Shown here: positions 1 through 64,000 of the stretch, piece by piece | How positions within the stretch are numbered: the stretch's first letter is position 1 | Layout: each line of letters begins with the position of its first letter | Origin: Octopus vulgaris | Taxonomy: Eukaryota | Length of the DNA: 64,000 nucleotides | Reading direction: 5' to 3' | Assembly (NCBI GenBank): GCA_951406725.2 | Contig: OX597821.1 | Span: forward strand, 78,554,001 to 78,618,000 | Position numbers and translations under genes: made by a program | Notes under the pieces: model-generated | Database searches by the model: none | Seen by the model: the letters and a program-made list of their open reading frames with translations, nothing else | Told to the model about the DNA's origin: nothing

Positions 1-2913
1 ACGTATAGCCCGTGGTCCAAGTCTTGGATGAACCTTGAAGCTAATGTTTAGGTCGTTTGGGCATAGTTGGCGGTATATTTTCCACATCGTACAAATGATG
101 TACCGCTCACGGCGACGCTGGAGGGAGTAAAGTTTCAAGGCTTTAAGGCGATCCCAATAATCGAGAGCAGCCATGCCTTCAATTCGTTTAGTGAGTGCCC
201 TCTGGGGTGACTCAATTCTGGAGATGTTTTGTGTTGTGTGAGGAGACCACAGTGGGCAGCAGTATTCAAGGTGTGGCCGTACAAAGGAGGAAAAAAGTGG
301 TATGATGACACCTTGTTCTCTGGACCGGAAAGTTCTTAAGATCCAGGAACTCATCCTACGAGCTATATCGACCTTCTTGTTGATGTGTGCACTCCAACTG
401 AGATCGTCATCAACAATTACACCCAGGTCTCTGATATTGTTAGAGGCTGTGAGCGGTTCCCCTGAAGGAAGAGAGTATGGCTGTTTTAGTGAGGAGTTTC
501 TTCCAAAATGCATCAGCTCAAATTTTCCCTCGTTCAGTTGCATTTTGTTTCTGTCTGCCAATTGACTCACAGCATATAGATCAGACTGGAGTTGAGTTCG
601 GTCTGCTTCTTCATTGACGATTTGCTGGAGCTTAGGTGTCATCAGCAAATATTTTCACTTTGCAGTAAAGTACGACACTGGAAAGGTCGTTTATGTAGAT
701 TATGAAGAGTAGCGGACCCAAGACAGTCCCCTGGGGGACACCGCTGGTGACTTTTGCTGGGCTTGAGTGGACTCCATCAACTACAACATGTTGTGTTCTA
801 TTCACCAGGAAATACTTGATCCAGTGTAGAACTTTTCCACGGATTCCAAGATTTGCCAATTTTGAGAGTAGGATATTATGGTCTACCCTGTCGAACGCTT
901 TACTGAAGTCAAGATATATAACATCAGAGTTCGAACCTGTTCCCAAGGCTTTGAGTACATCTTCAATGTGGTGTAAGAGCTGTGTTAGACAGTCCCTGCC
1001 ACAGCGAAAGCCATGCTGATTTGCATTTAGGAGTTTGTGGGTCTCCAGGAAGTCAGCCATCCTTGATCTTAACACTCTTTCAAACACTTTGATGATGTGG
1101 GAGATGAGTGAGATTGGGCGATAGTTGAGTGCGAGGGATCTGTTTCCCTGTTTGAAAACCGGGATGACTGACTGGGATAGAAACTGTTTTCGTATATAAC
1201 CTGCATCTAACGAATTTCTCCAGAGGTTGGTCAGAGGGACTGCAAGTTGGTGTTTACATTCCTTCAGGAGACTAGCGGGGAATCTATCAGGGCCTACAGC
1301 AGAGTAGTATTTGACCTCATTTATTGCTGCTATGATGTCAGTGGGAGTGAAGGTTATGTCTGCAATTTTGTGTTGGGAGTCAACTTCGTTCGCTTCTCTT
1401 ACGTCAATATCAGTGGGAACACTAAAGACAGAGCAGTATTGTTTCTGCAGTATTTCTGCCATTTCTTTAGCAACGTGTTGGGGAATGCCGTTAGCATCAA
1501 TCAATGGCCCAATGGGTGAGACAGTGGTTCTATGCTTATTTGCATAGGAATAGAACACTTTTGGGTTCTGTTTGATGTTTTTGATTACCCACTGTTCCTC
1601 CGCAGCTCTTTGATTTTCAATGGAGGTTTTCATGTCGTTCTGCAGATGAAGTTTTTCCAGCTCTAGCCTTTTCATTGTTGTTGAACGTGGATGTTGTTTG
1701 TGGGAATATTTTAATTGGTTGATTTTTTTGTTAAGTCTTTTGATGCGCCTGATGAGTGTTTTCTTCTTTTTAGGGAGCCGATTTCTGTTTGTGTTAGTAG
1801 ATTTCGTGGGAGCGTGTTTAGAGCATGTATATGTGACAATGTTTTCAAAGTGCTGCCATGCGTTCTCAATATGGGTGGAATTGAGAGTAAAAGACCAGTC
1901 GATGAAAGACAGATCCTTTCTGATTGCTCCCCAGTCCGCTTTGTGGAAGTTTATGTTATCAAATGAGTGCCATGGAGTGGGATTGGCTGGTTTGGTTTTT
2001 TATGTGTCGGGAATTGAAATTGCAGAGTACCATGTCGTGATCTGAGAGGAGAGTTTTTTCAACTGGAATACTGTGAAAGAAGCTAGAGTGCTTGGTCAAT
2101 ACCAGATCCAAAATCGTTTTATTCTGTCTCGATGGTTCGAGCACAAGCTGAGTCAGGAAGTATTCATCCATTAGATTAAAGAGAAGTTCCGCTGCTGCTC
2201 TATCTGATGTAGAGCACTTGCCTAACTTTAGAGTATTTGTGGGCCAGTTCACATGAGGGAGGTTAAAATCATCCATCACTAGTATGTTTCCGGAGTGGTA
2301 CTTCCGAAGGAAGGACTTGACTTTGCTAAGGCACTCTTCAAAGCACTTTAAAGGTGCTTGGGGAGGCCTGTAAAGACCAACAAATGACTATGTCCTTGGC
2401 CTTGCTGAATAGTGATACAGATTCACAATAGCCATTGGAAAATATGTCCTTGGCATCAAGTGAGAAGGAGTCATGGATAAAGATGGCTGTCCCTCCCTTA
2501 TTTCGGTTTGTACGATCCGCACGAACAATGGTGAAATCTTTTATTTTCACCTCGGCGTCTATATGGGTGTTGTTCAAGTGAGTCTCGGTAAGGATAAAGA
2601 AAGGGAAGCAATGTGTCGTTTCGGCAAGCCAACTCTCTATATATGGGATCTTCCATTTTTGGGCAATAATTGATGGGTTGATGCCACGTACATTTAATAG
2701 GATTGTCGAGGTAAGTGAAGTTTGATGTTTGCATTGTTCTAAGTTGTTCAGTGGTAACAATGTGGGTAGTTCTTGTATGGAGCTGTGTGTGTATGATTTT
2801 CTTGTTGGTAGTGGGTGTGTGGTCCTCGTGATTTGCATAGTTGGTTGCTGATAGCTCGTTGGATCTCCTGGCTTAGGTCGGCCTTCATATTTTCTAGGTA
2901 AGTCAGTAAAAAA
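1..2913 (-). pseudogene. LINE ORF2 (APE endonuclease + reverse transcriptase) with at least 3 frameshifts
   Basis: Fragments 2338-2838, 1959-2279 and 632-1675. After FADDT a 1-nt insertion creates TAA; the shifted frame resumes KLQQIVNEEADRTQLQSDL. Confidence 0.88.
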
Positions 2914-4016
2914 GAGTTACCACTTTGGTTTGCCACTTGGTCGGAGGATACATATTTCATGTTTGTGTTATTTGGTGTTATGGTTTTTTCATGGTTCTGT
3001 CTTCGTTGTTTGATTGTAGGAGGGGAAACGTGGTTGTATGCTGCTTTTATTGTTGTTGAAGATCTCCTCTGTTGCTGTTTATATATATTTTGTGATCGTT
3101 CGGTGCCCCTCAGATGGCGGTGGTTGCATTCTGGGTTCAGGCACATCCTCAGTGACACAGAAGTTTGGCACAGTTTAGGATGAAAGAAGGTGCATCTATT
3201 GCCTTTTGTACATCCATATTTGGGGTCAGGACCATGGATTCTGTATTTAGGACAGTATTTGGGGTGGGAGTGAGGGCCGGTTTTTCCCGTTATACCGTAT
3301 GGACAGGTGCCCTTAACAAGTCTACGACATAGGGTGGGATGGGAAAAAGCACAGCGTCCCTTGTTGTTGTTGCCGCTGGGGCCAAATTTACAGTTGCCTT
3401 GAGCATAGTAACGGCAGGGTGTTTGATATGGGTGTATGGGTGATTTTTCTATAGCAGAGTGTTGTTGTTGCTGTAGCAGCAGTGAAACTTGACTTGCAAC
3501 AGCAGGGCTAGCAGGTGGAATAGGGTCAGGTACTGGTGACGTAGTAGCAGAGACAGGCTGGTGTGGTAGTGAGTCCTGTGGAATGGGTGAAACTTGACTT
3601 TCAACAGCAGAGCTGGCAGGTGGAATCGGGTCAGGTACTGGTGATGTAGTAGCAGAAACAGGCTGTTGTGATAGTGAGTCCTGTGGAATGGGTGGAATGA
3701 GGTCAGATGTTTGTTGCTGGCTATCGAGTCGCTGAAGTGATCCCTGACCTGTTGGAGTTGGGTCATTTGGTGCACTACATTCATTGACAAGGATTGCTTT
3801 TAGTGTTGCCATGTGCGTGTGAATAATAGGAAATATTCTGACAATCTCTTTTGTTTTATTTTCTATCTGTTTTACAGATCTGTGAAAGGATTGTTTTGCT
3901 AATTTTTCAGCTATTTTACTGTAAACATTAGCTTCATTGTGGTGAGTGTACCAAGCGTTTATCATTGCAGTGATTTCATTTTCAACCCAGTGGCGTTTTT
4001 GAATATTATCGGCCAT
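2748..4016 (-). CDS. LINE ORF1 protein: Myb/SANT-like N-terminus, Pro/Ser/Gln-rich linker, four CCCH-type zinc-finger motifs
   Basis: Uninterrupted ORF with first ATG at 4016 (MADNIQKRHW). WVENEITAMINAW..YSKIAEKL..RSVKQIENK pattern, then repeated C..C..C..HP units (CRYYAQGNCKFG..CAFSHP etc.). Confidence 0.8.
   Translation of the reverse strand: MADNIQKRHWVENEITAMINAWYTHHNEANVYSKIAEKLAKQSFHRSVKQIENKTKEIVRIFPIIHTHMATLKAILVNECSAPNDPTPTGQGSLQRLDSQQQTSDLIPPIPQDSLSQQPVSATTSPVPDPIPPASSAVESQVSPIPQDSLPHQPVSATTSPVPDPIPPASPAVASQVSLLLQQQQHSAIEKSPIHPYQTPCRYYAQGNCKFGPSGNNNKGRCAFSHPTLCRRLVKGTCPYGITGKTGPHSHPKYCPKYRIHGPDPKYGCTKGNRCTFFHPKLCQTSVSLRMCLNPECNHRHLRGTERSQNIYKQQQRRSSTTIKAAYNHVSPPTIKQRRQNHEKTITPNNTNMKYVSSDQVANQSGNSFLLTYLENMKADLSQEIQRAISNQLCKSRGPHTHYQQENHTHTAPYKNYPHCYH
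2907..2913 (-). promoter_or_regulatory. Candidate -1 ribosomal frameshift heptamer T_TTT_TTA joining LINE ORF1 to ORF2
   Basis: ORF1 codons TCT TTT TTA. The -1 frame has TAA just upstream and is then open into MQITRTT..LNVRG. Confidence 0.55.
3483..3693 (-). repeat. 105-bp (35-aa) in-frame tandem duplication within ORF1
   Basis: PIPQDSLSQQPVSATTSPVPDPIPPASSAVESQVS followed by PIPQDSLPHQPVSATTSPVPDPIPPASPAVASQVS. Confidence 0.9.
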
Positions 4017-4460
4017 ATTCAGTGGGACAGTATTACACACTGTACGTTAGTTATTGATGAAAAGTTTGTGTCGATATATTCGGAAATGCGTGGCTATATC
4101 TGAGTGTGTGTGGGAGAGTTCAGTGTATATAGTACAAATCAGGATGAGCGCTGAGTTTAATACAGATCAAGGAAAAAGAATTGTACTCACGGGGCTAGTT
4201 TTAGAACTAGTCTTGGGTTTAGTTTTGGTTTAAATTTCTTTCTCCAGGTTGTATATAAATTTGTATAAATTTATCCTCCGATGGTAGTAGAAGAGTAGAA
4301 TAGTAGAATTGAAGAATTCAAAAGTACTGGGACTAAAAACAATGAGAGTTTCTGCTGGCTTGAGTTGAAATATGCTTCTTTGGCTACTGACTTTCACCGG
4401 AGCTATGAAAAGTACGTCTTGTCACGACGAATGCCTTTGATATACATACATATGCCTTTG

Positions 4461-4501
<41 letters not shown>

Positions 4502-4519
4502 GTACTCATATACAGTGAA

Positions 4520-4810
4520 GGCGCATGGCTCAGTGGTTAGAGCGTCGGGCTTACGATCGTGAGGTTGTGATTTCGATTCCCGGATCTTGAGCAAGACACT
4601 TTATTTCACGTTGCTCCAGTTAACTCAACTGTAGGAATGAATTGCGACATCACTGGTGCCAAGCTGTATCAGCCTTTGCCTTTCCCTTGGATAACATCAG
4701 TGGTGTGGAGAGGGGAGGCTGGTATGCATGGGCGACTGCTGACCTTCCATAAACAACCTTGCCCGGACTTGTATCTCGGAGGAAAACTTTCCGAAGGGGT
4801 CTCCCGACTC
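4520..4810 (+). mobile_element. tRNA-derived SINE
   Basis: A-box TGGCTCAGTGG, B-box-like GATTTCGATTCC, followed by a non-tRNA body (cttgagcaagacact...). Confidence 0.8.
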
Positions 4811-5294
4811 ATATACATATATGAACACATACACACACACACACATACTCTTACATATACATATTAGTCTTAGATGTAGTTTAAGAATATAACTTAATAA
4901 GAAGGGGAAAGTTATTTATTTCCAGCGTTGTATCATACACTATATGACTGTTATGTTACACAATCCTTTTATAGTGACAGTATATATACAACGATAATGC
5001 ATATCATTAAACAGCAAATATGGGAGCTATACCTGTTGGAGCACAACCAACTAAGGACCTTAATTAGTATGACAATAAAATAGGCAGGGATCACTAGAAA
5101 TTACGTAACATACTTTACATGATTCAATTAAATGGTTTATCAATAAAAACAGGTCTGAGAACTGCAGGCTATTTGTGTTATTGTTTATTCTACACCAGAC
5201 TCGGAAATTCCCTCCGCTGGATCTTGAGCCTAAAGTGGATCGTGGACTGAATACCGGGCTATGCCCTTGTGCATGTGAGTATTTGTGTTTCTGC

Positions 5295-5337
<43 letters not shown>

Positions 5338-5424
5338 TGTGTGTGAGTGTCTGTGTGCGTAATAGTGCGAGGACTGTATATATTTCGTGTATGTGAAAAG
5401 AATGCTGGCAATCATACAACATCA

Positions 5425-8400
5425 ATTATGGTAGTGGGCATCAATCGGTCACGTGAGGTCTTGGATCTGTGACCGAAGAAATCGAGTCAGCTCATGATGT
5501 CGGTGCAGCGCCTGTTGTGCTGTACAGGCCCATACAGGAGAGACAACCACGCAGACACTGATTGCTTTCTATGGATTTTTCCTTCCGTCGAATGTGCTTT
5601 TCTTTGTGGGGCGCGTTCCTGTTTTTCTACCGCTCCCTTTATCCCCTTTCATCGTATTTGTCTCCAGCGTGGGCGATCATTTGAGACCTCCTCCCATCTC
5701 AGGACGGCCAGATCAAGCAACTTCATATCCCTCTAACAGACGTCTCTGAAACAGCGAAGAGGTCGTCTTCGTACTCTTGTGCCGTTGGACAGTTCCACAT
5801 ACAGGAAGATTTTGGTATCCTTCCGCCAGGCATGCGATATACATGACCTATTCAGTGCAGACAACGCTGCAGGAACAGGGTGAGTATACTGGGTACCTTG
5901 GCGTGGTTGAGGACTTTGGTGTTGGGGATGTGGTCGGTGCACTTGATATCCACGATGTATCTCAAATTACGAAGGTGGAAAACACCACTCCTGTTTGGAG
6001 TAGAAGCTCTACGTTCCACTGCCGTAAAGTAGCGTGCTAAGGACTCACGCCTTATAGACTGCAATCCTGGTATTTGCGGCCAGTTTTCTGTTTTCTTAGA
6101 CTCTCTTTATAAGCCTACCAAACATGGAGGATGCTTGTCCAATTCACCAATTGATCTCAGGGTCTAGGGAGAGGTAATCGCCGATGGAAGATCTGAGGTA
6201 GGTGAATTCATAGACTACCTCCTGCTTGTAGTTGTTGATGGTGGTGGTGGTGAAGGAGTGCTTGGCACTTTGGCCCAATACTTTGGTCTTCTTCAGACTA
6301 ATAGTGAAGCTGATTTCCTGACAGGCCTTTGAATGTTTGTCCACGACGGGCTGCATTTCTTCTTCAAAGTATGCTGTCAGTGCTGCGTTGTCCGCACTCA
6401 GCATTTCTCTTACGAGTACCTGGCACACTCTGGATTTTTCTTTCAGCCTCGACAGACTAAAGAGTTTACCGTCTGATCTAGTGTTAAAATAAACACCAGG
6501 ATTTGATGTCTCAAATGCATGTTTCAGTATGACTGCAAAGATGTCAAACATGCAAAGCACACAATCCTGTTTCAAGCCGCTAAGTATGTTGAATCCCTCC
6601 GAAGAAGCGCAATAAAATTGAACGACGCCTATCTTGGCGAAGACATTGAATTTTTCAGGTCGATGAAGGTGATCTCTTCTAGCTGTCAAAGAGAGATCAT
6701 GTCGAGGGTGGAATGTTTTGACTTGAAACCGCACTGGGTTTCGGGGTGTACCTTCTTATCGACTTTCTGTAGTCTGTTTAGAACCACGCGGACAAAGACC
6801 TTCATGATGATGCTTAACAACGAGATGCCTTGGTAATTCTTGCAGTCGCTTTTGTCTCCTTTGTTCTTATAAAGGACGACAATGTTGCAGTCTCTCATGT
6901 CTTGTGGTACAGATCCCTCCGCCCAGCACCTACACAATAGCTTCAGCAAGTTGCTAAGTAGAACTCTCCTTGAACATCTGATGATCTCTTGTGTGATGTC
7001 GTCCAAAGCCGGTGCTTTTCCAGTGGACAAGCCATCAATTGTTCTGCTCAGATCTTCTATGTCTGGAAGGTGTTTTACTGTGTCTAACACGCTGTCCGCG
7101 ATGTTTTCCTTGGCATAGAGTGCGGAATAATGTTTCATCAATCCATCCCTCCAGCTGCTCTATTTTGCCCATGATAACTTCACTTGATCTGGATTTGAGC
7201 GGAGTTACCTTGCTCTCGGTTGGGCCGATTGGCTTTCTTGCTACGCTCATGCATTCCACGAATATTGCCCGTGTCAATCGACAGATTGTTATCTACACAA
7301 TTGTATACGGTAGTCATTTGCACATCATCTCACTATCTTCTACATGCTGTTCCTTGCGGATGTTAATGCTTGCAGCGTTGTCCTAGTTGGTTGGTGTTTG
7401 TGCTTCAGCAGGGCAGCACGCTTCTCCTTCATACGGGTATTGAACACTTTCCAGCTCGCCTCAAACCAACCTTGTGTCATTTCCCCCCTCCTCCTAAAGG
7501 CCCAAAGTGCAGAGCAATTGATGACGTCTCTGCGAGTCCCATCTCTGTGGAACATTACCAGTCGGTGGGGCTGCATGAGGGGCGACTTCTAACGCCATGA
7601 GAAATGCGTTTTAGTTGGATGTTGACGTTCTGCTTGCTTGGTGTCTTGGCACAATGCATCATTTTTGGTTGGGGAGTGTTCTGAAAAAAAACCCGTGTCA
7701 GGAGTCATGTGAAAATCAGCTATAGCTGGTGCCAGTGCCCTGAGTGAGGGCGACGCCCAGGGACCCTGTGTTATGCTTTGACCTGCAAGTAGGTATGGTG
7801 ACACATAGTCCATGGAGCATACAGAGCTCTAACAACCGTTGCCTCTTTTCACTCAAGTTGCCAGCCCCATACTGAACCAAACACCCAGACCAGGAGTCGT
7901 GATCAGCTCCCACTCTGGCGTTGATGTTGCCAAGTAACACCAGCTATTCTCCATTTTGGATCGCGTGTAATTTTCCTAGAGAGCTGATCGTAAAACCTTT
8001 TCCTTGGCATCTTGTGAAGAATAGAGAGTGCAAGCATAAGCGCTGATAAAGTTGAGAGGCCAAACAGAAGTGAGAATATTCGCTCCAAACCATCACCGTT
8101 GAGTTTTACCAGCTTCAGCAGAGAGTTCTTCACAGCAAAATCGACACAATGCTCTCTGATTTTATCTGTGCTTTCCCTTGTTAGAAAAAAGTATACTCTC
8201 TTCCACGAAATGTCCCCAAATCTGGGGGCCTCGTTTCCTGGAGTATTGTAATATCCACTCTGATTCATAGCAGTTCCTTGTTGATCACTGCTGTCTTGCA
8301 TGTATCGCTGATCTTTTGAAGGTTATCTGAAGGCCAGTTTTCATGGTCCTTATGTTCCAGCATCTGAGCCTGAATGCTGGCATTTTTTGCGTTGTTTGTT

Positions 8401-8640
8401 TGCTTTCTGTTCGTTTTTATTGATGCAATATTTACAACTCACGATTTGATATATTAGTTTCCCTAAGTCCCACGCACCCACTGGAACAGGTGGACTGTAA
8501 CCTTGACAGTGCCTAACCGGATGGGGACTGCCCAGCTTGAGGTAGCTGTCCATTAAGGCACAATGGCTTCTCCCTCCGTGGAAAACGGAGCCTAGTGGAA
8601 AACAGACCCTAGTTCTCTGCAGGCTTAAACCGGTAGGTTG
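5425..8640 (-). mobile_element. Degenerate RTE-clade LINE, near full length
   Basis: WNIRTM, LLGNINARVG, KGDKSDCKNYQGISLLS, ADNAAL, ISLKKTKV, FTYL motifs across broken ORFs; C-terminal Cys/His motif near 5500. Confidence 0.88.
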
Positions 8641-10101
8641 ATGGTTTCCGTGTGTTATTGCTGCGGTTAGACAGCGCTAGAGTGTCTGATTATATCCGAA
8701 TATCTCGTGGAAAAAGTGTTTTCATAGGAAGTGGAGTGAGGAGATTCAGAAAATGCACACGGGTCGGGTTTATATCCTCATAACATTCGGGAAAATGTGT
8801 ATTTTGAATGAGAATTTCGAAAAGTGCATTTCAGCGTGAGTAGAGTACGACAATATCAGAGTTTAATATTGAAATGCAGACTGCTGGCATAGCACACATA
8901 CATACTGACACACATATTTGACAAGAATTTCTGATACAATCCGAATCTAAACCGACTGAACTGTGTATAGAGAAAATTTCATTAACAAATGTTGTTTCTG
9001 AAACATATCATGAGAAGAAGTTCTTTGTGGCACATATATGAAGAATGATACGAACTCTCGAGGGTTTCTTAGATTTGAGGGAAATTAGGATGCTTTATAC
9101 ATAAGATATAGCTGCCATGTAGTGGTTTTCTCGTTGGTTCATACATACATACATACATACATACATACATACATACATACATACATGCATACATAGCTAC
9201 CGTGTAGAGGTGTTCTCGATTGTTGATATATACATACATATACATACACATACAGAGACACACACATACGCAGAGAGACAGACACAAACACACACGCACA
9301 CACACATACATGCGTAAAGAAATTGGTATACTCACCCGCATGTGACCTACCAAATTTGTTACCTCACAATAAACATTCAGAAATATGGATATTTTTCTAA
9401 GACGTAATTTTTTATAAATATGCTTCTAGTGTAGATTCCATCTATAACTGAATTTGTTGTGAAAAGATATATTCGGGGCTGTGGTGGTGGTGGAGGAGCA
9501 AATTAAAATAATTCAAACTGATTGGCTTTCTTGTCTTCACAATGAGTATTTTTAAATGTGAATTTCGATAAATAACTTCCAGAGTGTGTAGATTACGATT
9601 ATATCAGGAGTGAACATGGAAGTATAAATAGTGGGATGGGTCACATGCTTTGCTGACCCTAATCATATGCTTTCGAAAAATTTATAATCACAGCAAATTC
9701 CAATACAATCTGAATCGACACCATATTTACACTATTTGAAGCGTATATGTAGATGTTTATTAAGGTTATGAGTAAAGAAATGCGTTGAGGCACAACGGTG
9801 TAGATATTCTTCCTTTAAATACAGCTTGTCATGCAATACAAGAAATCTATAGTAGACATGCATAATTTTAAATAATAATAGTAGATATATAATCGAAAGG
9901 ATCTCTGAACTCTAAACGGTTTTTCTCTCGCCGTTTTTTTTGTTGTCACTCGCTCACTATTTTTCCTCTTATTCCTTTTTGTCGAAGAGCTTAGGATCGA
10001 AACTTAAAGGACTTTTCCATTTTTTCCGAGCGTTAAACTAATACGCCTGCTTGTCGTCCTTATGACTGACTTCGTCTTTTGTTTTTCTGTATATATATAA
10101 A

Positions 10102-11520
10102 CTAGCATTATGACCAGGGGTTGCCAGGTCTAATGCTAGTGCTTGTTGTTCGTTGCCGGGTCGCAGTGAAAATTTGTCACTGAATCAAGAGCTAAGTTTC
10201 TTATCAAATTTCAGCCCGGCCAGTATTGTTGTTTATGAGCTAGTTGGAGCTTTTTATGAGAGTAATTAATATTCATTGGACTTGGGTTTTGACACCTGGA
10301 ACAGCATAATCATGGAAAATTAACGGGACTGTGCACATGCCATTAGTTGGACAAAAAAGTAGACAGAAGAACGCGAAAAACTCGAATTTGGCCAAAAGAT
10401 AGCAAGATTTTGAAAATACACATAAATCTCGTTTGTTGAGTTTTGGTTTCACACCCAATCCATTTCTGCGCAATTAGTGTCGCGACGAGAACGCATGGGT
10501 TGGGAGTTTGACTGGCAGAGGTAATCAAGTTGCACATGCCAGCCCTTTTGACTACAACCCCCTCACCTAACCCACCTCGTCCTATGAGTGAATAGCAATG
10601 GTGGGAAGAAAAGTGCTGATTCCAGCGAAAAGGCAGAGCAATTAGAGCACAAAAAACAGCATTCAAAGTGATTTTATGAGTATGACGCATTGAAGCAAGT
10701 AACGCAGTAAGGTCAATAGTTTATACGTTCATGACGCATAGAAGCACGTAAGACATCAATGTTAAGTAAGGTATAAATAATAGGTATACCTTTTCGCCGG
10801 AAGGCCAATTGGGCTCCCGATGCACTGAAACGGATGAGATTAGGTCTAGAACACAACTAACCCTTCAACTAAAACCTAGACTAACCTTACGGAAGGGGGC
10901 TCGAGAGCCTCTAATAGGCAGCTTCTAATCCCGAACTATCACTAACCCATCCTAGGGGTTCTAAATCACATAGCTGTAGAGGAAATTGGCTGTGGAGATG
11001 TGCATAGTGGGTTCGTTTCGGAGGAGGACGACTGCATTAGATTAAGGCCATTGACGAGTGTAGCTTTGGAGATCCTAGCTCGTTAGTTATTCCCTGCATT
11101 TCTCAAATGAAAAAATCGTGCACGTATGAAAGCCAAACCACATGATAACGAGTCTTCGCAAAACACAAATGAATGCGCTGAGTCATACAGACTGTCTGCA
11201 AATGCGCACACGCATTCAACTTTCAAGGGTAAAATTATCTCCGTCCAATCAAACAACAGCTGGCAGTCTATTGGCGTATCTAGCTGTACGCACAGTGATT
11301 TTGAAAGGATATTCCAAAACTTATGGGCATAAGGGGTCGGTTTATTGATATTTTTAGTGGCTTTCTTGGGTGACTGGGGAAATGAAAAGATCTTCAAGGC
11401 GACTCGCAGACAGTTTTGAAAGTCCATAGAAAATACAAGGCTTTTACGTGAAAAACTGTGGATTTCAATAAAGTACACAGAGACACACAGAAACACAGAC
11501 ATTTTGCCGTTTATATATAT
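10102..11520 (-). mobile_element. Non-autonomous Helitron-like element
   Basis: Minus-strand 3' end CTAG|T with terminal hairpin CTAGCATTATGACC..GGTCTAATGCTAG. The other end resembles that of the 38075-38440 element (acacagaaacac..tgccgtttatatata). Confidence 0.55.
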
Positions 11521-11537
11521 TTCCATACATACATACA

Positions 11538-11583
<46 letters not shown>

Positions 11584-11704
11584 TATACATATATATATAT
11601 ATTTCTGTGTGTGTTTCTATGTATATTTATTAATAATAATAAAGCTGAATTGTCTTTCACCAATGTCCATGTAAAGGGAATATGAAGAATAGGAAAATAC
11701 GCTC

Positions 11705-12256
11705 ATGAATATATCAGATAAGTTACATATACAATCCTTATTCGCATGCGTATGCCCTCATACACGCTCACTTATACGCTCATCTGTGTGTATCATCGCC
11801 CCTGCATATGGAGGTATATATAACCTTGCATGTGTACATATGTTTACATATACACACATGCATGCATATATGTATACCCTCACTCGTACATATATACGCG
11901 CGCATGGGTGTGTGCACGTACATATGAATATATTCAGATCGTTGTATATGTGAGAAACTAGATAGGGATTATGAGTTAGAGTGCAAATTTAATGGGATTA
12001 CGCAAGAATAATTGCGAAAATGTACAGTACGGTCATTCTGGCATTTGGATTCGTGGTAGAATTTAAATTTGTGATAAAAGCGGTGGTTGCATGTGCTTAG
12101 TGCTTCGTTATGTTTATTAAGCAGTGTTGGAGAGTTGTGCTTTATCTCGTTTCTCACTTATACAACCATCTGATTATATTCATGTGTACGCGTATAAGTG
12201 AGCGTGTATGGGAGTATAATAAGGATTGTATATGTAACTTATCTGATATATTCATG
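11705..12256. repeat. Spaced inverted repeat (about 65-75 bp arms)
   Basis: atgaatatatcagataagttacatatacaatccttatt..catacacgctcacttatacgc is reverse-complemented at 12190-12256. Confidence 0.85.
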
Positions 12257-13121
12257 TATATACATCTTCCCATATATATTTTCTCAGACTACTAAACACT
12301 GAACTGTTATTTCCTTAATTCTTCATATATTTGCCTCACAATTAGAAGCTACTACTACACATTGGTCTTTCCTCTACCTCTTAACACCCGCCTCTATCTT
12401 ACACTACAATACCTTTCCCTCTCTATATCCACTCCTACTTTCAAATTATCGCCACTGATCACTGACCAGTCTATATCTTAATTTTTCTTTTTTCTTTAAT
12501 CCTTTTATTCATATCTTCAAGGTTTTTATTCTTTATTTCGATTTTTTTTTATTTTGTTATTTTTACTAATCTTCTCTATCATTTCTCTTTCATTCTTTCT
12601 TTCTCTCCACTTTTTTCTCTTTCTTTTTTTCTGTTTATTTCATTCTAGTCTTCCTGTTTTCAGTTTAACAATACTAATACACTCCCTAATTCTAGGTCAT
12701 TTTAAATATAAACCTTGACTCTGCAACACTGTATATAGACTCCCTACTGTGAATGATCAAGTTTAAAAATCTGCTGGATATCACTCATGAGCGAACCTTA
12801 CATTGCTCATAAACTCTATATTTGGAAGGACCCATATTAAACTCTGTTGGACTTTTGGAATTTACACAAAGGATATTGGAATATTGCATATATACTGTTG
12901 TGCCTATAAAACGGATCTACAAATTCAATACACATACATATCTTACATCTGTCTCACTCTCTATTTTGTATCACATCAAAACTATGACTTACTTTTTCCT
13001 CTCACACCGACTCCGAGGAAGGGATATTATTAATTAATATCTAGAAACAAGTGTAAGACCTTCCATCTATAAATGCTCTAATATCTACACAGCCTTGGTT
13101 TTTATCTTATTACGCAAAAAC

Positions 13122-13157
<36 letters not shown>

Positions 13158-13164
13158 TATATAT

Positions 13165-15330
13165 ATAAATTAAATTAGAGATAAGACCACTATTAGGCAA
13201 ATCAAACAGTGAAGAACATAAACCAAAACATAAAAATAAAAATAATTAATATAATTTACAAAATTCAAATTATTTAAATTTAAAATTATTAATTTATATT
13301 TATATTTATAATTTTTTTTAAGTATTAAAATTTTAATATAATAAATAAAATCACTCCGTACGTTTCATGGTCATAACCTAGTTCGAATTACAATAATTTA
13401 AATTCAATTATAAATTCGAATTATGGCTAATATATTTAGATATATTTAATTAATGGTCTTTTTTTAATAAATAAATAAAATAATAATTTTTCTAAAGAAT
13501 CTATTATCAAACTAGAAACTTTAATGATTATGATTATGTCATACAATCCAATTATAATGTTAAATATTCATTTTTAAGGTAAAGATAGATAGAAAATGTA
13601 TTTATCTATTCAGATATAATATGGCTTTAAAAAACATAATAAACTCACGAATAACTTAATCTCAGTTATAGTCAATATCTAATTACCTAATTATTTAACA
13701 AAAAAATAATTTTAAAAAATAATAAAAAATAATAAATAAACACTATTCATATTATTAAATTTAAGTTCAAATCTAATAATTATAAAACATTTGAATAATA
13801 ACTAAATTATTATCAATAAATATATATAAATATAATAATTAAGATCTAAAATTATCTCTATCAATAACTATATATACGTATTAAAAAAACTAAATAAATT
13901 AATTATTCATTATTACTTATGAAATATATTAAATAATTAAACAATTAAAGATGAAAAAGCAAATTTTAAACGTATAAACTATCTTAAAAGAACCCTATAA
14001 CTATTTAACGATCAATATATCTCGTTGGCTAATTAATAACTTACAAAAACCGTACGGTGATGATTTAATAATGAAATAATGAAATACATATCAACAACTA
14101 AATACTTATACAATCAATTTATAAATCCGTAGTTATATAATATCCAACAAAAACCATGTAACATAAATTAGTAAAATATTTAAAAAAAAGGTTTACCTAT
14201 TTTTCAAAAATCGTGTCATTAACTAAAATAATAATAAACAAATAAAAAATTATTTAATAATGAAAATTACGAATATATTTTTATCAATGAAAAATACTAT
14301 TACAAAATATCAATTGAAAATAGCTATATTTAAGCTATAATAGAACAAAGTCAACTATTAGAGATATTTATGAATATATAATATGGCTTAAAAAACATAA
14401 TAATCTCACAAATATCCTTAACTCAGTTATAGTCCAAAATTTTAATTACCAAATTATTTAACTAAATAATCGTTATTCATATTTTAGATTGAAGTACACA
14501 TCTAATAATTATAAAATATTTAAAAATAATAACTAAATTACTATCAACAAATATGGTGATTAAAAACTAAAATTTATGCTATCAATAAATGTATAGACAC
14601 AAAGAAAAAATAAATTAATTAATCCAATATTACTTACATAAATATGAAATATTAATATAATATAATTATGAGAGTCATTAAAAAATTGAAGATTAAAATC
14701 TAATTAAAACCAGAAACCTAACTTTAAAAAGTCGTATAACTATTAACCATCTATATATCTCTTTGGCTAAGTAAAATCTTACAAATAAACGTAGTGTTAA
14801 AATCTAATAATTAAATACATAACTTCAACAGCTAAATCATTACATAACAATCAGTATTTATATAGTATACAAAATAATACAATAAGACTAATTAAAATAT
14901 TTTAAATTCTAAAATTTCAAAATCTTAAAAAGAAATAGATTACTTAGCTTTCCAAGGCTCTGTGATGAACTAAAATTTTAAAACGGAAAACGTTTTAAAA
15001 GCGTTTATAAGAATACTCGTGGAATTATGTTATTAACAAAAATAGAATAAATAGATGAAGAATTCTTTTAACAATGAAAAACTACGAATATATTTTATCA
15101 ATGAAAAATTGTGAATAAGAATTGTCAATGGAAACAGTTATAGTTTATCAATAAAGGTAAACAAAATGAAGTCACAATTAAAGAATAGAACCACTCTATA
15201 CTGTAAGATTTATTATTAAAACAACTACAATAAATAATACTTAATACTCAATAAATTATGTAACTACTATAACTACCAATTACTGTGTAAACTCTAAAAA
15301 TCTTATCAGATTTAATTAAATTATATAAAA
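13165..15330. repeat. Extremely AT-rich non-coding element with two diverged ~770-800 bp tandem units
   Basis: Shared blocks at about 13614/14378 and 14259/15073. The left terminus (agagataagaccactattaggcaaatcaaac) recurs at 21940-22000 (inverted) and about 48945. Confidence 0.7.
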
Positions 15331-15333
15331 TTA

Positions 15334-15454
15334 CAGTGCCACCTCGACGTACGAGTAAATTCGTTCCCAGAGTATGCTTTTATTTTTAAGTGAAAACTCG
15401 TGAACAGAACCCGGTGTCTCGTAAAGTGCGTCCTCATAAGGTGAGGTATTACTG
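15334..15454. mobile_element. Small Tigger/pogo-like MITE
   Basis: Imperfect TIRs CAGTGCCACCTCG..TACGAG and CTCATAAGGTGAGGTATTACTG, with TA on the left flank. Confidence 0.5.
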
Positions 15455-15464
15455 TGTCTGTATA

Positions 15465-15515
<51 letters not shown>

Positions 15516-15856
15516 CATGTGTACATACGTATATACATGCCTACATTCATACATACAAACATACAAGCAAACATTTCGTTTTATCCATTTATTCTTACTT
15601 GCCTTTCAATACGTCTGTACATCAAATAAAATTGATTAAATAAACGTCTAAGTAAATCTACTTCAAATATATAGAAAATACATAACAAATTGATTAATTT
15701 AAAAAAATTTATAACAAAAATATAACAAAATATAAACTAATTAATATCCTAGAAACAACTGTAAGAGCTTCTATCTATAAATGTTCTAATATCTATACAG
15801 CCTTGGATTTTTATTTTATTACGCAAAAACGTCATATAAATATACGTATTTATATG

Positions 15857-15887
<31 letters not shown>

Positions 15888-16329
15888 AGTAGAAATATGT
15901 TACGAAAAGAAAATATAAAATACACGTGGAACTGTAAGGGTAAAATATGAAAAATCAACGAAAATGCATATTGCAAATAGAAAAAGGCTATTTGTGACAG
16001 GTAACGACAAATGTTTACATTTAGATTGACTGAGGTAGTAATACAAGTTATAAAAGTCATTATTATGAGAGGATTATAAGATGATAATAAAGTAAGAGAA
16101 CAAAACGAACCAATAGTTTACGCGAAGGATATTCATCGTTTGAACAATACCGGTTAATATACGGTGTCAGGTCTAATAGTTCCTGAGAAAAAAGATTATT
16201 TGTAAGGGAGGTAAGTAGTTCTGGATTAGTTGTAAGGGAGTTAAGTAGTTCTGGAATTAGAGATATGAGTGATGTAGGTAATGTATAGGGTTTAGTGGTT
16301 TCAATTGAAGAGTTAGTGGTGTTCTGTAT

Positions 16330-18531
16330 TGAGTTGTGTGTTCATATTTAGTTGGGGGAGAAATTGTTGATGAAAAATGCCTCTTTATTCAGCCTTTGTT
16401 GCATTGTGGTGTTCTGTTCTTTGTGAATGTTGATTCTTTGACGGAGCGAAAATCCTGTTTGTCCAATATAGAGTTTACCACATCCTATGCATGCCATGAC
16501 ATAGATTACATTTGCTGAGGCGCAGGTAAAATTTGAGTTGATCTTAAATATTTCTCCTTGTTTGAATTGGAATTCTGAAACCTCCAGAAGGTGGGGGCAT
16601 GTTCCACAGTTAGAACGTCCTCATTTTGCCACTTTTGGCTCAGTAGTTAGTGTGTAAATTCTAGCGCTGGTTAATATTCTTTTCAGTGACTTTGGTTGTT
16701 TTTTATAATTTTATATGAGCTTAAAATTTCGTTCATTGTTTTGTCTGCTGTGAGGATGGGAAGGTTTTGGCTGATGATGTTGAAGGCTTCGTTGTTTCTG
16801 GGGTTATGTGCGGAGATGTACGGGAGTATTTTTAAGTCTTGTTTAGTATTTCGGCTAGTTTTCCTTAATCTTTGTATATCTATTTCCTTAGCTCTTTTGA
16901 TGCCTTCATTTACTAATGAGATCGGGTATTGTCTTTTAGTTAGTGTAGATCTAAGTTATGGGAGTCTATGTTCACGAGTGTATGTATCGGAAACTATGGT
17001 GCAGATTCTTTTTGCTAGGTTAAAGGGTATGTTGATTTTTATGTGTTTGGGGTGGCAGGAGTTAAACAAAAGGTATTGTTTAGAATCTGTGGGTTTATAA
17101 AAGATGTCTGTTTCTATGAGGTTGTTAACTATTCTAATTAAGATGTCTGGAAAAGGTAGTTGCTTACTGTTGTGTTCCATAGTGAATTTTATATTGCTGT
17201 GTATGTTGTTGAGCATTCTTTTGAAATCAAGGAGTTGATCCATGCTATCTTGCCAAAGTATGAAGCAATCATCTATATATCTCTTCCAGTTCTCCTTTAA
17301 ATAGCAATTGAAAGAGGCGCCATATTTTTCTAGTGATGATTGGTATAACTTAAGTTCGTGGTAACCCATTACGAGGTTTGCAATCACTGGAGCAGCTCTG
17401 GTCTCCATTGCAATTCCGCATTTCTGTCGATAGTAAGTAGTATCGAACAAGAAATGATTGTTCAACAGGACGAATTTCAGTGCTTCAGATCATAAAATTG
17501 TGGTTAATTCGTCCTGGGATCTCTTCTGGGTATTTTTCTAGCCAAAATGTGATTGCTTCTATACCATAGTCGTGTGGGATATTAGTGTATAGATTCACCA
17601 CATCGAAAGACACCAGTAGAGTCCCGTCCTTTACTGTCTTCAGGAGGTGGTTCAGCATGTCTAATTCATCTCTGATATAGCCTTTCACATATTTTAAAAG
17701 AGGTTTGAGTAATATGTCAAGGAAGTTACTCAAACGGTGGGTTTCGCAAGAAAGACCAGCTATGATGTGTCTGAGTTTGAGGTCAATAGGTGGAGGGACC
17801 TTAATGCATAAGCTTGTAGAGACTTTGCAGGCTTCACAAATGAGTGGATTTTTATGTATCTTGGGTAATCCGTAGAATAGACTAGGACTGTATTTGAAAT
17901 TAGATAGATAGTCGATTTCATGTGTTGTAAGATCCTTTCCATGAATTTGGACTAAGGAGGATAAATTTTTCAGTGTTTTCTGTGGGCTGTAATATGTTAG
18001 TTTTTCATAGTAAGTATTATTTTCCAACATGGAAAGTATTAAATTTTTGTAGTACTCTGTATCCATCAAAACTACCGCACTTCCTTTGTCGGCTTCTTTA
18101 ATAGTGAGGTTTATGTCCTTTTTTAGCTGGACAAGGTCTTTCCATTCATTTAAATTAAGGTTAGATTTGATATGTTGTTTTGGAATGGTATTGTAAGGAA
18201 AACAAGTTATGTGATCACAGAAAACATCAAGTGCTTTATTTCTACCTTTTGTAGGATGGTACTCACTTATATTTTTCACTATTGAGTCATCTTCACTGGT
18301 GTAGTTGTAAAGAGCTTCTGTGAGGCGTAATTTTCGGCAGAAGTCCAAAGTATTGTCCTTAATTTTATTTGGGTTCGATCTGCGGGGGGTAGGGGTAAAT
18401 TTTAGACCTCTTGCTAGGATTTTGATTTGTATAGAACTCAGGATTTTCTTTGACAGGTTGATTATTTTCGGTTGGACTTGTTTATTTGTTTCCATTTCAC
18501 ATCTCTGTTTCTCTGGTTTGCATCTAAAAAA
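16330..18531 (-). pseudogene. Penelope RT + GIY-YIG endonuclease ORF with stops and frameshifts
   Basis: ORFs 17485-18495 and 16956-17465, plus the hand-translated GIY-YIG region. Confidence 0.88.
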
Positions 18532-19560
18532 TGGTTGTAGTATGTGGATTGTAGTGGAAGGTGAGTATTTTGTTTGGTTTGCTGAGGGAAACGCGGGTGT
18601 AAATTGTATCTATGGTAGTATGTTTGTGGTGGAGTGGTTGTGTAGTGTACTGGATTATGGTTGTACTGAGGATTGTTATATCGTCTGTGGCTAATGTAGT
18701 CTGGGTTTAATTGATTTTTAATATTGTGATATGGTTGGAGGGAGAGGTTATGGTATCTAGTCATGTCCCGTCTCGCCGACCGCCTGAAGTGGCTGTGTTG
18801 GGGGTAAAGTCTCGGAGGCAAGTTATTCCTGGTAGGAAGTGGTTCACCAAAACTTCAGTCAGTCTGGGGGTTTCGATGAAATCTTTGGTTTGCATGTGAG
18901 ATACCCCGAAGATCAAGTCTAGATTTACCCGCGTGGGTTGAATTATTGATAGCCACCCGACAGCCATTTGGGAGAGCAAGTCAGTCAGAGAAGGACGAGT
19001 TGCGTACCTAGACCGTCTGTGGTTAGTGTTAAATGCACGTGGGGTCATTTCTGTGTCTGTTTTTGGTTTATTTTTCTTCAGGAAGGGGTTATCCGATGCG
19101 TTTTCTATGTTAAACTGAGTTTCGTAGGTATTAAAGAAATTGGCTTGTTTATCCCAGCGTTGTAAGGAGTTAGTTTCTTCATCCACGCAAGTTGTTTTCC
19201 ATAGTTTAAAAACACTTTCCAAGCGGAGACCGTCCGTAAGTTTCTTTAATTCGTTGTAAATCTCCTCATCTGTTTTTAACTTTTTGTTCACTGCTTAGTG
19301 CTCTAAGCTTAAGGAGTTCAATTTCTGTCTTCATTGTTTCCAGTGCAAGTCTTTCTCTTAATTGTCTTTGTTTGGGATACGCTTAATTTGGAATTTGCGA
19401 GGTAAAATTATTGGTGTAGAATTTAGCCAGCGTTCGTAGATTTCTGCCTTGTGATTGTTTTTAATCATATTCCAAAAAGTATATTTTCTGGCTTTAATTT
19501 TTTTATTCCATATGTGGATAATGCGGTTTTTAATAGAAAGTGTAAGTGTGGAGGGATTGC
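18462..19560 (-). pseudogene. Upstream ORF of the Penelope-like element (frameshifted; helical N-part, N/P/R/Y-rich C-part)
   Basis: Hand translation IWNKKIKARKYTFWNMIKNNHKAEIYERWL..PRKFQIK and QLRERLALETMKTEIELLKLRA leads into ORFs 18761-19291 and 18462-18821. Confidence 0.6.
18525..18531 (-). promoter_or_regulatory. Candidate -1 frameshift heptamer T_TTT_TTA joining the upstream ORF to the Penelope RT ORF
   Basis: CAT TTT TTA GAT in the upstream frame; the -1 frame reads FFRCKPEKQRCEMETNKQVQPKIINLS. Confidence 0.55.
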
Positions 19561-19911
19561 TCTCTTGTGTATGATATATAGGGGGATTTTCATTTACAAA
19601 ATTATTATGCGGTAAAGAGTGAAAGAGTGGTGCATAATTCCGACAAATGGTGATTGAGGTGTTCTAGAGGAAGTTCTTCCTCTTCTTTTTTTTTCCTCTT
19701 GTGTAGAGCAAGTTAGTTCTTCAATCTTGCTTATTATATATATATAGACATATATATATATACATATGTATATATGTATATATATATATATGTATAAAGA
19801 TATATGTATATATTTATATATATATATAGATATACATATATATACATCTATATATACATATACATGTAAATATATATATGTATATATACATATAGATATA
19901 TATATATATGC

Positions 19912-19961
<50 letters not shown>

Positions 19962-19970
19962 GCATGTATG

Positions 19971-20012
<42 letters not shown>

Positions 20013-20013
<1 letters not shown>

Positions 20014-20506
20014 TAACTGAAAGTGACCCGCTCTATGCGCGGGTTGTTACTTTCTGTTTGTTTGTTACTTTCTGTTGCTTCCTTTCAGCACGTAAAAAGC
20101 ACCATCCGAACGTGGCCGATTGCAGCGCCGCCTTGACTGGCTTCTGTGTCGGTGGCACGTAAAAAGCACAAACCGATCGTGGCCGCTGCCAGCCCCCCTG
20201 GCACCTGTGGCGGCGGCACGAAAAAAGCACCCACTACGCTCATGGAGTGGTTGGCGTTAGGAAGGGCATCCACCTGTAGAAACACTGCCAGATCAGACTG
20301 GAGCCTTGTGCAGCCTCCCTTTTCACATTTTGGTTAATATAACCCGATTTCATTCGGGTCTACTGGGGCCACATTTTATAAGATGAGGAATTTTGTCCTA
20401 GAGGTCACGCCTTTCATTTGAGGAAAAGGAATAGTTGCCATGCAAACTTGCCAGCACTTTTAACATAGGTGTGCATATTTTCAGCTCAACCGACCACATA
20501 ATGCAC

Positions 20507-20543
<37 letters not shown>

Positions 20544-20544
20544 G

Positions 20545-20620
<76 letters not shown>

Positions 20621-21378
20621 GGAGTCTCTTTCATACGTGAGCGTGGACGCTGAATTCGACTGGTAAGCAGGTAACCTTGTGTTTGTTCAAATAGTTGTGA
20701 GCTGCTGGAGTTATTTCTCTGACGGGTAATAGGAATTTCCATATCCTCCGAGGAAACGAACTGTTGACCCAGACAATTAGAATTAATTTTAATAAAAGCA
20801 TCAATTTAAGAAAAAATAATAAAGTAGTAAGAAATGAAAATTTAGCACGAAAAATTTGCAGGGTTCTAAATAAATGTTAAAATGTAATAGATACAAAAAA
20901 ACCTACGTTATCATCAGAACACGAACGTTCGTTGGTGTGTTCTGTTTGTATTTGCTCCATCGGCGCGTTGACAGGCAGATAATAGAATGCGATGGCGAGA
21001 TACATAATATTTGTTCTCGTGATTGTGTGGTGGATGTGGCGATGGTAATTCTCTCTATGCATGCAGACAGATACATAAAAGAACGCCGAAGTGATGGGAA
21101 TGTAGGAAATAGAGGGAGTGAAAAAGTGCTGGGAAGAGAGGAAATAGCGAGAGTGAGTTGAGGAAGACACATACATTAAAGAACGGGAGTGAACTTGTCA
21201 AAGTGGGTTTTTGGCCCTAGCAACGACACCTTTTAAGATATGAATTTCTAAGGTAGCTCACGGGCAGGGTCACCTCATTTTACATGTCCCTGTAAATTTT
21301 GGAGTCAATCGGACGGGATGCAGTGGCCTTGAAAGCGATCCAAGCGGTGGAAACGCATTTCAGTTTTATATATAGAGA
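20013..21378 (-). mobile_element. Non-autonomous Helitron-like element in (TA)n, containing nested repeats
   Basis: Minus strand starts TCTCTATATATAAAACTG and ends TTAG|T, with a GC hairpin acccgc..gcgggt near the end. Confidence 0.5.
20088..20316 (+). mobile_element. SINE fragment with gcacgtaaaaagcac repeats and a Nin-domain-like core
   Basis: Three gcacg(t/a)aaaaagcac units, then tggttggcgttaggaagggcatcc. Confidence 0.7.
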
Positions 21379-21844
21379 TATATATACATAAGTATATATT
21401 GACATATATAATGCTCTCTCAGATTCACACCCTTTTTAGCGTCGTCCTCTAGTTTTAAACCCTGCAAAAGAAGTCCGATGAATGGGCTCCCAACCGGCCC
21501 TTTCGTGATACCCATAAAGCCAGGAACCTTTGCCCGCCCCCTTTTCACCTATAGCAGTGATTATCTATTGATTAGATCTCAGTTTCAGTTACACCGTCAA
21601 TAATAGGATGGTATTATTGTTATTATTAATTTTTTTTTATTAGGTTAACATCATTAATCGAGAGTTTATGTCTCGGTTTCTAAAATGCTACGTGGAAATT
21701 ACTTGTTTCAACTTGTTATTTCTCTTAATATTCATGAGCATCTATGTCTATTCTTCATATTCCCTTTATATGGAAGTTGGTGACGGACATTTCAGCTTTA
21801 TTATTATTAATAATGAGTATATTTACAAACACACACAAACGTAA

Positions 21845-21932
<88 letters not shown>

Positions 21933-22001
21933 TAATTTAATGTATTGGCTTATGTCTTTCACTGTTTGATTTGCCTAATAGTGGCTTTATCTCTAATTTA
22001 A

Positions 22002-22057
<56 letters not shown>

Positions 22058-22266
22058 TACGTGTGTGTGTGCGTGTGTGTATACGTGTGTGTGTGCGTGT
22101 GTGTATGTGTGTGGTGTGTGTGTATTTTTTCAATGTGTGCAAATAACAAGGAAAAAATAAATAGTTACCAGGAGAGCAAAAATTCACCTATGAGCCAAGA
22201 ATATTACAGCTTACATATAAATGTAGAAGTTCCAGGGTTAAGTAAAACGTTTTTGTATAACATGAA

Positions 22267-22446
22267 TATATTATAAAAATGAGCAGTCAAACGCAGGTGG
22301 TATTCAAATCATTTATACCTCCAACATATGTTTCAAAGAAAGCATTAGAATTATTCCAGAGGGAATAAATCTCAATGCTTTCTTCGAAAAATATTTTGCA
22401 TGTATGATTTCAATAACAACTGCGTTTGACTCAATTTGTTAATATA
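22267..22446. repeat. Diverged fold-back palindrome containing a half hammerhead core
   Basis: Arms centred on ttcc-agag-ggaa (about 22360); minus strand GAAA-CATATG-TT at 22323-22334. Confidence 0.65.
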
Positions 22447-22464
22447 TATGTGTGTGTGTGTGTA

Positions 22465-22765
22465 TCACCTTGATCACCTTGACCGACCAGTCCGGCGGGC
22501 GTCCATTTGACACTGCTCGTCACAGCACGCTGTCCACTCCTCACTGGATCGCGCCTTTCTCATTCACGTGATCCCAATCCTGCTCCTGAAATCGTAACTC
22601 CACCGTCGTGGAGGCCTTCCGAGTGGTCGTTTCCGCTCGCGCGGGTACCACTCGGCGACTGCCCGGGTCCACCGATTACCGGTGAACCGGGCGACGTGTC
22701 CAGCCCATCTAAACTTGCTGCGTGTATATTCTGCATTGACATCCCTCACGCCGGACCTCGCTACT
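22465..22765 (-). mobile_element. RTE-clade LINE 3' fragment
   Basis: KFRWAGHVARFTGNRWTRAVAEWYPRERKRPLGRPPRRW. Confidence 0.85.
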
Positions 22766-24358
22766 GATGTGCACATCAGTAGCGATATATATATATATAT
22801 ATATTGCATATATTTAAGGGTAATGTATTTAAATAATTTATTACGAGTGTATAAATATCTATATACGGAGACAAGTCCTTTGACAGGACTTCTTACATGC
22901 TAAAAAGAATAGTTACACCCAAACCACTAAAAATGGAATTCTTAAGACACGCTGCTTATAGGCACTAGATTGAATTAAAAAATTGGTTAACCTTATACTC
23001 GAGTGTCGCTATTAATGAGCAAATAAATTAATTTACTACATGTAGCTCGTCAGCACGATCGCTAGAGAATGTATTATTATGTAGTTGTAATACGTACTGA
23101 AAACACGAGACAAACACAAACGCAAGACAGCTCCATCTTTATATATTATGGATTCAAACTTAATGTGTGAGGGTAGACAGAATGGCACAGCAGTAAATAA
23201 ATTGAAATTGTGTACTATATAGACTGAGAATTGGAAAATTTTACTGCATAAATATAAAGGTAAAAAATTAAAATGATTTATTACCAGCCATAACACATAA
23301 AATATTTTATATGAGTGTATAAAGATTTATACACGGAGAGAGGTCCTGGATTTATATATTATTCTGTGATAATTTCAAAGAGCTCCATTTTTGGACCCGG
23401 CTACAAACCACATCATAAACCAGTATGTAGGAGTCTACTTTGGAGTATTATGTAGTTGAAAGTCAGTAAATTCAAGGAGCGAAAATTATTTCATGAGCAG
23501 TATGTATAACCTAAAGAATGTCAGGAGAAATTAGATGAATCTACTTATTTTATACTGGCGATATCCATAAAACGACAGCCGTCTCGAAGCTAAAATTATG
23601 CAAAGATGATTTATTTTATAATATAATAAATCACTTTACATGTCTGCAATTGTGTTTATGCTATAAATTGCAAAGTACTATTATACATTTTACAAAATAC
23701 AGGTATAAAAGACTAGTTCTTCAGATCATCAGAATATCATTGTTACACCGAATTTTCAACTACACTATACACATACAAACATTAGATATTTTATTTAGGT
23801 TTTAAGCATTCTGCTATTTATAAAATTATTATATTTGTTGAGGAATATATCTACAGACTATCATATTCTATTTTTTCCTATCACTAAACAAACTACACTA
23901 TAATCACGGCACAGCTCTCTATATCTGTACTCTCGAAACTATGGAAACTTGTGATTTTGGGGGTTCTCCTGCATATACCATAGAATTTATCTCATTATTA
24001 TTATACATCAATTACTAACTTTAATAATGTTGATTTATTATATAACTTGGAATATGTTGGTTGTTCCTGGATTATGTGTACTGATAAAAAGAATAGCATT
24101 TTCTTTCATTTTTCTCCGGTGTCTTCACTTCTGTAATGTCCAGCATCATCACCTTTGTAAGTCCATTATAAATTTTAAGGCTAATTTCTGGCTTTTTAGG
24201 AAGCCTTTGATCTCATCAAATCAAGTTTGATATTTTTTTTTATCAACAACTAGTTCCCAAATGTTCCAATTGATATGTGAAGAATGGCTAGAGTAAATGT
24301 TCAAATATACTGGTGTGTCTGATGTTTTTGTAAAATATATCCGCTATTATTGTCGAGT

Positions 24359-24498
<140 letters not shown>

Positions 24499-26541
24499 TG
24501 TGCGTGCGCGTATATGTGTGGGGTAGATGGGGTAAGCGTGTATATGTACACATATACAACAGCAGTCACTCACCATGCTAATGCAACTGCAATTTTCAAT
24601 AGAAAATCTTTCTTACTCAGACGAACCAAACTCCAATAATTTACAATGTTTACCTCGATAGACAAAGCATGGCCATAAAATATGGTTAAGAATGTTCTCC
24701 GAAACATTTTCCCGTTAAAGCTGCACATCATAATCTTAATCAAACAGCGATAATACGCAAGGAATTATCAATTATTATACCTGAAGTACAACAGCGTGTG
24801 TCACCCAGTGGTCGTTCGATCAGCAAATACTTTTAGCTTTTAAATCCCACCTTAGGACATATAAACTTATGCTGTTGAAAATATGCTTTCAGCATTCTTT
24901 GGAGCTTAACAACTACAACTATCATTAAAGTTAGTCTTTAAAATGAATACAGTTTTGTCATAATCACATAATCTTTGCTTTACAATAACTGGAAGTTCTT
25001 TTCCAAACACGCTTAAATATAGAAATCCAAAAGATATCAGATCAAAATTCTTACAAGTTGCAGAATTGACCGTAATATCTGAGATGGTATACCTCAAATA
25101 CACAGAATATATAGAGATATCACTGGAAAATTTCTAATAGGTATACGAGTATTCTGCATAAACCCCACGTTGTTAAATATAGGCTTTCATAATACATGAG
25201 CAAAGCACAATAGTTAATGCGCTTGTGCTGACTATGCTTTATTAAAGAGATTTGATAATACAGAAACATACCTGATTACATGTTTTAATGTATTATTTCG
25301 GAGATTCCTCTCTTATCTGTATCGCTAAGAAATTGATATTAACGCTAAAGGTTTTTTTGTACTAATTACGAGTGCAGTTTCAGTCTTGAAATAACATTTG
25401 TAGACGCTACGTTGTGTATGTTGATATCTATGAGAGAGCCTAACCTCTTAGCAGTTTCTGAAACTATTAGAAATTACCTCCAATATTTATATTATCATAT
25501 TTCACCCTTTTAGATGAACACATTATACAAATGTGGTCTCCATTGAACACTGTCCCAAGGAAGATAATAACGGCTACAATTTCTTTGATAAAATAGCTAC
25601 TCAACGACTCCTCAACCAAGACTCATGGAAATCTATGGATACACAAGAACACTAGACTGCTAAGCCTTCAAGCTCTGTATCTTCTGTTACACTGACACCC
25701 CTCCTAATATTCAGGTTGTACCCCCATCTAATCTATCCTTTGTACGTTATTTCAGAAAACCTTTTAGAATTTTAATTCTGCAATTTCTGTTTCCTCTATA
25801 TTTAACTAGTAATACGATTAAAGTTTGCAGGATAGATCGATATGGATAAAAACATCGAAGCTAAATTATGTGATCTCGGCCATATCCGAACGCACAATGC
25901 AGGATTACAATAAATGCTCTACAGATGTTTGTTCGCTAATTAACATGAGAATTTGTGGCATCCATGCCTTTCTCGGGGGGGGGGGGTGATTATCAATATT
26001 TTATTCGAACGAAAATATAAAACATGTCATGGCCTTCCCCAATCAATTCTCAACCTCTTGTGTGTTATCGATGTCATTGATCATAATTTGTCTAGAGCAA
26101 AATTAAAAATTAAACAAATTGAAAACCATCAATACAACACAAGGTTAAAGTATAGCTCTTTTGTTCACCGAGCGCATAAATGTATGTAACCTGTGTCAAG
26201 TAGTTTAATTGCGTAGGTCGGCGGATAGAAGTGGAAACAGACTGGAAAAGGAAACTTATCTTAAAACTGATATCAAAGCATTCTGGAGAGAAAAAATACA
26301 GCAGCATACGACCGCAAGTTTAAGAACGTGTTGAAGAAAGCTGAAATAGTCTGACGACAGTATCTAGAGTTAGAGGGGAAGTAAGTTCGAGTTGCTCACC
26401 TATCTTTAAAACGTTGGAAAACATCTGACGATATTGTGTTTTAATCCGTCGTCTGATTTCCTGAATCGTCAGAATTAAAAGATAGAAAAACTAATCTTGT
26501 TTATCGAAACTGGAAAACGCAGAAGATATTGTTTCCTGTAG

Positions 26542-26579
26542 GACACTTCTGGTTGATCAAATTTCAAGAAATCTTAAAG
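26542..26579 (+). other. Possible 5' UTR exon of the PAN-domain gene
   Basis: Consensus donor AAG|GTAAGT at 26579/26580 and acceptor-like ttgtttcctgtag before 26542, in non-repetitive sequence. The first coding exon begins with an acceptor, so an upstream exon is expected. Confidence 0.3.
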
Positions 26580-26999
26580 GTAAGTGAATTCATTTTATTA
26601 GTAATTAAATGAGTGATAGTAACCGCAATAGTTTCTATAAATCTGTGTTGAAAAATACTGTAAGTGATATGTACTTTCATTACGTTTGATTTTATTATTC
26701 TCATATCCCATATCCATAGATCGCGGAAGGAAGGATGGTGGGTTCGAAGAAGTCATGGTTCCATTTATAAAGTATATTTAATATTCAGTTACGTACATTT
26801 AAATTCTGGTTTCAAATCCTATAGTGGAAAGTTTTGCTTTTCTTTTTGTCTCTCTCCTGCCTCGTTTCAGTTTATGTTAGAAATCATTATTATTTAGGAA
26901 AAGGTTTACTAGATGAGGCAATCACTTAGTATCTCAAACTAAATGCTAATATTTAGTCTGTATTCGACTTTACCTTTCATATTAAACGAGATTATAATA

Positions 27000-27587
27000 A
27001 AAGCGTGGCAGTGTGTTAAGACGTTTGCTTCCCAACCACATGATTTCGGGTTCAGTCCCACTGCGTGGCACCCTGCACAAGTGCCTTCGGTTATAGCCTC
27101 GGGTGGAACAAAGCTACGTGAGTGGATTAGGTTGACGGAACTGTTAGAAGCCCGCCAATTGTAGGTATATATACTCTTTTACTCTTTTACTTGTTTCAGT
27201 CATTTGACTGCGGCCATGCTGGAGCACCGCCTTTAGTCGAGCAAATCGACCCCGGGACTTATTCTTTGTAAGCCCAGTACTTATTCTATCGGTCTCTTTT
27301 GCCGAATCGCTAAGTGACGGGGATGTAAACACACCAGCATCGGTTGTCAAGCAATGCTAGGGGAACAAACACAGACACACAAACACATACACACACATAT
27401 ATATATATATACATATATACGACAGGCTTCTTTCAGTTTCCGTCTACCAAATCCACTCACAAGGCATTGGTCGGTCTGGGGCTATAGCAGAAGACACTTG
27501 CCCAAGATGCCATGCAATGGGACTGAACCCGGAACGATGTGGTTGCTTAGCAAGCCACTTACCACACAGCCACTCCTGCGCCTGTAA

Positions 27588-27671
<84 letters not shown>

Positions 27672-27870
27672 TATCTCTTTGTGTCTGTGTTGGTACCCAC
27701 CACCGCTTGACAACTGGTATGGGTGTGTTTACGTCACGCTAAGCTAGTGACTCAGCAAAAGAGACGGATAGACTAAATACTATATTTTTAAAAGTTTTTC
27801 GGCCGTTTTATTCGACTAAAACTCTCAAAGGCGCTGCTACGGAATGGTCTCAGTCAAATGACTGAAAAAA
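27000..27870 (+). mobile_element. Older tRNA-derived SINE interrupted by a younger inverted copy of the same family
   Basis: Head at 27000-27165 (gggttcagtcccactgcgtggcacc) and tail at 27665-27870 (cagtcaaatgactgaaa). Confidence 0.75.
27172..27583 (-). mobile_element. tRNA-derived SINE, full length
   Basis: Head ggcgcaggagtggctgtgtggtaag..gggttcagtccc, tail (gtaaaaga)n; near-identical to 53956-54332. Confidence 0.88.
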
Positions 27871-27921
27871 GGGAAAATATATCCTCAAGCAATATACAGT
27901 AAGTCTACCCAATCAATTATA

Positions 27922-28321
27922 TTCCTTTCTGCTCTAGACACACGGCCCGAAATTTTTGGGGATTGGGGGCCAGTCGATGAGATCGATCCTAGTACGCAAC
28001 TGGTACTTAATTTATCGACCCCGAAAGAATGAAAGGCAAAGTCGACCTCGGTGGAATTTGAACTCAGAACGTAATGACAGACGAAATACCTATTTATTTA
28101 CTACCCACAAGGGGATAAACACAAAGGGGACAAACAAGGATAGACAAACGGATTAAGTCGATTATATCGACCCCAGTGCGTAACTGGTATTTATTTAATC
28201 GATCCCGAAAGGTTGACAGGTAAAGTCGACCTAGGCGGAATTTAAACACAGAACTTAGTGGCAGACGAAATAGCGCTAAACATTTCGCCCGGTGTGCTAA
28301 CGATTCTGCCAGCTCGCCGCC
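27922..28321 (-). mobile_element. SINE with Meta-domain-like core (composite copy)
   Basis: Reverse complement of ggcggcgagctggcagaatcgttagc..gtcgactttgcctttcat..cggggtcgataaattaagtaccag. Confidence 0.85.
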
Positions 28322-28334
28322 TTCCCAACCAACT

Positions 28335-28960
28335 ATATTGTGTCATCCGTTAGATAACGCGTTTTGTTTGACTTCTTTTATTTTTCAAAATTAAGATAAA
28401 CAATGTTTTTCGTTTATTTTATTTAAAATATACTCTCCTTCATTTTCTACAATGCTCTCCCAGTTGTCTTGTAGAGTTGCAAGTCATCTCTTCCAAGATT
28501 CCCTTGTCCGTGACGAAAAATACTCCTCCAGTACTGTTCTGACCTCGTCTACAGAAATCATCGAAATGATTTTGAAGACTGGAATAAATGATAATCAGAG
28601 GGGGCATTATTCGAGGAATATGGCGTGTGGGGTATCGTTTCCCATTCTAACTGTTCCAGCCCTTAGAATGTCATCCTCGTATATGGTCGAGATTTATCCT
28701 GATGGAAGGAGACCTTTCGTCTCGAAACCAAAGATGGTCGTTTTTCTTCTAGCACTGACTTAAGACACTCAAGCTCCTTGCAGTAGATCTCATTTGTTAT
28801 CGTTTGGTTTGGGTTTAAAAGTTCAAAGTGAACTCAATCTCTCACCAAATCGATGACAACACCTTACGTGGGTGAAGACCTTGAGCCTGGGATGCCGATG
28901 TTTCTCCTTTCCCAACCCGCTGTCTTCGGTTCTTGACATTTTTGTCGGGAACCCATTCAT
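28335..28960 (-). mobile_element. Degenerate mariner transposase 3' fragment
   Basis: Decayed HPPYS..APSDYHLF region and GEYI end; similar to 63485-64000. Confidence 0.7.
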
Positions 28961-29445
28961 TACCGTTATAAATACTTATAAAATTTATTATATCAGACCA
29001 AATTTTCACTTATCATTTATGCTTAAAACCATATTTATCGTAGATATTTTTTCGGTACCTGGTTATTTTTTCTGTATGTGTATACTGTATAAATCCATAT
29101 AATATTTTATTATCACTTAATTATCCAACAATTTATTAATTAATTCTACAAAAGTATCTCTCTATTCATTTGAATATCTATTAACCGATATATTTAATAG
29201 TTATTTAGTGTTACTCTTAATTTATATTTTTTTAAACCATATTGAGCGAAGGGAAGTAATTCATGATTATTTATCTACGATAAATAAATCATACAAAACC
29301 ACTATTTATTAGGTGGACTAATTAGTTAGTTAACTAAACAAACAAATATTTAATCCAAACTTATATAGATTTTATATATACATCACATACCGTAAACGTA
29401 TATATGTTGAAGTATACACGCACATATACATAAATAGACACATGC

Positions 29446-29491
<46 letters not shown>

Positions 29492-29609
29492 ATATATATA
29501 TACTTTTTAAATTTTTTTACGGGAAATGTATTGAATATTCAAATAAAGCTTCTATGTTGCCCACAGTTTAATGGGTTGCATCGACAGGTGTCGATATAAT
29601 GTAGGATAA

Positions 29610-29645
<36 letters not shown>

Positions 29646-29647
<2 letters not shown>

Positions 29648-30200
29648 GCCCTGATGCAGTACCAGCAGTGGCTCTCATGGCTTCTGATCTTAACTGATTG
29701 GAAGTGTTATCATGCATATTGTTTTGTCTTGGTATAAAAGATGGGCTACAGCAAATATTCTGCTCTATACCACAGATTTGCTTGTCAGTTGTTTGACCTT
29801 AACCAGTTGACCATGTCCCTTAGTGGCTGACGTTATGTGCATCTCTGATCACGAGCAGAAGTAGTGGGGGAGCATCATAGCCATGTGTTGAGAGGAATTC
29901 TTTGGGGTTTGAATAATTCACCTCTGGAAACATGGGTGGTTCTTTCAACATCCTTAAACAACCCTTATTCAGGGACCTTTTGAGCGGGATGGGCTACTCA
30001 ACCTGAAGAAAATTCTAACGGGGTTCCACCTGCAAGGTCATGTGCTGTTTATCTTGATATGAGATCACCATGTCGCGCACATATGATTGTGATGCATGTG
30101 CCTGGTGTACCCTTATCAGACGGGTAGTCATGATGGGTATATTGGGCTTCGTATATTTTACCCCAGTGTCACTTTGATGGCATGAACTGCTCTCTCACTC
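29646..30200 (+). mobile_element. ~555-bp non-coding element inserted in (TAA)n, copy 1
   Basis: Flanked by (TAA)n on both sides; four related copies within 6 kb. Confidence 0.85.
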
Positions 30201-30244
<44 letters not shown>

Positions 30245-30603
30245 TAACACTTGGGTGGAATTTATAAATATCTTAATCCCTTGCTACGCATGTTTCCACA
30301 AACCACATGTCTCCTAAGATCATAGTCTGTATTCCCGGAATGATTACAATGCAGACCGTAGTATCCGTGAGTATCGCGTTGATCATCTTCATTGATTCAT
30401 TTCTTCGTACGATATCACAGTAATGGCTGTACAACAGAGGGTATTTATTCTTTTTTACTTGTGTGAAGTTTAAGCAACTGCACTATAACCATTCTAGGAA
30501 TACGAACTGTGATCTTCAGAGACGTGTGCTTGGTGGAATCGCGCATAGTGATGCATTAAATGCTTATAAATTCTATCCAATGGTTATTTTATTATTATTA
30601 TTA

Positions 30604-31148
30604 AGTGAGAGAGCAGTGCATGCTATCAAAGTGACACTGGGGTAAAATATACGAAGTCCAGTATACTCATCATGACTACCCGTCTGATAAGGGTACACCA
30701 GGCATATGCATCACAACCATATGTGCGCGACATGGTGATCTCGTATCAAGATAAACAGCACATGACCTTGCAGGTCGGGCCCAGTTAGAATTTTCCTCTG
30801 GTCGAGTAACCCATCACGCTCAAAAGGTCCCTGAATAAGGATTGTTTAAGGATGTTGAACGAACAACCCATGTTTTCAAAGATGAATTATCCAAACCTCT
30901 AAGAATTCCTTTCAACACACGGCTATGATGTTCCCCCAGTACTTCTGCTCATGATCAGAGATGCACATATCGTTAGCTACTAAGGGACATGGTCAATTGG
31001 CTAAGGTCCAACAACGGACAGGCAAATCTGTGGTATTGAGCAGAATATTTGCTGTAGCCCATCTTTTATATCGAGACAAAACAGTGTACGTGATAACACT
31101 GCCAGTCAGAAGCCATGAGAGCCACTGCCTGGTGCTACATCAGGGCAT
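30604..31148 (-). mobile_element. ~555-bp (TAA)n-associated element, copy 2
   Basis: Reverse complement of copy 1 with the same termini; more diverged. Confidence 0.85.
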
Positions 31149-31189
31149 TTCTTCTTCTTCTTCTTCTTCTTCTTCTTCTTCTTCTTCTT

Positions 31190-31275
<86 letters not shown>

Positions 31276-31303
31276 CATTATTATAATTATCATTATTATT
31301 ATA

Positions 31304-31335
<32 letters not shown>

Positions 31336-31720
31336 GGCGGTGAGCTAGCAGAATCATTAGCGCGCTATTTCTCCCGTCGCTACATTCTGAGTTCAAATTC
31401 TTTGTCTTTCTTCGTTTCGGGGTCGAAAAATTAAGTACCCGTTGAGTACTGGGGTCGATATAATCAAACACCCCCTCCCACAAATATCGGGCCTTATGGC
31501 TGTGGTAGAAAGGATTATTGTTATTATTAAGACGGCGAGCTGGCAGAATCGTTAGCATTCCGGGCGAAATGCTTAGCGATAATTCGCTCGCTGCTACGTT
31601 CTAATTTCAAATTCCACGACGATTTAGTTTGCCTTTCATCCGTTTGAGATCAATAAATTAAGTGCCAGTGAAACACTGGAGCCATATAGTCTATACATCC
31701 CCTCACCCAAAATGGCAGCC
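31336..31720 (+). mobile_element. Two Meta-core SINE copies
   Basis: ggcggtgagctagcagaatc and acggcgagctggcagaatcgttagc heads. Confidence 0.75.
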
Positions 31721-31753
31721 CTTTATTATTATTATTACTATTATTATTATTAC

Positions 31754-31819
<66 letters not shown>

Positions 31820-31823
<4 letters not shown>

Positions 31824-32025
31824 TAGTTTTATTTTTATAGCGTGCTTTCACTTCACTACCGAGCGCAGCTCTGTGTGCCTTGGGTATGTGCTGTGATTTA
31901 TTGTGATGCTCTGATGGTTATTGTATGGAAAGTGTTCTGCGTAGGATGTGTGCAGTACCTAGTAGTGCAATTTTCTGTATGTTATATGTGTTTGTAAGTC
32001 CTGGTATTTTTGTTATGTATTTGTC

Positions 32026-32080
<55 letters not shown>

Positions 32081-33255
32081 ATTATTAGTATTATTATTAT
32101 TTTTATTATTATCATTTTTATTATTCAGTAGCTTTATTTTTATAGCGTGCTTTCACTTCACTACTGAGCACAGCTTAGTGTGCCTTGGGTATGTGCTGTA
32201 ATTTATTGTGATGTTCTGATGGTTATTGTATGGAAAGTGTTCTGCGTAGGATGTGTGCAGTGCCTAGTAGTGCAATTTTCAGTATGTTATATGTGTTTGT
32301 AAGTCCTGGTGTTTTTGTTATGTATTTGTCTGAATATTTTTTATCATACCTAATGCGCCTACTATGAAGGGGACTGTTTCTGTTTTTAGATTCCACATTC
32401 TAGTTACCTCTATTTCCGGGTCTTTGTATTATGAAAGTTTCTCCATTTCTTTTAGAGACACGTTGTCATCTACTTGTATTGATACATCAATTAGAAAGCA
32501 TTTTTTTCTTTATGATCTCTGACAACTGTATCTGGTCTCTTAGCCTTAATTTCTCTATCTGTTTGTATTGGCATATCCCAGAGTATGGTTGCTTTCTCGT
32601 TTTCCGTGACCTTTTCTGGTGTATGCCTATACCATTTTTTTTCTGTTGTTATTCCATAATGTTGGCATAGCTTCCAGTGTATGTAGGTCCGAACTCTGTC
32701 GTGTCTGTGAATATATTCCTTTTGAGCCAGGACTGGGCAGCCAGAGATAATATGATTTATTGTTTCTTGTCCATATCCACGTATTCTGCAGTTACTTGGT
32801 ATGTTTTCTTTTCATTATATATTTTTGGTAATTTCTGGTGGTGAGGCTTTGGTCTTGTGCTGCAATTACAAATCCCTCCGTCTCTGCTTTGAGACCTGAG
32901 ATTCTCAACCATTGCTGGGATTTTTCTTTGTCTATTTCTTTTGCATTTAGCTTAGTCCAGTATTCGCCATGAAGGGGCTTTTCTTGGCATCGTTTTATCA
33001 TGGTTCGTTGCTGTTCTAGTTTTATTTTGGATTTCATTTGTTTTATAGCTTTTGTTGTTTCTTCTTCTTCTTCTTCTTCTTCTTCTTCTTCTTCTTCTTC
33101 TTCTTCTTCTTCTTCTTCTTCTTCTTCTTCTTCTCTTCCTCCTCCTTCTTCTCTTCCTCCCCCTCCTTCTTCTTCTTCGTCAGCTTCTTTAAATACTTAG
33201 AACAGTTTACTGTTTTACTCGTGCTTTGTGCTATTTGTATCAGTTTTCCTTGCTT
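31820..33255 (-). mobile_element. R4/Dong-clade LINE 3' fragments (subfamily A) in (TAA)n
   Basis: WLRISGLKAETEGFVIAAQDQ and IQKIALLGTAHILRRTLS; two copies of the same 3' UTR (about 31820 and 32125) with TAA tails; a (GAA)n tract lies within the coding part. Confidence 0.85.
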
Positions 33256-33267
33256 TATTATTATTGC

Positions 33268-33329
<62 letters not shown>

Positions 33330-33424
33330 GTAGTAGTAGTATTTTTATTACTTTATCATTATATATTTTATTATTATTAGTAGTATTTTTATCATCATCA
33401 TTGTCATCATCATCATCAACATCA

Positions 33425-33477
<53 letters not shown>

Positions 33478-33992
33478 GAGTGAGCGAGCAGAGCATGCCA
33501 TCAAAGTGACACTGGGGTAAAATATACGAAGCCCAGTATACCCATCATGACTACCCGTCTGATAAGGGTACACCAGGCACATGCATCACAACCATATGTG
33601 CGCGACATGGTGATCTCATATCAAGATAAACAGCACATGATCTTGCAGGTGGAGCCCAGTTAGAATTTTCTTCAGATCGAGTAACCCATCCCGCTCAAAA
33701 GGTCCCTGAATAAGGGTTGTTTAAGGACGTTGAACGAAACACCCATGTTTCCAGAGGTGAATTATTCAAACCCCAAAGAATCCTTCTCAACACATGGCTA
33801 TGATGCTCCCCCACTACTTCTGCTCGTGATCAGAGATGCACATATCGTCAGCCACTAAGGGACATGCTCAACTGGTTAAGGTCAAACAACTGACAAGCAA
33901 ATCTGTGGTATTGAGCAGAATATTTGCTGTAGCCCATCTTTTATACCAAGACAAAACAATGTACATGATAACACTTCCAATCAGTTAAGATC
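33478..33992 (-). mobile_element. ~555-bp (TAA)n-associated element, copy 3 (5'-truncated)
   Basis: Lacks about 45 nt at the ATGCCCTGATG end; flanked by (TTA)n. Confidence 0.85.
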
Positions 33993-34065
<73 letters not shown>

Positions 34066-34069
34066 CATT

Positions 34070-34780
34070 ATTCTTTCTTCAAATTTTTTTCCGTTTCTCG
34101 CCGAGTGTTTTCCGTACACCTTGGGTAGAGAATCTTATTGTAGCATTCCCAGGTTACACGCGCAAATTCACAGGTATAATATGTATTAAAAAATTAATAA
34201 ATAAATAAATTCAGGATTGGATGTTGTTTTCAAAGCGATAATGCTCTTCTCATTACATGAGCCGTTCCAGTTAATACCATTTTTTGCACTTCCTGTAGGG
34301 ATGGTAAGCCTGGTATCATTTTCAAATAGGTTTCAGTACCTCTTTTTTTTGTCATTGCTAGAGATCCTATAATCACTGGTACTGTAGTCGCCTTGAGATG
34401 ACACATTTTTTCAATTTCTATTAGCAAGTCTTTATATTTAGTAATCTTGTCAAATTCTTTCGCCGCTATATTGTGATCGCAAGGAATACTCATGTCAATT
34501 AATAAACACATCTTTTTTGTCTGTTCTTTTATAATAATATCCGGTTTATTAGCTTTTATTGTTTTGTCGGCATGTACGGGAAAGTCCCATAGAATCGACA
34601 CATTTTCTCCCTCAGTCAAAACTTCAGGATGGTGTTTATACCATTTGTCAGCGGTTTTGATTTTATAATGCCGACATATTGTCCAGTGTAAATAATAGCC
34701 GACTCTGTCATGTCTTGCTTTATATTCTACAGGTGCTAAGACTCTACACCCTGAGATTAGGTGGTCTATAGTTTCAATCT
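34070..34780 (-). mobile_element. R4/Dong-clade LINE 3' fragment (subfamily B) with restriction-like endonuclease
   Basis: ETIDHLISGC..RHD..KPDIII..LIDMSIP..KYKDL, i.e. end of the CCHC motif plus PD-(D/E)XK. Confidence 0.88.
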
Positions 34781-34808
34781 TATTATTATTATTATTATTA
34801 TTATTATT

Positions 34809-35361
34809 GAGTGAGCGAGCAGAGCATGCCATCAAAGTGACACTGGGGTAAAATATACGAAGCCCAGTATACCCATCATGACTACCCGTCTGATAAGGGT
34901 ACACCAGGCACATGCATCACAACCATATGTGCGCGACATGGTGATCTCATATCAAGATAAACAGCACATGACCTTGCAGGTGGAGCCCAGTTAGAATTTT
35001 CTTCAGATCGAGTAACCCATCCCGCTCAAAAGGTTCCTGAATAAGGGTTGTTTAAGGACGTTGAACGAAACACCCATGTTTCCAGAGGTGAATTATTCAA
35101 ACCCCAAGGAATCCTTCTCAACACATGGCTATGATGCTCCCCCACTACTTCTGCTCGTGATCAGAGATGCACATATCGTCAGCCACTAAGGGACATGCTC
35201 AACTGGTTAAGGTCAAACAACTGACAAGCAAATCTGTGGTATAGAGCAGAATATTTGCTGTAGCCCATCTTTTATACCAAGACAAAACAATATGCATGAT
35301 AACACTTCCAATCAGTTAAGATCAGAAGCCATGAGAGCCACTGCCTGGTACTGCATCAGGG

Positions 35362-35364
<3 letters not shown>
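34809..35364 (-). mobile_element. ~555-bp (TAA)n-associated element, copy 4
   Basis: Nearly identical to copy 3 but full length. Confidence 0.85.
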
Positions 35365-35454
<90 letters not shown>

Positions 35455-35812
35455 CATTATTCCTTCAAACTATCTTCCGTTTCTCGCCGAGTGTTTTCCG
35501 TACACCTTGGGCAGAGAATCTTATTGTATGCATTCCCAGATTACACACGAAATTTACAGGTAAAATATGTATTTAATAAATAAATAAATTCATGAATGGA
35601 TGTTGTTTTCACAGCGATAATGCTCTTCTCAGTACATGAGCCGTTCCAGTTAACACGATTTTTTGCACTTCCTATAGAGATGGTATCATTTTCAAATAGG
35701 TTTCAGTACCTTTTTTTATCATTCCTAGAGATCCTACAATCACTGGTACTGTAGCCGCCTTGAGATGACACATTTTTCAATTTCTATTAGCAAGTCTTTA
35801 TATTTACTGATC

Positions 35813-35815
<3 letters not shown>
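35455..35815 (-). mobile_element. R4/Dong subfamily B short 3' fragment
   Basis: Same 3' UTR as 34070-34230, between (TTA)n tracts. Confidence 0.8.
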
Positions 35816-35877
<62 letters not shown>

Positions 35878-35898
35878 ATATCCGTATATTTTTCAGGA

Positions 35899-36223
35899 AT
35901 GGCAACGTCAACTGATTATCATTTGTTTCTCAAATTGATGCTAGCTTTTTTTCTATTTGTCGGCGCTCCCATAATTTGCAAAGCAACATTTAAAGAGAGT
36001 AATTTCAAAAGAATTACTAAATCAAAATGCTTAAAAGGCGAATATAATATAACTGAAAACGTGGCATCTCGTATACAGTGTGCAATTCTGTGTTTATCAC
36101 AGTATGATTGCGGCTATTTCACCTATTATAATGGCACATGTCACATGTATCGTACGTTTTATAAGAATGAACTTGAAGATTATGATTGCGACTGCTCCTC
36201 ATATATGTTGCTTGATGAAACGG
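35899..36223 (+). CDS. Host gene coding exon 1: signal peptide + PAN/apple-like domain
   Basis: Acceptor tttttcag|GA ATG; hydrophobic LFLKLMLAFFLFVGAPIICKA; SRIQCAILCLSQYDCGYFTYYNGTCHMY Cys spacing; donor G|GTAGGT (phase 1). Confidence 0.85.
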
Positions 36224-36386
36224 GTAGGTAAATCCGATTATTCTTTATTTTTATCCTTGTTGCACAATATTTCCATCATTAACACTATTTAATGGGTATG
36301 TATGTATGTATGTATGTATGTATGTATGTATGTATGTATATATATATATATATATATATAATTATAATAATAATAATAATAATAAC

Positions 36387-37410
36387 TAACGTTACCCTTG
36401 ACCAGCAGAATGTCATAAAAGGGTTAGACCCAGCGGAGAGCTACAAGTACCTAGGGTTTATTGAAGTGGACGGAATAAGGCATTCAGTGATGAAGGAATG
36501 GATCAGGAGAGAATGTTATCGCATGCGAGAAACAAGATCGAAGTGATCAATGCTTTAGCCATACCAGTCGTGACTTACAGTTTCAATATCGTTAGCTGGT
36601 CAATTACTGAAATATGTAATCTTGACACAAAAATACGACAACCGTTGACAATGCATAGAATGCACCACCCTAAGGCAGATGTAGAACGACTTTATCTGCC
36701 AAGAAAAGACAGAGGCCGTGGACTTTTGCAACTGGCAATAACAATGAAGATTGCCACAATTGGCCTAGATACCTACCTGAAAAACTCTGAGGACTGGATG
36801 TTAAAACTTGTTTCAAAACATGAAAACAAGAAAACATCATACTCAGTAACAAAACAGGCAAAGGAATATCTAAGTGAATTCCGAATACAACAAATTTCGG
36901 TATTACACACATACGAAACAAGCGCAGAAAAAGCTAAGCACACGAAAACCCGTGCTAAAACTGCTGCCTTAGATATTCTGATTGATAAATTGAAAGAAAA
37001 ACCTCTTAATGGCAAATACCTAAAGAGAGCGAATAATGCCGATGTTGACAAAGCCCTGACTCATCAATGGCTAATGGCCTCTGGTTTAAAATCTGAAACA
37101 GAAGGGTTTATCATAGCTGCTCAAGATCAATGCCTACCTACAAGGAACTACCAGGCCAACATATTAAAGAACAGCAGTAGCCCAACATGTGTGTATGTCA
37201 ACAACAAAATGAAACCATTGATCATGTTGTCTCCAAGTGCAGTCTTCTTGCGCCAACAGAATGTCTCAACAGGCATGATAGAGCTGCACAATACATTCAC
37301 TGGGTAATTTGCAAAAGCCTGCACTCGCCCCATGATAAAATCTTGTGGGAACACAAACCACCTCCAGTGCTTGAAAATGATCACGTCTCACTCCTCTGGA
37401 ACTTCACCAT
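36387..37410 (+). mobile_element. R4/Dong-clade LINE internal fragment (intronic)
   Basis: YKYLG, HPKADVERLYLPR..GRGL, LKSETEGFIIAAQDQ, C..C..ETIDHVVSKC..RHD. Confidence 0.88.
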
Positions 37411-37420
37411 TCACCATTTT

Positions 37421-38047
37421 TCAAAGTCCACCGCGTACGCGCGATTGTTTCGGCAGTAAATACAAGTGCCGATTTTCTTTCAAAACTAGCCCAAAAATTT
37501 TTTATCAATAATTAATAAATCTTAGGGTAGCAAAAATAATTTTAGAAAAACTCTTTGCTACGTGTGATCTAGCGAGAAGGAAAAATTAGTCAATAGACTA
37601 TATATTATTCATATAGAAATACAGTGTACATTTAAACACATAAGAGGTGACCATTATAGGACATCTGACTCACTAGAAAGAGCAGTTAAACTACAAACTA
37701 CTAATAGTTGTAATTCTGAAAGGGAATGAAAAAAACCCATTTACCTTATTTTATTAATTAATGATAGAAGTTTTTTGGGCTAGTTTTCAAAGGAAATCGG
37801 CATTTGTATCTACTGCCGAAAAAACCACGCGTGCGTGGTGGATTTTGAAGAATTATAACATATAACCTGGAGGCATGTTCTTTATCGCCTAGTGTTAGCC
37901 TTGGCTTCCTGCTGAAGATGGCAACGCCAGTTGTAAATTAAAGTCATTTAATATTATTTTCAAAAGATTGCCGAAAATATGCATAGTCCAGGAAAAATAG
38001 GGTAAATGTTTTTATTTTTCATTCCCTTTCAGAATTACAGCTATTAG
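37421..38047. mobile_element. Non-coding Penelope-pLTR-like element with two inverted-repeat pairs and a hammerhead
   Basis: IR pairs about 37421-37520/37750-37850 and 37700-37750/37995-38047; homologous to 56236-56630. Confidence 0.7.
37906..37994 (+). ncRNA. Type I hammerhead ribozyme motif (one mismatch in stem III)
   Basis: TTCCTG-CTGAAGA-tGGCAA..TTGCC-GAAA-aTATGCATA-GTC-CAGGAA. Confidence 0.7.
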
Positions 38048-38074
38048 TGTAAACTCTCCCTATATATATATATA

Positions 38075-38437
38075 CTAGCAGTATCGCCCGGCGTTGCTCA
38101 GGTTTGTAAGGGAAATAACTATAAAGCATTTTTAGAGAGTTATAGCCAAAAAATAGCAAAAAAATGATGGTAAATTTTTTTTTGAGTTAAAAAAGGTTGA
38201 GTTGCGTCCCCTAGACAGTCTGTGGTTTGTTTCTGATTCTCGACCCCATGTCGATTTTATCGACTTTTTCAGAACTGGGGGAACTTTTCAAAATTTTCGC
38301 TGCGTTAGTTTTGAATTATGACATTGGGCTATGTGTGTGTCAAGTTTCATCAGAATCGGTTGAAAGCCGTGGTCAGGGTGAGGGTACAAGCAAACATACA
38401 CACAGAAACACGCACAGACAAACTGCCGTTTATATAT

Positions 38438-38440
<3 letters not shown>
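38075..38440 (-). mobile_element. Non-autonomous Helitron
   Basis: Minus strand A|TC...CTAG|T, GC-rich hairpin (cctgagcaacgccggg) about 11 nt from the 3' end, no TSD, inserted in (TA)n. Confidence 0.7.
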
Positions 38441-38486
<46 letters not shown>

Positions 38487-39009
38487 TATTTGAGGTGTGT
38501 TCTGTTAAGAACGTATAAAAGTACAAATAGAGCTCGTTCACACTCAGAAATATCAAGTAGTCGGTAGTCTTCTTATGGTATGCTACCAATTCTAGTCTTA
38601 GGTATTCCTCATGTCTGAAAATAAAAAGTGAAAAGTATATTCGGTAATGGTACAGTTTGGCATGTACTGAATAACATGTTGGAATTGAATAAATAAACAG
38701 ACAACATGCACATTGCAGCTCATGTCGAACGTGATGACACACTCATACCGAGCGAATTGAAGCTAAGAGCGTTTATTAGTTTCAAAGAAGAAGCCATGGG
38801 TGTTGTAGCATCGAAATCTAGACAGCCACTGAATATCGCCTCAAGAGACACATACAGATATTCTTATATAGGTAAATCGTTACATAATTTAATTTAAATT
38901 TAACTTTAAATCCTGTATATACGAGGATCGCTATGTATCGAAACAATTGTAGTGATTAAAAACCTGCCTAACCGTTCTTAATCTCTTCCTTTTGATTCTT
39001 TTATTTTTT

Positions 39010-39103
<94 letters not shown>

Positions 39104-39138
39104 TGTATGTATGTATCTATCTATCTATCTATCTCACA

Positions 39139-39178
<40 letters not shown>

Positions 39179-39204
39179 TATATATTACGAATACATCATA
39201 TATT

Positions 39205-39400
39205 CTTCTCTACTCTAGGCACAAGGCCCGAAATTTTGGGGCCGGGGTTAGTTGATGAGACTGAATCTAGTACGCAACCCTGTACTTAACTTATCAACAC
39301 CGAAAGGATAAAAGGCAAAGTTGACCTCAGCGGGATTTGAACTCATAACATAAAGACAGACGAAATACAGCTAAGCATTTAGCCTGGCGTGCAAACGTTA
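39205..39400 (-). mobile_element. Meta-core SINE, degenerate
   Basis: ctactctaggcacaaggcccgaaatttt..aaaggcaaagttgacctc. Confidence 0.75.
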
Positions 39401-39401
39401 T

Positions 39402-39455
<54 letters not shown>

Positions 39456-39469
39456 CATACATACATACA

Positions 39470-39504
<35 letters not shown>

Positions 39505-39517
39505 GTGTGTGTGTATG

Positions 39518-39583
<66 letters not shown>

Positions 39584-39601
39584 TATATATGTGTGTGTAT
39601 G

Positions 39602-39632
<31 letters not shown>

Positions 39633-39756
39633 TACAAAATATACAAATATAGGCAAATCTGTTGTTGAAAATGCACCTAAAGTTGCCTAATATATATTGG
39701 TAAAAACGGTAAGATAACAAAAGAAACAGACCTCAATATTATGTAAATAGCGGAAT

Positions 39757-39826
39757 TTATCTGTAAATATAGTATGTGACAATTACGCGGTACCGAATAA
39801 CTGTCACATATTATATTTACAGATAA
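39757..39826. repeat. Hairpin with 29-bp arms next to (TA)n
   Basis: ttatctgtaaatatagtatgtgacaatta / taactgtcacatattatatttacagataa. Confidence 0.85.
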
Positions 39827-39889
<63 letters not shown>

Positions 39890-40380
39890 CCATTGCTATT
39901 TTTCGCGATGGAAATTGTTTGTCAAATAAACACACGCACTTTATACTCGTCCTCTTCTTCAGCTTTATTATAATTCTTATTCTAGTGTCCTTTGTCACGA
40001 AATATTTCGTCATCCACCATGTGGCCTCTTCACCCACTCTCCAGCCATCGTATCAACTCCTGTCCTGTTTAGTCCATTCTCAAGTTGAATAAACATGAAA
40101 GAGTCAACCGCAACTAAATAATATAAACAATAATAATAACATTAAGACATGTCTTTTGAATATCGGAATCTATCATTTCTGAAAGAAATACAAATGATAA
40201 TAATTTATATGATGAGACTGATTAAAAAGTTATATTGCATTTAATAATGTTAACATGAATTAAGTATATTTCATAGTACTCTGTGTTGCATATTTCCTTT
40301 AAAATATTTATAAACTTCCGTAAAATATTGTCTGTACATTTACATCTAAACCACTGTTTGCCATTTATTGTTCATTACAG

Positions 40381-40466
40381 CCTGGCAGAAAGTATTTAAG
40401 TTGAACAAAAACTCATTTTATAGAAGTCCTATATATTTATACTGGGACAGTTTGCCTATTGACAAG
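40381..40466 (+). CDS. Host gene coding exon 2 (AWQKVFKLNKNSFYRSPIYLYWDSLPIDK)
   Basis: ttcattacag| acceptor, AAG|GTAATG donor; phase 1 in, phase 0 out; open frame. Confidence 0.8.
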
Positions 40467-40933
40467 GTAATGTAGTTTTGAAATTTCAAAATGATTTTCA
40501 TTTAAATAACACTTTTTCAGTTCCCTATCTCATCGGGTATTTAATTCTTACCTATTCCTGTCGATATTGCAATGGTGCATGTAACTTGTGCTGTTGGTAT
40601 TGCTCAGTTCTTCTTTCTGTGTAACCTTTAGATTTAAACAGGGTCCTGTTTTGAATCCTTATCTTATTTTCGTACATTATATATCTATAACTAGATGATG
40701 AGATGACAGGGCATAGTCTGAGAGCGGCTTGGTTTCTTTTTCTTGCTATCTAGGTGAGCACATAGAAGCACATTCTAGAGTAAGAGATCGATGGTAAAAC
40801 TATGTGTTGCAGAAAATCATATCAACTAGGTGTATAACTTTTTTGATATATAAAAAATCAGTTAGTCCTCACATACACACACGCACTCATACTTAAACGC
40901 AGAAGAATCCACACACATACACACACACGCACA

Positions 40934-40975
<42 letters not shown>

Positions 40976-41974
40976 AATACACCAACATATGTTCAAATAT
41001 ATTGCCTTTGGTTATTTCTTGAACTTAAACAGCTTAAACAAAACAAAATTTAACCATATATACAAATAGAAAAAGTCAACTAGGCACGAGCCTACACGAT
41101 CGTTCTATCTGTTGGAAATAGCAATGAAATCTCTCCCACATCACACTCTACTGCTTTCATGAAGGGACTATCGCGTAATACTTTCTTAAATAGTGCCAAA
41201 AATATATATAAAAAAAAGGAGCACAATGGTCTTAGCCGGAATATTCTTTGATGATAGATCAACAGCATCAAAGGAAATTTCAGGTTTCAAAAATCTATCG
41301 ATGAGAATGTTGAAGCTTGAATCTTTTGAAAGAGTGAAATCGTCCTCATTATGTTTATTATTGCTGCTATTTTCTCCTTGAGGTTTATGTTTGAGACGTA
41401 CCTTCGTCATTGCATGGAAAGATCTATTATTCTAGATTCTAGAATTATACTCAGTTTTAGAATATCAGATTATTATTTTCAGTTTTAGAATTTCCTTCTT
41501 TTAAATCTTCCTCATGTAGTATAGAAACATATTCCTCCCGTGTCTCTATATGCTCTTCTTTATCCTATTTGTGTAACATCAGGAGTAATGTGAGGCCATC
41601 ATTTAGATGTTCATTATTTTCACGGTTGCCTCGCTTCTTACATTACTTTTGTTACTGGTTACTTATACACGCATGATTTTTCTCACTTTTCTGAGCACGA
41701 AATACAAACTCTGCACCCACCGAATTTTTTGGGGTTGAATGAATGCTGTTTGGTTAAATGGTTTAGTATTTTTGTAATTGGTGCAGTGGGGGGTCCAGTT
41801 TTGATATAGACCCTGATTCGCTGGGGACGTTTACACGTTGATTCCTGTAAACATTTATGATACTCCATTTCTATGTGGTGAATTTGAATAATTGTTTAAA
41901 ATCACTGCCTACGTAATTGTTTTACAGCATACTTTTTTTACCTTGTTTTTTTTTATCTTGTGTGAGATAAATTT

Positions 41975-42420
41975 CATAGCGCTGATTTAGCACACCAGGC
42001 GAACAGCTTAGCAGAATTTTGACTATCTACACGTTCTGAGTTCAAATTCCGCAGGGGTCGACTTTGCCTTTCATCCTTTCAGGGTCGATTAAATAAGTAC
42101 CACTTACGCAGTGGGGTCGATGTAATCGACTGAAACTCTTTCCCCAAATGTGAAGCATTGTACTTTCAGTAGAAAGGATTATTATTATTGCTGTTGTTCG
42201 TATTCTTTTTGTCGTTAAGGCGGCGAGCCCGCAGAATATTTAGCACGCTGGACGAAATGCTTAGGGGGCGAAATGCTACGTTTTGAGTTCAAATTCCCCC
42301 GAGTTCGACTGTCATCGTATCGGGTTCGATAAAATAAGTACCAGTTGAACATTAAGATCGATGTAATCGACTCATCCCCACTTCCGCTAAGCTGCATTTG
42401 TGGCCCAAAAATTGAAAAGA
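41975..42420 (+). mobile_element. Two Meta-core SINE copies
   Basis: gttctgagttcaaattcc..gtcgactttgcctttcatcctttc. Confidence 0.75.
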
Positions 42421-42429
42421 AAAATTATT

Positions 42430-44520
42430 ATTGTTATATCTATTAAATGCTACATCATTTAGTAGTGTCGTTGTCTTGAAGTTAGATGATAACAGGTCCC
42501 CTCAAATCTCAAGAATCTTGCTTAGGATTTTTACATAAGGGATTGCTGGTTGAAAATTCTAGTCTTAATCGCAATATCCTTCAGTGTTGAGCATTTTGGA
42601 TGTTATGAGAGAGCAACAACTACCACGGAATAATTGTTGTCTTAATCTTCCCTTTTCCTATCTCTAATCATAACTAGTGTCTTTGGTTCAGTAATTTGGT
42701 CATTGTTTATGCGTAGTTCCCATAACATATTGTAAATTCCATTGACAATCTAACCTCTAGCTCATACGCATACCACCTTCCTGTTATTTCGTAGACATAT
42801 ACTCGTCTAAAATCTCATTGTACAAATTTAAGTACACAGTAATGTCATCGCTTATTTTGTTTTTGTGTTAAATTACTGCATTCATTCGAAAGATGGTAAA
42901 TAATTTCGTCCCATTTTCCACAGATTATATATTTCTCTGACTGATCTTGCCTTAATATCTTGTTCCAAATCGGCTACCACTAGCGATTCGGTTCCTGGAT
43001 TCAGGTTTCCATCTGTCAGCCATAACCAGCGTTCTTTGCTCCTTAGTTGATTTCTTGCACCAATTGGCCATGTCATTCGTTATCTTTCCAGCTATTTGTC
43101 CTGCTGTTCATCCTTCTATACATGATTTCTCCTACTGTTTCACTAACATCTTGGATAACTCATGCAGCCGATAGTGTTCTTTCTTTATGACATACCACGT
43201 AGGTTTTCAGCCTCAGTATTGCAGTTCGCATGATATTTTCTGCTTTTAAAAATCCTGTCTCCTTCCGTTCTTGGTTGATGATTTATCTTCACTCATGGTT
43301 TAGACAAACTCATAGATGGGCCTGGGATTTTTCGACTATGCTTGTCAGAAGAATTAACACAACGACGGAAATAAATAACCGAGAGCGCAATTCCCTCTGC
43401 GTATTTTCCCGTCTCCTATCAATTCATTGAAGCGTGCTATTTTTCCTTCCCAAACTATCGTTGTTGTTAAAAGAAAAGTATACTTTGTCATTGACCTCGA
43501 ATGTTCTAAAAGAGTGGAATATAAGCCTTCTTGTAATTTACCCGTTCAAAAGCGAAATTCTCCTTAATACCTCGTTTAACATCTTTTATGAATATATAAC
43601 AGACCAGCAGTTCCTTGCCTTCTGCTTCGCTTTTACGCCTCTGTTAATAGATTCTCCGTCTTCAGAAAGATATATACTTCATCTAATATGAAGCCAATTA
43701 GCAATTCTCCGAGTAATGGTAAGCATACATACGTCTATAATTACAGTCTTCCCTTACATTTTCTTTGTCTTTCTTTCCTTGTACTGCCTTTCCTTTTGTC
43801 ATACATGTTAGTGTTCTATTTTCAATACCGTCAGTGAGAAATGATTATATAAAATTGTGCATCTTTGAAAACTGTTTGGGCCAGAATCTCTGAATGCCAG
43901 GTGGTCCAGGGTAGTAGCAATTTGACATTTTGTTAAGCAAGTCTTTTACTTTCTAATCTAAAATATTTATATTTTCTTGTTTTATTCCATTTTGGAATTG
44001 CCACAACTGGTCCGCTTCCTCGTTATGCTGAACTACTTTGCTTCAAGTGTCTGACCAAAAGTTCATTGCTGGTTCAGCAACTGGCATATCGTTCTCCTGA
44101 CGTTCATACTAAATGTTCAGTTGTTGGTAATAAAATTGTCCTTCATTATTTCTGAAGAGTCTGGTTTGCTGATGTTGATCTATTACTTGTTAGGAATTAC
44201 AACCGTGTCTCGTGGTCTGCTACCACAACAGCTCCTTTATAGGTTCCATTTAGCTCAAGACATCATCAGGAGGAACCACGTCCGGTTTCGACCCCTATTC
44301 CTCTAGTGTTTTGACGTGGCTCCACCCCACTTTCGGAGGTGTCTTCAGCTGTGGTGTTGGGTGCATGTCTTCTTTCTTCTTCTGTCTTCTGTTCCCTGGC
44401 CTCTTGTTAATGTTCTTGTTGCTGCTGCAACTGCTATTGTTGTTATTAGGCTGGCAGATTCACCAGAGTGTTAGATACTATCAATGTATTGAGGTATTTA
44501 GTTGCAACGCTTTTTAAGTT
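42430..44520 (-). mobile_element. Highly decayed LINE remnant, possibly R4/Dong-related
   Basis: Coding-like composition on the minus strand with many stops; no clean motif recovered. Confidence 0.3.
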
Positions 44521-45040
44521 AAAATATCGTCGTGGTCGAATATGCGTTTCATCATTTCAGAGACAATATATCAATGTGGCAAATGTTAAGGAATAGAGAT
44601 TGGGGAGTCCTTAATCAGCAACACAGCTAATGGGGTTTGGAGACACGATTCGGTGTGTTGAGCAGGAATATCTTTAGGTTATGAAATAAACTGATGTTAA
44701 AAGATCCGAATGACAAAGGATTCAGTCTGTCTACCGGTCTTGGAGTAGAAAGAATGACAGGTGTAAGTAATTGTAAGCATTGGAACAAACGAGAAAGGCG
44801 ATTTAAGGAGGAGTTGGAAGAGCGATGAAAGATCAATTAAACTTGGATACACATGGAATACATATTTTAAAGATTAATAACAAGATTTTTTTAACTGCTA
44901 TATTAAGTTCGAAATAAGCTTGGTGAGTTTTTATAAGTTTAGGCTTACAAAATTTAGTAGATATGTGTTACAAAAAGATGGATAGAGATAATGTGATAAT
45001 TGTGATTCAGAGAGGTCGGACTTACTTTTGTATTTTATTT

Positions 45041-45144
<104 letters not shown>

Positions 45145-45470
45145 CCTCTCATAATCCTCAACTTCATCTTACACTTTTTCTTTTTCTCCTCTTTCTTTCT
45201 CTCTCTCTTTCTCCATCTCCTTACATTTTGCCCTCTTATTTTTTCACCCCGTCTCTCTCTCTTCCTTTTCCGAACTTCTCTATTATTTCTCTCTTTTGTT
45301 CTAAGACTCACCTGAACTTAAATTTCTCACTCTTCTCCACTTTTCTCTCTATCTTTTTCTCGCACTTTCTGCATTTCCCTGTATTTCATCCTTATCTTCT
45401 TTTTCTTTGGGATGCTCACCTCCCTATCAATCTCTTAGATTAACGATCCTAGTTAACTTTCCATTTGCAG

Positions 45471-45619
45471 GTGGAATTACGATTCAAACACGAACAGGAA
45501 AGTCAGAAACTCATTTTCAAAGGAACTGGGACAAATATTACATCGTGGTGCCACGAAGATAAACTCCTCTTTTTTCCTTTTCCAGCCGATCCTCGATTCA
45601 GCTGTACAATCGATATTAA
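45471..45619 (+). CDS. Host gene coding exon 3 (VELRFKHEQESQKLIFKGTGTNITSWCHEDKLL..CTIDI)
   Basis: ccatttgcag| acceptor, phase 0 in; donor AA|GTATAT (phase 2, weaker) matches exon 4. Confidence 0.78.
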
Positions 45620-45792
45620 GTATATATTATTCCCTTATTCTTTGTTAACATCTTTAATGGTTTAATTATAATAGTAATAATGATTCCTAACAAAGTCATA
45701 GATTTACATATTTTGAAGGAAGGTTGAATCGATTTCATAGGGTACATTAATTAACAGGTATTAATTTACCGACTCTGGAATAATGAGATGTA

Positions 45793-47076
45793 CGAGGGAC
45801 GTTCAATAAGTAATGCCCCTGACCCATTTGCAGTTGTTGGATCTAGCTGCATGTGCAATTATTTATATCTCTATAGAGTAAGTGACAAATTACAGCTCTG
45901 AACTAATTCTGGTTTATGATTTACAGGTGTTTGAACTGAGTCAAGTGTGAAATGGAGCCTGTTGAGTGTCGAGCAGTGATCCGGTTTTTGTATTTGAAAG
46001 GACGCACACCACGGGAGACTTTTGATGAAATGAAAGTAACTTATGGTGATGATGCCCCATCATATGACCTTGTAAAACGCTGGCATCGTGAATTCAAACA
46101 TGGTCGGAACTCTGTGGAAACAGCTCCCAGATCCGGTCGCCCCCTTTTGCCATTGATGAGGCATCTGTCCGTCAAGTTGAGGCTGCCATTTTGGAAGATC
46201 GACGCATAATTATTTGCCAAATAGCCCATGAGGTCAAGATTAGTACCGGGTCTGTGGAAACTATCATTCATGACCATTTGCATATGCAAAAGGTGTCTGC
46301 CAGATGGATTCCCAGGTTGCTCACGCCTTTCCAGAAGCAAGAACGCGTCGAGTGCTCGAGGGTGAATTTGGAGATGTGCCAAGAAGATGAGTCAAACTTT
46401 TTCAAAAGACTGATTACACAGGATGAAACCTGGGTCCATCACGATGATCCAGAGACCAAAGCCCAGTCAATGCAGTGGAAGCACCGTGACTCACGCCCTC
46501 CAAAGAAGGCAAGGGTGCAGCCCTCCGCTGGCAAGGACATGCTCACAGTCTTCTGGGACCAGGACGGAGTAGTGATGACAGATTTCCTGGCAAAGGGTAC
46601 CACAATTACAGGAGCCTATTATGCTTCACTTTTGAGGAAATTAAGAGAAGTTATCAAAATCTAGAGGCGGGGCAAGATCAGCAAAGGCATCCTCCTCCTG
46701 CAGGACAACGCTCCAGTCCACAACTCGCTTGTCGCCAGATCAGAAGCACAGGCGTATGGCTATGAACTCCTCCCCCATCCCCCTTACTTTCCTGACCTTG
46801 CACCCTCAGATTTTCACCTCTTCCCAGTCATGAAGTTGTTTTTGATAGGAAAGCGTTTCCCAGATGATGCAGCCTTGGTTACTGAAGTCACGTTCAGATT
46901 GGAGGACCAAGCTGGGGTCTTCTACAAAAACGGTCTCCAGAGCTGCATCAAACGATGGTAAAAATGCGTAACTCTGGGTGGTTCCTATGTAGAAAAAGAC
47001 TAATAACTGTGCCAAGTTTCGTTGCTCTACTGCTATAGGAAGTGGGTCAGGGGCATTACTTATTGAACGCCCCTCG
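45793..47076 (+). mobile_element. Full-length mariner DNA transposon (irritans-like) with TA target duplication
   Basis: TIRs cgagggacgttcaataagtaatgcccctgaccca and tgggtcaggggcattacttattgaacgcccctcg, each flanked by TA; 1284 bp. Confidence 0.95.
45952..47003 (+). pseudogene. Mariner transposase with a frameshift and stops
   Basis: RSGRP, WIPRLL, TQDETW, QDNAPVH, HPPYFPDLAPSDFHLF; frameshift near 46145, TAG at 46662. Confidence 0.92.
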
Positions 47077-47139
47077 TAGGTAAAGCCTTGGTGGGATTTG
47101 TATTCAAAACGTTATTTGATACCTTGCTTATCCTCTAGA

Positions 47140-47436
47140 GTAGAGGTAGTAGTAGTAGTAGTGGTAGTGGTGATAGTGGTGGTGGTGGTAGTGGTGGTGG
47201 TGGTGGTGATAGTGGTGGTAGTAGTGATAGTGGTGGTGGCTGAGGTGGTGGTAGTAGTAGTACTAATAGTAGTAGTAGTAGTAGTATTACTACTAGAAGT
47301 TGTAGTAGTAGTAGTGGTTATGGTGGTAGTGGTAATAGTGGTGGTGGTGATAGTGGTGGTAGTGGTGGTGGTGGTGGTAATGGTGATGGTGGTGATGGTG
47401 GTGGTGGTGGTGGTGGTGGTAGTAGTAGTAGTAGTA
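47140..47436. repeat. Compound (GTG/GTA)n microsatellite
   Basis: Visible directly in the sequence. Confidence 0.95.
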
Positions 47437-47689
47437 ACGACTGAAAAACTTATACTGATGTTGTAATAGAACTATGATGTTTGTTGAACTTGAAGAGAGT
47501 GAAGAAAGAGCAGTAAAGGTTTGTGACAGAATGCAATTGTTAGGAGAAATGCAGTGAGTTCGAAGGAGAAACCAAGATTGTGGAAACACATGACTCATCG
47601 CAGAATGGAAATTATTAAAAAGAAACTAAAAGTCTGATGATCCTTTCTCAAGCTAAGGCTTTAAGCATTAATTCAGTGAGTGGGGTTAC

Positions 47690-48820
47690 TTACCCTATCG
47701 CTTGAGCGAGTAAGGGCCACTTATATAATCAGTATGAGAGAAATATTAATAATATTTTAGAAGGCTGTAAAATGTTAACACAAGAAGAATACAAGTGGCG
47801 TCATAAGTTTTATCAATGATTGCTTAGCAAAATTAACAAATGGCGTAAATACCTCAAACAAAAAGCACAATCATGTGCTACAAAAGGCCCTACATGGACA
47901 TGTTACATCGAAAATTCTATAGACGTTTTGACATCTAAATAAAGGGAAATGAGCATCATAGACCAGATATCCTCCTCAGCATCAGCATAAGTATTAATCC
48001 GCTCGAACACAGCAGGTTGATGCCACTGGCTTTCGTTGGTTGCAGTTTTCTCTGAATTCGGCCATTTGATATTAACCTCTCTCATTTCAGTTATGAATGT
48101 TCTGCGTCTTGGAGATTTCAGGTTTTCTCTCTTTTTCTTCTAAAATAAGTGAAATCTTGAAAGAAAGATTAACAATAGCGTGGACAGATTATAAGAAATC
48201 TTAAGGCAGGAGTTCACACCCGTGAATAGGTAAATGTGTGAGTATATTCAGTATTGCAGACAGCATAAGAGCGTTAATTAGCTATGGCATGAGAAAATGG
48301 AAAGTAAATCTCTACTCAGGTTATATAGCGAAAGAGGTAATTCGGACACTACAAAAACTAAGCAAACAGAAGTTGCCAGGGTACAATAAAATACCCAGCT
48401 TGTAGTTTAAATATTTAACAAGTATACATAAGAGATGTTCAATAATGTCTTAACAAATTCAGAGACAATACTTAAATGGCTCAAAGAAGGGACAATTATA
48501 CACATTCCCAAATGAACTGAAGCAACAAATCTACAAAACTACTGGAACATAATATTCTCGGTACAACTTATAAGCCTTAACTGCAATAATATTACATATC
48601 TCTAGAATGGATACCTAAAAGATAACGACTTAATTCCTGAACAGCAAAAGAGATGCTTCCAATGCTCATAGTGCTGTAAATATTAATAAAGTTAATTGGA
48701 CAATAAAGCTATTACTGAAGATAGCCACAAAAGAAGTGTTTCAGCATGACTTTGATTATCGAAAAGTTTTGACAGTATTTCCCACACATGGAACCTGGAA
48801 ACATTAGCTGTGAACAAGCC
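47690..48820 (+). mobile_element. Decayed R4-like LINE remnants
   Basis: Remnant ENINNILEGCKMLTQEEYKWRH, and WLKEG..IPK..LIPEQQK..LDYRK..SHTW read across frames. Confidence 0.5.
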
Positions 48821-49029
48821 ATGATAATATATATATATACATATATATATATAATAATAAATATTAGGGAATGAATCCAAAATTACAGGGAAAAAATCAG
48901 ATTTAGGGTTAAATCCAATTTTATAGTAAAATATTATATAATATAATTCGAGACAAAACCACTATTTTAAAACCAAACAAGAAAAGACTTAATCAATACA
49001 TAACATTTTAATATAAATTAAATAAACCG

Positions 49030-49073
49030 CCACAACAATTGTTTCATGTCTGCTACCGACAATCTTCAGGTGG
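49030..49073 (-). ncRNA. Minimal type I hammerhead ribozyme motif
   Basis: CCAC-CTGAAGA-tTGTC ggtagca GACAt-GAAA-CAATTG-TT-GTGG; palindromic stem III, GUU site. Confidence 0.7.
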
Positions 49074-50527
49074 ATTTTCGATCTAAAAATATCAATATTT
49101 TAAAATATAATTTAATATAATTTAAAATAATAAAATAATAAAATTATCAATGAAAATAAAAATATATAATCTATATATAATCTATATATAATCAATATAT
49201 AATCTAAAATTATTTTTATATATATATATTAATATCTATATGAGTTTTCGTTTTTTATGGTTTTTTTAAAGCATTTGTAGAAAGGTTTGTATATTCCATT
49301 CATAATTTTTTAATTTACGTTTGTTTACTACGCTCAAAGAATTTTATATTCCATTCATAATTTTAATGACGCTGTTTTTACGTAGCGCAAATTATTTTTA
49401 TATGTTCGGTTCCATGGTAACGTAATTTTTGTTTATTGTAATAACGGATAGTGTTAAAATTCACTTCAAAATTTGATACTGATTAGAAGGTATGTTTATT
49501 TTTCTCCTTGTGTTAATCTTGTTACTTATGATAATCTGATTACTTATGGAGTATTTTATATATCGTATTATGTGTAGAAATGTTGTTTTTCTTTTGTATG
49601 TTTATGTATGTGTGAATGTGTGTGTGTGTGCGTATTTGCTTGTATCGAGTTTTGTACGTATGTATTTGTATGTGTGAGTGTGTATATGGTTATGTTTGTG
49701 GGTGTGTGTATATATGTGTGTGTATTTGTGTGTATTGTGTAAGGGGTTGTATCTTTATATTTATACTTGTATGTATGGATTTTATTTATCATTATTATTC
49801 TAATAAGAATTTTTGTATGTAGGTATGGGTGTGTATGTATGTGTGCGAGTGTACAAGTGTAAGTGTAGATTTGGGAGTGTATGAGTGCTTTGTAATTGGG
49901 TGTGATTATTTATGCACTTGTATACATGTAAGTTTTGAATGTGCGTGTGATTGCACCCGTCTGCGTGTACACACTATTTTATATTTTATATATATATTAA
50001 TATATATATGAGTTTTCGTTTATCATGGTCGTTTTATTAAAGTTTGTTTCTATCGAGATTTGTACGTATGTATATGTATGTGTGAGTGTATATATGGTTA
50101 TGTTTGTGGGTGTGTGTATATATGGGTGTGTATTTGTGTGTATTGTGTTAGGGGTTGTATAGTTATATTTATACTTGTATGTATGGATTTCATTTCCATT
50201 CATAATTTTTTAAAAAACGTTTGATATCCACGAGCAAAGAATTGTTCGGTTTTCTTTTGAGTGTTTATGTATGTGTGAATGTGTGTGTGTGTGTGTGTGT
50301 GTGTGATTGTTTGCGTAATTTATTTATCTGTATGGGTGTGGGTGTTTATATATTGGTATATATCGTGTTCTGTATGTATGTGTATGTATATGTATGTGTG
50401 AGCGGGTATATGTATATTGTTTATGAATGAGTGTTGTATGTGTGTGTGAGGAAGTATGAATAAGTAATGTGTTGAGTGTATGAGCATGTGTGTGTATATA
50501 TAGTTTATTTTTTGTTTTTTGTTTTTT

Positions 50528-50787
50528 TATTTTTTGGTTTTTGTTTTTGCTTGTTGTTTTTTGGTTTTTGTACATTTTTAAATATGAGAACTTTTATAAT
50601 AGGTTTTTATATTCAATTGTTTATAGGGTTTATTTTAGATTATATATTGATTATATATAGATAATCTAAAATAATCTAAAATAAACCCTATAAACAATTG
50701 AATATAAAAACCTATTATAAAAGTTCTCATATTTAAAAATGTACAAAAACCAAAAAACAACAAGCAAAAAACAAAAACCAAAAAATA
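50528..50787. repeat. Near-perfect inverted repeat, ~115-bp arms
   Basis: 50528-50643 is the reverse complement of 50671-50787 apart from 1-nt indels. Confidence 0.92.
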
Positions 50788-51183
50788 CTGTTTGCAGTAT
50801 TTGGAGAAACAGGGAATAGATTATCCGTTGTATTTCAAATGTGATCCCAAAAGAATATAATCAAGTATCTAGATACGATGCAACACATACAAGAAAAACG
50901 CCGGAATTTTACCGGTGAGTGTGTTACATAATAAGGCACAGAAAGAAAATGACTCTCCTAAGACACAATAGAATATGCTTCAACACACGAACTCCTATAA
51001 CGAATCTTGCAAACCAAATCCAAAAACGAAATATCACAGGGTATGAGACAATCATTAATCTCAAAGATGAAAATGTTTATTCATCAATTTAATGAAGCAG
51101 AAGGGATTGTTGTAGATTTAGTTGTAAAAAATTTACATTATGATGAACTTTATTAAATTTATCAATTGTAACATTAATTTCAG

Positions 51184-51290
51184 ACAACCGCGTTTTCGTG
51201 TGGATTGGGGAACAACTAATGATTACGATAACTGGATGGAAGGCAAAATGGAAAATGGAATACGCATACTCTATCGCAAAATGATGAACG
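51184..51290 (+). CDS. Host gene coding exon 4 (KQPRFRVDWGTTNDYDNWMEGKMENGIRILYRKMMN)
   Basis: taatttcag| acceptor, G|GTATGT donor; phase 2 in, phase 1 out; open frame. Confidence 0.75.
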
Positions 51291-52054
51291 GTATGTAACA
51301 TATGTCTTCTTGTTTTGAGTACAAATACTTGTACATTTTATGTTTGTAAGCACATATATTTGTGTATATGAATGAATGTGAGAGATGAGTATATGTCTGT
51401 GTGTATGTATGACTAGTGTGTGTATATATGTGTATGTATAGATGGTATATGTATATGTTTAAATGTATGCATACTTACATACTAATTATTTTCTTGCAAG
51501 CTAGTTTTTTTATCTATTTTCTTTGTGTCAGTGAAAGTGAAAGTATTTAAGAAAGACAATTAGTAATTACAAACCATTGGGAAAAAAGCAAAGCAAAACA
51601 AACAAACAAACAAAAGAACCCAGAAAAGCTCAGCGGTTGTGGGAAACGAGGGTGATTGAAAGGACCTTAAATTCTCTATTTATTAAAAACATATTAGAAA
51701 GATTGTCTGAGCCGCCATTTTGCAATCTGTAATAGGAATGCTACATATTCTCTCTCTCTCTGGCTCTCGCCCTCTATCTTTGAGTCTCTCTCTCTTTCTC
51801 TCTCTCCCCCTTTGCATTCTGATCGAACGTCCTGTGTGTTAACGTGTACCTCATTGTGACAATGTAAACTTTCGTTTAATCAAGATACACATGGGCTGAC
51901 GAGTAACCTGCAGCATACATCTCATTTAGATATTTACCACTTCCGAGGCTCCACTGGCTATGAAACAGATGCCGCCCGAATCCTATCTACTTCCTTCATT
52001 AAGTTCTGTAATATTATTCGCATACACGGCAACCCTGGTCGCCCACCGTGAAAT

Positions 52055-52273
52055 ATATATTTCTTTACTACCCACAAGGGGCTAAACACAGCGGGGACAA
52101 ACAAGGACAGACAAAATGATTAAGCCGATTACAACGACCCACATAATTTATCGACCTCGAGAGGATGAAAGGCAAAGTTAACCTCGGCGGAATTTGAACT
52201 CAGAACGTAGCGGCAGACGAAATACCGCTAAGCATTTCGCCCAGTGTGCTAAAGTTTCTACTAGCTCGCCGCC
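52055..52273 (-). mobile_element. Meta-core SINE
   Basis: Ends ctagctcgccgcc; gaaaggcaaagttaacctcggcggaatttgaactcagaacg. Confidence 0.8.
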
Positions 52274-52479
52274 TTCCCACTGTGAAATATAAAAGGAACT
52301 TCTTTCAGTTTATCGTACTTCGATACGAAGAAATCCATAAACTTCCGTTCGCATAAGTTACTATTGTCCCTGCAAATTGGTTTTCATATTTACTACGGGT
52401 TGCTTGAAGCTAACTTCCTTCCTACATCTAGATCCCTCGCCATAGAGCGATTCACCTATCGCGGTTCATTATTGAAGCT

Positions 52480-53950
52480 TACGTCGATTCCTCCGTGGTA
52501 GAGTATTGTGCCACTGACTTCGTTACAAGAAGTTTTATTCCACTCCTGCCATTAAGAACTCTCTTTGTGACTTTTCTCTCTACGGAGAACAGCATTCCTG
52601 GGAAATGGAGAGAAAATTTTTATGATCTCTTTAATCCAGTAAAACCAACCCGTGGACATGTGGTGAATCTCGAGGCGAAGGCTATCTCCAGAGATTGAAG
52701 TCCTTAAGGTGACTGCAGAGCTGAAATGCAGCAGGACCGCCTGTGAGGATGGTATTTGGACTTATAGGTTAACGTTTTTAATTAGAAAAGTTATTTTCTG
52801 GGTGATTCGTTTATGCCAGGTGCCATGGAGATCTGAAAAAAAAAACACCAAAGCAATAGCAATCCGAGATGAAAACCCCTTATTTTTTAAAGTCCTGCAA
52901 GAGGGAGTGTTCTGGTTATAGAAGAATGTCCATATTTAGCTGCTCCGGTAAAGTCTGTGCGCAGTGTCTGGAGAAGAGAAGTAAGGAAACTGTGGAGCTT
53001 GAGCTTGCTGGAGAACAGTGTGGATTCCCTCCGTGACGTAGCACAACGAACCACTCGACGGCATGTCTTCGATAAATCGTGGTATTATAACCAATAAGTG
53101 TACAATTGCATTATATGCCTCAAAAAGGCTTGCTGTGCAGGTTTAGGTGGAATTTGGGATTGCCGGGTTGTGTTCGGATAAATGTTGTTAAGTCGAAACT
53201 GTTCAATATGGATTTTGGCAGAGGTACGTATTTCCACCACTCCTGTCCATATACCTTATGAACTGGATTGATATGCGTATCCCTTGGGAAGTGATTTACA
53301 ATCGTTATGCTTAGGATCAGCCGGCTGATATTTAGAGGTATCTTTTGTTACTCGACTCAGCAGCAGACGATTTCTAGCATACATTGAATGAGTTCGTTGC
53401 CGAGTGCTGCAAGACAAGGATGAGGACAAGTGGTGTGAAGACTGTGAAACTGGAATTCTCAAGAGAATCTTTCAGTAAACTGTATGTGTTAGTGGAGCAG
53501 GTACCTTGGGGCCATATTTACGAGTGATGGCAAGCAGGAGGTTGAACTGAATGCTAGAATTGAAATGCAATGTATCAGTTCTTGTATTCAATCGGTAGAA
53601 AAAGAGCGGTAACTCAATAAGCCAAACACGCTATCTCCAGTTCGGATTTTGTACTTATCCTCACCTATTTTCATGAAAGTTGAATAATAACTGAACGAAT
53701 GCGATTGCGAATACAAACGGCCGATATGAGGTTCCTCATACCGACGTTTGGACTAATGTCATTTGCCAGGTTGCGTAGCTTGGAGATAGGGTGTCCCTTC
53801 AGGTCGAACTGCCACGTATCCTCATTGAGAGGTCACAGCTCCAGTACTATAGACACGTTATTAGAAGGTCGCAGGAGGGGATCGTAAGATGAATTTTTGA
53901 AACTAAATCAATCGACAGAACTTAAGGTAGACCGAGAACGAAATAGTTGG
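52480..53950 (+). mobile_element. Highly decayed RTE-like LINE
   Basis: Remnant RMRLRIQTADMRFL, followed by a GRPRTK-like 3' block. Confidence 0.5.
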
Positions 53951-53955
53951 ATGGT

Positions 53956-54332
53956 ATACTCTTTTTTACTCTTTTTACTTGTTTCAGTCATTTGACTGCG
54001 GCCATGCTGGGGCACCGCCTTTAGTACTTATTCTATCGGTCTCTTTTGCCGAACCGCCAAGTAACGGGGACATAAGCACACCAGCATCGGTTGTCAAGCA
54101 ATGCTAGGGGGACAAACACAAACACACACACACACACATACATATATATACATATATATACATATATACGACAGCCTTCTTTCAGTTTCCGTCTACCAAA
54201 TCCACTCACAAGGCATTGGTCGGCCCGGGGCTATAGCAGAAGACACTTGCCCAAGGTGCCACGCAGTGGGACTGAACCCGGAACCATGTGGTTGGTTAGC
54301 AAGCTACTTACCACACAGCCACTCCTGCGCCT
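53956..54332 (-). mobile_element. tRNA-derived SINE, same family as 27172-27583
   Basis: Near-identical head and (gtaaaaga)n tail, with an internal deletion. Confidence 0.88.
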
Positions 54333-54349
54333 ATATATATACGCATGTG

Positions 54350-54469
54350 TACGCATGTGTTTGCGTGTGTATGTATGTATATGTTTGTATGAATATATTT
54401 GGGATAGCCAGAGTAATATATATATATAGATAGATAGATATAGATATAGATATATAGATATGTGAGTGT

Positions 54470-54510
<41 letters not shown>

Positions 54511-55000
54511 TGTGTGTGTGCGTGAGTATGAATATATATGATACTAAAACTCTAGAAATGTTCGTGTGTACCCGAAATATATATATATATCATATTAAGT
54601 ATCTATAATCTTATTTAGTGATGCTTTGGAATCCATCCGGAAAATCTAATGACGGTTGCCTCTGGTAGGACCATATGGAGGAGGTTCCAGGGAACTAACC
54701 CTAATCCTAACCCTAATTCACATTTACACTCCTAGTAGTGCGTGGAGAAAATAGTTGCATGGATGGACACGTATGTATGTCAGTGTACGCATGTGTTTGC
54801 GTGTGTATGTATGTATATGTTTGTATGAATATATTTGGGATAGCCAGAGTAATATATATATATAGATAGATAGATATAGATATAGATATATAGATATGTG
54901 AGTGTGTGTATGTGTGTGTGTGTGTGTGTGTGCGTGTGTATGAATATATATGATACTAAAACTCTAGAAATGTTCGTGTGTACCCGAAATATATATATAT
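54350..55000. repeat. ~220-bp direct duplication (54350-54590 / 54787-55000)
   Basis: Identical non-microsatellite parts gggatagccagagt and atactaaaactctagaaatgttcgtgtgtacccgaaat. Confidence 0.9.
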
Positions 55001-55001
55001 A

Positions 55002-56162
55002 CTAGACTACCCATGACCCGTTGGGTCACCTGGAAAGTCTGAGTTTCCGAGCAACGGAGTTCTGTTTCGTGTTTTTTTGCTTTTCCAGGTATCTCGCATG
55101 CGTTCAACGAATGTGACATCGAATGCATTCTAAAAAGCTTTGTAATGGTATTCTCTCGGGGCGATCTTCCGGTTTCACTCTCAGAACTGTCACCTGGATT
55201 AGCTAGTTTTGTTCGTTAATATCCGTAAAAAAAAAAAATATTTATTTTCATTTGTTTTAAAGTGAAAGGGAATAAAGTGAAAGATGTATGAACGTGTATA
55301 TGAAATGAACGTGTGTGTGTGTGTGAGAGAGAGAGAGACAAACAGCGAGAGAGCCACTTACACAGCATGAGATCACACTCACCCACTTTCTCTCTCTCGC
55401 ACACACACCTGCTCACGTACATACAAAAAAGATGTATGTATATGTACTGATGTACGTATATATACATGATAACACACCCCTTCACTCCCTCTCTTTTTCT
55501 CTCTCAATTTTTCTCTCCCTCTCTCGTGCTCTCTCTTTCAAAAACACACACGTACAATTCATATATACGTACAAACATTTTTCACTATCTCCAATCTTTC
55601 ACTAAAAAAATGTAAATAAATAAAAAGACATTTTCGGAAATTATCTAACTCCGGATGACAAGCAAACGGTCGCCATTCACTTGAAAATAATTTTAAAGAA
55701 AATATTGCCTCTTTAATGAAAGCTAAAATATAAATACCTACTGTCCAAATAACTTACATGTTCGAAATCATATCCAGTTAAAAATATTTCTAAATTATTA
55801 AAATATTGTACACGTGAAAAATTTTTTCTTAGAGATGGTAAAGACTATGTGTGTGTGTATATGTTACAAATAGTGGACGTGTGTTTGTGTTGATTGAAGC
55901 GCTGACATTCATTATATGTTTGTAGATTCTGTATGTGTGTGTGTGTTCATGTAACGGAAATCACGTTTCTCTTTTCGTCAAGAAATAACAAAGAAAAAGT
56001 CAGTTTAATCGTTTTCAGGAATAAATAGAGGTCCACATATCACAAAAATTTTATTGCACTGCCGAAGGTAGGTGTGAAAATATGTATGCAAAAACAATTA
56101 AGATAAAATATACTATTTCTGAGTCATTTCGGGTACACACATACATACAAACATCTCTACAG

Positions 56163-56180
<18 letters not shown>
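55002..56180 (-). mobile_element. Non-autonomous Helitron-like element
   Basis: Minus-strand 3' CTAG|T with hairpin tgaccc-gtt-gggtca; an inverted partial copy lies at 56697-57014. Confidence 0.6.
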
Positions 56181-56194
<14 letters not shown>

Positions 56195-56195
56195 A

Positions 56196-56238
<43 letters not shown>

Positions 56239-56324
56239 TCAATTTAGGGTAGCAAAAAATTCAACAGAAATTTATCGCTACCAGCGGCCTAGTGGAAAAG
56301 AGAAAATAGTCAAAGACTAAATAT

Positions 56325-56630
56325 ATAAAAATATAACAATTTAGGAGTGACCTTAACATGCCATTCGTCCACCAGAGAGAGCCATAACTCACACCGCCAA
56401 GTAGTAGTAATTCAGAAATTGGGAGAAAATTTAAAAACATTTACCCTAATTCATCTTTTAGACGATGCATCGTTTCTGACGATGCATCGTCTAAAAGATG
56501 AATTAGGGTAAATGTTTTTAAATTTTCTCCTAATTTCTGAATTACTACTACTTGGCGGTGTGAGTTATGGCTGCTGTCTCTGGTGGACGAATGGCCTGTT
56601 AAGGTCACTCCTAAATTGTTATATTTATAT
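56325..56630. repeat. Near-perfect palindrome (~150-bp arms, 5-nt spacer) turning at a hammerhead 3' half
   Basis: Centre gacgatgcatcgt-ttctg-acgatgcatcgtc; minus strand reads GAAAC-GATGCATC-GTC. Confidence 0.9.
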
Positions 56631-56648
56631 ATATATATATATATATAT

Positions 56649-56684
<36 letters not shown>

Positions 56685-56696
56685 TTAGATAGATAT

Positions 56697-57014
56697 AAGA
56701 TCACCCCAAGGGAATACCATTACAAAACTTTTTAAGAATGCAGTCGCCGTATGTCAGCTCCAAAGATTTCGCTGCTATATCCAGAATAACCTGCGAACAC
56801 GTAATGCACGAAATACCAATTAATGGTAGCAGGGCATGTAAGAAATAGCAACCAAGTCTTTCCATTTCTGAGGAAATGAGCCATTTACGCGTGATTTCGA
56901 TGCTACATACGTTTAAAGCTTGCGAGATACCTAGAAAAGCAAAATAACCCCACGAAACAGAACTCCGTTGCTCGGAAACTCAAACTTTCCAGGTGACCCA
57001 ATGAGTCATGGGTA
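56697..57014 (+). mobile_element. Partial copy of the 55002 Helitron-like element in the opposite orientation
   Basis: cacgaaacagaactccgttgctcggaaactca..ccaggtgacccaatgagtcatgggta is the reverse complement of 55008-55075. Confidence 0.7.
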
Positions 57015-57087
57015 TATATATATGTGTGTGTGTATGTGTGTGTGTAGACACACATACATACACACTGATATCTATATACATATAAGC

Positions 57088-57132
<45 letters not shown>

Positions 57133-57697
57133 TATATATTTGTTTTGCAAGATTTCTGATGTGAAATCGTGTGTTGAAACAGATATTGTTGTATTTAGGA
57201 ATGGTCATTTTGCCAGTTTAGCCAATAAAAACACACGCACTATATATTTGGTGTTACTTCGCTTCAGCGTTATTTATTTTTTACATTAATCTTAATGAGC
57301 AAGAAGTCAAGTTAGGAGAAGAAGAATTAGGGAAAGAGTGGGAGAGAAAAAAGAAGAGGAAGAGAGAGAAAATAGAGATACTGATAGAATAGTGTCGTAT
57401 CAGAATTATTAAGATAAATCTTACTTGGAAATAGATGTGTGACGTTCGATCATATCTGGCGGCGTAGATAAAACAGTGGACAACTGTGGAAGAGATTGTT
57501 CTTTATGTTGCCTGTCTCACTTTCCTATTTGTTTCTTTCGTTGTTGACAAATAAAGTTCGTCTTCCATGTTTTTGCGTTTCATGTTCACGTTTTCCATGT
57601 TGTTTATGTTTTTTGACATCCTGTACCCATATATGCATGTGTATATACATATAGATGTACATATATATGTAAGTATATACATGTATGTATGTTTATT

Positions 57698-57747
<50 letters not shown>

Positions 57748-57768
57748 CATATATATCTATATTTATAC

Positions 57769-57814
<46 letters not shown>

Positions 57815-58056
57815 CACAAACACACATATACATACACATATACATATATACATATACACACAGGATAGGTTTGATAGATTGTAAAAGAGACAGGCATGCC
57901 CAATTCCCATGTTTATAAGTTTGCCAACGGTGTGTATTCGTATGTGTGTGAACATATATATGATGTCTTTGTGTGTATGTGTTTCTGTGTTGATTGAGAA
58001 ATATATGATCAACTTCATTACTTTGTTAACAAGTGGTTTTTTTTGTAATTTTTCAG

Positions 58057-58106
58057 GATCTAAAATTCCTCTTGATCTGATGGTCGTCTCTATCATTTTG
58101 AAGTAG
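58057..58106 (+). CDS. Host gene terminal coding exon 5 (GSKIPLDLMVVSIILK*)
   Basis: ttttttgtaatttttcag| acceptor, phase 1 in, TAG at 58104-58106, ATTAAA at 58114. Total CDS 717 nt = 238 aa + stop. Confidence 0.7.
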
Positions 58107-58236
58107 AATATGAATTAAACCAGATATTGTGTATGCTGATATTCTTACATACATCGGTGCATTCCTTCACACATACATGCATACATAAATACATAATACA
58201 TAGATAAATACATATATACAATCATGTACAGATATA

Positions 58237-58344
<108 letters not shown>

Positions 58345-58570
58345 TGTTTCTTTATTAGCCACACAGGGTTGCACACAGAGGAGACACATTACAAAGTAGA
58401 GCTTTTCTTTTTGGGGAGAAAAAAGAAAAAAAAGTGGGGTAGGTTTACGATCAAAAGGGATCGTAAAAGAAGGAAAGAAAAAGAAACAAAGTAAAAAGGA
58501 ACGAAAAAAGGAAAGAAAAAATGATCAATAGAGATCGTGTATAACTAGATATATAGATAGATAGATAGAC

Positions 58571-58625
<55 letters not shown>

Positions 58626-59640
58626 GATACATGAATAGGATAGATAGATGCAGACACTTAGAGACAGATATAAAGTGTAAATGTAATAAACAACGAAAGG
58701 AGATATCATAGGAAATGATTATATGTTGTTGTTTATCTCCAAGTGAGGCCCTATCGAAAGAGAAAATTACGTTCAAAAGGATTCGAATTATGTTCATTAC
58801 CTTTTGCTTGGAAGACATTGTCTAAAGTGTGCTGATAATTGCAAGTCAATAACGTGTAATTTGAAGGAATGTGTCAGATGCTATAATGACACTTTCATGA
58901 TAGAAGTATTATAGGCGTGTGTATATGTGTGTGTGTGTATGTGTGTGAGAGAGAGAGAGAGAGAGAGAAAGTGTGTGAGAGAAGGGTGAAGATGGGGGAA
59001 GGTGAAGGACTAAACAGCTATTAAACTTCAAATTGTCTACAATTATAACGCGCTTACAATTCTACCAAAATGATGCCCTTTATTGTTTCATTTAACGAAT
59101 ACATACTTTAAAATATTACCAGTTATCGTAGGTCATTCAAGATATCCACTTCTCACGTTCACATATGTAACACATGTACACGTTTGTTTCACACATACCT
59201 ACTACTATGTCAATTATCTCTTGCAGTTTATATGATTTTACACTAAAAAAATAAGCTCTTTACATTTTAGTGGTCACATGACCATATTTTACGTTTGAAA
59301 CTAAGAATAATCTGTCTCTGGTCGCACTTTCAAACAGATACACTAATAACTCTGTAACACCTTCAGCAAATTCTTAAAAAAAAATCACCCGAATCCATTT
59401 TACAGCAGTCGTATTTTTAAATTCCTTATTGGAGAGTTTGTATTTCACTAGCATGTATCGATGTTTAAATTGGAAATTGAAGATATTTCTCACACAAGCA
59501 CTTTCACATATCTTTTTCTGTAATTTGCCAACTAAACTTTCTGGAATATTCTGTTTTTGCTTTCCGAACTTCATATTTAAAAAGTGACTATTCCTTGTTG
59601 TTGTGTGTGTGATGCCAAGGATTCAGCGGTACATATATAT

Positions 59641-59675
<35 letters not shown>

Positions 59676-60014
59676 CGACGTATATAAAAATAGCGTCCAT
59701 ATATACATATATATATATTATTGCTGTACAATTTCTTTGAGGTCCGTCGCAATCCAGTTTTTTTTTAAACAGTGTTAAATAAAATATTCTTATCCAAGAA
59801 AAAAGACTCGTCTGTCATAATTCTAAAACACTTATTTACTTTCTGTATCAAATACTACTTATAAAATTAATGCTAAAATGGCTGACCCCGACGTGGGAAA
59901 TGTTATTTGTGAACTCTTTGAGTTTTACATGAGTCTACATTTTCGATACAAGATCTCCGGTTTCGACTAGGGCATGTTCTGGTGCTCACTTTCATATCAA
60001 AAATAAAATAGCTG

Positions 60015-60610
60015 GGAAGGTGACGAGCTGGCTGACACGTTAGCACGCCGGGTGTAATGCCTAGCGGTATTTCGTCTGTCTTTACGTTCTGAATTCAAAT
60101 TACGCTCAGGTCGACTTTTCCCTTCGTCCTTTCGAGGTCGAAAAATTAAGTTCCAGTTGCGTACTGGGGTCGCGCTAAGCGACTGGTCCCCTCCCCCAAA
60201 ATTTCGGGCCTTGTGCCTAGAGTAGAAAAGATTATTTTTGAAGGCGGCGAACTGGCAGAAACGTTAGCACGCCGTGCGAAATGCTTCGCGGTATTTCGTC
60301 TGCCGCTACGTTCTGAGTTCAAATTCCGACTTTGCCTTTCATCCTTTCGGGGTCGATTAAATAAGTATCAGTTACGCACTGGGGTCGATATAATCGACTT
60401 TATCTGTTTGTCTGTCCTTGTTTGTCCTCTCTGTGTAAAGAAATAGGTATTTCGTATGTCTTTACGTTCTGAGTTCAAAATCCGCCGAGGTCGACTTTGC
60501 CATTCATCCATTCGGGGTTGATAAATTAAGTACCAGTTGCATACTGACACGATCTAATTGACTAGCCCCCTCCCACAAAATTCGGGACTTGTGCCTAGAA
60601 TAGAAAAGAG
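60015..60610 (+). mobile_element. Cluster of Meta-core SINEs
   Basis: ggcggcgaactggcagaaacgttagcacgcc heads and repeated gtcgactttgcc cores. Confidence 0.85.
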
Positions 60611-61199
60611 TAAAGTAGCTGAGGAATTAAACAAGTTTAAGTTTTGTTAATGGTGACGAAGGTGTTATGATGCTTTATTCACAGACCAGCACTGATTAAG
60701 CAGTCAATATGATCAAAGACCGCCGAGGCACAAATATTTTCTGTTTCAGTGAAATAGTGTATCGATAGTACAACATTATCCACTGGGGTTTTGCTGTTGA
60801 TGTAAAGAAGAAAAATAAGATGTGAGGAAAATATGGAAACGATTTCTAAGGGGTAGAGCAATGGCACGGAAGTAGATCCAAGGGGTTATATCTCAGGGGA
60901 AGTATTGTTGTTAATCCGAGATCAATCTAATCGAGCTGGCCGAAAACCAAAAGCATTCCAGCCGTGAAAATTTCTGCTTTATTTTCAGACATTACTAAAC
61001 ATCTATTATCCAGTGCACCCTTCAGATATAAAACAGATTTGACTGTTATTTCTGTCAGATCCGGCAAATTATTACAGCGTTATACGTAGAATGCATGTTA
61101 CTTGTCATTCAAATATCAAATTTCCACAGTCTGCTTTTGAAGTCAAAAGAAAAGAACACTGTACAGTTACAGTAGACGTCTACCAAGAGACCACCAAAC

Positions 61200-62690
61200 G
61201 AATCTTGAATGGATTCATAGAATTCATAGGGTAGACCATGGAAACCGGGCTATTTGCTACTTGTGCAATTGCTTATAGCCTGTCGAATTTCAGCGGCTGT
61301 TATCGACCTTCAACACGACCGCAGGCCTACTACGGAGATCCAATGTAGGCCGTCCAAGTACAAACTAAAGTTTGCTGCCGTCGTTGACCCAATACTCTAT
61401 CCCAACAGCCGTGTGATGTACAGCTAGAAAGCCGCACGCATCTGCACAGAATCGAATAGCATACACCCTCCTGATTCGTCAAAGATCTGAGCATGGTTTC
61501 GTTCCCAAGTTGTCTCTTCAACGTTCGGCGCCATCGGAGAGCTTTCAGCACACTTAGCTCTGATAATGCAATCTTCGTGCTTCGCTTCGAAAGAAGAGTC
61601 AAGGGCTAATTCTCGCCACTAGTATGTCACTTACAATGCCTTTACGAATCGCTTCCTCTAAATTGCGAAATTGTTCACTCTCTAATCTACTGTTCTAATC
61701 AACTGCCAACTCTTTTCGAAACTTTTTCGATTCTACTCACATTGTTGACGATAACTCCTGCCATCTGTTGCTTAACTCTTTCACTAATCCAATCCCTGTA
61801 GTCTTTGTTTGCCGTGAAGAAAGCATTCAATTTCCAGTAAGCGAGTCCCTGTCTATGACACCCATCTAAATCGACGTTGAAGATCAGAAAGTAGTGGTCT
61901 TGTAACCGACCAATATGAATTTTGAACAACCTACGCTACTTCTACCCACTAAACTAATAAATACTCTATCTACATACGACAAGGAGGACCTATTGTCCTT
62001 GCTCCATGTCCGCGCAGGCACATCAGGGAAATCCAATTGATAGCTGTCGGACAGTTGGAAGTTTCTGTGCAGGTTTTGAGGGTTTTACAATTCTTTCTGT
62101 TATGTAATATCTCCAAACAGTTTCCTTGCGTCCAGAAAACTATTCCAGTCCGCTACTAGTACTAACTAAATTGTGAGATGTTCCCAAGAAAGTTTGTAGA
62201 TGCCTGAATAAATGTGGCCTTTCAGACCTTGTCGGGTAATAAACGGCCAACAGTCTAAATATGCTGCCTTCACTGCCATTAACATCTAGGAGCATCTGCC
62301 GGGAGCAAAAAATGTTTGTCAGTACTTTAAGATATAAGGTTTTTCAGAATAGCTCTGCTACACAGCCGCCTGCATCCGATAGACCAAAAGATGAGTCGAA
62401 AATGGGTGATAGTGCTTGCGCATTTATTAATTATGCGGCAACATCGAAATCGACAGGTGGTTGAGCAAGTGACCTTGCTTGCAAGTTGACTTCAGGGCAA
62501 GCATATTCATACACCCCAAATTCAGAGCAGGTGTGTCAGTCCGAGCGACAAAAGAAAGTAAGTCACTCTCCTTGGCATGGTGAGGAAAGTATTAGATAGC
62601 TGAAAAGAACGAATAGCACGGTACCGTAGGCTGCATGTCGTAAGCCCGCTACGCATGCAACACTTCGGGGGCTCCAATAAAACCTGAGAT
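61200..62690 (-). mobile_element. Decayed L1/Tx1-like LINE, endonuclease region
   Basis: GSIFRLLAVYYPT and DH..GLAYWKLN motifs. Confidence 0.6.
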
Positions 62691-62698
62691 GAAGAGAA

Positions 62699-62744
<46 letters not shown>

Positions 62745-62747
<3 letters not shown>

Positions 62748-62955
62748 TATTCAGACAAATACATAACAAAAACACCAGGACTTACAAACACATATAACAT
62801 ACAGAAAATTGCACTACTAGGCACTGCACACATCCTACGCAGAACACTTTCCATACAATAACCATCAGAGCATCACAACAAATCACAGCACATACCCAAG
62901 GCACACAGAGCTGCGCTCGGTAGTGAAGTGAAAGCACGCTATAAAAATAATAATA

Positions 62956-62960
<5 letters not shown>
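62745..62960 (+). mobile_element. R4/Dong subfamily A 3' fragment in (TAA)n
   Basis: Reverse complement of 31820-32027, flanked by (AAT)n on both sides. Confidence 0.85.
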
Positions 62961-63012
<52 letters not shown>

Positions 63013-63484
63013 GATAAATAAATAGAAGAGTGCCATGTCGTGTGAAATTCGTTGAACAATATTTCGGCATCTAGCGTGCCTTCCACGGGTTCAAAATTAC
63101 ATGTCAGTCTACTTCATTGTTTGTTAAGACTATAGAGGACCGAGGTAACTCATCCAGAAGTTATACACAAATGAATAGAAGAGTGCCATATCATGTGAAA
63201 TCCGTTGAACAATATTTTGGCATCTACGATTTAAAAAATACAAATGTACAGGCCATTTAATTATAATGGCAATGTTGCAATTAAGGAAATATATGTAATC
63301 TAGTACAACCTTTGACATGGTCGAGCTGTTATTAAATCTCGCTAACCCTACCAAGCCTGTGTGAGGAGTAAGGTGGTTTTGGACACTGTGGGATGAAAAT
63401 GAAACCAGTCGAAAGACGGAATAAACGAGGAGAGTCAATATCAATCTACGTTTTGAGACATAAGATAGATATCCAATGATATAC

Positions 63485-64000
63485 CAATACTATATGTTTT
63501 TCAAAATTAAGATGCACCAAGTTCTATTTTAATCTAAAATACATACTTTTTCACTTTCTACAATGTTTTTACATCTGTGGTAGACTTGCAACGCCCTTCT
63601 TCCAATATTCACTTGTCCCTGATGAAAAATACTCCTCCAGTACTGTTCTGACCTTGTCCACAGAATTCTTACTTTTTCCGTCCAAATGATTTCGAATAAT
63701 GCGGAATAGATGATAATCAGATGGGTCAATGTCCGGCGAACTTGATGGTTGTAGCATCGTTTTCCGTTCAAACTACTTCAGCCTTTTGAATGTCATCGTC
63801 GTTCTATGTGGCTGAGCTTTATCCTTAATGGAAGAGCAGCTTTCGACTTGTAAAGTTAGTCAGTTTTCTTCTAGCGCTGACTTAAGCCGCTCAAGTTACT
63901 CGCAGGAGATCTTCATTATCCACTACTTTGGATTTAAAAGTTCGAAGTGGACTAAACCTTTCATATACCACCACACTGATGACACCACCTTACGTGGGTG
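63485..64000 (-). mobile_element. Degenerate mariner 3' fragment, runs off the window end
   Basis: PSSSPDIDPSDYHLFRIIRNHLDGK. Confidence 0.8.

Follow-up and report, generated by a model that had tools for sequence, protein, structure and literature searches.

We propose that −1 ribosomal frameshifting on a U_UUU_UUA heptamer yields an ORF1–ORF2 fusion protein in the lineage of a CR1 LINE found at the start of the analysed window (the whole stretch of 64,000 nucleotides), and from comparison of sequences we estimate the probability of this reading at about 0.8. The translation of ORF2 in LINEs is a long-open question that has been settled for few elements (L1 and SART1). If true, the proposal would bring a retrovirus-type frameshift into an animal CR1 lineage as a third route to ORF2, would explain ORF2s that have no AUG and whose annotation usually starts at an incorrect internal methionine, and would predict a reverse transcriptase fusion protein bearing RNA-binding fingers. 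Young intact copies exist, two families have no AUG before the catalytic motifs, and the site seems functional without the usual RNA structure. The gag-pol-style fusion of the original prediction is supported as a sequence-based reading, by the conserved in-phase heptamer together with the AUG-less families 2 and 3 described below.

The element in the window is a full-length but dead copy on the reverse strand (positions 1–4435, as aligned to the copies L080, L070, L064 and L068; the 5′ end is approximate). Its 5′ UTR, with a (TA)n run ahead, covers positions 4017–4435, and its 3′ end with a short tandem-repeat tail lies about 350–370 bases beyond the window start. ORF1 (2748–4016, 422 aa; ATG at 4016–4014, TGA at 2750–2748) is intact. 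ORF2 consists of an APE endonuclease (1962–2703, interrupted by 1-nt insertions near 2384 and 2001) and a remainder that includes the reverse transcriptase (1–1999, interrupted by a 1-nt insertion near 636); these three insertions, which the original prediction did not remark on, break ORF2, hence the copy is dead.

The element carries both the APE endonuclease and the reverse transcriptase in ORF2 and, at its 3′ end, the short tandem repeat that is a feature of the CR1 clade. Its reverse transcriptase stretch matches, by eye, entries of the supplementary alignment available for PMC10294476 that are classed as CR1 in Table S7 and placed in CR1 by the published tree, which indirectly supports the assignment to the CR1 group made at the outset. 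Among these data, the octopus clusters O.sinensis_156, _25 and _201, classed in Table S7 as Jockey/CR1, have a reverse transcriptase that resembles by eye those of families 1 and 2. Identity with Proto2 was considered and rejected, since the Proto2 references differ in the reverse transcriptase and the matched entries are classed as CR1.

ORF1 begins with a Myb/SANT-like domain (3831–3995, reverse strand; PF13837, E 8e-7, over the curated cut-off), followed by an array of CCCH-type zinc fingers (3114–3425, reverse strand; matches to zf-CCCH families under their curated cut-offs) whose Cys and His columns are invariant in the alignment and whose predicted model has pLDDT >90. The C-terminal part is predicted to form a long helix that starts at a Phe-Leu dipeptide (2829–2918, reverse strand; helix 178–207 of a 233-aa model). 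The low-complexity middle of ORF1 contains a 111-base direct duplication (3482–3697).

The heptamer lies on this dipeptide. ORF1 reads Ser-Phe-Leu at 2915–2907, and U_UUU_UUA (2913–2907, reverse strand) stands in the X_XXY_YYZ phase 54 codons ahead of the ORF1 stop. The −1 frame, which is that of ORF2, is closed one codon upstream by a TAA (2919–2917, reverse strand; changed in 7/63 copies). From 2916 it then runs without a stop across the endonuclease motif, which lies 71 codons further along (Asn 2694–2692); the intervening linker (2695–2916, reverse strand) is unconserved. The heptamer, its phase and the opening of the −1 frame into the endonuclease are therefore as originally described, and the overlap of the two ORFs, put at about 165 nt, measures 169 nt from stop to stop and 166 nt from the heptamer. 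A rival start for ORF2 is offered by an in-frame ATG (2836–2838, reverse strand; C at −3 and +4), 25 codons past the heptamer and 85 nt ahead of the ORF1 stop. A lone in-phase heptamer is weak evidence, because one to four other in-phase canonical heptamers occur within each of the five ORF1s tested; the weight of this one comes from its position and conservation.

We compared 63 distinct copies of family 1, chosen by likeness to the junction or to ORF1. In 55 of them the heptamer stands in register, and in the remaining eight it is altered by single substitutions or indels; copies inside one family share descent and hence are not independent. Conservation of the heptamer, its phase and the open −1 frame, by which the original prediction was to be checked, holds in these 55/63 copies and in three divergent families. 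A young subfamily has an intact ORF1 and an ORF2 frame of 1019–1028 aa whose opening lies one codon ahead of the heptamer, so that the junction layout is that of an active element. Across the families, intact ORF2 frames of 1019–1070 aa are found in L067, L068, L070, L074, L075, L113 and L249. Two copies, L039 and L040, have in common an internal deletion that fuses ORF1 past the heptamer in frame to the middle of the endonuclease.

U_UUU_UUA stands in the same phase at the start of the overlap in all four Phe-Leu families that were read as DNA (identity of ORF2 between them 35–61%), three of which (families 1, 2 and 4) come from one genome and the other (family 3) from metagenome contigs. In family 2 (ORF2 37% identical), 25/26 copies carry the heptamer, the −1 stop lies two codons upstream and the first in-frame methionine is residue 142. 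Family 3 (contigs L145 and L146; ORF2 36% identical) also has the heptamer, with the −1 stop one codon upstream and the first in-frame methionine at residue 185. The first methionines of both families lie beyond the positions aligned to Asn14 and Glu43 of L1 ORF2p, residues with a catalytic role. In the Zorro3 endonuclease, the substitution N17A lowers mobility to <5% (PMC1965478, available text).

The search that brought up family 4 used the endonuclease and took no account of the junction. Its ORF2 is 61% identical to that of family 1, and the heptamer is in register in 58 of the 62 copies that span the site; six further copies are 5′-truncated. The ORF1 stop is overlapped by an AUG, or lies within a few codons of one, in family 4 only, this being absent from families 1, 2 and 3. 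Three copies at separate loci (L184, L201 and L205), which represent one haplotype, have ATA for this ATG and an open ORF2 frame; they could have been mobilised in trans. Family 4 may use two routes of translation.

The fifth and more distant element, L149, is the exception among the five families read at the DNA level, the heptamer U_UUU_UUA being found in 4/5, and as such counts against the proposal. It is without Phe-Leu and has an in-frame ATG and, seven codons into the −1 overlap, the heptamer A_AAA_AAC, which is among the most shift-prone sites (PMC5009743, part available). Chance alone, however, also gives 1–4 such heptamers per ORF1. Searches with the ORF1 alignment returned three metagenome loci, one of which (L147) stops short of the junction, and no match in the genome and viral contig collections. 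The ORF2 alignment gave 28 and 2 loci in the collections, and among the six that were read L149 alone has a CCCH-bearing ORF1 and the junction. No natural single-ORF relatives were found among 1,748 long candidates, which is a weak test.

The families also differ at the N-terminus of ORF1, where families 1 and 4 have the Myb/SANT-like domain in place of a PHD-like Cys cluster that is seen by eye upstream in families 2, 3 and L149. It resembles the one described for CR1 ORF1 types I–V (PMC4120745, text available), where type V is the class for ORF1s of no assigned type; the terms CCCH, frameshift and overlap do not occur in the main text of that paper, as far as available. In family 4 (ORF1 at L252:1174–2409, reverse strand) there are a poly-Gln tract and a duplicated last finger only, the other fingers being absent. 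This family is nevertheless young and abundant.

The nearest −1 stop ahead of the heptamer lies 1, 2, 1 and 8 codons away in families 1, 2, 3 and 4, respectively, and from the heptamer the frame stays open for 43–89 codons up to the endonuclease; the chance of such an open run is 0.004–0.018, 0.010, <0.0001 and 0.024. In these elements the −1 overlap of the ORFs spans 120–280 nt. With the amino acids taken as fixed and each element's own codon use applied, the three codons that the heptamer requires have a chance of 0.036, 0.012, 0.011 and 0.013, the product of which (~6e-8) overstates independence because the families are related. Changes between lineages near the site preserve the phase: insertions are of 3 nt, and a Ser to Thr replacement keeps the third U.

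At the protein level, an ORF1 search against 1.84 billion representatives yielded 1,473 matches (protein clusters at 50% identity), the best 150 of which were analysed; a separate second search gave one homologue only. Of these best 150, 7 sequences that do not show the finger pattern and 17 whose tails are short were set aside, which left 126. A hand-picked alignment of 92 sequences (A1), whose tails were already known, was left out of the counts. Among the 126 full-tail homologues, 117 have Phe-Leu (114) or Phe-Phe (3) at the site, in a tail that is otherwise only 1.4% Phe; the dipeptide is missing in nine, which counts against the proposal. In most homologues the zinc fingers lie 37–82 residues upstream of the site.

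The residue before the dipeptide is informative, since U_UUU_UUA needs a preceding codon ending in U, which bars Glu, Gln, Lys, Met and Trp. These five residues occupy that position in 3/117 homologues compared with a background of 25.7%, and one position earlier they are found in 41/117. The ratios between similar residues point the same way (Asp 34:Glu 0, Asn 11:Lys 0, His 15:Gln 3). Helix capping could bias the preceding residue, because the dipeptide opens the predicted helix; with the cap residues D, S, N, T, G and P removed, the figure is still 3/28 vs 49% (p 2e-5). Part of the protein conservation of Phe-Leu is structural on the predicted model, in which it opens a helix. Four sequences without Phe-Leu (P0020, P0107, P0121 and P0059) have Asp/Asn-Phe-Gln/Arg at the helix start, and Glu-Asp-Phe codons could read G_GAU_UUU, an umbravirus shift site.

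According to another explanation, which we regard as unlikely, translation of ORF2 begins, through reinitiation or internal initiation, from an AUG of its own (2838 in this copy), and U_UUU_UUA is there only because Phe-Leu is conserved at the helix start. The ATG is indeed kept in 59/61 readable copies of family 1, so that family 1 alone cannot decide, and in 65/68 readable copies of family 4, where it lies 7 nt ahead of the ORF1 stop, a spacing like that of stop-start junctions and in favour of reinitiation; in the table available in PMC2699510, pneumovirus junction AUGs stand up to ~60 nt before the stop. The cap-like residues at the predicted helix opened by Phe-Leu also suit this explanation, and the C-terminal residue is C, Y, F or W in 40/117 homologues against a background of 7%, a bias that might be explained if some families place an AUG at the stop. 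However, families 2 and 3 have no AUG ahead of the catalytic motifs, a sub-lineage of family 4 has lost its ATG, constraint on the protein leaves the choice among synonymous codons open, and the context of the ATG at 2838 is poor. This ATG, named in the original prediction as the alternative, therefore exists in frame as stated but fails as a general start of ORF2, given the two families that lack an AUG before the catalytic motifs.

It is very unlikely that ORF2 is instead reached, in the style of mammalian L1, through termination-reinitiation that takes place near the ORF1 stop and needs no AUG. In L1, ORF2 can start with any sense codon (PMC1965478 and PMC5009743, parts available), and the ORF1 stop falls at the first endonuclease strand in subfamily 1B and in families 2 and 3. 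In these same elements, however, the stop lies on the conserved Asn or no more than four codons from it, so that a reinitiating ribosome would have to restart upstream, and both the heptamer and the opening of the frame at the heptamer are left unexplained.

The least probable explanation, also very unlikely, is that the U run works by polymerase or reverse-transcriptase slippage, or splicing, an altered RNA or DNA copy giving the fusion: copies that join the frames through an altered run or a nearby indel do exist (L061, L073, L180, L240 and L242), but each is a singleton (L061: 1/40 scored), as homopolymer mutation or assembly error gives, the codon phase of the run and its final A would be unnecessary for slippage, and, as a weak point, the contigs have no joint across the site except for subfamily deletions. 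The singleton joined copies fit a need for both products and also plain homopolymer error.

A 3′ stimulatory RNA structure 5–9 nt past the heptamer is usual in −1 frameshifting, although not universal. The original prediction could not confirm one, and none was found here (fold at the heptamer of the window's element, z +1.04). No hairpin, pseudoknot or 3′-end pairing common to the families was found. Compared with shuffled sequences, local folds give no signal in families 1, 2 and 4 (a single 40-nt window of family 2 has z −2.1), and only the family 3 junction folds better (z −2.5 to −2.8). The pseudoknot scan was positive in one of five elements, weakly, for a 4-bp AU stem in subfamily 1B that is absent from the sister subfamily. 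Pairing of the heptamer region with the 3′ end of the element did not exceed shuffles in 5 and 12 tests (0/12 stood out), the 3′ ends of L146 and L149 being incomplete, and three elements had no match in Rfam. LINEs probably need very little ORF2p. The HIV-1 U_UUU_UUA shifts at ~0.1% without structure (PMC3561942, available text).

Under the proposed frameshifting, a small share of ribosomes would slip back one base at U_UUU_UUA. Ribosomes that stay in frame would produce ORF1p with its predicted C-terminal helix, and for those that shift this helix would be exchanged for an unconserved linker of 40–90 residues and ORF2, giving a product in which the ORF1 N-terminus and CCCH fingers are joined to the endonuclease-reverse transcriptase and from which the predicted helix would be missing. 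Because no conserved RNA structure was found, the low shift rate would be set mainly by the naked heptamer. The slip, the fusion protein and the low efficiency are likely in view of the layout, its conservation and the absence of AUG in two families. More tentatively, and with real doubt, a structure-free −1 shift might serve as a domain switch across a large invertebrate CR1 lineage: ORF1p would keep the helix, the shifted product would carry its own CCCH RNA-binding array, the fingers would tether the enzyme to its own RNA, and the nascent fingers would perhaps stimulate the shift.

The heptamer was correctly recognised at the outset as the HIV-1 gag-pol slippery site, and the available text of PMC3561942 agrees. 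The two systems are alike in the U_UUU_UUA itself, in the structural protein encoded upstream and in the polymerase in the −1 frame. They differ in that the HIV-1 site is followed on its 3′ side by a stable stem-loop and the CR1 elements have none that is conserved; unlike HIV-1, these CR1 families have no protease, integrase or LTR. Closer in kind are Dictyostelium TRE5-A and TRE3-A, which are also APE LINEs and which, according to the part available of a review (PMC5911963), need a −1 frameshift for ORF2 translation; they belong, however, to the L1 clade and to another kingdom. Mammalian L1 and silkworm SART1 resemble the present elements in having a bicistronic RNA with a low yield of ORF2, but in L1 a spacer separates the ORFs and initiation needs no AUG, and SART1 uses a UAAUG stop-start, whereas the CR1 ORFs overlap in the −1 frame.

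The −1 recoding itself is known, and its CR1 setting is unreported in the literature searched. The available main text of PMC10294476 makes no mention of frameshifting, nor does the covered text of PMC13343379, and the available part of a frameshifting review (PMC5009743) names HeT-A, TART and L1 and no CR1. Our literature search, whose scope stopped short of subscription papers and Repbase notes, found no report of −1 frameshifting in CR1.

Copies of families 1, 2 and 4 very often have (TA)n at both ends (window 4435–4500; L178, L249–L253), which suggests insertion into TA microsatellites. Families 1 and 4 (L070 and L249, last 80 bases) have a near-identical 30-base segment in common within the 3′ UTR, and their tail units are similar; the common segment is likely a recognition signal for the reverse transcriptase. 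Eukaryotic LINE contigs (L148–L175) lie inside several GTDB prokaryote assemblies, with Tx1-like arrays in one MAG, and are likely host contamination. Elsewhere in the window there are other decayed retroelement frames (5460–8700 and 17485–18609 on the reverse strand, and 34230–37307), named by eye from their translations as an RTE-like LINE, a Penelope-like reverse transcriptase and CRE/R4-like fragments.
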